From: a virus
Strand: one strand, 5' to 3'
DNA: 40,095 nucleotides
Virus record (IMG/VR): IMGVR_UViG_3300029868_000012
Shown: one piece after another, positions 1-40,095 of the stretch
Numbering within the stretch: the first letter of the stretch is position 1
Layout: each line of letters starts with the position of its first letter
Notes under the pieces: generated by a model
What the model saw: only the letters and a program-made list of their open reading frames with translations
Databases searched by the model: none
What the model was told of the DNA's origin: nothing
Program-made: the position numbers and the translations under genes

Positions 1-119
1 GAAACGAGTACAACGAAAGCTAACCGCACCGACTACACTTTAATCTACGAAACAATTAACCGACACACAGCTAGTACCTGGGGGATCTCGATTCCTTGGC
101 CTACTAAGGAGCAATCAGA
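1..119. repeat. Terminal direct repeat, exact copy of 39977..40095 (circular-assembly overlap or terminal redundancy)
   Basis: Compared base by base: 1..119 is identical to 39977..40095. Confidence 0.95.
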
Positions 120-123
120 ATGA
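1..123 (+). CDS. ninB: NinB-like recombination protein, C-terminal part (same gene as 39686..40095, wraps the junction)
   Basis: Position 1 starts a codon in the frame of the ORF opened at 39686. TGA stop at 121..123. Tail ...STTKANRTDYTLIYETINRH...IPWP resembles the lambda NinB C-terminal half. Confidence 0.55.
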   Translation, partial: ETSTTKANRTDYTLIYETINRHTASTWGISIPWPTKEQSE

Positions 124-222
124 TAGACACCTTATTACAAATGGATGGATGGTTTCATGCTTGCGTGCTTGGCTTCGTTGTCATGCTTCCAGGTCTTTAT
201 AAGCGTCATAGGGAGTTACAGA

Positions 223-543
223 ATGAGGAAAACTAAAGTCTGTGATAAGCCTCTATGCAAGGTTAGTGGTGCGCGTCAAAACATTGATAACTTCAAGATG
301 CTGAATGAGTCAAAAGCCTGGTATAGCAATACGTGTAAATCTTGCGTTAGTGCTGCACATAACAGTTTGATACATGGCCAATCTGTTGAGGTGCTTGGCA
401 ACGACCGATACCTGGTAAATCACTTTAAGTACAAGATAGGCCGCTTTAACTTCTTATTTTACTTTGTTGATGGCGGGTGGATTAAATCAGAAAACGATGT
501 TGACTGGCTTATGAGGAAGGTTAGACGCTATGCCCAAGCCTAA
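223..543 (+). CDS. Hypothetical Cys-rich protein (CxxxxC...CxxC)
   Basis: ORF 145..543. The internal ATG at 223 has GGGAG 7 nt upstream. Its end overlaps the next gene. Confidence 0.5.
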   Translation: MRKTKVCDKPLCKVSGARQNIDNFKMLNESKAWYSNTCKSCVSAAHNSLIHGQSVEVLGNDRYLVNHFKYKIGRFNFLFYFVDGGWIKSENDVDWLMRKVRRYAQA

Positions 544-1126
544 ACCATGTCCGATATGTAAAAAGCCCTGGAATCGATTTAGCTCAATGGAAAAGGTGTG
601 TTCTCCTGCGTGCGCCATTGCTTATGTCCAGATAGAAAAGGGCAAGGCATACGACAAGGAAACAACCAAGCTAAAGAAGGCGTTTTATGGCAATAACATA
701 GGGAAGCAGCACGAACTAACACAGCCTGTATTTAACAAGATGCGACGACTTGAGGAGTTTAAATGGTTCCACGAAAGAGGCTTAAAACCCGTCTGCATAA
801 GTTGCGGCAAAGAAAATATGGATTGGTGCTGCGGCCACTTCAAAACAGTAGCAGCACAAGGAAATCTGAGATACGACACGATAAACACGTATCTACAGTG
901 CAATAAATATTGTAACAGTTCGTTAAGTGGAAACATTGAAGGGAATAAAACTACTCGTGGTTATAAGAAAGGGTTATTAGAAAGGTTTGGTGAGGTCGAA
1001 GGCCAGAAGATTATCGACTATTGCGAGACTCACACAGAGGTTAAGAAGTGGAAGTGTGACGAATTAATCGAGCGTAGACAGTTTTTTAACAAGCGAATAA
1101 GGGAACTTGAGAATGACTCCATCTGA
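530..1126 (+). CDS. ninG: NinG/Rap-like recombination endonuclease
   Basis: 198 aa. N-terminal CPICK...CSPAC, then CISCG...W.CGHF.T.AA...LR, QCN.YCN..LSGN, as in lambda NinG. Confidence 0.7.
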   Translation: MPKPKPCPICKKPWNRFSSMEKVCSPACAIAYVQIEKGKAYDKETTKLKKAFYGNNIGKQHELTQPVFNKMRRLEEFKWFHERGLKPVCISCGKENMDWCCGHFKTVAAQGNLRYDTINTYLQCNKYCNSSLSGNIEGNKTTRGYKKGLLERFGEVEGQKIIDYCETHTEVKKWKCDELIERRQFFNKRIRELENDSI

Positions 1127-1322
1127 ATTAATAGGAAAAGAGGTAATCAGGCAGATAGTAGAAAATGGCCACAGTGAACTAATAGCGAAGATACACGCTG
1201 ATGCTGCCACCGATGACTATATGAAAAATAAGCGAGGCGCAGGTAAAAGCGGCTGGATAAATGGACTAATTGTCTATCATGTAAAACAGGCTAATGCAGC
1301 CGGTAAGAAGGTGAGAAAATGA
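1113..1322 (+). CDS. Hypothetical protein
   Basis: ATG 1113 has AAGGGA upstream; the tracked start at 1107 is TTG. Its end overlaps the next start. Confidence 0.5.
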   Translation: MTPSELIGKEVIRQIVENGHSELIAKIHADAATDDYMKNKRGAGKSGWINGLIVYHVKQANAAGKKVRK

Positions 1323-1624
1323 ATGATTTTAAAGAGCATAGGCTTAAAGATGGAACGCTGTACTACTTGGCATCGGATGTTGACGAACATATCACTGATC
1401 TTGATTGTGAGCTTAATGATGCGAACGAAACCAACACCGAGATCATGTGCAACTATGAAACGCAAGAGGACTATGGAGAGCAATGCAAATCACTGAAGTC
1501 ATGGCTTCGCATTTCCGCCGATACATTAAAAACGCTTGATCAAAGTCAAGAAGTAACCCTGCATGGCAAGATAACAGACATAGCAGGCTTTATATCTGAC
1601 ATTGAATGGGAGCTGAAAGCATGA
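1319..1624 (+). CDS. Hypothetical acidic protein
   Basis: 101-aa ORF with ATGA-type overlaps on both sides. Confidence 0.5.
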   Translation: MNDFKEHRLKDGTLYYLASDVDEHITDLDCELNDANETNTEIMCNYETQEDYGEQCKSLKSWLRISADTLKTLDQSQEVTLHGKITDIAGFISDIEWELKA

Positions 1625-1806
1625 AACTATGCGAAGAATGTAAAAAAATGGGCTGCTTGCATACGCTGTGTCGGAGCTGCTTTCCGAAGCGAGTCAAAGC
1701 AAAGGAAGCGTTTGATGTATACAAGGCGCAAACAACCAGGGATTTTACCGATACTAAAGCATCTGAATGGCCGGTGCATAATGAACTTTTTGGGGGTGAG
1801 CAATGA
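1621..1806 (+). CDS. Hypothetical Cys-rich (zinc-binding-like) protein
   Basis: ATG 1621 overlaps the upstream TGA (ATGA), with GGGAG 8 nt upstream. Sequence begins MKLCEECKK...C...CRSC. Confidence 0.5.
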   Translation: MKLCEECKKMGCLHTLCRSCFPKRVKAKEAFDVYKAQTTRDFTDTKASEWPVHNELFGGEQ

Positions 1807-1949
1807 AAATTGAAGTAACCGTACTACCGCAAGATAAAAGAACGTTTCCTATCGTAGCTATGATCGGCAAAGACGAGAAGTTTTTTACGAAGGAATCAGC
1901 TACTTATTTTAGGGATCAATTAACAGAAGCTCTGGAGAAATTGAAGTGA
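1803..1949 (+). CDS. Small hypothetical protein (48 aa, below the track cutoff)
   Basis: Translated by hand: MKIEVTVLPQDKRTFPIVAMIGKDEKFF... The ATG overlaps the upstream stop. Confidence 0.4.
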   Translation: MKIEVTVLPQDKRTFPIVAMIGKDEKFFTKESATYFRDQLTEALEKLK

Positions 1950-2086
1950 TTAATACTGATAAATTAATAGAAGAGTTAAGTCTTAATATGAGGGCGGCAC
2001 TAAGCAAAGGTGAAATGACGCTAGCAAAGTCAATAAACGATAAAATCAACCAGCTTATAAAATACACAACGAATATACCGGAGTAA
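1946..2086 (+). CDS. Small hypothetical protein (46 aa with GTG start; alternative ATG at 1988)
   Basis: Translated by hand. GTG overlaps the upstream TGA. It fills an otherwise empty gap. Confidence 0.3.
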   Translation: MINTDKLIEELSLNMRAALSKGEMTLAKSINDKINQLIKYTTNIPE

Positions 2087-2089
2087 CCA

Positions 2090-2146
2090 ATGAAAGACTT
2101 AATACTATTGATATTGTGCTTTTTTGTAATGGGGGTGGGTGTATGA
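2090..2146 (+). CDS. Micro-ORF encoding an 18-aa hydrophobic peptide (MKDLILLILCFFVMGVGV)
   Basis: GGAG lies 6 nt upstream. The stop overlaps the next ATG (ATGA). Confidence 0.3.
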   Translation: MKDLILLILCFFVMGVGV

Positions 2147-2304
2147 ATAATTTCGAGGCTGGAATGGCAGCGGGGGCGCTAATGATGTGGGTGGCGTGGA
2201 TTGCAAGTGATTGTTTGGCGCGAGCGACTAAAGGCTACAGAAGGGAGCGACAAAGACTTGAAGAGCTAAGAGAGCTTGGACGTTTAGTGGATGACGATGA
2301 CTAA
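2143..2304 (+). CDS. Small membrane protein with a charged C-terminal tail
   Basis: MNNFEAGMAAGALMMWVAWIASDCL (hydrophobic) then RRERQRLEELRELGRLVDDDD. G-rich RBS upstream. Confidence 0.45.
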   Translation: MNNFEAGMAAGALMMWVAWIASDCLARATKGYRRERQRLEELRELGRLVDDDD

Positions 2305-2533
2305 CAGAATAATCCACGTAAGGAAAACGGTGATAACGTTCAAATGCGTGGAGTGCTGGAATACGCACCCTGAACCATTGAGTGCTAAACTATGCTGTGA
2401 CAATAACCTAGAGGATAAGACTATGCCAAGATCAGATGGCGCACCAAAGACCACTAAACGAAAGCCAGCAGCTAAGAAAAAGCCGGTAGGTTTCGTTAAA
2501 CGTAAAACCAAGAAGAAAACAAAGGTCTCATAA
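2291..2533 (+). CDS. Zinc-ribbon-like protein with a highly basic tail (possible nucleic-acid binder)
   Basis: 80 aa. CVECW...CC, then KRKPAAKKKPVGFVKRKTKKKTK. Confidence 0.5.
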   Translation: MTMTNRIIHVRKTVITFKCVECWNTHPEPLSAKLCCDNNLEDKTMPRSDGAPKTTKRKPAAKKKPVGFVKRKTKKKTKVS

Positions 2534-2994
2534 TGGAAAGCGTAATCCCCTACATCGTAGTTTGTTTAGCTATGTGCATTCACAAAGACAGAACTAATCT
2601 TGCTGCCTGTGGGGTGTTCGCTTTCTTCTATTCGATAGCCTTGGTAATTAAATATTTACATGAGGGAACCCCTGATTACCTCATATGGTCGATAGCGACA
2701 ACGCCCTTATTCCTAATAGCTATGTCAGTAATGACTAAGATAACCAAACTAGTGCTAATACTTTCCTTAACTGAATTAGTTTTGCTCATAATCGACGTTG
2801 TATCGTTGGTAGCCTATAATATGCAAATAGAGTGGCTATACCAGTTGAGGTGGTGGCCCGAAACTATTTTCATCGCGATACAAACCGCATCACTACTGGT
2901 GAGACATGGAACAGACAACGATAGAATTCGTAACGCCATTTCTAATCTATATCGTCAGTCAGTTGAGTTGGTACGTGCTAAAATATATAATTAA
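2533..2994 (+). CDS. Multi-pass membrane protein (about 4 TM)
   Basis: 153 aa with four long hydrophobic stretches. TAATG overlap with the upstream gene. Confidence 0.55.
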   Translation: MESVIPYIVVCLAMCIHKDRTNLAACGVFAFFYSIALVIKYLHEGTPDYLIWSIATTPLFLIAMSVMTKITKLVLILSLTELVLLIIDVVSLVAYNMQIEWLYQLRWWPETIFIAIQTASLLVRHGTDNDRIRNAISNLYRQSVELVRAKIYN

Positions 2995-3029
2995 ACGCTA
3001 CAAGTCAGAACTTAACCAGGATAAACAGA

Positions 3030-3296
3030 ATGGCAAATCCAGTGAGCGCGATAATTGACCCCGCAGCATTAGCGGGAACAGGGGCCGCATCATTTGGATT
3101 TGCAGCAGCATTCGCGCAATATAACTCGTACGTTACTTTTATTTTGGCTGTCATTATCTCAACAATGACTATATTTTATCTTTACAACAGGTCTATTAAT
3201 GTTCGCTTAGATAGAGAAAGGCTTGAGCTAGATATACAGATAAAGAAAGATCAATTAAAACGCAGAGCTACTGATCACGATCCTGTTGAGGATTAA
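3030..3296 (+). CDS. Small membrane protein with a charged C-terminus
   Basis: 88 aa. Hydrophobic N-terminal two-thirds, then RLDRERLELDIQIKKDQLKRR. Confidence 0.5.
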   Translation: MANPVSAIIDPAALAGTGAASFGFAAAFAQYNSYVTFILAVIISTMTIFYLYNRSINVRLDRERLELDIQIKKDQLKRRATDHDPVED

Positions 3297-3304
3297 TCCT
3301 TTTT
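3288..3304 (+). terminator. Weak hairpin plus T-run at the end of the plus operon
   Basis: GAGGA-TTAA-TCCTT followed by TTT. Only 5 bp, including one G-U pair. Confidence 0.25.
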
Positions 3305-3710
3305 ACGCCCCTTGCTTACTGTTTTGGTAATTCACTCCGAAACTAGCACTAACAATAACCCCGAATAGACCAGTTATTGGCATGAATAGCTGAGTAACTT
3401 TTTCAGTAGCTATAGATACAGATAGTTTGCCACCAATAAGCTCACCTTTAGCCAGCTCCCCGCCGATACTTGGCCCTAACCCGAAGCTTTCACATATTAA
3501 TAGTATTAGCGTAGTCACAAGGTAAAGCGTATACAGCGAAGCAACACGGTCAGACAGGTTTCTACGCATAAGCCCATTAGGATCTAACGTTTTTACCATT
3601 AGAGCTTTTGCCTCTGCTGTCTCCATTTCGGTTTCTATCCACTCCGAAGCGATGTTCTCAATAGATTTAACCGCGCCGCCAGTAAATAAGCTTAGAATCT
3701 GTTTAAACAT
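3303..3710 (-). CDS. Holin candidate (resembles the 3-TM phage/GTA holin family)
   Basis: 135 aa. N-terminal amphipathic region with ETAEAKALMVK..LDPNGLMRR, followed by hydrophobic segments. Last gene of the late operon, near the endolysin. Confidence 0.45.
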   Translation of the reverse strand: MFKQILSLFTGGAVKSIENIASEWIETEMETAEAKALMVKTLDPNGLMRRNLSDRVASLYTLYLVTTLILLICESFGLGPSIGGELAKGELIGGKLSVSIATEKVTQLFMPITGLFGVIVSASFGVNYQNSKQGA

Positions 3711-3901
3711 AATTACACCTCTATCTCGTAGCCAAGCCCTTCAAGTACAGGCACAGGGTCAATAAATTTATGCTCACCGTCTTTTACAAATGATCATATT
3801 ATAGTACATTATACATGCGGCTAGGCTCATTACCGAATTCAGGAATCGTTATCCTGTTGCCGCTTACATTCTTAACGATAATTCCTTAACGGAGAATTGC
3901 T

Positions 3902-4417
3902 ATGTTGACCCAAGAACAGCTCAAAGAATTTCTACACTATTGCCCTAAGTCGGGTGTTTTTACGTGGAACAAGCCATTAGGAATAAAGGTTAAGCCTGGA
4001 AGTGTCGCAGGAAGCATTGATAGCCATGGCTATATTTTGATAACCATCAATAGAAAGCACTACAAAGCCCACAGGCTGGCGTTTTTGTATATGGAAAACA
4101 AAATGCCAGAACACCAGGGTGATCATATAAATCATGTAAGAACAGACAATAGATGGAAAAACCTACGATGCGCAACTCACTCCGACAACGGGAGAAATAC
4201 AAAGCTACATTCAAACAATAAGTCCGGAATATCTGGAATTTCCTTCTCAAAAGATAGGGAGAAGTGGCAGGCATTCATAAAGGTGAGCGGTAAAAATCAT
4301 TATTTGGGGAGATTTAAAGGAAAGTTTGAGGCTTGCTGTGCCAGAAAATCAGCAGAAATTAAGTGTGGGTTTCATGAAAATCATGGAGATCCATTATCTC
4401 ATCCCGTTGTGTTCTAG
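3902..4417 (+). CDS. HNH homing endonuclease with a C-terminal AP2-like DNA-binding domain
   Basis: 171 aa. HGY..I......KAHRLAF...., DHINHVRTDNRWKNLRCATHSDN (HNH_3-type), then SGISGISFSKDREKWQAFIKVSGKNHYLGRF (AP2-like). Runs opposite to the surrounding late genes. Confidence 0.75.
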   Translation: MLTQEQLKEFLHYCPKSGVFTWNKPLGIKVKPGSVAGSIDSHGYILITINRKHYKAHRLAFLYMENKMPEHQGDHINHVRTDNRWKNLRCATHSDNGRNTKLHSNNKSGISGISFSKDREKWQAFIKVSGKNHYLGRFKGKFEACCARKSAEIKCGFHENHGDPLSHPVVF

Positions 4418-4741
4418 CGAATAATGATTTCCGTCGTTAAACCTGCCGCCCCATGAACCCCCGATATTTTCCCAAAATTCTCCTAGTTCTCGGTGGTCCT
4501 CAGTCTTTCTTAAGTAAACGCCGTTCTTGTATAAGTTAAGGTCTATAGCTAATCGTTTCTTATGGTTAGATCTGGACCTACCATAGCCTTTCTTTTCACC
4601 TGACCAACCAAATAGCCTAGGGTCTCTATACGCATCCCCAAACGTCATTTCATAGCCTAGCTCATAAGCTCTCTGGATTAACAGAGACACCATAAAGGTA
4701 AACTCTCTTTGTTTTTCGCCTAGCGTTAGCCCTTTTGCCAT
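4394..4741 (-). CDS. Endolysin, peptidase M15 (zinc D-Ala-D-Ala / L-Ala-D-Glu peptidase fold)
   Basis: Start taken at MAKGLTLGEKQREF (ATG 4741). Metal-ligand pattern SNHKKRLAID (H-x6-D) and DGNHYS. Confidence 0.7.
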   Translation of the reverse strand: MAKGLTLGEKQREFTFMVSLLIQRAYELGYEMTFGDAYRDPRLFGWSGEKKGYGRSRSNHKKRLAIDLNLYKNGVYLRKTEDHRELGEFWENIGGSWGGRFNDGNHYSLEHNGMR

Positions 4742-4826
4742 ACTATGTCGATACCTTTGTGCGTGCGCTTGCCTCTGGGGGCCTTGTAATGACCAGCGCC
4801 CCAGATATCCTGACCTCTTATTCTTA

Positions 4827-7160
4827 TCATATAACCGGAGGGTTAACAGTTGCAGATACGCGCATCTGATCGCCACCTGATCCAGCTGTTACGACTGTAA
4901 ACTTAACATTTATGTTTGTAGCGTCAATCGAAACGACTCTAGTAACAACAACAGGATCACCGGTCAATGTACCCTCATCAATCATCGTCACTCTAATTTG
5001 AGATGCAATATCATCGAGAAGTGACGGAGTTGCCAGCGCTAAAGTATCAAGGTTATGCGCTATAGCTACGCTGAAAGTACCAGTGCCATCTACATTCTGT
5101 ACACCTGATAAAACTGCACACGCGTTCTTATAGCCTGCCAGCGGTCGAATAATACAATCCCTACCGGCAATGGTGTCTACTATCTTTTCAAAAGGTGCGT
5201 TTAAATCACCTGTAGCACCTGAAGCTAGTACATCTGCGTCCAGTACATGACACTCATTAGAAAGAACATTTACACCATATTTAGGCTGGTTAGTTGTCGT
5301 TTCCGTTGGGTGGTCTTTACGAATCGTTCCGCCATGTACAGATACGTTTTGGCATCCAAGATTGATCAGTATGTTGTCGTAGGTGTCATCTGTAACCTGA
5401 CTATTCGCATATACATTGGGTAGGGTTATGTTTATGTCAGAAACACCAGTAGCAGCGGTTGTGCCATCACCGTTACCGTTCACATAAATTCCCTGTCTGG
5501 CGCAAAGCTCAACAGTAGGATTGATAATATCAACCCCTCTAACGCCGTTCCGAACCCCTATGCCATGACCTAGCGTTGTTCCTTCTTTAGTGCCTTCAAG
5601 TATGCCTTTAACAAAGGGTGCGATAACCTTGATTCGTCGCGCTGAAGCCTGACTACCTGAACCAGCACCATCGATATCAATACCAACACCGAAACACTCC
5701 AGCACTTCTGCTGACGTAATGGTGACTGATCCTGTGCCATCGGGTGAAACTACTCGAATGCCACCAAAACCGTTGGATGACGTGCCACAGTTCTTAACGT
5801 AAGGCGCTGTAATAGTGACCGAATCAATGCGGCCTGGGCTGGTATCAACTATTTCTATACCGGAGCCAAGATTGTTAATGGATTTAACGCCATGCAACCC
5901 AACGCGTTCACATATAAAATCACCAGATACTTGGAAGAAATCAGGCTCTACATCAAAACCAGCTTGAGGTGATCCACCGTTAGCACCATCGGCAACAGTT
6001 CCCCAGAAATCTATCCCCTTATTATTTAGGATGGACACGTTATTTCTAAAGTTATTCTTAATCAGTCCACCGTATATATTTACGTTTATACAGGTAGAAT
6101 CGTTGTTATTGTCACCATCAGCAGGGCCATAGGGTAGAGCGTCAATCATTATCCCATCGCCAAATACATCAAGTACAGTCGGCGTGGTTATGTTCGAATC
6201 TTGGCAGTTCGCAATGAAAATGCCGAATCCGTAGTTGGTATCTACTGGGGAATGTGTCGATCTCTCACCTTTGATGGTTCCCGTACCCGTTAACGATATG
6301 TTACTAACTCGATTGGGTGTGGTCGAAGTAGAGCCACGTTTGCGGCCAAATAATATAGCCATGTATCTATTGTCGTGACTATCGACGTTAAGCGTGCAGC
6401 CTCTTAATTCAACCTCTACGTTGTCATAGGGGAATTCGATCTGTTTGGCCAAATCACCAGCAGCCCTGAATGTAGGCTCTATAAGGTATTCACCAGGAGG
6501 AATAATTAGCTTGCCGCCTTTGCCATCGGAAAATAACTCCATCGCAGCAATCCAAGCGGAATTTATAAATGTCACGTTACCAGGGTCACCACCAGCAGCA
6601 ATCAAATCAACGCTGCCGGATACTTTTCTAAGTACCAAGGATAAAGTAGCAACGCCGGTACATTGTACGACTGTGAAAGTGTTCTCTGTAACAGTAGAAC
6701 TTAGAACAACATTCCACTTCCCGCCGCCACCTATGCCGGTAGCTCTCTCCGCTATGTCTAAAACATCACCGTCATCAAGCGCTGCATCAGATACCGCTAG
6801 CGCCAAAGTTGGGAAGTCTTTAACAAAGCCGAATTGCTGTGTAGTTAAGAATGGGAAAATCTTGTCAATATCATAAAGCGCATTGCCGAAGGTGTTATTA
6901 TCGGCGTCAGTAGCATTCGGATATAGAACGAAACGATACTTTTGATCAATATGAGGGACAAATACAGCATCCGAACCATTAACCGCTCTGCCTTGGCTGT
7001 TTACTTTGGCCTTGGCTAATAGCGTTCCACCCGTTGAATCTGTTGACATTGATATAGGTGTAGTGGTTTCTGAGGCATACAGCTTTATATATGCGTCGAC
7101 TGCTGCAATGTTATTCTCAATGTATTGGAGTGCATCACCTGCGATTTGCGTGAAGGCCAT
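4827..7160 (-). CDS. Tailspike with right-handed beta-helix (pectate-lyase-like depolymerase)
   Basis: 777 aa. N-terminal adaptor-like region, then many short Gly/Asn/Ile-rich beta-helix turns (NISLTGTGTIKG, NVNIYGGLIKNNFRNNVSILNN, GIEIVD..., GIGVRNGVRGVDIIN). Confidence 0.7.
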   Translation of the reverse strand: MAFTQIAGDALQYIENNIAAVDAYIKLYASETTTPISMSTDSTGGTLLAKAKVNSQGRAVNGSDAVFVPHIDQKYRFVLYPNATDADNNTFGNALYDIDKIFPFLTTQQFGFVKDFPTLALAVSDAALDDGDVLDIAERATGIGGGGKWNVVLSSTVTENTFTVVQCTGVATLSLVLRKVSGSVDLIAAGGDPGNVTFINSAWIAAMELFSDGKGGKLIIPPGEYLIEPTFRAAGDLAKQIEFPYDNVEVELRGCTLNVDSHDNRYMAILFGRKRGSTSTTPNRVSNISLTGTGTIKGERSTHSPVDTNYGFGIFIANCQDSNITTPTVLDVFGDGIMIDALPYGPADGDNNNDSTCINVNIYGGLIKNNFRNNVSILNNKGIDFWGTVADGANGGSPQAGFDVEPDFFQVSGDFICERVGLHGVKSINNLGSGIEIVDTSPGRIDSVTITAPYVKNCGTSSNGFGGIRVVSPDGTGSVTITSAEVLECFGVGIDIDGAGSGSQASARRIKVIAPFVKGILEGTKEGTTLGHGIGVRNGVRGVDIINPTVELCARQGIYVNGNGDGTTAATGVSDINITLPNVYANSQVTDDTYDNILINLGCQNVSVHGGTIRKDHPTETTTNQPKYGVNVLSNECHVLDADVLASGATGDLNAPFEKIVDTIAGRDCIIRPLAGYKNACAVLSGVQNVDGTGTFSVAIAHNLDTLALATPSLLDDIASQIRVTMIDEGTLTGDPVVVTRVVSIDATNINVKFTVVTAGSGGDQMRVSATVNPPVI

Positions 7161-7194
7161 CGTGAAATCCTTTGTTTAGTGTTGTATTTGCTTA

Positions 7195-7203
7195 GTATAG
7201 CAT
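7195..7203 (-). promoter_or_regulatory. Extended -10 element TGCTATACT upstream of the tailspike gene
   Basis: Plus-strand agtatagca. Same 9-mer family as 29248..29256 and 32835..32843. About 35 nt upstream of ATG 7160, with AAAGGA RBS between. Confidence 0.35.
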
Positions 7204-7328
7204 TACTTGCAATTGCCTGGAAATTGGGCTTTACTGTCGAAGTGACTAGGGGGATACCCCGAAACGCGGATTCGTTCTCCGCTTGTCGCCCCCAAATCAG
7301 AACGATAATTACTTAACGGATAATTAAC

Positions 7329-7740
7329 ATGATCACACAATCAGAATTAAAAGATAAATTACACTATTGCCCTGATACGGGTGTTTTTACTTGGATTAAG
7401 CCTCACTGCATGGCCAAATCAATAAGCCCTGGAGATAGAGCAGGAAGTACAAAGTCGGACGGATACACGGCTATAAATACAGGAGGAATAAACCATTTGC
7501 AGCATAGACTCGCGTTTTTGTACATGACTGGAAGCATGCCGGAAGGCCACGTAGATCATATAAACCAAAAAAGGAACGAGTCACTGGCAGGCCAGAATAA
7601 TGTCAAAAGGCAAGGCTGTGCATTTAGGTTTTTTTGACGACAAAGATGACGCCATAGCCGCAAGAAAAGCCGCCAACATCAAATACGGTTTCCACGCCAA
7701 CCACGGAGCAGCCAAATGTCTTACTTCATCTACACCTTAA
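7329..7740 (+). pseudogene. Decayed paralogue of the HNH-AP2 endonuclease (internal deletion plus frameshift)
   Basis: N-terminus MITQSELKDKLHYCPDTGVFTW...HRLAFLYM...VDHINQK aligns to 3902..4417. After an A6 run (7567..7572) homology continues in the +1 frame (HWQARI..KGKAVHLGFFDDKDDAIAARKAANIKYGFHANHG, stop 7738..7740). About 40 codons covering DNRW.NL....N are missing. Confidence 0.7.
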
Positions 7741-7847
7741 TATTCATAGCCCTAGTTGGCATATGGGTTAAGGATGCGATCATTAAAGAAATGAAGCTCA
7801 CCGCCGCCGCGTACCATAAAAAGCATTATGGTGCTGACGAAGATTGA
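7716..7847 (+). CDS. Possible 43-aa membrane peptide
   Basis: ATG 7716 has GGAG 7 nt upstream. MSYFIYTLIFIALVGIWV... Overlaps the pseudogene tail and the 3' end of the convergent gene 7826..9460. Confidence 0.2.
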   Translation: MSYFIYTLIFIALVGIWVKDAIIKEMKLTAAAYHKKHYGADED

Positions 7848-9460
7848 GCCTCTTTCTTGTCGTTTTGTTTTGCCAATGTTGCAATAATTGCTGCATCCGA
7901 TATCAATGGATTTGATGATTTAATCATGCCTACCGGAACCTTGTTAGCCAGGAACAATTGAGACAATTCACCTGCTTGACGCTCGCTCTTGGGGGTGAAC
8001 TTTAGGTATGCACTGATAACCTTTCTATTATTCTTGCCAGCTCTAACGATGGCGCTTGCCATACCTGCGTTACCTTGCGTCATTCTTTTAGCCAGGAATC
8101 CAGAAAGTTGACCAACTAAAGGGACTGCCGCAGCCGCCCCCGTACCACCAGCCGCACCAGCTATACCGATTCCACCCATTGTGGTTAAAGTCCTAGAAGT
8201 AACGCCATCTAAAATGCCAAACTTGCCTAAGAATCTAGCTATATTTCCTGCGTTGGTGCCGTTGCTTACCTTCTCAATAGCCCGCTTTTCTTCACCCGTG
8301 AAGCCTTTCAGCTTGCCTCGGTTTATCTTCTTAGATATCGCTCTAAATTGTGTTCTTAATCCGTTCTCCAATCCACTTGCTTGACTACCAGCATCAACCA
8401 CTGCCGCTTCTAACACTTCAGCTTTCTTTGCTCGCTGCCATAAGTCGCGAGCTGCGCGGTATGCCTTGCCAGCTTCTTTGCCGCCAAGTACCTCACCAGG
8501 AATATCATCTAAGAAATCATCAATCTTTTGAATTGCTATTGCACCCAATCTTCGCTCACTAGGGTCTAAGCTATCAGCTGCGCCTCTTGCCACTTTTCTC
8601 AGGGTATCCAGCTCGGTTAACGTTTTAGCGTTGCCCATTTCTCTGGTTAATCGATTACCTAAAGCTATTGCCTTTGGTGTCAAATCAACATCAGAACCCT
8701 CTTTTCGCAAGGTTACAACAATGTCATCAGCCAAATCATCGAATGACCTAGATGGGACGGTGATGCCTGAGTCGTCTAGTGATTTGTATATGCCTCTAGC
8801 GGTATCTTTAAGCTCGGTAATAGTAGGGGCTGCTTTCTTGAGTAAGCTGCTAGCTGCGCTCTTAGCTGCTTGTATAGGCACTACGATCGCCAATGGTGCA
8901 GCAATAGCCCCAATAGCAGATCCAACATCACCGCCTACTTTCTGGCCAACTTCAGCTCCTGCACCGGATACAGCCGAAAGACCAACATCAGCCGCCGCCG
9001 TACCCTGGGATAATTGTTGAGCTATACCGCTTTTTATACCTTGAGCAACAGGAACAGCCCTAGCCGCTGCTCTTGTAAATTGTCCAATGGCTGCACCTGG
9101 AGCAGCTAATTCTCCACCAGCTCTAATAATGTCTCTCGCTACGCCTTCTTCCAAGAATCCGCCAGCCGTTGCCAACTGGCCAAATTCAGACTCACTAGGT
9201 TTAGGTATCTGAGCATCAACACCGGCCAATTGTAATGCGGCGTTAGCAGGGTCAATAGTAAGACTTTCTGCCAAGGTTAAGCCGCCACGTAATACCGCTG
9301 CCGCACCTTCCGCAAATGGTGCAACTACGGGCGCTACGAATTGCTCGAATATACCAGGATCTTCGGTTGTCGCTTGTTCAGGCTCTACGTTTTTAGCCGT
9401 AGCGATATCAAAGCCGCCTGATTGCTGAACCGGTCTAGCTGTCGATGGATCAAAAGCCAT
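7826..9460 (-). CDS. Internal virion / ejection-type protein (position of P22 gp16)
   Basis: 544 aa, Ala/Gly-rich. Last of three large consecutive genes after the gp14-like gene. TAATG coupling. Confidence 0.4.
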   Translation of the reverse strand: MAFDPSTARPVQQSGGFDIATAKNVEPEQATTEDPGIFEQFVAPVVAPFAEGAAAVLRGGLTLAESLTIDPANAALQLAGVDAQIPKPSESEFGQLATAGGFLEEGVARDIIRAGGELAAPGAAIGQFTRAAARAVPVAQGIKSGIAQQLSQGTAAADVGLSAVSGAGAEVGQKVGGDVGSAIGAIAAPLAIVVPIQAAKSAASSLLKKAAPTITELKDTARGIYKSLDDSGITVPSRSFDDLADDIVVTLRKEGSDVDLTPKAIALGNRLTREMGNAKTLTELDTLRKVARGAADSLDPSERRLGAIAIQKIDDFLDDIPGEVLGGKEAGKAYRAARDLWQRAKKAEVLEAAVVDAGSQASGLENGLRTQFRAISKKINRGKLKGFTGEEKRAIEKVSNGTNAGNIARFLGKFGILDGVTSRTLTTMGGIGIAGAAGGTGAAAAVPLVGQLSGFLAKRMTQGNAGMASAIVRAGKNNRKVISAYLKFTPKSERQAGELSQLFLANKVPVGMIKSSNPLISDAAIIATLAKQNDKKEAQSSSAP

Positions 9461-10749
9461 TACTGAACCTCTTCAAAAGTACCGTCTGGAAATACCATTG
9501 CACGATTTCCATTAGCATCGACTTGCAGAACGCCGCCTTCTCTCTGTGCCGGTGCTTCATCAGCTACCTGTGCCTGTGGCGCTTCCACCCCAAAGCCCCT
9601 TGAAAATCTATCCTTCTCGCTAGCAAATGCAGTTTCCATACGTACAATAGACGATGAATTTTGCTCAAGTATCTGATCTAAGACTCTTACCATTTCTGGT
9701 ATGTCGCCGCTTTGATCAAGATTACCAAGTTTAGCGGCTAATAATTCTAGCTCTGATGCTGAAATTGCACCAAGCGTACCACCTGAAGCTTTTAAATCGA
9801 TCAGAGTACCGAAAGCACTGTTCGCCTTCATTGTAGTAATAAGACCCTTTAGCCTCTTAGCTTCGCTGCCAGGTATGCCAGATAGTGACGCACCATAAAC
9901 AGCATTAAGCCCGCTGATAAACGATTTAATCTCGTTCGCTGTGTCCGTCATTATGTCATTGGTTGCCTTAGCTGATCCAATGGCGCTAACAGTGCTAGAG
10001 ATGGTGTCATTAAACTTGGATTTAGACTTTTGAAAATCAAGCTTGGCCTGTTTGTCAGCAGCTAAATCAGATACTTTCGGATCAAGAGCGCCACCCGCTT
10101 TCGATGCTGCCTGCTTGCCCGCGAAAGCAATTTCCTCTTCACGTGCTGTCTTTAAAACTTTGACTCGATTTTTACCTGTGACTATATCCCCAGCAGGGTT
10201 GGTTACTTCCGAGCTTCCATCGGGTAGCTGCCTAATAATGGTGCCGTTATCGAATATTTCAGTTTTAGCAGATGCTAGGCCACCTCTCGCACTGCCACCT
10301 GTGGGCTGTAACAAATTACGGCTAATAGCAGCATCAACCAACTGTTTGCCTTTAATATTAGCCCTGTTGATTAATGTGGCATCGCCTGATTGGTAAGCCT
10401 GTATAGCTTCATCAGTTATGGCGGTATCTTTGCCTTCTGATACCAATCTTGCTCTACGAGTAGTCAACACATCAACAACGCCTTTAAAATCACCAGCATC
10501 AACTAACCCAGATATTTCTTGGAAGCCTGAAGCTAGAGAGGTTATTACTCTATCCTGCTCTGTTGCTGCTGCTGCTTTCTGGTTAGCCACCAATGCCTGC
10601 TGTCGCTGATCTACTTGCTGCTGTAACAGTTGGTTTTGTAGGGGTGCCTGTTGGAATTGCTGGCTTACCTGTAATCCTCTTTGAGCCGAGCCTAAAGGGT
10701 CAGCCACTTGAGCAAGTAATGGTATTTCTGCATTCAAATTAAATGACAT
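9460..10749 (-). CDS. Internal virion / ejection-type protein (position of P22 gp20)
   Basis: 429 aa with a Gln-rich N-terminus. Assigned by synteny only. Confidence 0.35.
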   Translation of the reverse strand: MSFNLNAEIPLLAQVADPLGSAQRGLQVSQQFQQAPLQNQLLQQQVDQRQQALVANQKAAAATEQDRVITSLASGFQEISGLVDAGDFKGVVDVLTTRRARLVSEGKDTAITDEAIQAYQSGDATLINRANIKGKQLVDAAISRNLLQPTGGSARGGLASAKTEIFDNGTIIRQLPDGSSEVTNPAGDIVTGKNRVKVLKTAREEEIAFAGKQAASKAGGALDPKVSDLAADKQAKLDFQKSKSKFNDTISSTVSAIGSAKATNDIMTDTANEIKSFISGLNAVYGASLSGIPGSEAKRLKGLITTMKANSAFGTLIDLKASGGTLGAISASELELLAAKLGNLDQSGDIPEMVRVLDQILEQNSSSIVRMETAFASEKDRFSRGFGVEAPQAQVADEAPAQREGGVLQVDANGNRAMVFPDGTFEEVQ

Positions 10750-11636
10750 TACATTAGCACCTTTAAAAAGCCAGTTGCAGGGTCGGTTATTACTAAGTCA
10801 GGTCTAGTCAATCGAAGCTCTTGTGCTATTGGGCCGGTTTCGTCTTGATCGCCTACAATCGCCTTGGCTTCCTCTGTCCAATCCCAAGTGTATATATTTA
10901 CACCAATACTAGGATGTACGTGTGAGAACTCTATATTCGTTTTCAGTCGCTGATCAGAAAACCCGCCTCCCCCGCCAGCAAGGCCCGAACCTATGCCAAT
11001 AATATTATTAATACCTTGAGCTTGCGCCTGCTGCTGTCCGATAACTCCAGCCGCTTGAGCATTTGCCACATTACCAAGGATGCCGCCGATATTGCCTGCC
11101 GTATTAAGTCCGGACACGCCAACCTGAGCCGCTGAACTTTGGCCGATATTTGCTGCATTGAATTGGTTTTGTATCTGGCCTTGAATATTGCCTATGTTCT
11201 GCTGGCTGAATTGATTGCCGAGTAACAGTAGGTTTCTGTTCAGTGCATCTTCAGTACCACCCGAGAACCCTTTGCCCCTGGAACCCTGAACGTTTAACAG
11301 TCGTTGCTCTTGCTGCTGCGCTAATGCTTGAAAGAATGGGTTGTTGAGAACGCCTGAAGTAGGATCGCTTATTGCCGCCTGCTGCTGCTCAAACAAGCCT
11401 GGAAGCTGGCCTATACCCTGATCTACGCCAAACTCTGCAAAAGGCTGAAGACCTTCCTCAAGTCTAAACTGTGCGGCCTCTGCAATATCACGAGCCTCAG
11501 CACCCGCCCCCGCTTGAAGTCTAGCCGCGTCCTTTGCTGCTTTTGCTGCACCTTGACCGGATACAGTTTCTACAACTCCGAACGGGTCGAGGCTCTCTAC
11601 TACGCCACCTAAACCTAAATCTTCTGCCGCACCCAT
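10749..11636 (-). CDS. Gln/Gly/Asn-rich fibrous protein with a C-terminal peptidase-S74-like intramolecular chaperone domain
   Basis: Start chosen at ATG 11636 (GAGGA 7 nt upstream). C-terminus GGGGGFSDQRLKTNIEF...IYTWDWTEEA...GPIAQEL....P.LV matches the SD.R.K.NI endosialidase-chaperone signature. Confidence 0.55.
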   Translation of the reverse strand: MGAAEDLGLGGVVESLDPFGVVETVSGQGAAKAAKDAARLQAGAGAEARDIAEAAQFRLEEGLQPFAEFGVDQGIGQLPGLFEQQQAAISDPTSGVLNNPFFQALAQQQEQRLLNVQGSRGKGFSGGTEDALNRNLLLLGNQFSQQNIGNIQGQIQNQFNAANIGQSSAAQVGVSGLNTAGNIGGILGNVANAQAAGVIGQQQAQAQGINNIIGIGSGLAGGGGGFSDQRLKTNIEFSHVHPSIGVNIYTWDWTEEAKAIVGDQDETGPIAQELRLTRPDLVITDPATGFLKVLM

Positions 11637-11638
11637 AT

Positions 11639-12085
11639 CTAATTCCTCGTTATGGCCATCAACCATTTACTGTACATTGTATCATCTTTTTCATAAGCGT
11701 TTTTTAGGGTGTCGATCAGCTCGAAGCCCTGTAATTCTGCGTACTGCCTGACGTTTGGGTATAGTGAAGGGATAGAAGCTACCAATGTATTATAGTAAGT
11801 ATTATCCCAAAGCCACTGCATCCCCTTGTCGCCAAATTCTTTGCTATGCTGCTCTCTATATTCCGGAATGATCTGTACATGTACTTGGTGATAACCGTTT
11901 GGCGTGTCATGAACCAGCACAATACCTGTCACCTCGTCATCAACCGCACCCGTCACATATAACCAAGAGTCATCAGGCTTATATTCTTCTTTTTTTAGCC
12001 TGTGGCCCCCGATCATTTCCCATATACCGTCAGTGGTTAGTATTCGTTTTACCAAATCCATGTCCGTGGTACGTTCAAATATCAA
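11639..12085 (-). CDS. Hypothetical protein; possible GNAT-like fold, in the position of P22 gp14
   Basis: 148 aa. Lies directly before the three ejection-type genes. The fold guess comes from sequence pattern only. Confidence 0.3.
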   Translation of the reverse strand: MIFERTTDMDLVKRILTTDGIWEMIGGHRLKKEEYKPDDSWLYVTGAVDDEVTGIVLVHDTPNGYHQVHVQIIPEYREQHSKEFGDKGMQWLWDNTYYNTLVASIPSLYPNVRQYAELQGFELIDTLKNAYEKDDTMYSKWLMAITRN

Positions 12086-12420
12086 GTAATATCCGCGCCG
12101 CTACAGTTTGCATTCACATCGGTACCGACGTCCTGCTTTGCCTGCACCTTCATTCCGGTTTCAAGAATCTCGCCTTGTATCTCGATAACATTCCAAGTTT
12201 TCCCTGGCGGTATCGCTTTAACGACAAGAGTATTGCCAGTATCAGCCGCTCCGCTAGACTCAACAACGTGAACAGTCACAGTCCTGTTAACTGTTCCTGA
12301 GTTATAGAATGATAGCTTTCTAACCACTACCATCGTGTTTGTTGTGACAGTGCCGACAATATCAGCGACAGTGCTTGATAATTGCAAGTTACTTGCATAA
12401 TTCTGGGGTGCTCTGGCCAT
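12082..12420 (-). CDS. Small beta-rich virion-associated protein
   Basis: 112 aa, Thr/Val/Gly-rich. ATGA/TAATG coupling within the structural operon. Confidence 0.4.
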   Translation of the reverse strand: MARAPQNYASNLQLSSTVADIVGTVTTNTMVVVRKLSFYNSGTVNRTVTVHVVESSGAADTGNTLVVKAIPPGKTWNVIEIQGEILETGMKVQAKQDVGTDVNANCSGADIT

Positions 12421-12962
12421 TACTCAAACCCTCCAATAATATTAATAGACACGTTCGCTATTGCATCGGTTGTAATTGTTATTGCGTCACCATCACCAAG
12501 TATTAGCGATCCATCAAAATCATAACTTTGTCTCGTTCCTGCTGGCACTTCTATGTCTATTATATCACCATCCCCAGTAAGACCAGTAACCCCCGAATTA
12601 AGCGCCGTGACACTTATCGTTTTACCGTTGTTTTTATTCCAGTTAATGCCGGTTACTGTCGTTCCTGTTGGCGTGCCAGTTACCCATTTAACGTCGAAGT
12701 CACACTTTGCATCTGAAAAGCAAAATATCTCTTCAATGTACAAATCTTCGTCTGAGTTATCGTTTCGCAAATAAAATATATTAGTCCCATTAGCGGACGT
12801 CATCCTAGATTTCCAGCTATACAAATTACTTTTGTCGCGGGATATGTAGAACTTTCTAGATGCTGATCTGGCGGATACATTGCGCCTATTGTCAGACCCT
12901 CCATCAAAAGAGATATCACCGGTTTTCTCGTCTATAAAACTCTGGACGCCGCCATCTTTCAT
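12420..12962 (-). CDS. Beta-rich virion-associated protein
   Basis: 180-aa coupled ORF in the structural operon. Confidence 0.4.
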   Translation of the reverse strand: MKDGGVQSFIDEKTGDISFDGGSDNRRNVSARSASRKFYISRDKSNLYSWKSRMTSANGTNIFYLRNDNSDEDLYIEEIFCFSDAKCDFDVKWVTGTPTGTTVTGINWNKNNGKTISVTALNSGVTGLTGDGDIIDIEVPAGTRQSYDFDGSLILGDGDAITITTDAIANVSINIIGGFE

Positions 12963-13282
12963 ATGTATTGCACGAAAACATCTCTCGCGCCTCCGCTGTT
13001 GTAAATGCCAGAATATTCATTTATTCCCATGTTAGGCAATTCCAAAGTAAGCTGCTGACCAGGTATAAGTCGTTCGCCTCTTTTTAAATTATCCTGAGAT
13101 GCAGGGTAGTTTCTTATCCACAAAGTTTGATTGCCGCTGTTGTAGATAGTAGCTCTAATAAACGGGGTGGTATCAGTTCTTTCAGGTAATAAAGTCACTG
13201 CCGTGGAAGCGTCAACGCTTATAGCCGAAGGCGTTGTAACAACATCGCTTGTATTTGTATTTGTGCCTATTTGTGCAACCAT
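12959..13282 (-). CDS. Small beta-rich virion-associated protein
   Basis: 107-aa coupled ORF. Confidence 0.4.
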   Translation of the reverse strand: MVAQIGTNTNTSDVVTTPSAISVDASTAVTLLPERTDTTPFIRATIYNSGNQTLWIRNYPASQDNLKRGERLIPGQQLTLELPNMGINEYSGIYNSGGARDVFVQYI

Positions 13283-14014
13283 TTAATTATCCACCAATAA
13301 TAGCTCTGATATGACCGTCACTTCACCCACTCCAGAATCTAGCAGGCTTATAGACCTAAAGTCTGTTTTCTCTGCTATCGGAAACTTTGCCATTATCGGG
13401 AATGTCAGCATGTTTTGGTATACAGGCAAGTCACCTGTTGAGAACCAGGCCGCGTTGGAGTTGGCGCTATCCCTGAACCTAGCTCTAACCGTTCCGCTTA
13501 AATTCTTAGGCATCAATATGAAATTCTGCAAAAATAGGACAGTTTTGCCTGCTGGTACGGTAAAGCTCCCGTCGAAAGCTCTCCCCTGAGTTGCGCCAAT
13601 TACACTTCTTTGATTTCCACCGCCAGATGCTTGAATGCTCAGCTCTCCAACATTCCACGTAGCACTTCCCGAGTCTATAACCTGGGCCCCAACAGGTCTG
13701 AAATGGGTATTCACAAGAGTTACGGCGGTAGTCCCGTTAAGTGTTACTGTCTCCGTCTGCTGCACATAACTTGCATCAAGTGACGTGATTAGAACAGTTC
13801 TTGCGCCAGTACCCGCCGATGTATCGGCAGCGTTATCACTGACTATTTCCCATGTTTCCCCAGTGGTTGGGTATATTAGGTCGCCAGATCCACCCCATAC
13901 ATCCCTCAACGCTGTTGACGCCGCACCCCTGGCTATGCAACTGAACAAACTATTCCCAGGGACATTGCCTTTTGCTACTTCAATTAAGAAGTCTGTAGTT
14001 CTAATGGCTGTCAT
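13283..14014 (-). CDS. Beta-rich virion-associated protein
   Basis: ATG 14014 overlaps the upstream TGA (ATGA), with a GGGG RBS. The tracked start at 14026 is GTG. Confidence 0.45.
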   Translation of the reverse strand: MTAIRTTDFLIEVAKGNVPGNSLFSCIARGAASTALRDVWGGSGDLIYPTTGETWEIVSDNAADTSAGTGARTVLITSLDASYVQQTETVTLNGTTAVTLVNTHFRPVGAQVIDSGSATWNVGELSIQASGGGNQRSVIGATQGRAFDGSFTVPAGKTVLFLQNFILMPKNLSGTVRARFRDSANSNAAWFSTGDLPVYQNMLTFPIMAKFPIAEKTDFRSISLLDSGVGEVTVISELLLVDN

Positions 14015-14592
14015 GATGCACCCCACTCGCCTTGAGCAATGGTGTAAATTAAGTGTATTCCATCACCAGTAGAGCCTATATTCTCAGTTGTGATTCCATC
14101 GATAGTACCAATAAAATTAACAGCGCCAGAAGCATTTCTTTTTATGTGCAATTCTTCAGCATCATCAGGGGCAGGGTTTAACGTCAAGTCTAATGCTCCA
14201 GTATTGTTACATGTGATTATCTGCTTACCAGTAGCTGTAAACGCAGTGACGCCAGCAGATATATTAATAGTCTCAAATCCATCAGTGGTTAACTGTGACG
14301 AATCGCTTGCCGCCTCTAATTCCTCAACCCTTTCTATCAAGTCAATCATTTGAGCGGCCATTTCCTGGGCAACTTCTAAATCTTCAGCTAATTCATCGAC
14401 ACTAGACGTCTGTATACCTGGCTCGTATAGCTCGCCTATTTGTGACTCAGCAACTGCATCGTCACCGCCGCCAGTTCTAAGCCAAATATCATGCTTCCAT
14501 CGGTTATCGTATTCAAACCACGCCCTAACCTCTGGATCTTTTAGGAATTCCGGCGGTATCGGATATAGAAACGGGTCTACTTTAACTACCAT
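14011..14592 (-). CDS. Tail-associated protein (position of P22 gp26); acidic helical segment followed by a beta domain
   Basis: 193 aa, downstream of the gp10-like gene. No clear needle-type heptad region. Confidence 0.3.
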   Translation of the reverse strand: MVVKVDPFLYPIPPEFLKDPEVRAWFEYDNRWKHDIWLRTGGGDDAVAESQIGELYEPGIQTSSVDELAEDLEVAQEMAAQMIDLIERVEELEAASDSSQLTTDGFETINISAGVTAFTATGKQIITCNNTGALDLTLNPAPDDAEELHIKRNASGAVNFIGTIDGITTENIGSTGDGIHLIYTIAQGEWGAS

Positions 14593-15986
14593 TAGAAACC
14601 AGCCTCGCGTAATTCAATCGACGCACCATGTATAGATATGAAAACAGGATCACTAACACGCATCTTTATAATAATTTCATAAGCTGAAGCCATGTAATAA
14701 ATAGTAACTTTCTCGCGTGCCTCGCCTTGCCTGCCTAATTCTACGCTACCCATTGGAGCAAACGACTTGCCGCCATCTAATGAGATCGAGAACATAGCCT
14801 GTGGAACTTCACCTTGACCAGTAACAAGACCTACGCCGGTTTCCATGATAGCCGTGAATGATGACATTTCTATCCTGCCACCAGTAGGGCTAACAATAGG
14901 GGGGCTTACACGCTCCTTTATCATCACCTGGCCGTTATCGGTAAAGGTATTGTTGTCTAGCTCTAAAACGTTACCACCGTCAGCTATGAGCTTCTTGCCG
15001 TATGCTTCAGCGTATGATGTACCTATATATTGCTTTTCATCTGCGCCGGTAGATAGTTGAAACCATGCGTTACCAGTTTCATTGAATGCCCACGTCTTAC
15101 CCTCAGTAGGGAATGAAATAATATAGAAGTACATGCCCTCGATATTAGCAACGCCCGCCCGCGCATCATCTGATACTGCATAGCTTTGAAACTCTGCCGC
15201 TATTGCTGGTGGCGTTACTGGTTGGGGTTGAGTACCTGAGAACCTATAAACTGTTCTATCAGTGCCTAGGAAGTATACAAAGTCTGTGCTATTGGCTACA
15301 GAGTAAACAGCAGCTAGACCTATTTGCATAGTTCCGCCCTGCACTCTATCAACAGGCGGGTTACCAGTGCCAGAATTCCACCAAGTCTCAACGGTGCTTA
15401 CATCACCGAATGGAAATATGCGCTCATTGAATGCATACACTCGGATAGTGTCATCAGGTGCGCTTTCAGCAGTGGCAAAGTTATTCGGAGCAATCGAACC
15501 AGGAACACCGAAGTCTGAAACCTGGAATTGCCCACCGTCAGAGTCATTGATCATCAGGTTATTAAGGAAAGTAACAGAGTTACCAGGCTTCAAATCTGGG
15601 TCTGTTAGCTCGGTCAATACGTCAGCAGTCACTAAGTAATCTTGGCTACCTGTGGCAATCCGCATAGTAGTGCCGTTATCAGCGAATATGCAGGGGTTAG
15701 TACCTTGGATGGTGCCTAAGCTTGTTTGATTGCCTAGCGAATCAATCTTGAATAGGGTGTTATTTGTAACCTTGTACAATTCTTTAGCGAAAACATGCAT
15801 TCCACGATCAATACCACCAGCAGTAGAGAACGATTTAGAACCTGGCCAGCTGGTCATTGCCGCCTCAGTCTTACCAGTAGGCACAAACTCAGGAATCATA
15901 TTCATTGTCACCTGGCTAGATAACGACCTAGACCTATGAGCGTATGATTGCCCTACGAAATTTACCGGTACGGTTTGGAACGTCAA
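14592..15986 (-). CDS. P22 gp10-like tail hub / packaged-DNA stabilisation protein
   Basis: 464 aa versus 472 aa for P22 gp10. N-terminus ...NMIPEFVPTG....SWPG......G.DRG......LYKV....LFKI and C-terminus ...SIHGASIELRE recall P22 gp10 (..LPVNMLATPKE...SFPG...VSRG..., ..LSGCQIRLE). Confidence 0.55.
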   Translation of the reverse strand: MTFQTVPVNFVGQSYAHRSRSLSSQVTMNMIPEFVPTGKTEAAMTSWPGSKSFSTAGGIDRGMHVFAKELYKVTNNTLFKIDSLGNQTSLGTIQGTNPCIFADNGTTMRIATGSQDYLVTADVLTELTDPDLKPGNSVTFLNNLMINDSDGGQFQVSDFGVPGSIAPNNFATAESAPDDTIRVYAFNERIFPFGDVSTVETWWNSGTGNPPVDRVQGGTMQIGLAAVYSVANSTDFVYFLGTDRTVYRFSGTQPQPVTPPAIAAEFQSYAVSDDARAGVANIEGMYFYIISFPTEGKTWAFNETGNAWFQLSTGADEKQYIGTSYAEAYGKKLIADGGNVLELDNNTFTDNGQVMIKERVSPPIVSPTGGRIEMSSFTAIMETGVGLVTGQGEVPQAMFSISLDGGKSFAPMGSVELGRQGEAREKVTIYYMASAYEIIIKMRVSDPVFISIHGASIELREAGF

Positions 15987-16606
15987 GGGGTGGCACCTTC
16001 TATGCGCATCTTAGGAGCCGGACCATAGCGACCTTGCTTGTATCGCTTATTAATGCCTTGGATAATCCCGAAGAACTTCCGCTGATAATTGGCCTCGTTC
16101 TCGGTATCGTTCGCCCATCCAAATAATGCAGTCAATGCACCGTATAAATAGGCAGAAGGATGGTTGGTTAGAACTATATTAGTAGGATTAGCCGCGCTCA
16201 ATGGAGTGGGTATGGCTGAATACTGCATGTCTACCGTATAAGTAGAATCAGGCACTCGGTCAAACTCTAATTGTGAGGTAACAGTAAAGAATCTAGGTTG
16301 ACCGCTCGCGCTTTGGATGGCCATTTGATCTGGAGCCATGTATTGAACGTCACAACTACCACCGCCGATATTAAGCTTAAGCCTACGCATAGTTATAAAG
16401 CCATCAGGAAGGGCTAAGAACCTGGTAGGGCCTGTAGTCGCTTCCGCTCTAGTCTCCATCTGCCGTAACTGCAAAGGGAAATCAGGATTGGCATACATAG
16501 CCTCTTCAGCTAGCACAATGAAATCATCTATCCTATTAGAGATATCACCGCGATGTGAGAAGTCTATAATCTGAGTCTTTAAATTAGCAAACGTATCTAA
16601 AGCCAT
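15983..16606 (-). CDS. Head-to-tail adaptor candidate (position of P22 gp4)
   Basis: 207 aa, immediately upstream of the gp10-like gene. Assigned by position only. Confidence 0.35.
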   Translation of the reverse strand: MALDTFANLKTQIIDFSHRGDISNRIDDFIVLAEEAMYANPDFPLQLRQMETRAEATTGPTRFLALPDGFITMRRLKLNIGGGSCDVQYMAPDQMAIQSASGQPRFFTVTSQLEFDRVPDSTYTVDMQYSAIPTPLSAANPTNIVLTNHPSAYLYGALTALFGWANDTENEANYQRKFFGIIQGINKRYKQGRYGPAPKMRIEGATP

Positions 16607-16616
16607 TGTTAATTAC

Positions 16617-16904
16617 TCAATCAATAGGGGTTACTGTGATTCGCTGCGCTGCCGTTAGTTGTAAGTGTGCAATATGGGATAGTCCCAACACATCAAGCGC
16701 TAGTGGTTCGTCATGTGAAACGATAATGCTTGAGGTTGTAGCAGTTGCGCCACTTAATCCAGGCAATACATAAGTAGCACCTTCAACAGTGATTAGAACC
16801 TTTTCAGCTTTAACGCCTGAAGCATCAACCGGTATTGCTATAGTTGCACTAGAACCGCCAGTGGTAGCACCTGACCCTTCGCCTGTTATCTTCATCATCT
16901 TCAT
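16617..16904 (-). CDS. Hypothetical structural-module protein
   Basis: 95-aa ORF in the operon. Confidence 0.4.
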   Translation of the reverse strand: MKMMKITGEGSGATTGGSSATIAIPVDASGVKAEKVLITVEGATYVLPGLSGATATTSSIIVSHDEPLALDVLGLSHIAHLQLTAAQRITVTPID

Positions 16905-17227
16905 TAGAAATTTCCTGTTCTGGTTCTTAACTTCGAATAAGCTGGATCATTAAGCCTGCGCATTAACCAACCGCGATTAGATAGGTGCAATGGATCACTG
17001 CCAATCTCTTTGCGCCATTGATCGATTAAGACTAGGGGAATAGATGCGATCTTTTGCAAGCCATCCCCCATTTTAGAGAGTGAAGTCTGAGAATCCCGCT
17101 CGGCTTTATTGGCTTCAAGGTAAGGGTCCACATCCTGAATCTGCTTGATAGTCGTAGTATCAGACATTTCGTCATAATGTAGCGTGCTTACAATATCGCC
17201 ATTAACGTCGAACAAGAACTTAGACAT
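16904..17227 (-). CDS. Hypothetical structural-module protein
   Basis: 107 aa with TAATG coupling. Confidence 0.4.
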   Translation of the reverse strand: MSKFLFDVNGDIVSTLHYDEMSDTTTIKQIQDVDPYLEANKAERDSQTSLSKMGDGLQKIASIPLVLIDQWRKEIGSDPLHLSNRGWLMRRLNDPAYSKLRTRTGNF

Positions 17228-17231
17228 TCAT

Positions 17232-17591
17232 TTACCTCTTAATTACGATAGTTACCGCAAGTTTACGAGTGCCAGTTGAGGCCCCGTTAGTTTCTATTTC
17301 GATAGCATCACCAGCCGCAACAGTGCGTAAGCCAGTAGGCCGTGAAACATCAGTAGTGCCAGCAGCCGAACCAGAGAAAGCAATAGTAATTGCTCCATTG
17401 GTCATAGCTGTGCCGCCGATCTTAGGGGTTATGATCGCATCAACCGAAGTTATTGCACCATCGATAGCAGTACGAATCTCTACCACTTCACCGGCTGTTT
17501 CGTCGGTAATAGGGATATAGACCTGATCCGCGCTTGATACATCGGCAATCTGAACTGTCAGAAAGACGTTGTTTAGATTAAAAGTACTCAT
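17232..17591 (-). CDS. Beta-rich head protein candidate (decoration/cement-like)
   Basis: 119 aa, directly after the major capsid gene. GGAGGA RBS. Confidence 0.35.
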   Translation of the reverse strand: MSTFNLNNVFLTVQIADVSSADQVYIPITDETAGEVVEIRTAIDGAITSVDAIITPKIGGTAMTNGAITIAFSGSAAGTTDVSRPTGLRTVAAGDAIEIETNGASTGTRKLAVTIVIKR

Positions 17592-17603
17592 TTCGTATCC
17601 TCC

Positions 17604-17623
17604 AAAGAAGGGGCCGAAGCCCC
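17604..17623 (-). terminator. Intrinsic terminator/attenuator hairpin after the major capsid gene
   Basis: Minus strand reads GGGGC-TTCG-GCCCC followed by TTCTTTGG. Lies between the capsid gene stop (17631) and the next RBS. Confidence 0.55.
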
Positions 17624-17630
17624 CGCCAGA

Positions 17631-18578
17631 TTAAGAAGTGGTTAAATCGAAGATACCACCACTAGCTGCTTCGTTAGAAGACTGAAGCGTGTACTCGACA
17701 AGCATTTGCTCACGATCAGTATCACCAGTTTTAGCCAGCTCACTGGATTGGAAATCACGCAATACAGCGAACTTCCACTTGTCCATCTCTAACACTAAGC
17801 AATCACGAGATCGCATGTGTCGGCTAGGCATGATAACCAAGTCACCAAAGTCACTCACATATACATCAACAGCATTGATGATTTTCTTCGCGCTGCTTTC
17901 GATATTACGAGTAGCGCCACCTGAGAACGCAGATAGAGTCTGCTTGTTGAATGATCCAACAAAGATAGTATCTGGCTCGCCGCCTTCATCCCAACATGAA
18001 GCCAATACAGACTTCAATTGAGACTCAGTGAAAGCACGTTGATCACCATCAGTACGCGCATCAGTACCGTCACCAGTAGGATCAGCACCAGAACCACCAC
18101 CAAAGTCGGTGTTAGTTGCTAGCCATGCAGGGATACCAGCAGCTTCACGAGCTGTTGAGCTATTACCTGTTACCTGAGCATTGTTAGCGAATAGAGTAGA
18201 CTCAACATCAGTCTTAAGCTCTAAACCAGACTTCATAATCTGGAGCGCCATTTCATCAGAGCGACCCGCAGAATCAACGACGCGTTGAGTACCTGTAACA
18301 CGAGGCACCTTATCACTGATCTGTGTGCGGTTACCTAGTCGAACGGTAGGAGTAGAGGCGGTAGTAGTCGCATCATCGCCTTCAATTACTGCGTTAGTAG
18401 CTGAAGGAGTCGCTAGTACATCGGTCTGCCACTCGTGGTTAGTTGCTGTTGCCGGCACTTTTGCAATACCAGAAAGCAATGGAGTAGTGGATGGAGAAAT
18501 CATTGTTATAATGTCGGCTAGGTCTTCACGGTTACCAACTGCATCATAACTGTCAAACGTATCTGCTGGTTGAGTCAT
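17631..18578 (-). CDS. Major capsid protein (HK97-fold family)
   Basis: 315 aa. N-terminus ...GNREDLADIITMISPSTTPLLSGI......ATNHEWQTD.LA is typical of a widespread phage coat family. Follows the scaffold gene. Confidence 0.7.
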   Translation of the reverse strand: MTQPADTFDSYDAVGNREDLADIITMISPSTTPLLSGIAKVPATATNHEWQTDVLATPSATNAVIEGDDATTTASTPTVRLGNRTQISDKVPRVTGTQRVVDSAGRSDEMALQIMKSGLELKTDVESTLFANNAQVTGNSSTAREAAGIPAWLATNTDFGGGSGADPTGDGTDARTDGDQRAFTESQLKSVLASCWDEGGEPDTIFVGSFNKQTLSAFSGGATRNIESSAKKIINAVDVYVSDFGDLVIMPSRHMRSRDCLVLEMDKWKFAVLRDFQSSELAKTGDTDREQMLVEYTLQSSNEAASGGIFDLTTS

Positions 18579-18589
18579 TTTATGTCACC

Positions 18590-19486
18590 TTATCTTGAGG
18601 AAAGTTGTTTAATTGCGGCTAGTGCGTCTGACTTAGACCCTGACTTGCGTAAACGCGCCTTAGCGTCCTGCATCTCAGTAGGTTTAGCCTTTGCTCTGCC
18701 TTTTACAGCTTTAACAGCCTTCGGAGCTTTACGCACCTTCTTGGCAGTTAATGCCTTTTTGCTGTCGATTGCGTTGAATTTGGAAGCTTGAACCAGGGAT
18801 AAATAAACACGGTGATCTGAAACACCTGTTAAATCCATACCTATGCTTGATGCGTATTCGAGGGCTGCCTTAAACTCACTATCTCTAACCTGTGGATCTG
18901 ACCAGGCCGGTATCTTACCAATGAGTATGTTACTTTCCTCTGCTAACTTCGCATTAAACTGTTCTTTTTGCTGGGCCTTGGCCGTTACCAACTTAGCCTT
19001 CTTAGCGTCAAGTTTCCGCCGTTGTTTCAGATACTCGCTGGCGTCTTCATCTGCTAATTCATCCCAATCAATACTCGCTTCCTCTTCTGAAATAAGACCA
19101 TCTAACGTAGCAACCTTCTCATTCAGTGAGGTAAGTGCTGCGTCTAGCTGTAATGACTTGGCATCTAGCGCCTTGTCCTTCTCAGCTACATTGGTGGTCT
19201 TTTTCGTGTAGTCAGATTGTCTAAGGTTGCCTTGCTGCCACTCTAGAATCTGTGAAAGGCTTGTCTCTACTCCGTTAATATCAAAGTAGGATTCCTCTAC
19301 ATCATCCGTTGCAACCGCTTCAACTTCCTCTTCTGTTTCTAACTCTTCGACTTCGTCAACATCAACTTCATCGGATAAAGTGTCATCATCTGACACGTCT
19401 ACTGCCTCAATCACTTCGTCGGTTGTCTCTGGGAGATCCGTTGTAGTATTTAAAGCTTTGATCTTATCTAAAATATCTTGTGACAT
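18590..19486 (-). CDS. Scaffolding protein
   Basis: 298 aa. Very acidic N-terminus, long helical Lys/Ala/Glu-rich remainder. Lies between portal and capsid genes. Confidence 0.55.
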   Translation of the reverse strand: MSQDILDKIKALNTTTDLPETTDEVIEAVDVSDDDTLSDEVDVDEVEELETEEEVEAVATDDVEESYFDINGVETSLSQILEWQQGNLRQSDYTKKTTNVAEKDKALDAKSLQLDAALTSLNEKVATLDGLISEEEASIDWDELADEDASEYLKQRRKLDAKKAKLVTAKAQQKEQFNAKLAEESNILIGKIPAWSDPQVRDSEFKAALEYASSIGMDLTGVSDHRVYLSLVQASKFNAIDSKKALTAKKVRKAPKAVKAVKGRAKAKPTEMQDAKARLRKSGSKSDALAAIKQLSSR

Positions 19487-19488
19487 AA

Positions 19489-19770
19489 TTATATACCTGG
19501 AATGAATTTCTTGCCACGTTCGACAAGGGTTGCTTTTGCGACGTTGCCGGATTGCATGACCTGTTTAAAGTGTTTATCCACCCATTCAACAGTCTGCATC
19601 TTGCGCCATATTTCGTTACGCTCGTCATTCTCTTTAAACTTGGTCTTCTGGAATTCCTCCATTAACCGCGCACGAATCATCACAAAAGCTTCCTGATAGA
19701 TCGGGTTGTTCAGTACAGCGCTTGCTTGATCGCCCCGTACTAATTCCTGTCTATCCTTCAATTCACTCAT
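19489..19770 (-). CDS. Hypothetical head-module protein
   Basis: 93 aa, between the portal and scaffold genes. Confidence 0.45.
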   Translation of the reverse strand: MSELKDRQELVRGDQASAVLNNPIYQEAFVMIRARLMEEFQKTKFKENDERNEIWRKMQTVEWVDKHFKQVMQSGNVAKATLVERGKKFIPGI

Positions 19771-21801
19771 TTATGCCCCTTGGCCTTGGCCTGGTATGTC
19801 AGTGTTAAATTTCAATTCTAATTCAGAGTACTTGAACTCTAAATCTGCGATTGTTTGGTTAGCATCTGCCAATTCTTTAACGTTAGCCTGTCGCCGCTTC
19901 TCTTCTAGTTCAGCGGCCTTCAGCTGTAATGTTCCTTGAGCTACTGCAATCTTGCCTTGCTGCTCTATCATTGCGGCCTTAGCCAATGGATCTTCTTGGC
20001 CTTGTAGCTGTTGCAGCATACCCTTCATTTGCGCATTCTCAGCCATTAATACTTCTTGTGGTATCTCTGGATCATTGGCAAAGTCACCAATTCGACTAAT
20101 ACCCATGCTGCCTAGTATCTTGACCATGACATTGTAAATCTTCTTATCGTCGGTAACTGTCGATCCTGTAGCCTTCAATTGCTGAAGTATCTGGAACAAT
20201 TGCCCCATGTTTTGCAGCATTGCTTCGTCATCGCCAGCAGCTAAACCCACGTTACTAGTGATGGAGTTGTGAGATACCCACTTTAAAGGCTGGATAGTCA
20301 TAGGCTTGCCGAGAATCATTATCTCTAAATCTTCGACCTGATACCGGCTTACATACCAAGCCATACCGTCAAACAGCTTCCTAAATCCTGTCTCAGACAT
20401 GACGCGCGCTACCAACTCAGTCTTAGCCGCCCCGCTTTTGCTCATGCCTTCGAATCTAGCAACTGACTCTTCACCGAATCTGTCAGCGTCTAAGCCCTGA
20501 TTAGCTAGCTGATTGCCAGTTGATTGAGATTTGAGACTATCCCAGTATTGAATAACTTGTAGCGCTTGATCGCCAATATACGGCGTCTGGAGCTGGAACA
20601 CTGCACTTGTTGGGTCGCCTTCAGTCCTAACAATTCCATTAGGCCTAACGGTTAATAAGTCGTCAATGTTCGTTTGTTCGTCGTTAACAACTACGCGACC
20701 ATTTGCCACGTTATAAATATTGTTCAGTATGTTGCGAGTGAGTACGGTAGATACCCGTTGGTGTGTAGTGACTAACTCAGCACGACCACGACCAATAGCA
20801 CTGTGGGGCATAAGAATAGCGCTGTTAATAGCATAAGGAACCATTCCATGCTGTTCGTTTTCAAGTATTACATTCCCAGCTTTAACGATATATCGGCGCT
20901 CTGCAATGCCATCATTATCATAGTCAACTTTCACATAGAGATAGAACACTTGTATTAATTGACTTGCCCAATGACTTATATCTTCACTGTCTTTGTCGCC
21001 ACCTTGATCACGAAAGCGGATGGCCTTCATGGTGCTTACTTCGTCTTGGTCATTAACTGAAGGTAGCTGTTTAACTATGGCTTCATCATAACCAGCAGCC
21101 ACCAACTCACCACGAGTCACCAATGAAGTATCGCCGATTATCTCTGCGTCATCTTCATCAGCTGCATTTCGTGAAATAATAAAGTCTTCAGTAGGTACAC
21201 CGCGAACAAAGAAGCGCTTATCAATGAATGTTTGCCGAACCTTTATATACTTGGTGTCATCATCGTTATCAGCTTGTTCAATGTATTCAACCTTGACGCC
21301 TTTCTCGGACTGCACTTTGAGCTGTATATCGATTATCTCCAGCTCTTCCTCGTTAATACCGTCCCATTCGTCGATCTCTGTGCGCTCGACCTCTTCATAG
21401 CCAAACTTAACAACGCCTAACTTCTGTATTTCAGCGTCTTTTATCCAATCATGTATAACTTTAAATGATGTGGCCTGATTGCGTATTAACCAGTTAACGT
21501 ACTTAGTTTTCTGTTCTGCTTCTAACTTGTCAGCATCACTATTGGTAGCCGGATCAAAGGTCATTATGTCCTTAGAGCCTAAGAAGATTCTAACCAGGCT
21601 GGGCATGTCTGACTCTACGGTGTCTTGAACGTCAGACGTAACAACCTGACTTTGCCCTTCCACCTCATCACCGTAAGGCTCGCCATTATAACGTTTCAGC
21701 AGGTTTTCGTTCTCGTTCATAAACTCAGCAGAATAGCGAACCGCATCGCGCTCGGCTTCATTGACCAGTGCTAACAATTCACTATCTGACATTTTAGGCA
21801 T
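19771..21801 (-). CDS. Portal protein
   Basis: 676 aa, downstream of TerL. N-terminus ...YNGEPYGDEVEGQSQVVTSDVQDTVESDMPSLVRIF is a typical portal motif. Long C-terminal coiled-coil tail. Confidence 0.75.
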   Translation of the reverse strand: MPKMSDSELLALVNEAERDAVRYSAEFMNENENLLKRYNGEPYGDEVEGQSQVVTSDVQDTVESDMPSLVRIFLGSKDIMTFDPATNSDADKLEAEQKTKYVNWLIRNQATSFKVIHDWIKDAEIQKLGVVKFGYEEVERTEIDEWDGINEEELEIIDIQLKVQSEKGVKVEYIEQADNDDDTKYIKVRQTFIDKRFFVRGVPTEDFIISRNAADEDDAEIIGDTSLVTRGELVAAGYDEAIVKQLPSVNDQDEVSTMKAIRFRDQGGDKDSEDISHWASQLIQVFYLYVKVDYDNDGIAERRYIVKAGNVILENEQHGMVPYAINSAILMPHSAIGRGRAELVTTHQRVSTVLTRNILNNIYNVANGRVVVNDEQTNIDDLLTVRPNGIVRTEGDPTSAVFQLQTPYIGDQALQVIQYWDSLKSQSTGNQLANQGLDADRFGEESVARFEGMSKSGAAKTELVARVMSETGFRKLFDGMAWYVSRYQVEDLEIMILGKPMTIQPLKWVSHNSITSNVGLAAGDDEAMLQNMGQLFQILQQLKATGSTVTDDKKIYNVMVKILGSMGISRIGDFANDPEIPQEVLMAENAQMKGMLQQLQGQEDPLAKAAMIEQQGKIAVAQGTLQLKAAELEEKRRQANVKELADANQTIADLEFKYSELELKFNTDIPGQGQGA

Positions 21802-21980
21802 TATTCGCTTCCTTCAACCTTCGCTTTAGTCTTCTTGGCTTTCTTAGGAGCTGGCTTAACTTCTACGTCTGAAAAGCCTGCTACCTTGCGAGGCTCTAAA
21901 CCTAGCTCGTTGATCTTGCCTTCCAGCGCTTCAATTCTACCGCGAAGCTCTTTGATCTCGTTACCTTGCTTAATACTCAT
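21801..21980 (-). CDS. 59-aa coiled-coil/basic protein between TerL and portal (below the track cutoff)
   Basis: Translated by hand: MSIKQGNEIKELRGRIEALEGKINELGLEPRKVAGFSDVEVKPAPKKAKKTKAKVEGSE. The ATG overlaps the TerL TGA (ATGA). Its TAA overlaps the portal ATG (TAATG). Confidence 0.5.
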   Translation of the reverse strand: MSIKQGNEIKELRGRIEALEGKINELGLEPRKVAGFSDVEVKPAPKKAKKTKAKVEGSE

Positions 21981-23533
21981 GCTACTGACACCTTCTGATA
22001 GTCGAGTTTACCCCACTTAGGCTTTTGCTTAGGTGGTCGCATTGTCATCATTATAGCATCAGCCATGTTAGGACTGCTAATCCCTAACTTTTTCATATCT
22101 GACTTAGCTAATATCTGGATTAAATCATTCGTATTATCCTTTCTAGGGATAGCACAAAGCTCTGATCTAATGCTATCCATGTCTTCAATGCCATCAGAAT
22201 CAAAGCTAATCATGTCATCAGGGTCAATGTACTTGCCACGCTTCACACATTTGTAGGTGTTATACATCCTGTCAGCTAAGAGGGTATAGTATTGCGCTCG
22301 GTTGTTCTTAAAAGTTTCAGCGTAGGTTTTAGGTTTCTCAGTACCTTCCGTATCAAGAGGAAGGTAGACCTTCTCAGCCATATCTTGGCCCTTACCGGAA
22401 AGCCCACCATGGAACCCTCCAAACTTAACACGGGTTCCATTAAATGCATCTGAGACCTGTCGCTTGAGTCCGGTACCCATTCCATCAGCATCCCAGGCGA
22501 AGTGGTCAGCCTTGTTGTTAATAGCCAATTCAGTCGCCCAATCAGTGCCAACGTCGATTTCACCCTTAGTCTTCTGTAATACTCTTTCAATGATTGATCC
22601 TCTGCGTTGTGCGTAACCGTGTGCATCGTTGCCATCGTCCATAGGATCGAATGCGACAATACGTGAACCATGCGGGGCAAATGTTTCTTTAAGGTGTTCA
22701 ATCTTGTGAGCATCAATACAAGCATCGAACCATTCAGGCTTGATTATGCTGTTGTCTACTTCGTCAAGATAATCGCCATGCCACTTATGTCGGTACTGAG
22801 CTGTAGATAACTTATCTAAATCATCTAGCCGCTCTTGCTCTAATCCGCTGGCAATGAACCATGATTGTGGCATGTCGGTGTAGTTCATCTGCACGACCAT
22901 CACGGTATCGTCTTCGTAATACCCGCAACGTTTAAGCTCACTCTCAGCCCTTGCCAACCACTTCTTAGCAACAGCTCCAGATCTTTGCCCCCTGTTCATT
23001 GTAATAATGATTTCAGGCATCTTGATATCTGAATTAGCTAGCAATGCGTCCAGCTGTTCAATAGATTCTAGTTTGTTGCCATCTAATAGCCGCTCTGTGT
23101 CATCTGCATTAAGCCGAACGGATGCTGTCAATACCCTTAGCGTGTTGTCGCTTATATCTTCGCCTTCCTCTATCCAAAGGCCGTCAACACCTGAAAGAGT
23201 AGACTTGAGGCTAGTAATGTTACGAGCAAGCCCCCTATAAAATGTGCGTCCTCCGCTTGTCTCATGAGTAATAGACGTTTTTGTATCTTCGAATCCTTGT
23301 ATGCCCAGCCTGCTAATTTCATCAAGTATTGTCCTGTGTACTGATTCTTCAATTGAATTCTGATTCTCACGAGCGCAACACCACAATTCACCACTCGATA
23401 CCTTAGCAGCTACATAGTCAGCAATGCCGGTACTCTTAGTTGAGCCACGACCGCCGACAATGATTTTAATACGCTTAGGTTTGGTAAATATGGGATATAG
23501 GTTCTTAACGTACTCTATGCTGATCTTATTCAA
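21977..23533 (-). CDS. terL: Terminase large subunit
   Basis: 518 aa. Walker A-like VGGRGSTKST near the N-terminus and a nuclease-type C-terminal half. Lies between the TerS candidate and portal. Confidence 0.8.
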   Translation of the reverse strand: MNKISIEYVKNLYPIFTKPKRIKIIVGGRGSTKSTGIADYVAAKVSSGELWCCARENQNSIEESVHRTILDEISRLGIQGFEDTKTSITHETSGGRTFYRGLARNITSLKSTLSGVDGLWIEEGEDISDNTLRVLTASVRLNADDTERLLDGNKLESIEQLDALLANSDIKMPEIIITMNRGQRSGAVAKKWLARAESELKRCGYYEDDTVMVVQMNYTDMPQSWFIASGLEQERLDDLDKLSTAQYRHKWHGDYLDEVDNSIIKPEWFDACIDAHKIEHLKETFAPHGSRIVAFDPMDDGNDAHGYAQRRGSIIERVLQKTKGEIDVGTDWATELAINNKADHFAWDADGMGTGLKRQVSDAFNGTRVKFGGFHGGLSGKGQDMAEKVYLPLDTEGTEKPKTYAETFKNNRAQYYTLLADRMYNTYKCVKRGKYIDPDDMISFDSDGIEDMDSIRSELCAIPRKDNTNDLIQILAKSDMKKLGISSPNMADAIMMTMRPPKQKPKWGKLDYQKVSVA

Positions 23534-23832
23534 GCGTTAGAGCCTACGGGGATAAATTCGAATGTGCTGGCTACTTGAATTGCTTCGCCTGCCTCACCTG
23601 TTAACTCAACTGTCCTTACATCAGGCAAGTATTTGTTCATTACTCTTAATCTTTGATCGTTGGCTACCTTGTACTTATCAAGCTCATTCCTGAACGTTTC
23701 AGAGGTATGGTCTAGCGCTTCGATTTTATCAATGTTATCAACAAGATGTTGTGCTGTACACTTCTTAGACAGCCACTCTCTTAATGCCTCCTGTCTAACT
23801 GCGCGATTCTCTTGCGCTCTTGTCTTAGCCAT
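23530..23832 (-). CDS. terS: Terminase small subunit candidate
   Basis: 100 aa, helical and basic at the N-terminus. ATGA-coupled to TerL. AAGAGGA RBS. Confidence 0.4.
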   Translation of the reverse strand: MAKTRAQENRAVRQEALREWLSKKCTAQHLVDNIDKIEALDHTSETFRNELDKYKVANDQRLRVMNKYLPDVRTVELTGEAGEAIQVASTFEFIPVGSNA

Positions 23833-23880
23833 ATACAGAGTCCTCTTAGGTTGTTCTGCATGAGTCCCGCTATGGGTTGC

Positions 23881-24291
23881 TCAATTCCACGTTGTTGTGG
23901 TGTCAGGCTGCTTTGTCCATGTATCGGATTCGTCGTCTTTGTCATCCCATGCAATAGAGTTGTCAGCCTGCTTTGTCCATATAGTAACACTATTAGCCTG
24001 GTCATCCCAAATAGTCACGGTATCGGCCTGTGTTGCCCATGCTGGCGTTTCGTCTGCTTGTTGTGCCCACGTATTAGATTCGTCAGCTTGTAGGCTCCAT
24101 GTGCTTGTATCGTTCGCCTGGTCTGACCATACGGTAGATTGATCAGCTTGAGCTATCCAGCTATCGACTTCATCATTTTGCCCCGTCCAATTAGTAACGC
24201 TGTCATCTTGAACCGTCCATAGCTCTGTGGATATGGTTCCCCACGCATTCAGCCATGAGCTACCCCAGCTTTGCGCCCAACTACTAGCCAA
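23881..24291 (-). CDS. Trp-punctuated acidic decapeptide-repeat ORF, in frame with the fibre gene behind a single TAA (no Met codon; only a TTG at its first codon)
   Basis: 136 codons, 16 Trp. Eleven consecutive 10-aa units ending in W (consensus xxQADxxxxW). Open in frame directly after the stop at 24292..24294. Confidence 0.45.
   Translation of the reverse strand: MASSWAQSWGSSWLNAWGTISTELWTVQDDSVTNWTGQNDEVDSWIAQADQSTVWSDQANDTSTWSLQADESNTWAQQADETPAWATQADTVTIWDDQANSVTIWTKQADNSIAWDDKDDESDTWTKQPDTTTTWN
23887..24216. repeat. Degenerate 30-bp tandem repeat, 11 units (coding repeat)
   Basis: Plus-strand units align, for example gtcatcccat gcaatagagt tgtcagcctg / ctttgtccat atagtaacac tattagcctg / gtcatcccaa atagtcacgg tatcggcctg ... 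Confidence 0.85.
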
Positions 24292-27200
24292 TTATGAACC
24301 CCACTCGCTACCTGTTTGGCCGTCACCTACTACAGTAGTGTCATTCACGCTCTGAATATTAGAATCTAATTCATTCGCTTTCGTGAATGTCAGGCTGTCA
24401 GTCTTAGCCTTTACTGCGTCCACGTTAGTATCAATTATATCTACTTTTGCATCGATCGTTGCAATAGTCGCATTGTCTGGAGCTATTGTGTTGGCTCCAT
24501 CAGTACCGCGCATATCTGTATTGGTTGTGGTCGTGTCTACCAGTGCTACGCCATCAACCTTACCCGCTGTAGCGTCTATGTGAGTTGTTGGCATTCTTGT
24601 ATCTATTTGGGCTGGTAACGTTGTGCCAGTATCAACCAATATTGCATCAACTATGCCGTCAATAATGTCTACTTTTCCGTCTACAGAATCAATGACGCCT
24701 AATTGCGCTGATTCTGGAGCGGTCAACCCTGATACGCCGGTTTCAACTATCAACGGCACACCTGAATAATCCATAAATATTGAATTGCCCGTAGTATCGT
24801 AAGGGCTTGAAAAGTCGCTTCTGTAGTATCGAATGTCATTATCAGTAAATTGGAAGTTGCCGGCGCTGGTCTTCTCAATTACCACATCAACTACGCTAAC
24901 ATCCTGCTTAATAGATGCCGAGCTTTCAACATCGTAAGCATCCCAAAACAACTCTATACCTTCGGAGTCACTAGCTATTAGGAACGCCCACCATGCAACC
25001 AGTGACTTCTTGGTGCCTGACCCACTGCCGACTATATCAATATCGATATTGGTCCCATCTTTTACCCAATTAGTTTCCGCTGAACCATCGATAGCCCATG
25101 TATTAACCTCTACCCAATCGACTTGGCTAATTAGAATTGTAAATCCTGTTGAGGTTGCAATTGTTATCGCCTCAATTGGGAATTTGTAAGACGCGCCATT
25201 TTCAAAGGCTACCCGATATCTAACTTGATCGCCGGCCTTGAACTCTTCGCCCTCAGTATATGCAAGGCTCCAATCACTACCTTGAACGCCATCTTCTACA
25301 GCAATGGCCATAGTTTCCCAAACCACAGTGTTATCGTTGGTCGTGTTACCTGGCGTAGTGTCCCATGTAGGCTCTGAACCTCCACTAGTGCCGCCAGTCG
25401 TGCAACGCATGTAAAGCCCTGTGGTTAGCTCTGTTCCGGTTCCTAGCGTGCGTAATCGCCTATCACCAGCTACATAGGCAGTTGATAGCACCCATATGGC
25501 TGATTCTTTAGCTGTCTTGTTGATAACCTGTAGATAACTATTTGCTTCTATGCCCAATGTTTGCGCGTTAGCCGTTACTGCTGGTGTAAAGTAGTTTCCA
25601 TTATCAGCCTGGAATCGTGTAAAGCTAGGGTGATCTAATCCACCTCTAGACGCATAGAATCCAACCAGCGTTGGTGTAGTGCCCTCTTCAAAGCCTCTTT
25701 CTGTCTCAACTGCCGTTGCGTTATGTATAACCATGTCGGACAATTCGAACCATCTTAGGCCCGTTCCGCCTGGTATTATTCCATTTGGATCATTAGCGCC
25801 ATTGAAGTTTATTTGATCAGCTATATCTACGCCTGAAGTTGTGCCGCCATCTACCCACTCATAAGCGAATACTTCACCGCCAAAGGTTCCGCCAGCTATA
25901 AGGGTAATATCACCCGATACGCCTGGATCACTGCCTGAGTATCCATGAGCCTCATTAGCTAAAACTACTTGATACGAGTTAGACGCAATCGCACTGATAC
26001 CGGCATCGACCAATAAATCTGATCTTGCTTGCTTAGATCCTGCTAGGAATGCCTTTGTGACCATGTAGTCAGAGAAATCAAATCCGTCAGCCGTTGAACC
26101 ATCGTGGTTTGGATCGTCCCAATACTGGAAAGCTTCATCAACAACGTTATTAGTCAGCGTTACTGCTGTGGAATTGCCCGAATCTGTCTGCCTAAAGTGA
26201 GTTGTTGAGCCTGTAATGAATCCGCCTGACTTCAGCACAAACCACTTTTCTAATGGGTTTAATGCATCAGCAGCGTCGAACATTTCCATTCCCGCGCCTT
26301 TCCACGTAGCCATACTGGTTATGGTCATGCCATCAGTCAAATCTACGCGGGTCAGTCCTGGTATAGACATCATCAGCAATGGCGTGTTGAAATAGCTTGA
26401 GTTAGTACGGATTACATCAGCTAGGCTTGAGCGTACATCGAGCGCGTTTTGATCACTGTTGATGGTTAATACTTTGGTAGCTCGTACATAATCATATTCG
26501 GTGGTAATCGTTAGCCCGTGACCGCTATTATAGCTTTCGTCAAAGTCCATGATGAAATTGATATTACCGTCGAAAGGCACAACGTCTTGGCTGTTAATAG
26601 GTACGTATGATTGCTTGACTAGCTCAATGTCAATAACGTCTGTATCAGGGAAATTATAGGCTAACGTTGTTCCTGTTGCGCTATCTACAACGGTTTGAGA
26701 ATCATCTTCAAAGTATCTAATTAGTGTCGTTGCTGTATCGCTGTTGATATTTAGCGTCAGTACTGGAGTTACAATTGTTAAAACACCACTCGACGCATTA
26801 TTAACCGTCAGCGTGTTAGCCGATGGAATCGAGAAGTTAGTGGTCCCCGTGTATTCGATATCAAACGTGTTGCCCGATACCGTTAAATTTGGGTCATCTG
26901 TCCATGTTCCCGACTGATTGCCGGTTATCTGTATGGCTCGGTTATTGTTAGTGAATGTACAGTTGGCTAGGTTTTCAAAAAGAGCCTCTGAAGTAACCAC
27001 TATAGCGTTAGTCTGGATGCAGCTATCTATGGTGTTTCCGCCTGACAAATCGGCTGTATTTTGCGTAATCTGATTGCATGCTGTAAACGTCATGCCAACA
27101 ATGGCTCGGCCAATAGTCCGTAATATTATCTCACCACTGATTATTAACGCGCCTACCTCGCTATAGGTGGCAGAGGTGCTGGTGCCGCTCTCTAGCTCCC

Positions 27201-28731
27201 ATACATTAAGATTCCCCATGTTAAAAACAGTAGTCGAGAAATCGATATCATCTGCTGAACTGGCCAGAATCGAGAACCCAAGAAGCCCCGCGCTAATCTG
27301 TACTTGTACGCGCCTGGTTGCTGGGTTGGATATCGCTGGCCACTCTAATGAATGCTGCTGGCTATTCCATATTACGGGCCTTACGCCATCCCCTACCCTG
27401 ATTTTCTGAGCACAAAAGAACTGGGTTTGTGACTGTTGGCCCTGGTTCGATATGGTTCTAAGGGATGATGTTTCCGCACACTCTACGCCTATAGACATGT
27501 CAACCGGCGTAGTTGTACTTCCACCTAAGACCGTCATAGTTTTCAATCTATACAAAAATCCCCAGTTCTGGCCTCTGTAGCTCTCTTTTCCAGGGTTGCC
27601 TAGAGCGTAATTATCAATATTCTGAAGGACGGTTGCGTTAACTGTACCGAACTCTTCAGACTCAAACCCACCATCAACCTCAATCAAATGAACCACTGGG
27701 GCAACAGAGCCTGTAGGCTTGGTATCTTTGGCGTCAATCCTCCAAGCTCTAAAATTTGTACCATCGCCTATCAGAAAACTTTTAGCATCTACGGAGAACG
27801 TCCCATATATAACCGGAGATCCACTACCTGAAAAGGAAATAATGTCACTTTCTATGTCATAGGAGACATTCGTGCTGCTCCCTCTTACAAACATGTCCGA
27901 TTTATTGCTGGCAGAGGTGAAAAACCCGCTACTAACTATCCCATCCTCGAACTGACCCTGCGACGGAAGGCTTGAAAATTCTGTAGTTATCCCTTGTAAC
28001 GTAGGGATTACATTGGTCCCAGTAGATGAAAAGTTTATAACCCCCGTTCCTGTTTGCGCACCCGTTACACCATTTTCACCAAGAACATGAAGCAAATCAG
28101 CAGGAGGACTATCTACATCGATAAACCCCCTGCGTATATCGCTTCCCGCGTCCCTTAATGCAATAGTTATTATTGTTGGGTTTATGGTTGCATCATCTAC
28201 AACCTGCCACTCTCTAGCGGGAACTACATCCAAAGCCGCCCCACCATAAGTATAGTAAGCTAGTAGCTCGGTGTTCCTGGCTGTTTTTATAATCCCCGGA
28301 GCGGGAACCATTGTACGGGTGTTACCAGTAGCTAGGTATACGATAAGTGTATTGGCGGTTACTGGAGTTATAGCCGTTGAGGAAGGTGTGGCAACCACAG
28401 AACTAGTTCTCGAAGTCAGCGTTACATCAAACGCGGTAGTTGTATGAACTTCCCCATAGCTAGTAATCTGAGCGAACTGTACAGAAACGTTACCCACTAA
28501 TGTAACGCTAGTAGGCTCTGAAGATGTGGCTCGCCTAAACCAGTATCTACTGGATACCGCGTTGGCCGCTACTGCGTTATAGGTTAATAATGTCCAGCCC
28601 GTAGGTGTGGCCGGCAATGTAACATAACGCCCCGAAAATGAGAGGAACATAAAATCATCTTCATCGGCGTTATATTGTAGGGTTATGGTATTTGAACCAG
28701 CTGTAGCAAAAGAGTCTTTTGGAAACGCCAT
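24292..28731 (-). CDS. Giant tail fibre / receptor-binding protein (1479 aa) with beta-helix-like middle and fibre-repeat C-terminus
   Basis: The middle has NNRAIQITGN...TVSGNTFDIEY...-type turns. The C-terminus has repeated ID.KVDIID..VDA. and ILVDTGTTLPAQID / KAKTDSLTF motifs common in phage fibres. Confidence 0.6.
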   Translation of the reverse strand: MAFPKDSFATAGSNTITLQYNADEDDFMFLSFSGRYVTLPATPTGWTLLTYNAVAANAVSSRYWFRRATSSEPTSVTLVGNVSVQFAQITSYGEVHTTTAFDVTLTSRTSSVVATPSSTAITPVTANTLIVYLATGNTRTMVPAPGIIKTARNTELLAYYTYGGAALDVVPAREWQVVDDATINPTIITIALRDAGSDIRRGFIDVDSPPADLLHVLGENGVTGAQTGTGVINFSSTGTNVIPTLQGITTEFSSLPSQGQFEDGIVSSGFFTSASNKSDMFVRGSSTNVSYDIESDIISFSGSGSPVIYGTFSVDAKSFLIGDGTNFRAWRIDAKDTKPTGSVAPVVHLIEVDGGFESEEFGTVNATVLQNIDNYALGNPGKESYRGQNWGFLYRLKTMTVLGGSTTTPVDMSIGVECAETSSLRTISNQGQQSQTQFFCAQKIRVGDGVRPVIWNSQQHSLEWPAISNPATRRVQVQISAGLLGFSILASSADDIDFSTTVFNMGNLNVWELESGTSTSATYSEVGALIISGEIILRTIGRAIVGMTFTACNQITQNTADLSGGNTIDSCIQTNAIVVTSEALFENLANCTFTNNNRAIQITGNQSGTWTDDPNLTVSGNTFDIEYTGTTNFSIPSANTLTVNNASSGVLTIVTPVLTLNINSDTATTLIRYFEDDSQTVVDSATGTTLAYNFPDTDVIDIELVKQSYVPINSQDVVPFDGNINFIMDFDESYNSGHGLTITTEYDYVRATKVLTINSDQNALDVRSSLADVIRTNSSYFNTPLLMMSIPGLTRVDLTDGMTITSMATWKGAGMEMFDAADALNPLEKWFVLKSGGFITGSTTHFRQTDSGNSTAVTLTNNVVDEAFQYWDDPNHDGSTADGFDFSDYMVTKAFLAGSKQARSDLLVDAGISAIASNSYQVVLANEAHGYSGSDPGVSGDITLIAGGTFGGEVFAYEWVDGGTTSGVDIADQINFNGANDPNGIIPGGTGLRWFELSDMVIHNATAVETERGFEEGTTPTLVGFYASRGGLDHPSFTRFQADNGNYFTPAVTANAQTLGIEANSYLQVINKTAKESAIWVLSTAYVAGDRRLRTLGTGTELTTGLYMRCTTGGTSGGSEPTWDTTPGNTTNDNTVVWETMAIAVEDGVQGSDWSLAYTEGEEFKAGDQVRYRVAFENGASYKFPIEAITIATSTGFTILISQVDWVEVNTWAIDGSAETNWVKDGTNIDIDIVGSGSGTKKSLVAWWAFLIASDSEGIELFWDAYDVESSASIKQDVSVVDVVIEKTSAGNFQFTDNDIRYYRSDFSSPYDTTGNSIFMDYSGVPLIVETGVSGLTAPESAQLGVIDSVDGKVDIIDGIVDAILVDTGTTLPAQIDTRMPTTHIDATAGKVDGVALVDTTTTNTDMRGTDGANTIAPDNATIATIDAKVDIIDTNVDAVKAKTDSLTFTKANELDSNIQSVNDTTVVGDGQTGSEWGS

Positions 28732-28732
28732 A

Positions 28733-29224
28733 TTAAGCCACCAACCTATTATACATTTCTGTGTCAGCCTGATATCTCATCATAACCTCATCTTTTCTGT
28801 AGCTTGTGTCTATATCCTCTCTAGGTGCTGCATTCTCTTTTGTTATCTTCACATCAGAAAGCCGCCCTAATACGTCAGACATTGATTTCAAACACATGAT
28901 TTTGTTAACAAACGAACCATCAATAAACCTGGATTGCGGGGTTAAATGTTCGTCATCAGAAACAAGCGCCAAATCAACAAACTGATCATATGATGATAAG
29001 CGCACACCGTCTAATAGATAACCTGTGGTAGCCATGAAGAAAAACGCACTTAGCCACCTATCAAAAGGTTCTCTTATAAAGGCTATTCTTAGGGGGAATT
29101 GGTGAGTTTTGCCCTCATCTATCGTGCCGGATTTGTACATTTCTAGCGTATGGGTGCCGTTCTTTGGTATGCCCAACATTGAAACCGGCCCTATAAACGT
29201 TTTTATGATGTAAGCCTGCCGCAT
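28733..29224 (-). CDS. Sulfotransferase-like protein (short, 163 aa)
   Basis: IPKNGTHT (residues 19-26; PKxGxT PAPS 5'-phosphosulfate-loop type) and REPFDRWLSAF (residues 51-61; RxPxxRxxS 3'-phosphate motif type). The stop is 1 nt from the fibre ATG. Confidence 0.5.
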   Translation of the reverse strand: MRQAYIIKTFIGPVSMLGIPKNGTHTLEMYKSGTIDEGKTHQFPLRIAFIREPFDRWLSAFFFMATTGYLLDGVRLSSYDQFVDLALVSDDEHLTPQSRFIDGSFVNKIMCLKSMSDVLGRLSDVKITKENAAPREDIDTSYRKDEVMMRYQADTEMYNRLVA

Positions 29225-29247
29225 TTAACACCCGCAAAATAAAACAA

Positions 29248-29256
29248 ATTATAGCA
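29248..29256 (-). promoter_or_regulatory. Extended -10 promoter element TGCTATAAT (late operon entry)
   Basis: Plus-strand attatagca. Lies 15 nt downstream of the terminator T-run and 24 nt upstream of ATG 29224. Confidence 0.45.
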
Positions 29257-29270
29257 TACCGAGTAAACAT

Positions 29271-29294
29271 AAAAAAACCCACGTTGAAGTGGGC
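29271..29294 (-). terminator. Rho-independent terminator ending the early operon
   Basis: Minus strand reads CCCAC-TTCAAC-GTGGG followed by TTTTTTT. Confidence 0.7.
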
Positions 29295-29376
29295 TAATTC
29301 GGCTGTACATATCACCTTGCGGATGTACCTAGCCTTTCGGGGGAAAGTCCTTGTCGGGGATTTACTTAAATATAGC

Positions 29377-29460
29377 TTACATCGCCACAATTGCCACTAA
29401 TCCAAGACCAATAAGTACAGTGCATATATTAACCGCTGTGCATTTCCATTTAATTGCCAT
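29377..29460 (-). CDS. Possible 27-aa membrane peptide (MAIKWKCTAVNICTVLIGLGLVAIVAM)
   Basis: Translated by hand. GGGGG lies upstream. Overlaps the upstream gene end by 11 nt. Last ORF before the terminator. Confidence 0.25.
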   Translation of the reverse strand: MAIKWKCTAVNICTVLIGLGLVAIVAM

Positions 29461-29734
29461 TAATCACCCCCAATAGCCTTGCAACCTCAGTATCCCCTTC
29501 ATCAGCTATCGATTTCATCAGCTCGATAAGTATATCCGCCTGGGTTACGCCCTGTCGCTTCTTAGATTTAACCCTAACCCCAGCTCTAACGCCTGATTTT
29601 AGAAGGTGCAACCACCCATTATCCATTAGCGCCACCGTTATAAGCTCTCGATACCCTGCATTCTCTGACTCGGTAAAATGGCGCGAAGATAGCTCTTGAT
29701 CCAATTCGATTAGTAATTCTTTCAATCTCGGCAT
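29450..29734 (-). CDS. Hypothetical helical protein
   Basis: Frame of ORF 29450..29773, with start tentatively at MPRLKELLIELDQ. Protein-like composition throughout. Confidence 0.45.
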   Translation of the reverse strand: MPRLKELLIELDQELSSRHFTESENAGYRELITVALMDNGWLHLLKSGVRAGVRVKSKKRQGVTQADILIELMKSIADEGDTEVARLLGVINGN

Positions 29735-29822
29735 AGTCGCGCGTCTCGGTTTGATCTGGTATATCGATAACATCCATGAAATTAATTAGTTTGCGTATAG
29801 TCATAAGTATTAGCCTCTTCAT
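29619..29822 (-). CDS. Uncertain 67-aa ORF with a good RBS that overlaps 29450..29773 in another frame
   Basis: GGGAG lies 8 nt upstream of ATG 29822. The N-terminal third looks protein-like and the Arg-rich remainder looks off-frame. Confidence 0.25.
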   Translation of the reverse strand: MKRLILMTIRKLINFMDVIDIPDQTETRDYAEIERITNRIGSRAIFAPFYRVRECRVSRAYNGGANG

Positions 29823-29938
29823 ATTGTCGCTCCCGTTAATTTAACGTTAGTTGAACTTCTGAAATTGCGTAATACTTAATCGCTATAATGGGTTGTTTTT
29901 TAGACGTTATTAAATCGCTAATACGACATATCTTATAT

Positions 29939-30187
29939 TTAGTCGTTAAATTCACGACACGCTTTGAACATGTGCTCAAATAAATCCAAGCAAGAGAAGG
30001 CACCATAAAACACGCCAGCAAAAGCCAAACCAAGATAGAACTTAGTCACAATTAAACCGACCTCGCCATCGGTCGCCTTAATGTCTATGCCTACAAAGTG
30101 CGCAATACCGAACCCTATACACGTAATCACCAAGACATAACAAAGCATGGAAATAAAAGCCCAAAATATTGATTTTGAAATACTCAT
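29939..30187 (-). CDS. Small membrane protein (2-3 TM)
   Basis: 82 aa, hydrophobic. Preceded by the conserved leader TGTCGAATAGGAGAAAGTTAG. Confidence 0.55.
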   Translation of the reverse strand: MSISKSIFWAFISMLCYVLVITCIGFGIAHFVGIDIKATDGEVGLIVTKFYLGLAFAGVFYGAFSCLDLFEHMFKACREFND

Positions 30188-30216
30188 CTAACTTTCTCCT
30201 ATTCGACAAATCAGCG

Positions 30217-30456
30217 TCATAGCTGATTTAATTCATTCTCGTATCCGAATATTTCTGATTTAATGTGCTTTACAATACCTCTGTATTTCTTCTGTTTACT
30301 TTTACTTTCAGCTATTCGCCTTTCCAATGCCTGCCTATTAGTTAGCGGTGAATATTCTGGTGGCGCTCCATCGGACTCATACTCACAGCGAACCCAGCAA
30401 TCCCCATTTTTATCCAGCTCGTTAGTGCAAATAGGACAATAAAGTTGATCAGTCAT
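30217..30456 (-). CDS. Zinc-ribbon-like small protein
   Basis: 79 aa. CPIC...C.VRC, then a basic helical tail. ATGA coupling. Confidence 0.5.
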   Translation of the reverse strand: MTDQLYCPICTNELDKNGDCWVRCEYESDGAPPEYSPLTNRQALERRIAESKSKQKKYRGIVKHIKSEIFGYENELNQL

Positions 30457-30662
30457 AACTCAAACCCCCGACATTTTTTAGATTTAGGCTCTTTAGGTAA
30501 TGGCACCCAATGGGTTGGCCGCCACCCGTGGCGCGGATTCCTAAAGCCCCCATTTCCGCCATCGTGATTCTTATCCCAATAGCATGTTTGCCACCCGTAG
30601 CCTTTTTCAAATGCAATAAATCTAGAGCCATCTTTAGGGGCTGATGCTATTGATTTCGACAT
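30453..30662 (-). CDS. DUF551-like phage protein
   Basis: 69 aa. APKDGSRFIA...W......PTHWVPLPKEP matches the DUF551 signature (..THWMPLPEPP). Confidence 0.5.
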   Translation of the reverse strand: MSKSIASAPKDGSRFIAFEKGYGWQTCYWDKNHDGGNGGFRNPRHGWRPTHWVPLPKEPKSKKCRGFEL

Positions 30663-30689
30663 TATTAACTTTCTCCTTTACGACATTAT

Positions 30690-31031
30690 TTAGTGTTGGT
30701 GTGCGGCTTCATCATATGCGAGTGACATATCATAGGCGTCCGAATAGACCATGTCGTAAGATGGCTCGAACCCATTGGTACATTCGTATACATTTTCTTC
30801 ACCAATTTCAGCGGCTTTAAGAGTAAGGAACCCTGCACATTCTTTATCGCCTTCTGATGTAATTGAGTCGCCATCATCGTCATGCTTTGTTGTTTTATGG
30901 CACGGGAAAGTGTTGTACTTTCTTTGCGCACCGTACGCTAATTCTTCCGCTCTTTGTGGGTGAAGAAAGGGCTTAACGTCATTGCGAAACGGGCAATGTT
31001 GGCAAGGCTTTTTGATAAATGAATCACTCAT
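30690..31031 (-). CDS. Hypothetical Cys-containing protein (CQHCPFR...)
   Basis: Start at MSDSFIKKPCQHCPF (ATG 31031). The longer tracked N-terminus covers the conserved non-coding leader. Confidence 0.5.
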   Translation of the reverse strand: MSDSFIKKPCQHCPFRNDVKPFLHPQRAEELAYGAQRKYNTFPCHKTTKHDDDGDSITSEGDKECAGFLTLKAAEIGEENVYECTNGFEPSYDMVYSDAYDMSLAYDEAAHQH

Positions 31032-31086
31032 AATTAACTTTGTCCTTTCGACATTACTTAGTGTTAGCCCCATTACAGGGCTTTAT

Positions 31087-31407
31087 TTAGAAGGGGAAAT
31101 CATCATCTTCTAGGCCGCCCTGGGCTGGTGCTTGCGATGGGCTAGCCTGGTAGCTTGCTGAATCTGAGTGATGCGCTGGCGCTTGCTGCTGTCCATCAGT
31201 CCAGAACACTTTTGTATTGCCAAGAATGGGCGCTTGCTGCTCATTTTCCTCTTTCTTGTGGGTAATCATGCCGTTTTGGTCGTATTGGTCTTTGTTATCA
31301 AGATCGACAAAGGCTGTCATGGTTAAATACTTGCCTTTTTTCCCCTGATAAATCCTGTGCTTTTCAATCTTTGTTACATCGATTTGTAATTCAATTCCTA
31401 CTTTCAT
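31087..31407 (-). CDS. SSB-like protein with a canonical acidic C-terminal tip (DDDFPF)
   Basis: 106 aa. Gln/Pro/Ala-rich linker ending ...GGLEDDDFPF, like the bacterial SSB tail DDDIPF. Adjacent to recT. Confidence 0.5.
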   Translation of the reverse strand: MKVGIELQIDVTKIEKHRIYQGKKGKYLTMTAFVDLDNKDQYDQNGMITHKKEENEQQAPILGNTKVFWTDGQQQAPAHHSDSASYQASPSQAPAQGGLEDDDFPF

Positions 31408-31408
31408 T

Positions 31409-32443
31409 CTATTGATCCTTTAGTGATTCGATTAATAATATTTCTTTCGGGTTTAAATGCTCTATTACTAGCCCCATTTCTTGCTCTGACAGCTCTAGAA
31501 CTAGCTCTTCAACTGTTGACGTATCGCCGCTTACCGAGCCGTCTGTGATTTGTAGTGCGTAATCTTGCATGCAGGCTATACCATGTTTCTCTAAATCATC
31601 AGCAGTAGCCTTATTTGCAACCTTTTTCCCTTTTTCGAATGAGTTATATAAAGCGTTCCACACATCCTCACTTGTGCGTCTTCGCATTAGGTAGAACTCT
31701 AGACCGTTGCCGCCGTTGAATAGCTTCATGTATTCGGCGTGTTCTTCTAGGGTGTATGCCGTACCTTCTGCGTCATGTGAGGCACTAACCGCCGCCTCTA
31801 GTCGATCTCTGCCCTGTACGTTATCGGATGACTGAGGCCACTGCTTAAACGCTCGCTTGAGTATGGTTTTCTTTGCCATCTCATCGTACCAGTTAACCCA
31901 CGGGCCATTTTTAGCAGCCTTTGAGGTGTCTCGAACCTTGTTTATTTCCTCAACGCTCATCACTTCTGTCATGAATTCGCCGCTAGGCAACTTGGCTATG
32001 CAGTAACCGCCCTTTATAGGGCCACGCTCTGAAAATGGGTCTGCGTCATGATCTGGTTTCTCTGTTGGCCCCTTCCAAGTGAATTTATCGTTGGTATAAA
32101 CCAGCTCAACTTTTGCCCAAAGTATAGCGCCTGAGTCTGTAGCTATCTTTCTTAGGCCTTGAAAGCTTATGTCTAGGCAGATACCACCGGCACGAGGCAC
32201 CAAGTAGGCGTGCTGCTTCGCTGGGTTCAAACTAATACCAATAGCCGCCACGTTTAAAATCGCTACCTGAAGGCTCCCAGGGTTAGATTGCGCTGCACTT
32301 AATGAGAACTTACTCTTTTCCACCTGTTGCTTGGCAAAGATACATTCCTGCTCAAAGCTCAATAAATCATTGTTTGCAGTGTTCAGCTTCAGAAACTTCT
32401 CTTTCTGGTTGGCTATAACCTGCATTGGGGTAACATTATTCAC
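31409..32443 (-). CDS. recT: RecT-family single-strand annealing recombinase
   Basis: 344 aa. ...ILNVAAIGISLNPAKQHAYLVPR.....LDISFQGLRKIATDSGAI.WAKVELVYTNDKFTW... is a typical RecT core. Extra acidic C-terminal extension. Confidence 0.7.
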   Translation of the reverse strand: MNNVTPMQVIANQKEKFLKLNTANNDLLSFEQECIFAKQQVEKSKFSLSAAQSNPGSLQVAILNVAAIGISLNPAKQHAYLVPRAGGICLDISFQGLRKIATDSGAILWAKVELVYTNDKFTWKGPTEKPDHDADPFSERGPIKGGYCIAKLPSGEFMTEVMSVEEINKVRDTSKAAKNGPWVNWYDEMAKKTILKRAFKQWPQSSDNVQGRDRLEAAVSASHDAEGTAYTLEEHAEYMKLFNGGNGLEFYLMRRRTSEDVWNALYNSFEKGKKVANKATADDLEKHGIACMQDYALQITDGSVSGDTSTVEELVLELSEQEMGLVIEHLNPKEILLIESLKDQ

Positions 32444-32783
32444 CTCGTTGATCCTCCCAGTAGCTATCTAATGCCGGTTGAACTTTATCTAAAAAATGCT
32501 CTTCTATCTCAGCTATCAAGTAATTCATAACCTCATCTTCTAGAGAGGATCCTATGGATCTCAGCGTCATATCTGTAGATGAAGAAAACTCAAAGCTATT
32601 TACAAACACATCCAATTCAATCTTGGCATCATTCTCGATTTCAAAAAGGTACATATCTGCCAAAGCTTTCTGATCTGAAAGGGTGGCCATGTATATATTA
32701 AAACCTCCAGTTTCCTTGATCGCTTTACCTGACATTATGTCTATAAGTAGATTCTTTAGTTCTGGGTAGTCACTGATTAACAT
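32436..32783 (-). CDS. Hypothetical very acidic protein
   Basis: 115 aa, Asp/Glu-rich. First gene after promoter 32835..32843; overlaps recT by 8 nt. Confidence 0.5.
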   Translation of the reverse strand: MLISDYPELKNLLIDIMSGKAIKETGGFNIYMATLSDQKALADMYLFEIENDAKIELDVFVNSFEFSSSTDMTLRSIGSSLEDEVMNYLIAEIEEHFLDKVQPALDSYWEDQRGE

Positions 32784-32814
32784 TTGTCTTTTCCCTGTTG
32801 CGTTTCGATGTAGT

Positions 32815-32871
32815 AACTTTAGCTAACCTAAAGTATTATAGCAAGTAGATATTTAATAAAACTTTAGCTAA
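32815..32871. promoter_or_regulatory. Operator-like repeats flanking a promoter
   Basis: AACTTTAGCTAA occurs at 32815..32826 and 32860..32871. The first is part of a perfect inverted repeat ACTTTAG-ctaac-CTAAAGT (32816..32834) that abuts the -10 element. Confidence 0.45.
32835..32843 (-). promoter_or_regulatory. Extended -10 promoter element TGCTATAAT (recT operon entry)
   Basis: Plus-strand attatagca, identical to the 9-mer at 29248..29256. Lies in the 117-bp divergent intergenic region. Confidence 0.45.
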
Positions 32872-32900
32872 ACTAACATTAATTAATCGAGAGGTGATAT

Positions 32901-33104
32901 ATGTACACAGTCGAACACGTTTTACGCACAATGGGTGGCGGCAGAGTATTAGCCGCAAAGCTGGATATTGATGAATCTAACTGTAGCCAGTGGATATCTA
33001 AAGGCTACATTCCCCCAGGTAAAGCTATTGCCATATTGAACCTGTCGCTAGACCTTGGATTAGGTTTAGAACTTGGCCCGATGCCTATAGCCAGTGATTC
33101 TTAA
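32901..33104 (+). CDS. Cro/YdaS-like helix-turn-helix regulator
   Basis: 67 aa. ...GGGRVLAAKLDIDESNCSQWISKGYIPPGKA. GAGG RBS 6 nt upstream. Divergent from the recT operon promoter. Confidence 0.5.
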   Translation: MYTVEHVLRTMGGGRVLAAKLDIDESNCSQWISKGYIPPGKAIAILNLSLDLGLGLELGPMPIASDS

Positions 33105-33300
33105 CCCCTAAGCACCAGCTATACGTATAAAATATGCACAAAGCGAAGATTCCCCATTGCTCTGCCTGATATGCCGAATAAAACCAAAACGGTTGCCCAG
33201 CCATACCGAACAAGCATGCGTACTTTTTCCATTGTTCGTTAGGCTGCTGGGTTAGCCATATTGCTACCGCTCCAGTTAATGCTATTGCTACCTGATCCAT
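33085..33300 (-). CDS. Small Trp/aromatic-rich membrane protein (about 3 TM)
   Basis: 71 aa, hydrophobic. Its 3' end overlaps the convergent gene 32901..33104 by 20 bp. Confidence 0.5.
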   Translation of the reverse strand: MDQVAIALTGAVAIWLTQQPNEQWKKYACLFGMAGQPFWFYSAYQAEQWGIFALCIFYTYSWCLGVKNHWL

Positions 33301-33302
33301 AA

Positions 33303-34082
33303 TTAAGCCAGCCCCTCATCCGCATTGTAAATATCAAAATCGGCCTGTATTTTCTTCACCCGCTCAAGCCTAGCCTTTTCCGTTTCTTCTTCGGTCAAGT
33401 TGGAAGGCTCCGAAGTTTGCTGAAATGCTGTATTGATTCTTTTCGAAATAATCCCTATCTGCTGCCTTTGGTCTGTCAATGTCATCTTCTGTTTCGGTTC
33501 CGGCAGCCCTGGCAGATATTGACTCGATTGTTTTCCTAGCTCTTGCGATAGCAGCATCACTGTATTCTTTGCTCTTGCTTCGGTCAGTCTTCCACATTGC
33601 ATAGCTTCCAAAGTGCGTTGTATTTTTGTTTCTTTTTGTTCTTCGCGTGTACCAGTCGTGCTGACTGAGTAAAACCAATGGGCTGGCTTCTGGTTCATCT
33701 TGGCGCTGGCGATAATTTGCTTGTAGGCTTCGATAAACGGCATCCTGGCCATTTTGTCGAGTGGATCAATACCGTTGCCAGCCTGCATAATCTCATCGGT
33801 TACATAGCCGCTATCGGCTTCTGTTCTCGGATAGAGTGACCAGGCTATTTCTGGTGTGGCGTGCCCTAACATGTCAGGCAAGAATTCCAGAATCTTAGCA
33901 GGCTCTAGCATAAAGCTAGGTGCCATAATTGCTTGATCGATTGCCGCCTTGATGTGGTCTAGCTCATATGGCTGAAGTAGCCGGCACCACAATTTGAAAG
34001 CGCCGGCGGATAATGCCTTTCCTTTAACCTCTAAAGCATCCTTAAGTGCTAGGTAAAATTCCTTGTGATCACTATCCTGCAT
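33303..34082 (-). CDS. Hypothetical protein; possible replication/helicase-loader role (position only)
   Basis: 259 aa. Lies downstream of the RHH-like protein. No motif that I can name with confidence. Confidence 0.3.
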   Translation of the reverse strand: MQDSDHKEFYLALKDALEVKGKALSAGAFKLWCRLLQPYELDHIKAAIDQAIMAPSFMLEPAKILEFLPDMLGHATPEIAWSLYPRTEADSGYVTDEIMQAGNGIDPLDKMARMPFIEAYKQIIASAKMNQKPAHWFYSVSTTGTREEQKETKIQRTLEAMQCGRLTEARAKNTVMLLSQELGKQSSQYLPGLPEPKQKMTLTDQRQQIGIISKRINTAFQQTSEPSNLTEEETEKARLERVKKIQADFDIYNADEGLA

Positions 34083-34581
34083 GACATTCGCCCTCTATTG
34101 CGCCCTGATCGTTACCAAACAGTGAATCAAATGTTGAATCATTCTGCTGCTCAATAAATGACTTGGTGTTTTTTAACTTCTCAGGGTAAAGCCCTGGCCA
34201 ACCAGCTTGCACGCTATTATCAACCGTTACTTGCTGCTGATCGTGTGTAAGCTTTAGCAGAATGTTAGCTGATTTAGTTTTAGCCAAGTCAGTCCAAGCG
34301 GATTTGTGCTTCCTTCTGTGCTGGTCGAATTCCGCCCATGCTTTACAATTTAAGCCGGCCGGAACTACCCATTGTCTAGATACGGCCGGCATTGTTGTTT
34401 GTTGCTTCTTAGCCGGCTTAACCTTCCCCATGTGCTGATTAATAAACCGTGATAACCATATGCCTGGCGTTCGATCATCCTTCAATGCCTGCTCATTGAC
34501 CCATGCAATAACGTCTAGATCCATTCTTAAATTAAATTGTTTTGTTTTCAATGCCTGCTCTCCTGTGTTGCTTATCATCAT
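34072..34581 (-). CDS. Hypothetical DNA-binding protein; possible ribbon-helix-helix N-terminus, possible replication initiator
   Basis: FNLRMDLDVIAWVNEQA is RHH-like. The tracked start at 34599 is TTG, so ATG 34581 is used. Confidence 0.3.
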   Translation of the reverse strand: MMISNTGEQALKTKQFNLRMDLDVIAWVNEQALKDDRTPGIWLSRFINQHMGKVKPAKKQQTTMPAVSRQWVVPAGLNCKAWAEFDQHRRKHKSAWTDLAKTKSANILLKLTHDQQQVTVDNSVQAGWPGLYPEKLKNTKSFIEQQNDSTFDSLFGNDQGAIEGECHAG

Positions 34582-34626
34582 AGTGCAATCTGTTAACAAG
34601 TGCTAGCACCATAGTTAAATAAAAAG

Positions 34627-34926
34627 TTAACTCTTTTTGAGCTTGTTAATCTGCTCTACCATCAATAAATAATCAGGCTCGGCTTTAATTGCTAGCGTTG
34701 GCTCGATGCTTAGTAACTGCTTATGAGGGCAGGCAACTAGCGTTCTATTTTTGTCGAATAGAAACACCTTTCTTGATCGACCGCTTAGAACTGGACCAGC
34801 AAGGCATCCTTGCACGTCATAGCCCGATTGCTCGGTAGGCAATAGTAATCCCCTATCACCCTCCTTTGCCCTCTTAGCTGGCTTGTGCGCTTCCGCTGCG
34901 TATGACTCGCTGTTGTATTTATTCAT
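34627..34926 (-). CDS. Hypothetical protein
   Basis: 99-aa ORF, overlaps the upstream gene by 8 nt. Confidence 0.45.
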   Translation of the reverse strand: MNKYNSESYAAEAHKPAKRAKEGDRGLLLPTEQSGYDVQGCLAGPVLSGRSRKVFLFDKNRTLVACPHKQLLSIEPTLAIKAEPDYLLMVEQINKLKKS

Positions 34927-35134
34927 CTCTAAAGCTCCATTTTAGGTTATCAGCCCCTATCACCCTGCCCTTTGTCTCGATAATATCACCATGATTCAAT
35001 GGATAAGTTTTTCCCACTTCCATTTTTACGCCGTTTAATGTTTCCCCTTCATCTCTGAGTAAGGATATGTGCTGCGTATCTGCGCCTGTGTACGTTATTT
35101 TGCCGGTTAACGGTGTGAACTTTTGATCATCCAT
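34919..35134 (-). CDS. Hypothetical protein
   Basis: 71-aa ORF. Confidence 0.45.
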   Translation of the reverse strand: MDDQKFTPLTGKITYTGADTQHISLLRDEGETLNGVKMEVGKTYPLNHGDIIETKGRVIGADNLKWSFRDE

Positions 35135-35275
35135 CTATTCCACCTTAATAATTTTAATTCTTGCGAAGCTCTCACACTTGCCCATCGTCGGCTTCTTCTG
35201 GTCTATGTTTTTACCGTTGAATCGATCCTGTGCGCAGTATGTGACTTTGTTGTGCTTGCATCGGTTACAGATCAT
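35135..35275 (-). CDS. Small Cys-rich protein (46 aa, below the track cutoff)
   Basis: Translated by hand: MICNRCKHNKVTYCAQDRFNGKNIDQKKPTMGKCESFARIKIIKVE. Its stop abuts the next ATG. Confidence 0.35.
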   Translation of the reverse strand: MICNRCKHNKVTYCAQDRFNGKNIDQKKPTMGKCESFARIKIIKVE

Positions 35276-35316
35276 TAGCTTATCCCCTCTGGTTATCAGA
35301 TAAGCGTAGTTGATGA

Positions 35317-35502
35317 TTAGGATTTGGCTAAATTAGATAAGCTAGTCATCATTTGGCTCTGCACATCCATTAAAGACCTTTCTGCCACTAAAACTCGATA
35401 GCTCAACACTTCCGGAGTGAATGGTATCCAGTGTTCAGACTGCTTAGGTGCCACACTGTTATAGTGCAGAATCCCATCAATTAACTTTTCTTCGTAGTAC
35501 AT
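35317..35502 (-). CDS. Hypothetical protein
   Basis: 61-aa ORF. Confidence 0.4.
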   Translation of the reverse strand: MYYEEKLIDGILHYNSVAPKQSEHWIPFTPEVLSYRVLVAERSLMDVQSQMMTSLSNLAKS

Positions 35503-35536
35503 GTGTAATCACCCTGTAGAGTTTTGTTAAATTATG

Positions 35537-35758
35537 TTACTTAATCTTATATTGATCGAGAACACCTTGAGCCGAATTAGCGCAGGTTCTCAATGAAGCC
35601 TTAAGGTCGAGGTTTTCCATTCTCAAGTTATCGTACCCAGCGATCATATCGTTTAATATCTTCAGCGTTTCTTCTCGGTCATAGGCGGCAATGAAATTAT
35701 CAACACTGCTATGCCGGTATTGCCTTAACGCTGGTTCTAGCTTCTTTTCAAATGTCAT
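35537..35758 (-). CDS. Hypothetical protein
   Basis: 73-aa ORF. Confidence 0.4.
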   Translation of the reverse strand: MTFEKKLEPALRQYRHSSVDNFIAAYDREETLKILNDMIAGYDNLRMENLDLKASLRTCANSAQGVLDQYKIK

Positions 35759-35789
35759 TCTTATCGCCTATAGTTGGGGTGGGGGTTAA

Positions 35790-36017
35790 TTAAACGTAAT
35801 CGACACTGATACCGATAGCCTCAAGCAATGGCACGATACCAGGCATAGAACCCACTGATTTATCGAATGCCACCCAGCCGCAATCATCATCCCCTTTGAC
35901 TTGCACCCATGTTTCATCGTTATCAAGCACCACTTCCAGCAATGGCTTGACGTCTATGATAAATTGCCACTTCTGCTTATCTGTTTTAAGGTCTTTAAGC
36001 TTGTCTAATAATTCCAT
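35790..36017 (-). CDS. Hypothetical acidic protein
   Basis: The second ATG (36017) has GGAG 6 nt upstream; the first ATG (36029) has no RBS. Confidence 0.45.
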   Translation of the reverse strand: MELLDKLKDLKTDKQKWQFIIDVKPLLEVVLDNDETWVQVKGDDDCGWVAFDKSVGSMPGIVPLLEAIGISVDYV

Positions 36018-36066
36018 AATGTTCTCCATGTTGTTAATTTAAGTTATAGCTATCACTAGAAGAGGG

Positions 36067-36396
36067 TTAAGCCCTTGCTTCTAAGCTCTTTTTGATAGGA
36101 TCCTTAGCCATCTTTAGCCCTGCCTCTATAAACGCCTTCCAGCTACCATAGATTAGGAACCATTCACCCTCTAGCCTTCTATGCTTCTTGGATCCAAGCC
36201 TATGCAAGCACCTTTCTACTATCTCGGCCTCCCTCTTTGTTTCGACCTCAATTGTCTTACATAGCTTTAGCTTTACTGGGCTTCCTGTTTGAAGGTTTTT
36301 AAGCCTCGCTTCTGGATCCAGTGAGTAGCCAATCTTTACAGGTTGGATCCCTTTTCTGCCTTTCTGCTTTTGCTGTATAAAATATACCTTGTACAT
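36067..36396 (-). CDS. T5orf172 / MUG113-type (GIY-YIG superfamily) protein
   Basis: 109 aa. YKVYFI.....VKIGYSLDPEARLKNLQTGSPVKLKL......EAE..E..LH.......EGEWF. GGAGGA RBS. Confidence 0.6.
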   Translation of the reverse strand: MYKVYFIQQKQKGRKGIQPVKIGYSLDPEARLKNLQTGSPVKLKLCKTIEVETKREAEIVERCLHRLGSKKHRRLEGEWFLIYGSWKAFIEAGLKMAKDPIKKSLEARA

Positions 36397-36423
36397 TGCT
36401 TTCCTCCGGTTATAAGAACCCTA

Positions 36424-36489
36424 CTATCCACACCTTGGACTAATCATACTGCTAGTCTCTACAGGCTTTATTGAATAGGTTGATCCACA
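36424..36489 (+). promoter_or_regulatory. Two direct DnaA-box-like sites
   Basis: CTATCCACA (36424..36432) and TGATCCACA (36481..36489) each match TTATCCACA at 8/9 positions. They share the 10-mer ATCCACACCT. A third 7/9 match in reverse orientation lies at 36501..36509. Confidence 0.4.
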
Positions 36490-37047
36490 CCTCCCAATTA
36501 AGGGGATAATCACCAGAAACTTTCATTTCCAATCAGTAATTACCTGGAACCTATAAATAGGCCCGAATTAAGTGCCCTAGTTGACAAGGGTTAGGTCATT
36601 GCTAGGCGTTGGGCTTTTCGATTGTTTTAAATCTGCATTGAATAGAGTGCTGGTTAGCTTGTCAGGAGACTTTTACGGGGCTGAGTATGCGCTAACAATA
36701 CGTCCCACCTGACCAACAGCAGAAGGCGGGTTTTCAGGCCGTTATCCTTCCGTTACTCTAATCAATGCAGACTTTCCGGTTGAGAAAGCAGCATAACCAT
36801 TCCGGTTAAGAGCGTATATGAAGGGACACTTTGAGGTTTGAACCAATTCAAGCTAGCAACTATCGCACGGTTTCACCGCTAGCTAATGGGAGTCGAACCC
36901 TGAACACTGTGCTGTGTCCGTAACCTCTAGCCTTCTAAATCCGTCAATCAGCCCGCCGTCGCCGTTTGATTGCTTCATTGTCGAGCTATTAAGTGCCACC
37001 ACATATACGCTCTCTAGAAATCATTTCTGAAATCTATAACCGATGAT

Positions 37048-37077
37048 TTGCTATAAACGGGATGAATACACTATAAT
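37048..37077 (+). promoter_or_regulatory. Sigma-70-like promoter on the strand opposite the early genes
   Basis: TTGCTA (37048..37053), 18-nt spacer, TATAAT (37072..37077). Confidence 0.4.
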
Positions 37078-37083
37078 GAGGAC

Positions 37084-37199
37084 ATAGCCGAAGCGGTTTT
37101 GAATTGTGCTCATCATATTTTATTCAAACCGTGTCCTGCAAAGACATCGGCTTTAGTTATTTATACTAGACTAGGGTGGCCACTGTGTCACCCTTTTTT
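37084..37199 (+). ncRNA. Candidate small RNA of about 115 nt (promoter to terminator), antisense to the last 12 nt of gene 37188..37598
   Basis: Bounded by promoter 37048..37077 and terminator 37173..37199. Contains a 10-bp hairpin at 37094..37131 (CGGTTT(T)GAAT / ATTCAAACCG). No ORF. Confidence 0.35.
37173..37199 (+). terminator. Rho-independent terminator, plus-strand orientation
   Basis: AGGGTGGC-cactgt-GTGTCACCCT: 8 bp including one G-U, GC-rich, followed by a T-run through 37199. The reverse orientation lacks a U-tract. Confidence 0.6.
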
Positions 37200-37598
37200 A
37201 GTTAGCTCTCTATGATTTATCTCGCCATGAAGATAAACCCTAACCCAATGATTGCAGCTTGAAACGCAATGTGACTCGCCATTCTCATCGATCAATCTAC
37301 CCATGTTATTCCATGCGTGAACGTACCGGCCACGGACAATATTATAAACAGCATTAACGCTATCTTTGCTAAGCTTATAATTCGTCAGCATGTAGTCAAC
37401 AGTAGCGCCGTAAGGCGGATTACCAAACCCATTAGGCCCAGGGCCATGCTGACAGGTTTCTGTTGCACCTAACTCGCCGTTCTCGATCCAATCTTTATAC
37501 GTTCTGTCCATGCATCCCCAAAATGACCGTATGCTTTCCATCTCATGGCCAGGAATCCAGCCGTCAAATATATAATCACCAAATGTATTATCACTCAT
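37188..37598 (-). CDS. Hypothetical protein
   Basis: 136-aa ORF, ATGA-coupled upstream. Confidence 0.5.
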   Translation of the reverse strand: MSDNTFGDYIFDGWIPGHEMESIRSFWGCMDRTYKDWIENGELGATETCQHGPGPNGFGNPPYGATVDYMLTNYKLSKDSVNAVYNIVRGRYVHAWNNMGRLIDENGESHCVSSCNHWVRVYLHGEINHRELTKKG

Positions 37599-37840
37599 TT
37601 CTTTTTCTCCATAACAAGCATTATTCCAGTGGCTACATCTTCGTGAGAAGTTACAATACCTTCCATAAGAGCCGCGCCCATCCTGATCATGTAGCGCCTA
37701 ATCGATCTAACAGCTATCCACGTTATAACTATCTGCGTGCATATTATAAGCACTACAAAGCCTAGGATTTCTCCCGTGGTAAATGCATCTACATAAGGGG
37801 TGGCGGATAGGGAGCTGATTGGGTTGGTTACTGGTGTCAT
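37595..37840 (-). CDS. Small membrane protein
   Basis: 81 aa with a central hydrophobic helix. TAATG coupling. Confidence 0.5.
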   Translation of the reverse strand: MTPVTNPISSLSATPYVDAFTTGEILGFVVLIICTQIVITWIAVRSIRRYMIRMGAALMEGIVTSHEDVATGIMLVMEKKK

Positions 37841-38229
37841 TATTTAACCTCCAGATAAGGTTGGTTATTAACAAGATCATCTAGTTCAGCCATCCATTCC
37901 CTTGGAACCACTTCACCACGCGCCGCATATCTAATGATGGCTCCACCTATATCGGCTATTCTCTGCTCTTCAAATAGCTTTCTAGGCATAAGCCCTAGAG
38001 CTGGCCTTGCGTCCTGCTTAACTTCTTCTAATGGCCTAAAGTTGTAGTAAACCGCTTCCATTTCCTCAACAGTCGTTTTTGTCCCTGAACTAATGAGAAC
38101 GCCATTAAACTTGAACTCTACTGGCAGCCCTGTTTTAGCTGTAATCCCAGCCACTTCCACGCAAACACTCCGAATATTCATACCGACATGCACGTCTAAC
38201 GTTATTTTAATAAAGTTTGACTCCATCAT
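37840..38229 (-). CDS. Hypothetical protein
   Basis: 129-aa coupled ORF. Confidence 0.5.
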   Translation of the reverse strand: MMESNFIKITLDVHVGMNIRSVCVEVAGITAKTGLPVEFKFNGVLISSGTKTTVEEMEAVYYNFRPLEEVKQDARPALGLMPRKLFEEQRIADIGGAIIRYAARGEVVPREWMAELDDLVNNQPYLEVK

Positions 38230-38423
38230 TTATTCCTCTGCTCTGGGGTTATGTCGAATACTGTGATTAGGTGGTTTACTATTTGTTCTGCGCCTTCTTT
38301 GTTCCAATATAGGTGGATGTCATCAGCAACCCATTGATGGCTAATTTCAACCTCTAGCTCATCACCTAATAATTCATCGCTAATTTCCATAGATGCACGA
38401 TAACTTGCTATTTCCAATGCCAT
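38226..38423 (-). CDS. Hypothetical acidic protein
   Basis: 65-aa coupled ORF. Confidence 0.45.
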   Translation of the reverse strand: MALEIASYRASMEISDELLGDELEVEISHQWVADDIHLYWNKEGAEQIVNHLITVFDITPEQRNK

Positions 38424-38648
38424 TCACATCTGCCTCGGTGTCATTGATAGCTTGGTTAGCGTTTCATCTAGGTCTTGTTTGAAAGCAGAATTAGACCAAG
38501 ACTCATCTGGATTTTCTATTTTTCTATAGTTGCAGTCATAATGGCCGCGCGCATAACCTTGCTCGAAAGCGATCTTAAACAGCATTTCCAGCACATCGCT
38601 TCTGGCTACCAGCTTCTCGAATTGCTCCAGTGTTTTCTTGTTATCCAT
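38424..38648 (-). CDS. Hypothetical protein
   Basis: Start at MDNKKTLEQF (ATG 38648), with AAGGA upstream and an ATGGATAA overlap with the upstream stop. Confidence 0.45.
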   Translation of the reverse strand: MDNKKTLEQFEKLVARSDVLEMLFKIAFEQGYARGHYDCNYRKIENPDESWSNSAFKQDLDETLTKLSMTPRQM

Positions 38649-38919
38649 TGTCTTTATCCTTATGTGTTGATTCATCCAGCAAATGATCAAGGTCAAAGGC
38701 TGTTATTACGTCTGCTGCTGCCTCCATTATGTACAGTGGGCAATTCTTAGTTTGCGAAAGCCTTAATGCAGCTCCAAGCAATTCAGCGTTAGCCCTGTCT
38801 CTGGTGTCCTTCTTTTTTTGCTCTTCAGCAAATGAGTTCCCCAAGCCCATAAGGCCTGATCTTGTAGCGCCGCTGCCAAGCGTGCCTATATGCGCCTTAC
38901 CTTCAAATAGCCTATCCAT
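38641..38919 (-). CDS. Hypothetical protein
   Basis: 92 aa, TAATG-coupled to the Cro-like gene. Confidence 0.45.
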   Translation of the reverse strand: MDRLFEGKAHIGTLGSGATRSGLMGLGNSFAEEQKKKDTRDRANAELLGAALRLSQTKNCPLYIMEAAADVITAFDLDHLLDESTHKDKDNG

Positions 38920-39101
38920 TACTTATCCGCCTCTATTGCCTTGTTGTGTTTAGCAGGCTCTAAGTACACCTGTCCGTTTTGCCACATTGCATCTCTTCTA
39001 AGCCATCGCTGTACTTGCTGCCTTGACTCTTCATAAGCTTCTGCAAAATGACTGATATTGCCGCCATAACTTTTATCTATATGATCTCTCAATAACTTCA
39101 T
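38919..39101 (-). CDS. Cro/YdaS-like helix-turn-helix regulator (first gene of the leftward early operon)
   Basis: 60 aa. ...GGNISHFAEAYEESRQQVQRWLRR. GGGGA RBS. Faces the divergent control region. Confidence 0.5.
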   Translation of the reverse strand: MKLLRDHIDKSYGGNISHFAEAYEESRQQVQRWLRRDAMWQNGQVYLEPAKHNKAIEADK

Positions 39102-39127
39102 GCTATCCCCGTTGGTTTGTTTCAGTA

Positions 39128-39156
39128 ATAGTAGTTTAAACTTATTTCCATGTAAA
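39128..39156 (-). promoter_or_regulatory. Sigma-70-like early promoter for the leftward operon
   Basis: Minus strand reads TTTACA (39156..39151), 17-nt spacer, TACTAT (39133..39128). About 27 nt upstream of ATG 39101. Confidence 0.4.
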
Positions 39157-39251
39157 GCAAATTTGATGCATTAAAATAAACAAAAAGGTTGCACCGATTA
39201 TAATCATGCTCTAAGCTTCAGTTATCGAATCAAGCAACGGGGATAAGAACG

Positions 39252-39686
39252 ATGAGAATGAATCAAAAAGCAGCGCTATCAATATTGGCAATCGTGGCGC
39301 TGTTGTGTGTCAGTCTTTGGCATGAGGCAATATCTTTTCGAGTATCCGAAGAAGGTTATTACAAAGGAACCGTGATAGATAAAACAGTTTCAGTCGGCAG
39401 AAGCTCAACGCACTACCTATACATAGATTGGGATGGAATCGGCCCGAGAAGCATTAGCGTTCACCCTGTGACATATAAAAGAACAGCTATTGGCGAAAGG
39501 TTTTCAGCACAATATGGCTATATACCTATCTTTGGTGCGGCTGGGTCTGCATACGTGCCAGATACTGACGAGTACAGCGCTACGTTCGCTAGTGCAGGAT
39601 TCATTTCCAAGCTGATACTTATCGGATGCTCTCTGTATTTCTTCTGTATGAATGTTGGCCGATTTACTAACAAGGATAGCGAATAG
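39252..39686 (+). CDS. Membrane-anchored protein (N-terminal signal/anchor plus C-terminal TM); first gene of the rightward operon
   Basis: 144 aa. MRMNQKAALSILAIVALLCVSLW... and ...ISKLILIGCSLYFFCM. GGGGA RBS. Confidence 0.5.
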   Translation: MRMNQKAALSILAIVALLCVSLWHEAISFRVSEEGYYKGTVIDKTVSVGRSSTHYLYIDWDGIGPRSISVHPVTYKRTAIGERFSAQYGYIPIFGAAGSAYVPDTDEYSATFASAGFISKLILIGCSLYFFCMNVGRFTNKDSE

Positions 39687-40095
39687 TGAATGACAAATGG
39701 GTGGTAAACAGCGACCACACTGAAGAGGTCTTCATCGCTCATGCTAGAAAGTTATATCAGCAGCATAAGTATGTTGAATTCAGCATAAAGGCAGGGGCAA
39801 AGAGGACTAACCCACAGAATGCAGCGCTTCATGTGTATCTGAAGCAGGTAGCAGACGCATTCAACGCCGCTGGGCTTGATATGAAGCAAACCCTTAGCGC
39901 TGATATAGATACGCCTTGGACTGCCTTACTGGTTAAAGAGCTGATCTGGAAGGTGGTACAGAAAGCGACTATAGACGAAACGAGTACAACGAAAGCTAAC
40001 CGCACCGACTACACTTTAATCTACGAAACAATTAACCGACACACAGCTAGTACCTGGGGGATCTCGATTCCTTGGCCTACTAAGGAGCAATCAGA
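39686..40095 (+). CDS. ninB: NinB-like recombination protein, N-terminal part (continues at 1..123)
   Basis: GTG 39686 overlaps the upstream TAG. Translated by hand: ...VEFSIKAGAKRTNPQNAALHVYLKQVADAF... resembles lambda NinB ..RNRSLDQNRKLWACLGDVS. Open to the window end. Confidence 0.55.
   Translation, partial: MNDKWVVNSDHTEEVFIAHARKLYQQHKYVEFSIKAGAKRTNPQNAALHVYLKQVADAFNAAGLDMKQTLSADIDTPWTALLVKELIWKVVQKATIDETSTTKANRTDYTLIYETINRHTASTWGISIPWPTKEQS
39977..40095. repeat. Terminal direct repeat, exact copy of 1..119
   Basis: Identical base by base. Confidence 0.95.

Follow-up and report, generated by a model that had tools for sequence, protein, structure and literature searches.

Accessory genes lying right behind a fibre gene are familiar from the gp38 adhesin of T2/T6-type phages, which sits on gp37, and from the Tfa proteins of Mu, P2 and lambda; tail-fibre assembly genes generally adjoin the fibre gene on its 3′ side and are tightly coupled to it. 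A reading frame behind a structural gene can also be expressed as an extension of that gene, as in the A1 protein of Qbeta, a C-terminally extended structural protein made by programmed UGA read-through. Here we analysed a junction in a viral DNA of 40,095 nucleotides (IMG/VR record IMGVR_UViG_3300029868_000012; this whole stretch is referred to as the window), at which the TAA of a 1479-aa open reading frame is followed by 136 further sense codons opened by the TTG at 24291. The original prediction had the coordinates and the frame of this arrangement right, and it offered read-through, a recent nonsense mutation or termination-reinitiation at the TTG as explanations. The features of the junction are as follows.

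24292..28731, minus strand: fibre-like gene, 1479 aa, from the ATG at 28731 to the TAA at 24294..24292
24295..24498, minus strand: conserved module at the fibre C-terminus (...IDAKVDIIDTNVDAVKAKTDSLTFTKANELDSNIQSVNDTTVVGDGQTGSEWGS)
24299..24302, minus strand: GGGG 7 nt 5′ of the TTG, arising from Trp-Gly codons in the fibre tail
24292..24294, minus strand: fibre stop codon TAA, the ancestral C-terminus by comparison with relatives
23881..24291, minus strand: SWG-box/Trp-decapeptide-repeat gene, 136 codons, ending in the TGA at 23883..23881
24289..24291, minus strand: TTG initiation codon, aligned with ATG in most relatives
24238..24291, minus strand: conserved N-terminal module shared by family members, the SWG box (M)ASSWAQSWGSSWLNAWG, built of four x-S-W-G units
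23887..24219, minus strand: eleven 10-residue Trp repeats with the consensus W-[TS]-x-Q-[AS]-[DN]-x-x-[TS]-[ST]
24016..24018, minus strand: sole in-frame GTG, codon 92 (in ADT-V-TIW)

Like gp38 and the Tfa genes, the 136-codon gene is small, lies just after a long fibre-like gene, and is modular and seemingly exchangeable, with one conserved part tied to the fibre C-terminus and another part that is highly variable. It differs from them in having no sequence similarity in Pfam, PHROGs, NCBIfam or PDB, and what is conserved in it amounts to just 18 residues of W-G repeat at the very N-terminus, which would be the part that binds the fibre. As set out below, we consider it very probable that 23881..24291 is a separate, TTG-initiated and translationally coupled gene, and not an extension of the fibre.

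The assignment of the 1479-aa protein as a fibre is unproven, and we use the name as the most plausible identity. The whole protein gave no match in Pfam, NCBIfam or the PDB sequences, and only weak matches in PHROG (head decoration, 7.5e-6; tail needle, 0.006). Likewise, tblastn searches of the cultured phages in INPHARED, run with the whole 1479-aa protein, with its tail alone and with the 136-aa protein, returned no match. The protein ends ...GQTGSEWGS-TAA, and its C-terminal module is common to many proteins of otherwise different sequence: the end of the window fibre (...TDSLTFTKANELDSNIQSVNDTTVVGDGQTGSEWGS) fits a module of the form ...TDxLTFT...N-x-Q-S-V-N...G-x-G...[EP]WGP. An AF2 model of the last 260 residues, built from 44 sequences, reached a pLDDT of 57, with residues 201-227 forming the sole confident helix.

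Several observations indicate that the 136-codon frame is coding: it is open well beyond chance (the probability of a random open stretch of this length at the local composition is ~1e-4), it shows far fewer non-synonymous than synonymous differences from its L011 orthologue (pN 0.32, pS 0.86), and it has 42 further non-redundant homologues. In addition, the W/Q/D periodicity of the Trp repeats is retained although the repeats have diverged at the DNA level, where Tandem Repeats Finder found no tandem repeat. The original prediction stated that the stretch contains neither ATG nor GTG, which is true of ATG but not of GTG, given codon 92. That GTG has no SD-like sequence upstream and does not lie at the start position of the family; hence, while the TTG at 24291 is not strictly the sole conceivable initiator, it is the only one that yields the full-length product. 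The position of the frame is uninformative by itself, because a frame that follows a stop with 0-nt spacing is automatically in phase with the gene upstream, and 0-nt spacing occurs at two more junctions in the window (19771/19770, between the portal gene and a 93-aa gene, and 13283/13282).

The homologues define a family of small tryptophan-rich proteins that is undescribed and new, for which we collected 43 non-redundant members, the window protein among them. They share an N-terminal SWG box of 18 residues with the consensus M-A-S-S-W-G-x-S-W-G-x-S-W-G-x-S-W-G, and the window protein fits the pattern M-A-[ST]-[ST]-W-G-x-S-W-G-x-[SA]-W-x-x-[SA]-W-[GD], with all four W positions aligned. Searches by other routes recovered little: with the 136-aa protein alone, both the word-indexed homologue search and the IMG/VR peptide patterns were empty; a profile search of the word-indexed database with a four-sequence SWG alignment gave two matches only; and the 136-aa protein and several other family members had nothing significant in Pfam, PHROGs, NCBIfam or the PDB sequences. 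An AF2 model of the 136-aa protein from a 3-sequence alignment was unusable (pLDDT 42.6). The C-terminal parts behind the SWG box differ widely in length (46-913 aa), and FN3-like domains and long repeat domains occur among them. Family members can escape gene callers, as illustrated by the 60-aa member in L014, which is uncalled in its source record.

Almost all of these genes (41/43) lie directly behind the conserved fibre tail, which provides 41 non-redundant junctions for comparison. A start codon is present at the position equivalent to the window TTG in every one of them (ATG in 33, GTG in six and TTG in two, L095 being the second of these), and an alignment of six junctions places the window TTG on ATG (ATG is found at this position in L010, L013, L016, L014, L011 and L066). 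The fibre stop codon is TAA at 38 junctions, TGA at two and TAG at one. The spacing from the fibre stop to the next start is 0 nt at 27 junctions and a TAATG overlap (-1) at 11, with +1, +2 and +3 nt occurring once each; 28 of the 41 are in frame with the fibre, counting the single +3-nt case, and 13 are out of frame (the 11 TAATG overlaps together with the +1 and +2 cases). Among the latter is the closest W-repeat orthologue, L066 (48% identity), whose ATG lies in a TAATG overlap and whose SWG-box gene is followed by a TerS-like gene, matching the order in the window. The arrangement is also not universal: L017 has a fibre homologue with no SWG-box gene behind it, and in L012 the SWG gene sits behind TerL while a 1565-aa fibre homologue ends ...EWGP-stop without such a gene following. 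The original prediction had named relatives with the downstream segment out of frame or absent as evidence against its extension readings, and these are such relatives.

Leaky or programmed read-through of the TAA, producing a minor fibre isoform with a Trp-repeat extension, perhaps beside independent initiation, fits the prevalence of in-frame, 0-nt spacing across the junctions, and some other proteins truly carry Trp-decapeptide repeats as their C-terminal tails (L002, L007, the 767-aa protein of L012, P0125, P0130 and P0132). The window also resembles Qbeta A1 in that a structural gene ends in one stop and an in-frame ORF follows it. It departs from Qbeta, however, in that the stop is TAA and not UGA, the downstream ORF is equipped with a conserved start, and the same ORF is out of frame in nearly a third of the relatives, while some have it elsewhere or not at all. 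Of the stop codons TAA leaks least, and a T after it makes for strong termination. Among the stops of the window TAA predominates (24/37), with TAA-T the commonest context (14/37). No tRNA gene, suppressor or otherwise, was found in the window, and the RNA around the junction has an unremarkable fold (z = -0.36), which offers no stimulatory structure; a suppressor tRNA or an altered genetic code was rejected on the absence of tRNA genes and the prevalence of TAA. A role for the periodic TGGGG as a G-quadruplex or other RNA element was likewise discarded, for Trp-Gly codons explain the pattern, third positions vary and the folding is unremarkable. Given in addition that no fused homologue occurs among the 120 best fibre-tail matches, we regard read-through as very improbable, though conceivable at a low level in the 0-nt, in-frame lineages, and the junction does not hold up as a recoding candidate; the finding as first posed is ordinary.

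The other way of joining the two frames, a recent nonsense mutation that split one ancestral fibre polypeptide in this isolate, rests on the continuity of motif style across the stop (SEWGS followed by SSWAQSWGSSW). While this likeness is real, it is superficial, and it does not reflect a single ancestral polypeptide: it brings together two distinct conserved modules, the ...EWGP tail of the fibre and the SWG box, with the stop at the ancestral end of the first. Homologous fibres were compared for whether the stop is conserved or replaced by a sense codon, as the original prediction had proposed, and conservation was complete. Of the 120 best fibre-tail homologues, 47 have the terminal module, and every one of these ends 5-12 residues past the G-x-G, as the window fibre does, so that the fibre stop represents the ancestral C-terminus. 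Since the stop also has the same position in all 41 junctions, with a start codon right after it in each, and no fused form appears among the 120 homologues listed, a nonsense mutation is hardly credible. Taken together, these comparisons establish a separate gene with a conserved stop and start position, constraint at the protein level and a close genetic link with the fibre tail.

Termination-reinitiation at the TTG, the third of the original proposals, finds support in the comparison, with ATG at this position in most relatives, GTG in six and TTG in L095. Translational coupling reportedly peaks in efficiency at spacings of -4 to +3 nt (PMC12548453), and the window spacing of 0 nt and those of the relatives (0, -1, +1, +2 and +3) all fall inside this range. 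Compared with coupled gene pairs of the NTGA, TAATG and 0 to +3 nt types, the window has 0 nt and its relatives switch between 0 nt and TAATG; non-ATG starts are shared with such pairs, as is location in a single operon: neither a terminator nor a promoter was found between the fibre-like gene and the 136-codon gene. Judged from sequence, there would be nothing unusual in these two genes as a coupled pair. The GGGG 7 nt before the TTG is a possible, weak Shine-Dalgarno element.

The GGGG is forced by the Trp-Gly codons in any case, and relatives carry the same TGGGG upstream of their starts because the ...WGP tail is conserved.

The choice of TTG has a parallel further along the same strand, at the start of the large terminase gene.

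23530..23832, minus strand: next gene, 100 aa, putative small terminase by position only
23531..23533, minus strand: TTG with which TerL starts, sharing bases with the TGA before it (TTGA)

The 100-aa gene, which gave no match in Pfam, lies 48 nt downstream of the 136-codon gene and has its own AAGAGGA SD. TerL has no alternative start within its first 49 codons, its matches in Pfam and PHROG begin at residues 2-20, and its orthologue in L001 has an ATG at essentially the same position, with an N-terminus one residue longer. TerL sets an example within this phage of a TTG start at a coupled junction, and the TTG at the fibre junction is a valid initiation codon, in use elsewhere in the same genome.

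A change from ATG to TTG that has left the gene silenced or decaying, or a base-calling error at 24291 that hides a true ATG, would fit the rarity of TTG in the family, and a pattern with open stop and start positions matched no second, identical junction in IMG/VR or the metagenome collection against which the base could be checked. Yet the frame is intact over all 136 codons and keeps the repeat pattern of the family, the essential TerL of this phage begins with TTG in the same manner, L095 carries TTG independently at the same junction, and the six GTG members indicate that non-ATG starts are tolerated. Silencing or error is accordingly improbable. The product of the TTG-started gene could nonetheless be made at a low level, because TTG initiates weakly and few family members use it (2/41).

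Under the preferred explanation of a separate coupled gene, ribosomes ending at the TAA would most likely reinitiate at the adjoining TTG, or a fresh ribosome would be recruited there, possibly aided by the GGGG. The TTG, a one-base variant of the ATG seen in most relatives, would be decoded as fMet to give a product starting MASSW... ((f)M-ASSWAQSWGSSW...). Fibre and small protein would then be made together and form a complex, in which the SWG box may dock the small protein on the conserved module at the fibre C-terminus, leaving the swappable C-terminal domain as the exposed distal part, possibly one that binds a ligand or glycan. Such docking is suggested by the constancy of the SWG box on variable C-terminal parts and by the location of the genes behind the fibre tail. 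From this gene linkage and modular conservation, we place the chance that the 136-aa protein has a docking or tip function a little short of even.

The same gene, expressed in the same way, might instead encode a fibre assembly chaperone for folding or trimerisation of the C-terminal module, with no place at the virion tip. Its position directly behind the fibre gene and its tight coupling would suit a tail-fibre assembly gene, as would the pairing of a conserved SWG box with a conserved fibre tail. In contrast, C-terminal parts as variable in length and domain content as those of the SWG-box proteins are unexpected for a chaperone, and the SWG-box proteins resemble no known family of Tfa proteins or chaperones. 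We therefore view a chaperone role as unlikely, though well ahead of the explanations that deny the gene its start or its independence.

For annotation, the region is to be described as two genes, the second with a TTG start. The gene family that emerged as a by-product is of more use to phage biology than the recoding question: a conserved fibre tail and an 18-residue tag on highly variable proteins look like an exchangeable fibre-tip system of uncultured phages, and the tail and the SWG box provide a concrete module pair for binding and host-range engineering. A broader model, which we put forward tentatively, would make the SWG box a universal docking tag for diverse cargo on the ...TDSLTFT...EWGP 'socket' of fibres. 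If so, the conserved stop-start junction would hold together genetically a plug-and-play host-range system, the cargoes would span Trp-decapeptide repeats, Gly-rich repeats and FN3-containing proteins of >900 aa, the 'socket' fibres would form a widespread family in marine and environmental phages, and the Trp-decapeptide repeat would represent a new ligand-binding repeat fold.

The Trp repeat itself is rare, as an exhaustive search of 1.84 billion representative proteins gave about six true relatives. It resembles the short aromatic-centred repeats of fibre-like proteins in its 10-residue period, aromatic residue and Q-x-D core, and differs from them in that the Trp version is in no curated family. 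Tyr variants (TYLKQTDASS) occur in the long proteins P0121, P0122 and P0126, one of which has a collagen-like stretch.

On the minus strand, the 1479-aa fibre ends ...GQTGSEWGS at a TAA (24294..24292), and the adjoining TTG (24291..24289) opens 136 sense codons that run to a TGA at 23883..23881. While these coordinates and the absence of an ATG agree with the original prediction, its statement that GTG is also missing was incorrect, as one in-frame GTG lies at 24018 (codon 92). The product comprises (M)ASSW-AQSW-GSSW-LNAW-G, a short linker and eleven 10-residue units, each headed by tryptophan (consensus W-[TS]-x-Q-[AS]-[DN]-x-x-[TS]-[ST]; 43 units, four proteins). The region contains no DNA tandem repeat, so the Trp periodicity is kept at the protein level. 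An open frame this long would arise at random with a probability of ~1e-4, and comparison with the orthologue on contig L011 gave a pN of 0.32 and a pS of 0.86; the frame is coding. Plus-strand antisense ORFs over this gene (23812..24093, 93 aa; 23897..24142, 81 aa) are probably by-products of its repeat composition.

The gene resides in a phage genome of ~40 kb with most genes on the minus strand. By capsid protein comparison, the closest cultured relatives are alphaproteobacterial podoviruses (Octadecabacter Antarctic DB virus 2, 51%; a Bradyrhizobium phage; Pelagibacter phage HTVC106P). The late operon begins with the 1479-aa ORF (28731..24292); the 136-codon ORF comes next, then a 100-aa gene, TerL and the portal gene.

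Window genes with family matches
17631..18578, major capsid protein, match to PF17236
19771..21801, portal, match to PF23899 SU10_portal
21977..23533, minus strand, TerL, Pfam and PHROG terminase matches

We infer that the 1479-aa protein is a fibre; it has no match in Pfam, NCBIfam, PDB or INPHARED, and its PHROG matches, to head decoration and tail needle, are weak. A fibre-internal motif, VDTTTTN[TS]DMRGT[DN]GANT, occurs in several copies in three proteins (P0004, P0006, P0008) of the Planctomycetaceae bacterium SH139 chromosome, which could be prophage-derived or reflect cellular use of the same repeat. A 163-aa ORF (28733..29224, minus strand) ends 1 nt ahead of the fibre ATG and has sub-threshold matches only, to the HNH_4 and sulfotransferase families.

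Homologues were sought with a query joining the C-terminal 260 aa of the fibre to the 136 aa. Among the best 120 matches, 47 carry the terminal module ...TDxLTFT...N-x-Q-S-[VI]-N...G-x-G, and all 47 end 5-12 residues past G-x-G, typically with ...G[DT]EWGP(V/A); the window fibre ends after 8 (QTGSEWGS). Trp repeats follow in none of the 120. Because every module carrier ends there and no match runs on, the fibre TAA is, judging from these homologues, the ancestral C-terminus. The common stop site and the lack of a fused form among these matches refute a recent nonsense mutation splitting the fibre in this isolate, and argue against the earlier suggestion of one ancestral polypeptide spanning the stop.

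Contigs were traced for the two closest fibre homologues (68% and 59% identity). The L010 junction reads ...DPWGP TAA ATG, opening MASSWGLSWYNSWGNSWG...., and that of L011 reads ...PWNPA TAG ATG, opening MSSWGDSWGLSWGGSWG... and leading into ten Trp decapeptides (125 aa). This stop-then-start pattern recurs behind the more distant fibres of L013, L016 and L014. Behind the L012 fibre (1565 aa, terminating ...EWGP-stop) come a 29-aa ORF and TerS; this contig's gene for a protein with the N-terminal S-W-G module (SWG box; P0133, 64 aa) is found after TerL, joined by a TAATG overlap. In L014, the fibre stop is directly followed by an SWG-box gene of 60 aa (4298..4480; MTQVATWGTSWGTSWLNTWY with short Trp repeats) that is absent from the gene calls of the source record; small family members can therefore be missed by gene callers.

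IMG/VR and a metagenome collection were then scanned for SWG-box genes using a degenerate DNA pattern beginning with the start codon (D-TG, allowing ATG, GTG and TTG equally) and silent on upstream context. After removal of chance matches and duplicates, and including the window and six contigs traced earlier, 43 non-redundant genes were obtained, 41 of them directly behind a fibre-type tail. Stop-start spacing at these 41 junctions is 0 nt (27), -1 (TAATG; 11) or +1, +2 and +3 (one each); the fibre stops are TAA (38), TGA (2) and TAG (1), and the start codons ATG (33), GTG (6) and TTG (2). The second TTG gene, in L095 (989..1432, 147 aa), also has a 0-nt junction, ...DTWGPV TAA TTG, opening LASTWGLSWGTSWGGSWG.... 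While 28 of the downstream genes are in frame with the fibre, 13 are out of frame, including that of L066, and nothing follows the fibre stop in L017; relatives of this kind, with the downstream segment out of frame or absent, were named in the original prediction as evidence that would refute it. At 48% identity, the L066 protein is the closest orthologue of the window protein, with which it shares the SWG box, linker and eleven repeats, and a TerS-like gene comes after it. Since the ATG of this L066 orthologue lies in a TAATG overlap, it is unreachable by read-through.

Recoding signals were not found: the window has no tRNA gene, TAA is its main stop codon (24/37) and TAA-T the commonest stop context (14/37), and RNA folding at the junction is no stronger than in shuffled sequences (z = -0.36). 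Neither read-through nor a broken fibre is supported. Besides the fibre junction, the window has two junctions of 0 nt, five of -4 and six of -1.

Other 0-nt junctions in the window
19770/19771, minus strand, portal TAA and ATG of a 93-aa gene
13282/13283, minus strand, 247-aa and 107-aa genes

In both pairs, too, the second gene follows a single stop without a change of frame; as tight junctions are common in this genome, this property is a by-product of 0-nt spacing. TerL too opens with a TTG (23533), which overlaps the TGA ending the 100-aa gene as TTGA (23530..23533, minus strand). The terminase matches of TerL begin at residues 2-20, whereas an alternative start lies no nearer than 49 codons in; in the L001 orthologue, whose N-terminus is one residue longer, an ATG occupies essentially this position.

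Coupling is most efficient at spacings of -4 to +3 nt (PMC12548453). No promoter or terminator was found between the fibre and the 136-codon ORF. The junction sequences support translational coupling, whereby a ribosome would finish the fibre at TAA and then initiate at the adjoining TTG. Such reinitiation, also among the original proposals, is favoured by a DNA alignment of six junctions, in which the window TTG falls exactly on ATG, and by the presence of a start codon at all 41 junctions. The conserved fibre-tail Trp-Gly codons place a GGGG 7 nt upstream that may serve as a weak SD. Apart from the rare start codon, this is ordinary gene packing.

SWG-box proteins share a conserved 18-residue box, almost always encoded next to an equally conserved fibre tail. 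Outside the box they vary from 46 to 913 aa, and their contents include Trp decapeptides, Gly-rich repeats, FN3-like parts and charged helical segments that end in DEE-x-LLLL. From this linked conservation and variable remainder, we infer that the SWG box would dock the 136-aa protein onto the fibre C-terminal module, with the variable part as an exposed, exchangeable tip. The main functional rival is an assembly chaperone; library and structure searches gave no hint of function for the 136-aa protein, and AF2 no usable model. The 136-codon ORF is a member of a fibre-linked and so far undescribed protein family, itself possibly worth further study.

The Trp repeat is a mobile module untied to the SWG box, because it also ends otherwise unrelated proteins, 108-767 aa long, as a C-terminal tail (in L002, L007 and L012, the L012 protein being 767 aa long; P0125, P0130, P0132).

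Trp-decapeptide C-terminal tails
L002, 205..708
L007, 2853..3698
L012, 4188..6491
L046, 297..1259

Seven SWG-box proteins (L016, L018, L029, L030, L035, L038, L043) have a charged helical middle and an acidic-then-hydrophobic tail (for example ...DEEALILLLAA, ...RDEELLLLLN), apparently a second and distinct C-terminal interaction motif. The SWG tag also heads very large proteins, of 913 aa (L027, 7689..10427) and >519 aa (L044, 3..1559), both rich in 'LTLTG-x-AP' repeats and containing an FN3-like segment. In an exhaustive search, the long proteins P0121, P0122 and P0126 carried the 10-residue repeat in a Tyr form (TYLKQTDASS), and one also had a collagen-like G-x-y stretch; the Tyr and Trp versions may share a common repeat architecture.

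Follow-up and report, generated by a model that had tools for sequence, protein, structure and literature searches.

What does the longest stretch without a reading frame in a complete phage genome encode? The window, that is, the whole 40,095-nucleotide stretch of DNA analyzed here, is such a genome (~40 kb), and the initial annotation had pointed to an ORF-free island within it. A six-frame scan bore this out: ORFs of at least 60 aa are missing from all 791 bp of the island, and no other stretch of the genome without such ORFs is as long, the second-longest internal one being 309 bp. The accompanying claim that the ORFs of the island do not exceed 31 codons was too strict, as they reach 43 codons when GTG and TTG starts are admitted. 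The island and its two neighbors are as follows.

36397 to 37187: ORF-free island (all six frames, 60-aa cutoff), corresponding to the entire RNA locus
36067 to 36396, minus strand: 109-aa T5orf172/MUG113 (GIY-YIG-like) putative homing endonuclease (Pfam PF10544, PF13455)
37188 to 37598, minus strand: intact 136-aa gene, the upstream neighbor

The 136-aa protein is 55.6% identical over residues 4 to 127 to S141_67 of Shewanella phage 1/41. We conclude that the island almost certainly encodes a large, multidomain structured noncoding RNA on the minus strand, the strand of both flanking genes. A large structured RNA had been among the readings first proposed, and it gained support from covariation, GNRA and UUCG tetraloops, G.U asymmetry and an independent covariance-model match, which together demonstrate a conserved multidomain RNA. 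The best explanation overall, and in our judgment a highly probable one, is a minus-strand multidomain RNA with its own predicted promoter that is likely a folded RNA in its own right. Along the minus strand from its 5' end, the RNA contains a hairpin region, then domain X (37014-36808), followed by the P0 hairpin (36807-36776), domain Y (36774-36629) and finally the core (36623-36414); its length is at least about 0.6 kb, or about 0.75 kb if the start is the predicted promoter.

The conserved 3' core

Training of a covariance model, R1, used 21 other loci and left out the window. R1 matched the window only once, at 36414-36623 on the minus strand, covering model positions 1 to 206 of 206 with 138.6 bits and an E value of 2.8e-41. 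Elsewhere it matched 38 (36 + 2) other marine viral or metagenome loci. The family, whose members are designated here by L numbers, is composed of the core, P0 and modules X and Y and was seen only in uncultured marine viral contigs; the window carries the full-length core match together with modules X, Y and P0 with compensated arms. Member size ranges from ~350 nt (promoter, hairpin, P0 and core) to ~1 kb, the longer members having additional modules between the promoter and P0, one of which is a tRNA-like cloverleaf. The core of the window contains the following elements.

36414 to 36623, minus strand: conserved 3' core (model R1), ~206 model positions, six helices and a proposed pseudoknot
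36572 to 36606, minus strand: helix Pa, CCUAG/CUAGG with inner UGAC/GUCA and the conserved loop UAACCCUUG
36587 to 36592, minus strand: pseudoknot 5' half, AACCCU; proposed partner AGGGUU at 36417-36422
36506 to 36543, minus strand: helix Pc, a long hairpin with compensatory changes in 6 of 7 outer and 3 of 3 inner pairs
36492 to 36505, minus strand: hairpin Pd, CCCC-UUAAUU-GGGA, with a variable stem sequence
36478 to 36491, minus strand: first invariant element, GGUGUGGAU, unchanged in all members; holds a DnaA-like box (36481-89)
36464 to 36478, minus strand: invariant CUAUUCAAUAAAGCC; helix Pf forms between its CUAUUCA and the UGGAUAG of the second repeat
36416 to 36434, minus strand: second invariant element, GGUGUGGAUAGUAGGGUUC, with the Pf 3' strand and the pseudoknot tail; holds a second DnaA-like box

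The core has six covarying helices and long invariant junctions that include two GGUGUGRAU elements. The outer pairs of Pa covary (CCAUG/CAUGG, CCGAG/CUCGG, CCUAG/CUAGG and CGUAG/CUACG), with 100% of the cells paired. Pf is paired in 99% of the cells, its R position alternating between U-A and U.G and being replaced in L053 by a compensating C-G, and Pd is capped in other members by the tetraloops GCAA, GAAA, GAGA or UUCG. The core probably also has a loop-to-tail pseudoknot. Its strands read AACCCC/GGGGUU in most members, UACCCC/GGGGUA in L029 and L019, and CCCU/AGGG in the lineage of the window and L005, with very few compensatory events; the specific pairing AACCCU/AGGGUU is tentative because RNAalifold offers an alternative one. 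A GRAUC/GGUUC helix competes with the pseudoknot as a reading.

In a plain, unfitted MAFFT alignment of the 21 loci, 97.2% of the cells were paired, compared with 86.6% in shuffles, and changes on both sides were found in 24 of 49 pairs, compared with 11.1 ± 1.6. None of the 500 shuffles reached any of the covariation measures, a test that overstates significance since the sequences are related, and slid controls had 31 to 45% of their cells paired. RNAalifold independently returned 45 pairs, 21 of them compensatory. Roughly half of the core pairs are uninformative because ~70 core positions never vary across members. Such strong covariation demonstrates purifying selection acting on structure.

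The strand could be assigned as well. The G-U evidence had initially been described as conflicting; taken over all helices, G.U pairs clearly favor the minus strand. Mismatches in both long inverted repeats of the island turn into G.U on the minus strand only, in the family core G.U cells number 109 and A.C cells 8, and the fold stability of 36600-37050 relative to shuffled sequence gave z = -3.25 for the minus strand versus -1.46 for the plus strand. Every reading frame of every family member contains stops.

No entry of Rfam 15 matched by cmscan, either in the whole window at the gathering threshold or in 36200-37400 at E <= 10, and scans of other family members were likewise negative; low-scoring matches (HOTTIP_2 at 9.4 bits and mir-95 in L004) were discarded as noise. 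Neither the island nor two other cores had a blastn match among 50,697 GenBank phage records, and IMG/VR searches anchored on both flanking proteins returned nothing. Of two pattern scans run over 185,579 species genomes, one gave 0 matches and the other 8, all 8 being rejected by R1, and L041, a chance pattern match within coding sequence, was also rejected. No paper with the invariant core sequences was found in the literature, a comparison outside of which lies a catalogue of 10,006 viral candidate structured RNAs.

Upstream modules and predicted transcription signals

Upstream of the core, the RNA is assembled from modules.

36629 to 36774, minus strand: domain Y, closed by the 19/20 inverted repeat AAGUCUGCAUUGAUUAGAGU / ACUCUAUUCAAUGCAGAUUU; fold z = -3.9
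36776 to 36807, minus strand: P0 hairpin, AACCGG...loop...CCGG
36808 to 37014, minus strand: domain X, closed by a 23-nt inverted repeat, with a multibranch interior; fold z = -3.5
36888 to 36900, minus strand: T-loop-like hairpin GGG-UUCGACU-CCC inside X, fitting UUCRANY with a G-C closing pair
37040 to 37160, minus strand: RNA 5' region, with a small domain-X-like hairpin UAUGAUGAG...CUCAUUAUA; fold z = -5.0

Much of what had been read from the letters alone reappeared here. The long-range inverted repeat of 19/20 nt is real (36629-48/36755-74, 20 nt, 90%) and is joined by a second one (36809-31/36991-37013, 23 nt, 83%). The 7-bp AGCTAGC/GCTAGCT helix and the T-loop-like element, as a minus-strand hairpin, are both part of the minimum-free-energy fold, and the 10-bp hairpin was also found.

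The closing helix of Y, GAGUCU-RY-AUUG...CAAU-RY-AGACUC, is shared with L016, L031, L032, L033 and L019 and shows four compensated RY combinations across contigs, with recurrent sense-strand G.U. A P0 homologue, with a variable stem and the semiconserved loop UUnAUUGAUGCAGU, lies immediately 5' of the core in all other lineages. The signature of X, N10-AUGUGGUG...CCCUUCAU-N10', occurs in the window, L031 and L033 and twice in L040, its flanks being fully complementary yet different between contigs. The modules are ordered X-P0-Y-core in the window and Y-X-P0-core in other members; in view of this difference, they could be inserted DNA elements. Other members have T-arm motifs within their variable regions, and the module of L040 folds into a cloverleaf with a D-arm, a variable arm, a T-arm and an extended acceptor helix. 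The 5' region aligns weakly with that of L005, and the first ~145 nt of the RNA of the window have no other relative.

The signals predicted around the 5' end are the following.

37163 to 37191, minus strand: putative sense promoter, GTGACA-17-TAGTAT (9 of 12 positions)
37048 to 37077, plus strand: putative antisense promoter, TTGCTA-18-TATAAT (10 of 12 positions)
37084 to 37200, plus strand: putative antisense small RNA of ~115 nt with an intrinsic terminator (stem 37173-37194 and T run); fold z = -4.0

Transcription of the RNA would start from its own sigma-70-type promoter (37191-37163) and run in the direction of the early operon. In L007, L025, L035 and L051, the scan likewise put sense sigma-70-like promoters at the 5' edge of the island, and one was recognized there by eye in L053, all of these calls being consensus matches that occur at about the chance rate; in L025, the promoter comes directly after the terminator of the upstream genes. 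A plus-strand pair proposed initially, TTGTAC-16-TATAAG, was absent from the output of the promoter scan, and TTGCTA-18-TATAAT is the better candidate on that strand. Past the core there is no terminator, an unusual situation for a stable RNA that stands alone, and transcription would therefore continue into the next gene.

On the opposite strand, the strong terminator that had been noted as oriented against the flanking genes was recovered at 37173-37200, with a stem of 8 pairs, including 5 G-C, and a T6 run behind it. A predicted promoter and this terminator make a small RNA plausible at the right end on the plus strand, and such an antisense RNA, ~115 nt long, may cover the 5' end of the large RNA in this lineage. 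The sister lineage L005 has TTGCAA-17-TATTAT at the equivalent place and an antisense hairpin with a U run at the same boundary. Promoter-like and terminator-like sites of this sort turn up about as often as expected by chance, and other lineages lack them. Since the antisense -10 hexamer is complementary to a structural strand, it could be fortuitous.

Possible functions and alternative explanations

Among RNA functions, a stand-alone folded RNA of the GOLLD/ROOL kind, either processed out or forming the 5' domain of the transcript, would be the most likely and in our assessment takes about half of the weight. Possible, and held tentatively, is a new class of giant modular phage RNAs, in which the ~260-nt pseudoknotted core would work as an RNA machine, whether a ribozyme or a self-assembling scaffold resembling the GOLLD and ROOL cages, with exchangeable helical modules, tRNA-like cloverleaves among them, plugged in. 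Such an RNA might, on the same tentative footing, be made early in infection, be antisense controlled in some lineages and represent a third independent invention of an "ornate phage RNA" carrying tRNA-like cargo on a tether.

A promoter-proximal RNA acting in cis on the downstream early and replication genes ranks second, with perhaps a quarter of the weight or slightly more. As a giant leader of the downstream operon, it might, for example, modify RNA polymerase for terminator read-through, as in HK022 put or EAR, or act by attenuation; we regard this as somewhat doubtful, and it concerns the proposed function, not the identification as RNA. The islands have a predicted promoter of their own at the 5' edge, lack a terminator past the core and, in most members, are followed by an ORF 17 to 35 nt further on (17 nt for the T5orf172 gene). 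The order of terminator and promoter in L025 makes the downstream genes dependent on the transcription unit of the island, and in L051 the RNA heads a rightward operon within a divergent control region. In many members, a terminator-like hairpin with U6-7 is conserved ~150 nt from the start. This hairpin lies upstream of the core, however, so that the core cannot act on it, and the window and L005 lack the 5' module that bears it. Moreover, known RNA antiterminators span ~70 to 120 nt, whereas here the conserved part is ~260 nt and the modules, one of them tRNA-like, add as much as 700 nt, and no conserved pairing with the variable ribosome-binding sites was found, the spacer 3' of the core being 130 nt in L051. 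The gene that follows also varies by contig (homing endonuclease, DNA methyltransferase or small unknowns), and the conserved unit is therefore the RNA rather than the leader of one gene; a riboswitch or translational leader of T5orf172 was rejected, as the same core precedes unrelated genes.

A replication origin, as initially proposed, found little support. It could be of the DNA type, using DnaA-like boxes and CTATAA repeats, or resemble ColE1, T4 or T7, with the minus-strand transcript as primer; both forms are unlikely, as is the ColE1-like version in which the plus-strand small RNA would be an RNA I analogue controlling the primer. Among RNA functions, an RNA-primed origin would come third, with a minor share. 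The island does lie upstream of an O-like initiator gene and replication genes, no other iteron array was seen in the genome (the O-like gene, considered as an alternative origin, has two-copy repeats only), the 130 nt after the core in L051 are AT rich, and a large structured RNA with a putative ~115-nt antisense RNA over its 5' end would mirror ColE1 RNA II/RNA I. The two DnaA-box matches are present as well, each 8/9 (36424-32 and 36481-89), 57 bp apart and kept in all members. They are, however, the two invariant GGUGUGRAU elements of the core, the 8/9 match being the plus strand of GGUGUGGAU in one case, and they are not enriched over chance (13 matches with at most one mismatch in the window versus 10.6 ± 3.1 expected). 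About half of the members have GGUGUGAAU, which agrees with the DnaA box at 7/9 positions or fewer, and the base that varies acts as the U-A/U.G partner in helix Pf. Within the RNA core, the DnaA-like boxes are unvarying parts of single strands or junctions, and they are conserved alongside helices that covary.

The other marks of an origin fared no better. CTATAA is indeed present in three copies (37034, 37051 and 37071), but no tandem or iteron array was detected in the island and the repeats are not conserved in L005. The G+C content of the island (0.41 to 0.47) equals that of its flanks, leaving no AT-rich unwinding element, and in most members an ORF starts right after the core. An R-loop primer would have no need of tetraloops, G.U asymmetry or invariant junctions, and the antisense unit is absent from most other members. 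A DnaA or iteron origin is therefore not supported.

Very unlikely is the proposal that the X and Y inverted repeats are MITE-like or other selfish palindromic DNA insertions and that the 210-nt core alone is functional. Terminal inverted repeats of ~20 bp with conserved ends and variable interiors, an order that differs among contigs and the appearance of Y as a clean insertion between P0 and the core relative to L005 would fit such elements. However, within 153 kb of these contigs, the X and Y signatures occur only next to the core and in one orientation, mismatches in their arms are preferentially sense-strand G.U, the internal loops of X are conserved, and no target duplications are evident at their flanks.

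Most improbable of all is a decayed remnant, be it a helicase pseudogene, a degenerate tRNA cluster, an attP site or a group I/II intron with a GIY-YIG ORF: a helicase directly follows the homologous gene in Shewanella phage 1/41, T-loop-like motifs are present and a GIY-YIG-type endonuclease gene abuts the island, but stops occur in all six frames in all members, the flanking 136-aa gene is complete and thus no host gene is interrupted, and the strong covariation bespeaks selection on structure. The helicase pseudogene was ruled out by tblastn, in which the Shewanella phage 1/41 helicase and its neighbors found nothing in the island. An intron is rejected by the lack of Intron_gpI, Intron_gpII and group-II-D1D4 matches at E <= 10 and by neighbors that differ between contigs, and attP is unlikely, with no integrase among the proteins scanned and an element in midoperon. 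ARAGORN predicted no tRNA or tmRNA gene in the window or any of the loci scanned, and no Rfam tRNA match was obtained at E <= 10.

Relation to known RNAs and genomic setting

Large structured bacterial or phage RNAs of unknown function are rare, and OLE, GOLLD, ROOL and raiA have each become a research program. GOLLD (RF01998) is phage encoded, reaches more than 800 nt, has members in marine metagenomes and is of unknown function; its 3' domain is universally conserved, its 5' part less so, and a variable linker sometimes contains tRNAs (PMC12286853). ROOL (RF03087), a large pseudoknotted RNA of phages and prophages and also of unknown function, is often found near tRNAs, and both RNAs were recently shown to form RNA-only nanocages (PMC12286853). 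As in GOLLD, the 3' core of the present family is conserved and the modules upstream of it vary; T-arm motifs and the tRNA-like cloverleaf of L040 add to the likeness, which is one of architecture only. The similarity to GOLLD or ROOL suggested initially did not extend further: neither the window nor other members matched Rfam at any threshold tried, up to E <= 10, and no sequence resemblance was visible by eye to the part of the GOLLD env-38 sequence that was compared. The conserved core is also shorter (~210 to 260 nt versus ~400 nt in GOLLD), the embedded modules are tRNA-like rather than recognizable tRNAs, and no terminator follows the RNA. As for ROOL, there is no match to RF03087 here, and ROOL occurs in Bacillota and rumen phages without such a modular variable 5' region. 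The family thus appears to be new to Rfam and to resemble GOLLD and ROOL in layout, not in sequence.

Regulatory RNAs offer partial parallels. HK022 put consists of two small stem-loops of ~70 nt. Like it, the RNA described here is structured, promoter proximal, located in a lambdoid-type early operon and on the strand of the genes it precedes; unlike it, it measures 0.35 to 1 kb, has multiple domains and a predicted promoter inside the operon, and is followed by no demonstrated terminator. The long structured sense RNA and the predicted antisense RNA over its 5' part (~110 nt, with promoter and terminator) would recall ColE1 RNA II/RNA I; the antisense unit is limited to the lineage of the window and L005. 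The oop RNA of lambda is located between cII and O and overlaps cII by ~55 nt. The predicted antisense unit here similarly lies between a gene of the early regulator region and the replication genes, although its overlap with the upstream gene is only ~13 nt.

The UUCRANY T-loop hairpins and the cloverleaf of L040 are reminiscent of the tRNA-like domains of tmRNA and YrlA. However, no anticodon loop, CCA end or tag reading frame is present, the window has isolated T-loop hairpins only, and Rfam tRNA, tmRNA and Yrl gave no match in the window or the members scanned. Strings resembling a T-arm, an acceptor and CCA occur in L017, L035 and L005 and had prompted the idea of a tmRNA. Both a one-piece and a permuted tmRNA were rejected: ARAGORN was negative, there is no tag frame and no conserved stop after the invariant CUAUUCAAUAAAGCC, and the L040 module is unpermuted and without CCA.

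A GOLLD-like layout with unrelated sequence, namely, a conserved 3' domain and a variable region with tRNA-like modules in the early region of a phage, would show repeated evolution of this design among phages. The family offers a natural size series from minimal forms of ~350 nt (as in L053 and L051), suited to structural work, to elaborated forms of ~1 kb, strong covariation from just ~25 distinct sequences, and a close association with early and replication genes, from which testable functions can be proposed. For annotation, the largest "empty" region of the genome becomes a defined gene. Homologues of the T5orf172 endonuclease were found downstream of the core in four core subtypes, and this free-standing GIY-YIG endonuclease, recurrent at one spot, appears to home beside a conserved RNA gene.

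Setting of the ORF-free island

Bases 1 to 119 of the window recur at 39977-40095, which marks the window as a complete phage genome of ~39,976 bp, either circular or terminally redundant. Portal, terminase, capsid, and scaffold proteins are encoded on its minus strand, and its early region is of the lambdoid type, with RecT, NinG, and an O-like protein. The NCBI copy is labeled as a Flavobacteriales MAG contig, probably through mis-binning, since the window genes carry GGAGG ribosome-binding sites and sigma-70-like promoters. Beside the lysis genes, 3902-4417 (plus strand) encodes an HNH endonuclease (phrog_99, E 2e-69), the second putative homing-type nuclease of the window. The 150-bp gap at 39102-39251, which separates a 60-aa gene on the minus strand from a divergent 144-aa gene on the plus strand, looks like an early control region (cro/cI-like switch) at the start of the operon containing the island.

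The island at 36397-37187 indeed lacks any ORF of at least 60 aa in all six frames, as the initial annotation had stated, and is the longest such stretch of the window, the second-longest internal one measuring 309 bp. Its smaller ORFs, previously put at 31 codons or fewer, reach 43 codons once GTG and TTG starts are counted. The finding is real, and the island exceeds an ordinary intergenic region in interest. We recovered the long-range inverted repeat (two long inverted repeats are present), the AGCTAGC helix, the GGG-UUCGACU-CCC hairpin, the 10-bp hairpin, the plus-strand terminator, and the CTATAA repeats (three copies); the proposed plus-strand promoter pair TTGTAC/TATAAG was absent from the promoter-scan output.

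Genes flanking the island
37188-37598, minus: intact 136-aa gene, 55.6% identity to S141_67 of Shewanella phage 1/41
36067-36396, minus: 109-aa T5orf172/MUG113 (GIY-YIG-like) gene, on the other flank

Shewanella phage 1/41 (L001, 916-3281) has the sole GenBank phage homologue of the 136-aa protein, and a 660-aa helicase is encoded directly behind it; tblastn detected no remnant of this helicase in the island and no counterpart anywhere in the window. The island itself had no blastn match among GenBank phages. No Rfam 15 family matched the window at gathering thresholds, a search of 36200-37400 relaxed to E <= 10 gave no credible hit, and ARAGORN found neither tRNA nor tmRNA in the window.

A conserved RNA fold on the minus strand

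Relatives of the island were traced through homologues of the T5orf172 protein to their contigs, where these genes likewise lie behind ORF-poor gaps of ~520 to 800 bp in differing gene neighborhoods. By blastn, similarity between the gaps is confined to the gene-proximal part, ~230 nt in loci L004 to L006 and ~95 nt in L007 to L012. Their alignment showed invariant blocks between hairpins whose stems differ in sequence yet still pair. Searching with a pattern derived from a single invariant block brought in 4 contigs from IMG/VR and 22 from JGI metagenomes, and a looser pattern added L040, L051, and L053. Blastn found no member among GenBank phages, and pattern scans of 185,579 species (one genome each) yielded none; their eight bacterial-genome hits were all rejected by R1, the covariance model described below.

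The gene 3' of the conserved ~210-nt core encodes T5orf172, a DPPY DNA methyltransferase, or small unknown proteins, depending on the contig. Because the downstream gene is not constant and L051 has a 130-nt AT-rich spacer between core and first gene, the conserved unit is the noncoding element itself. A T5orf172/GIY-YIG endonuclease gene lies directly 3' of the core in four core subtypes (window, L005, L007, L028, and L030); the order is core, endonuclease, 197-aa gene, methyltransferase in L028 and core, methyltransferase in L016. The T5orf172/GIY-YIG gene looks like a free-standing homing endonuclease repeatedly inserted beside a conserved RNA gene.

Read on the minus strand, which also carries both flanking genes, the island specifies a conserved, modular RNA fold, and the large structured RNA suggested earlier is thereby borne out by covariation, by the R1 match, and by the balance of G.U over A.C. 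In a MAFFT alignment of 21 loci excluding the window (A3), RNAalifold predicted 45 pairs, of which 21 show compensatory changes. In a structure of 49 pairs curated by hand, 97.2% of cells were standard pairs, compared to 86.6% with partners shuffled, and 24 pairs had changes on both sides, versus 11.1 ± 1.6 after shuffling; not one of 500 shuffles equaled the real alignment on any of five measures, and sliding the partners by 1 to 3 columns left only 31 to 45% pairing. R1, built from A3 and thus without the window, matched the window once, at 36414-36623 on the minus strand, over its full length (138.6 bits, E 2.8e-41). It also matched 36 other loci plus L051 and L053, and rejected L041 as a member. 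In the model-fitted alignment, which leans to the structure, 25 of 43 pairs were compensatory.

The core helices contain 109 G.U cells and 8 A.C cells, so the opposite strand would form them far less well. Together with the loop of hairpin Pd, which is GCAA, GAAA, GAGA, or UUCG depending on the member, and with stops in all six frames of every family member, this excess argues for a core acting at the RNA level rather than as DNA sites or protein. Fold stability over 36600-37050 was z = -3.25 on the minus strand and z = -1.46 on the plus strand.

Elements of the core
36606-36572, minus: helix Pa, CCUAG/CUAGG with inner UGAC/GUCA and loop UAACCCUUG
36564-36546, minus: variable hairpin Pb
36543-36506, minus: long hairpin Pc
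36505-36492, minus: hairpin Pd
36491-36481, minus: invariant GGUGUGGAUCA
36478-36464, minus: invariant CUAUUCAAUAAAGCC
36457-36438, minus: hairpin Pe
36434-36416, minus: invariant GGUGUGGAUAGUAGGGUUC

A further helix, Pf, pairs CUAUUCA with UGGAUAG; the second repeat has a variable R here, which forms U-A in some members and U.G in others. A pseudoknot spanning the core, between the Pa loop AACCC(C/U) and the tail (G/A)GGGUU, is supported by a C-G to U-A change in the lineage of the window and its sister L005 and by A-U to U-A in L029 and L019; we grade it as probable only, because such events are few and RNAalifold gives a different partner.

Upstream modules and variant forms

Upstream of the core, the window RNA carries several further modules.

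Modules 5' of the core
36807-36776, minus: hairpin P0, with a counterpart 5' of the core in every lineage
36774-36629, minus: domain Y, closed by the 19/20-nt inverted repeat noted initially
37014-36808, minus: domain X, closed by a 23-nt inverted repeat
36900-36888, minus: T-loop-like hairpin in domain X
36844-36835, minus: second T-loop-like hairpin in domain X

The P0 counterparts have variable stems and a semiconserved loop. Domain Y, an insertion between P0 and core relative to L005, has a closing helix, GAGUCU-RY-AUUG...CAAU-RY-AGACUC, that recurs in L016, L031, L032, L033, and L019 with four distinct compensated RY combinations and recurrent sense-strand G.U. The domain X signature, N10-AUGUGGUG...CCCUUCAU-N10', is also present in L031, L033, and L040 (two copies), with differing flanks, perfect complementarity, and a conserved internal-loop geometry; the window copy, whose interior includes the AGCUAGC helix, shows three further compensated base pairs (GGCACUU/AAGUGUC versus GGUGCUG/CAGCACC). 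In 153 kb of sequence, the X and Y signatures adjoin cores only and in one orientation, which argues against dispersed selfish elements. The 5' ~145 nt of the window RNA (z = -5.0) hold a small X-like hairpin and have a single, weak relative, in L005.

Family members range from ~350 nt (L051 and L053, reduced to promoter, hairpin, P0, and core) to ~1 kb (L040). Many (L016, L007, L025, L032, L035, and L040) share a 5' module missing in the window, exemplified by L025 4815-5020: a sigma-70-like promoter, a small hairpin, a domain-closing helix of 10 bp (CUUUAGAAAG/CUUUCUAAAG), and, within that domain ~150 nt from the start, a conserved terminator-like hairpin (GGGCU..AGCCC with U6-7). With this layout, one unit could yield short and long RNA forms. 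The variable regions often carry T-arm motifs, and L040 has a class-II tRNA-like cloverleaf in a 138-nt module ~350 to 490 nt upstream of the core (z = -5.4), seen by neither ARAGORN nor Rfam. The D arm of this cloverleaf is GCG-GAAUUGGUAGA-CGC and its T arm is CCAGG-UUCAAAU-CCUGG; a variable arm is also present, the acceptor helix is lengthened to 18 bp, and a long arm substitutes for the anticodon arm.

Transcription signals at the right end
37191-37163, minus: sense promoter-like GTGACA-17-TAGTAT (promoter scan)
37048-37077, plus: antisense promoter-like TTGCTA-18-TATAAT (promoter scan)
37173-37200, plus: strong terminator, ~95 nt beyond the antisense promoter-like site

In the window, L007, L025 (immediately behind a terminator), L035, and L051, a sense sigma-70-like promoter marks the 5' edge of the island; no terminator was found after the core. 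The antisense promoter and terminator would delimit a ~115-nt plus-strand RNA (fold z = -4.0), antisense to the promoter and first ~70 nt of the large RNA. The small RNA previously suggested here is supported by these signals and fold and by the same arrangement in L005, where, despite only ~50% identity in this region, an antisense TTGCAA-17-TATTAT is kept and the matching boundary has an antisense hairpin followed by a U run. Sites of this kind turn up about as often as expected by chance, the antisense -10 hexamer is complementary to a strand of the RNA structure, and the unit is missing in lineages other than these two; we place this candidate slightly on the doubtful side of even.

Possible roles of the RNA

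The large RNA would be transcribed from its own promoter toward the early genes, and transcription would run past the core into the next gene. A tertiary-folded RNA that may act as RNA, as scaffold, assembly, or catalyst, is indicated by the ~70 invariant nucleotides, which lie mostly outside helices, together with the tetraloops, T-loops, and modular architecture. GOLLD, known from phages and from marine metagenomes, combines a 3' region conserved in all members with a less conserved 5' region and with a linker that in some cases carries tRNAs (PMC12286853, cryo-EM). The new family has the same layout, but the GOLLD covariance model matched neither the island nor other members, and the part of the env-38 sequence printed with that paper bears no resemblance by eye; the ROOL model did not match either, so the comparison with GOLLD and ROOL, drawn initially on size, does not extend to membership. 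We therefore file the island as a putative new family among the ornate large phage RNAs, belonging to neither. Its invariant sequences occur in no paper of our literature search, the entries of the catalogue of 10,006 unnamed candidate structured RNAs (PMC10690425) aside. A stand-alone phage RNA resembling GOLLD and ROOL, possibly released by processing at tRNA-like or long-helix modules, is the reading to which we assign about an even chance.

A cis-acting transcriptional leader is possible and clearly less probable; a leader matched to any single gene is unlikely, since downstream genes vary and L051 has its spacer. An RNA-primed origin with antisense control is improbable. The replication origin read into the island is unsupported: the two DnaA boxes exist as 8/9 matches, but they are complements of two GGUGUGGAU elements of the core, replaced by GGUGUGAAU in about half of the family, and DnaA-like 9-mers are not in excess (13 in the window versus 10.6 ± 3.1 in shuffles). 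Two exact two-copy direct repeats, 34481-34494/34547-34560 (14 nt, 66-bp spacing) and 34850-34862/34954-34966 (13 nt, 104 bp), are located within and immediately upstream of the O-like replication gene; no other iteron-like candidates occur outside the island, and these are too few for an origin call. In L051 (5259-5998), the minimal form of ~370 nt occupies a divergent intergenic region with its own promoter, TTGACC-17-TAGTAT, the only setting that would fit an origin or early control region.
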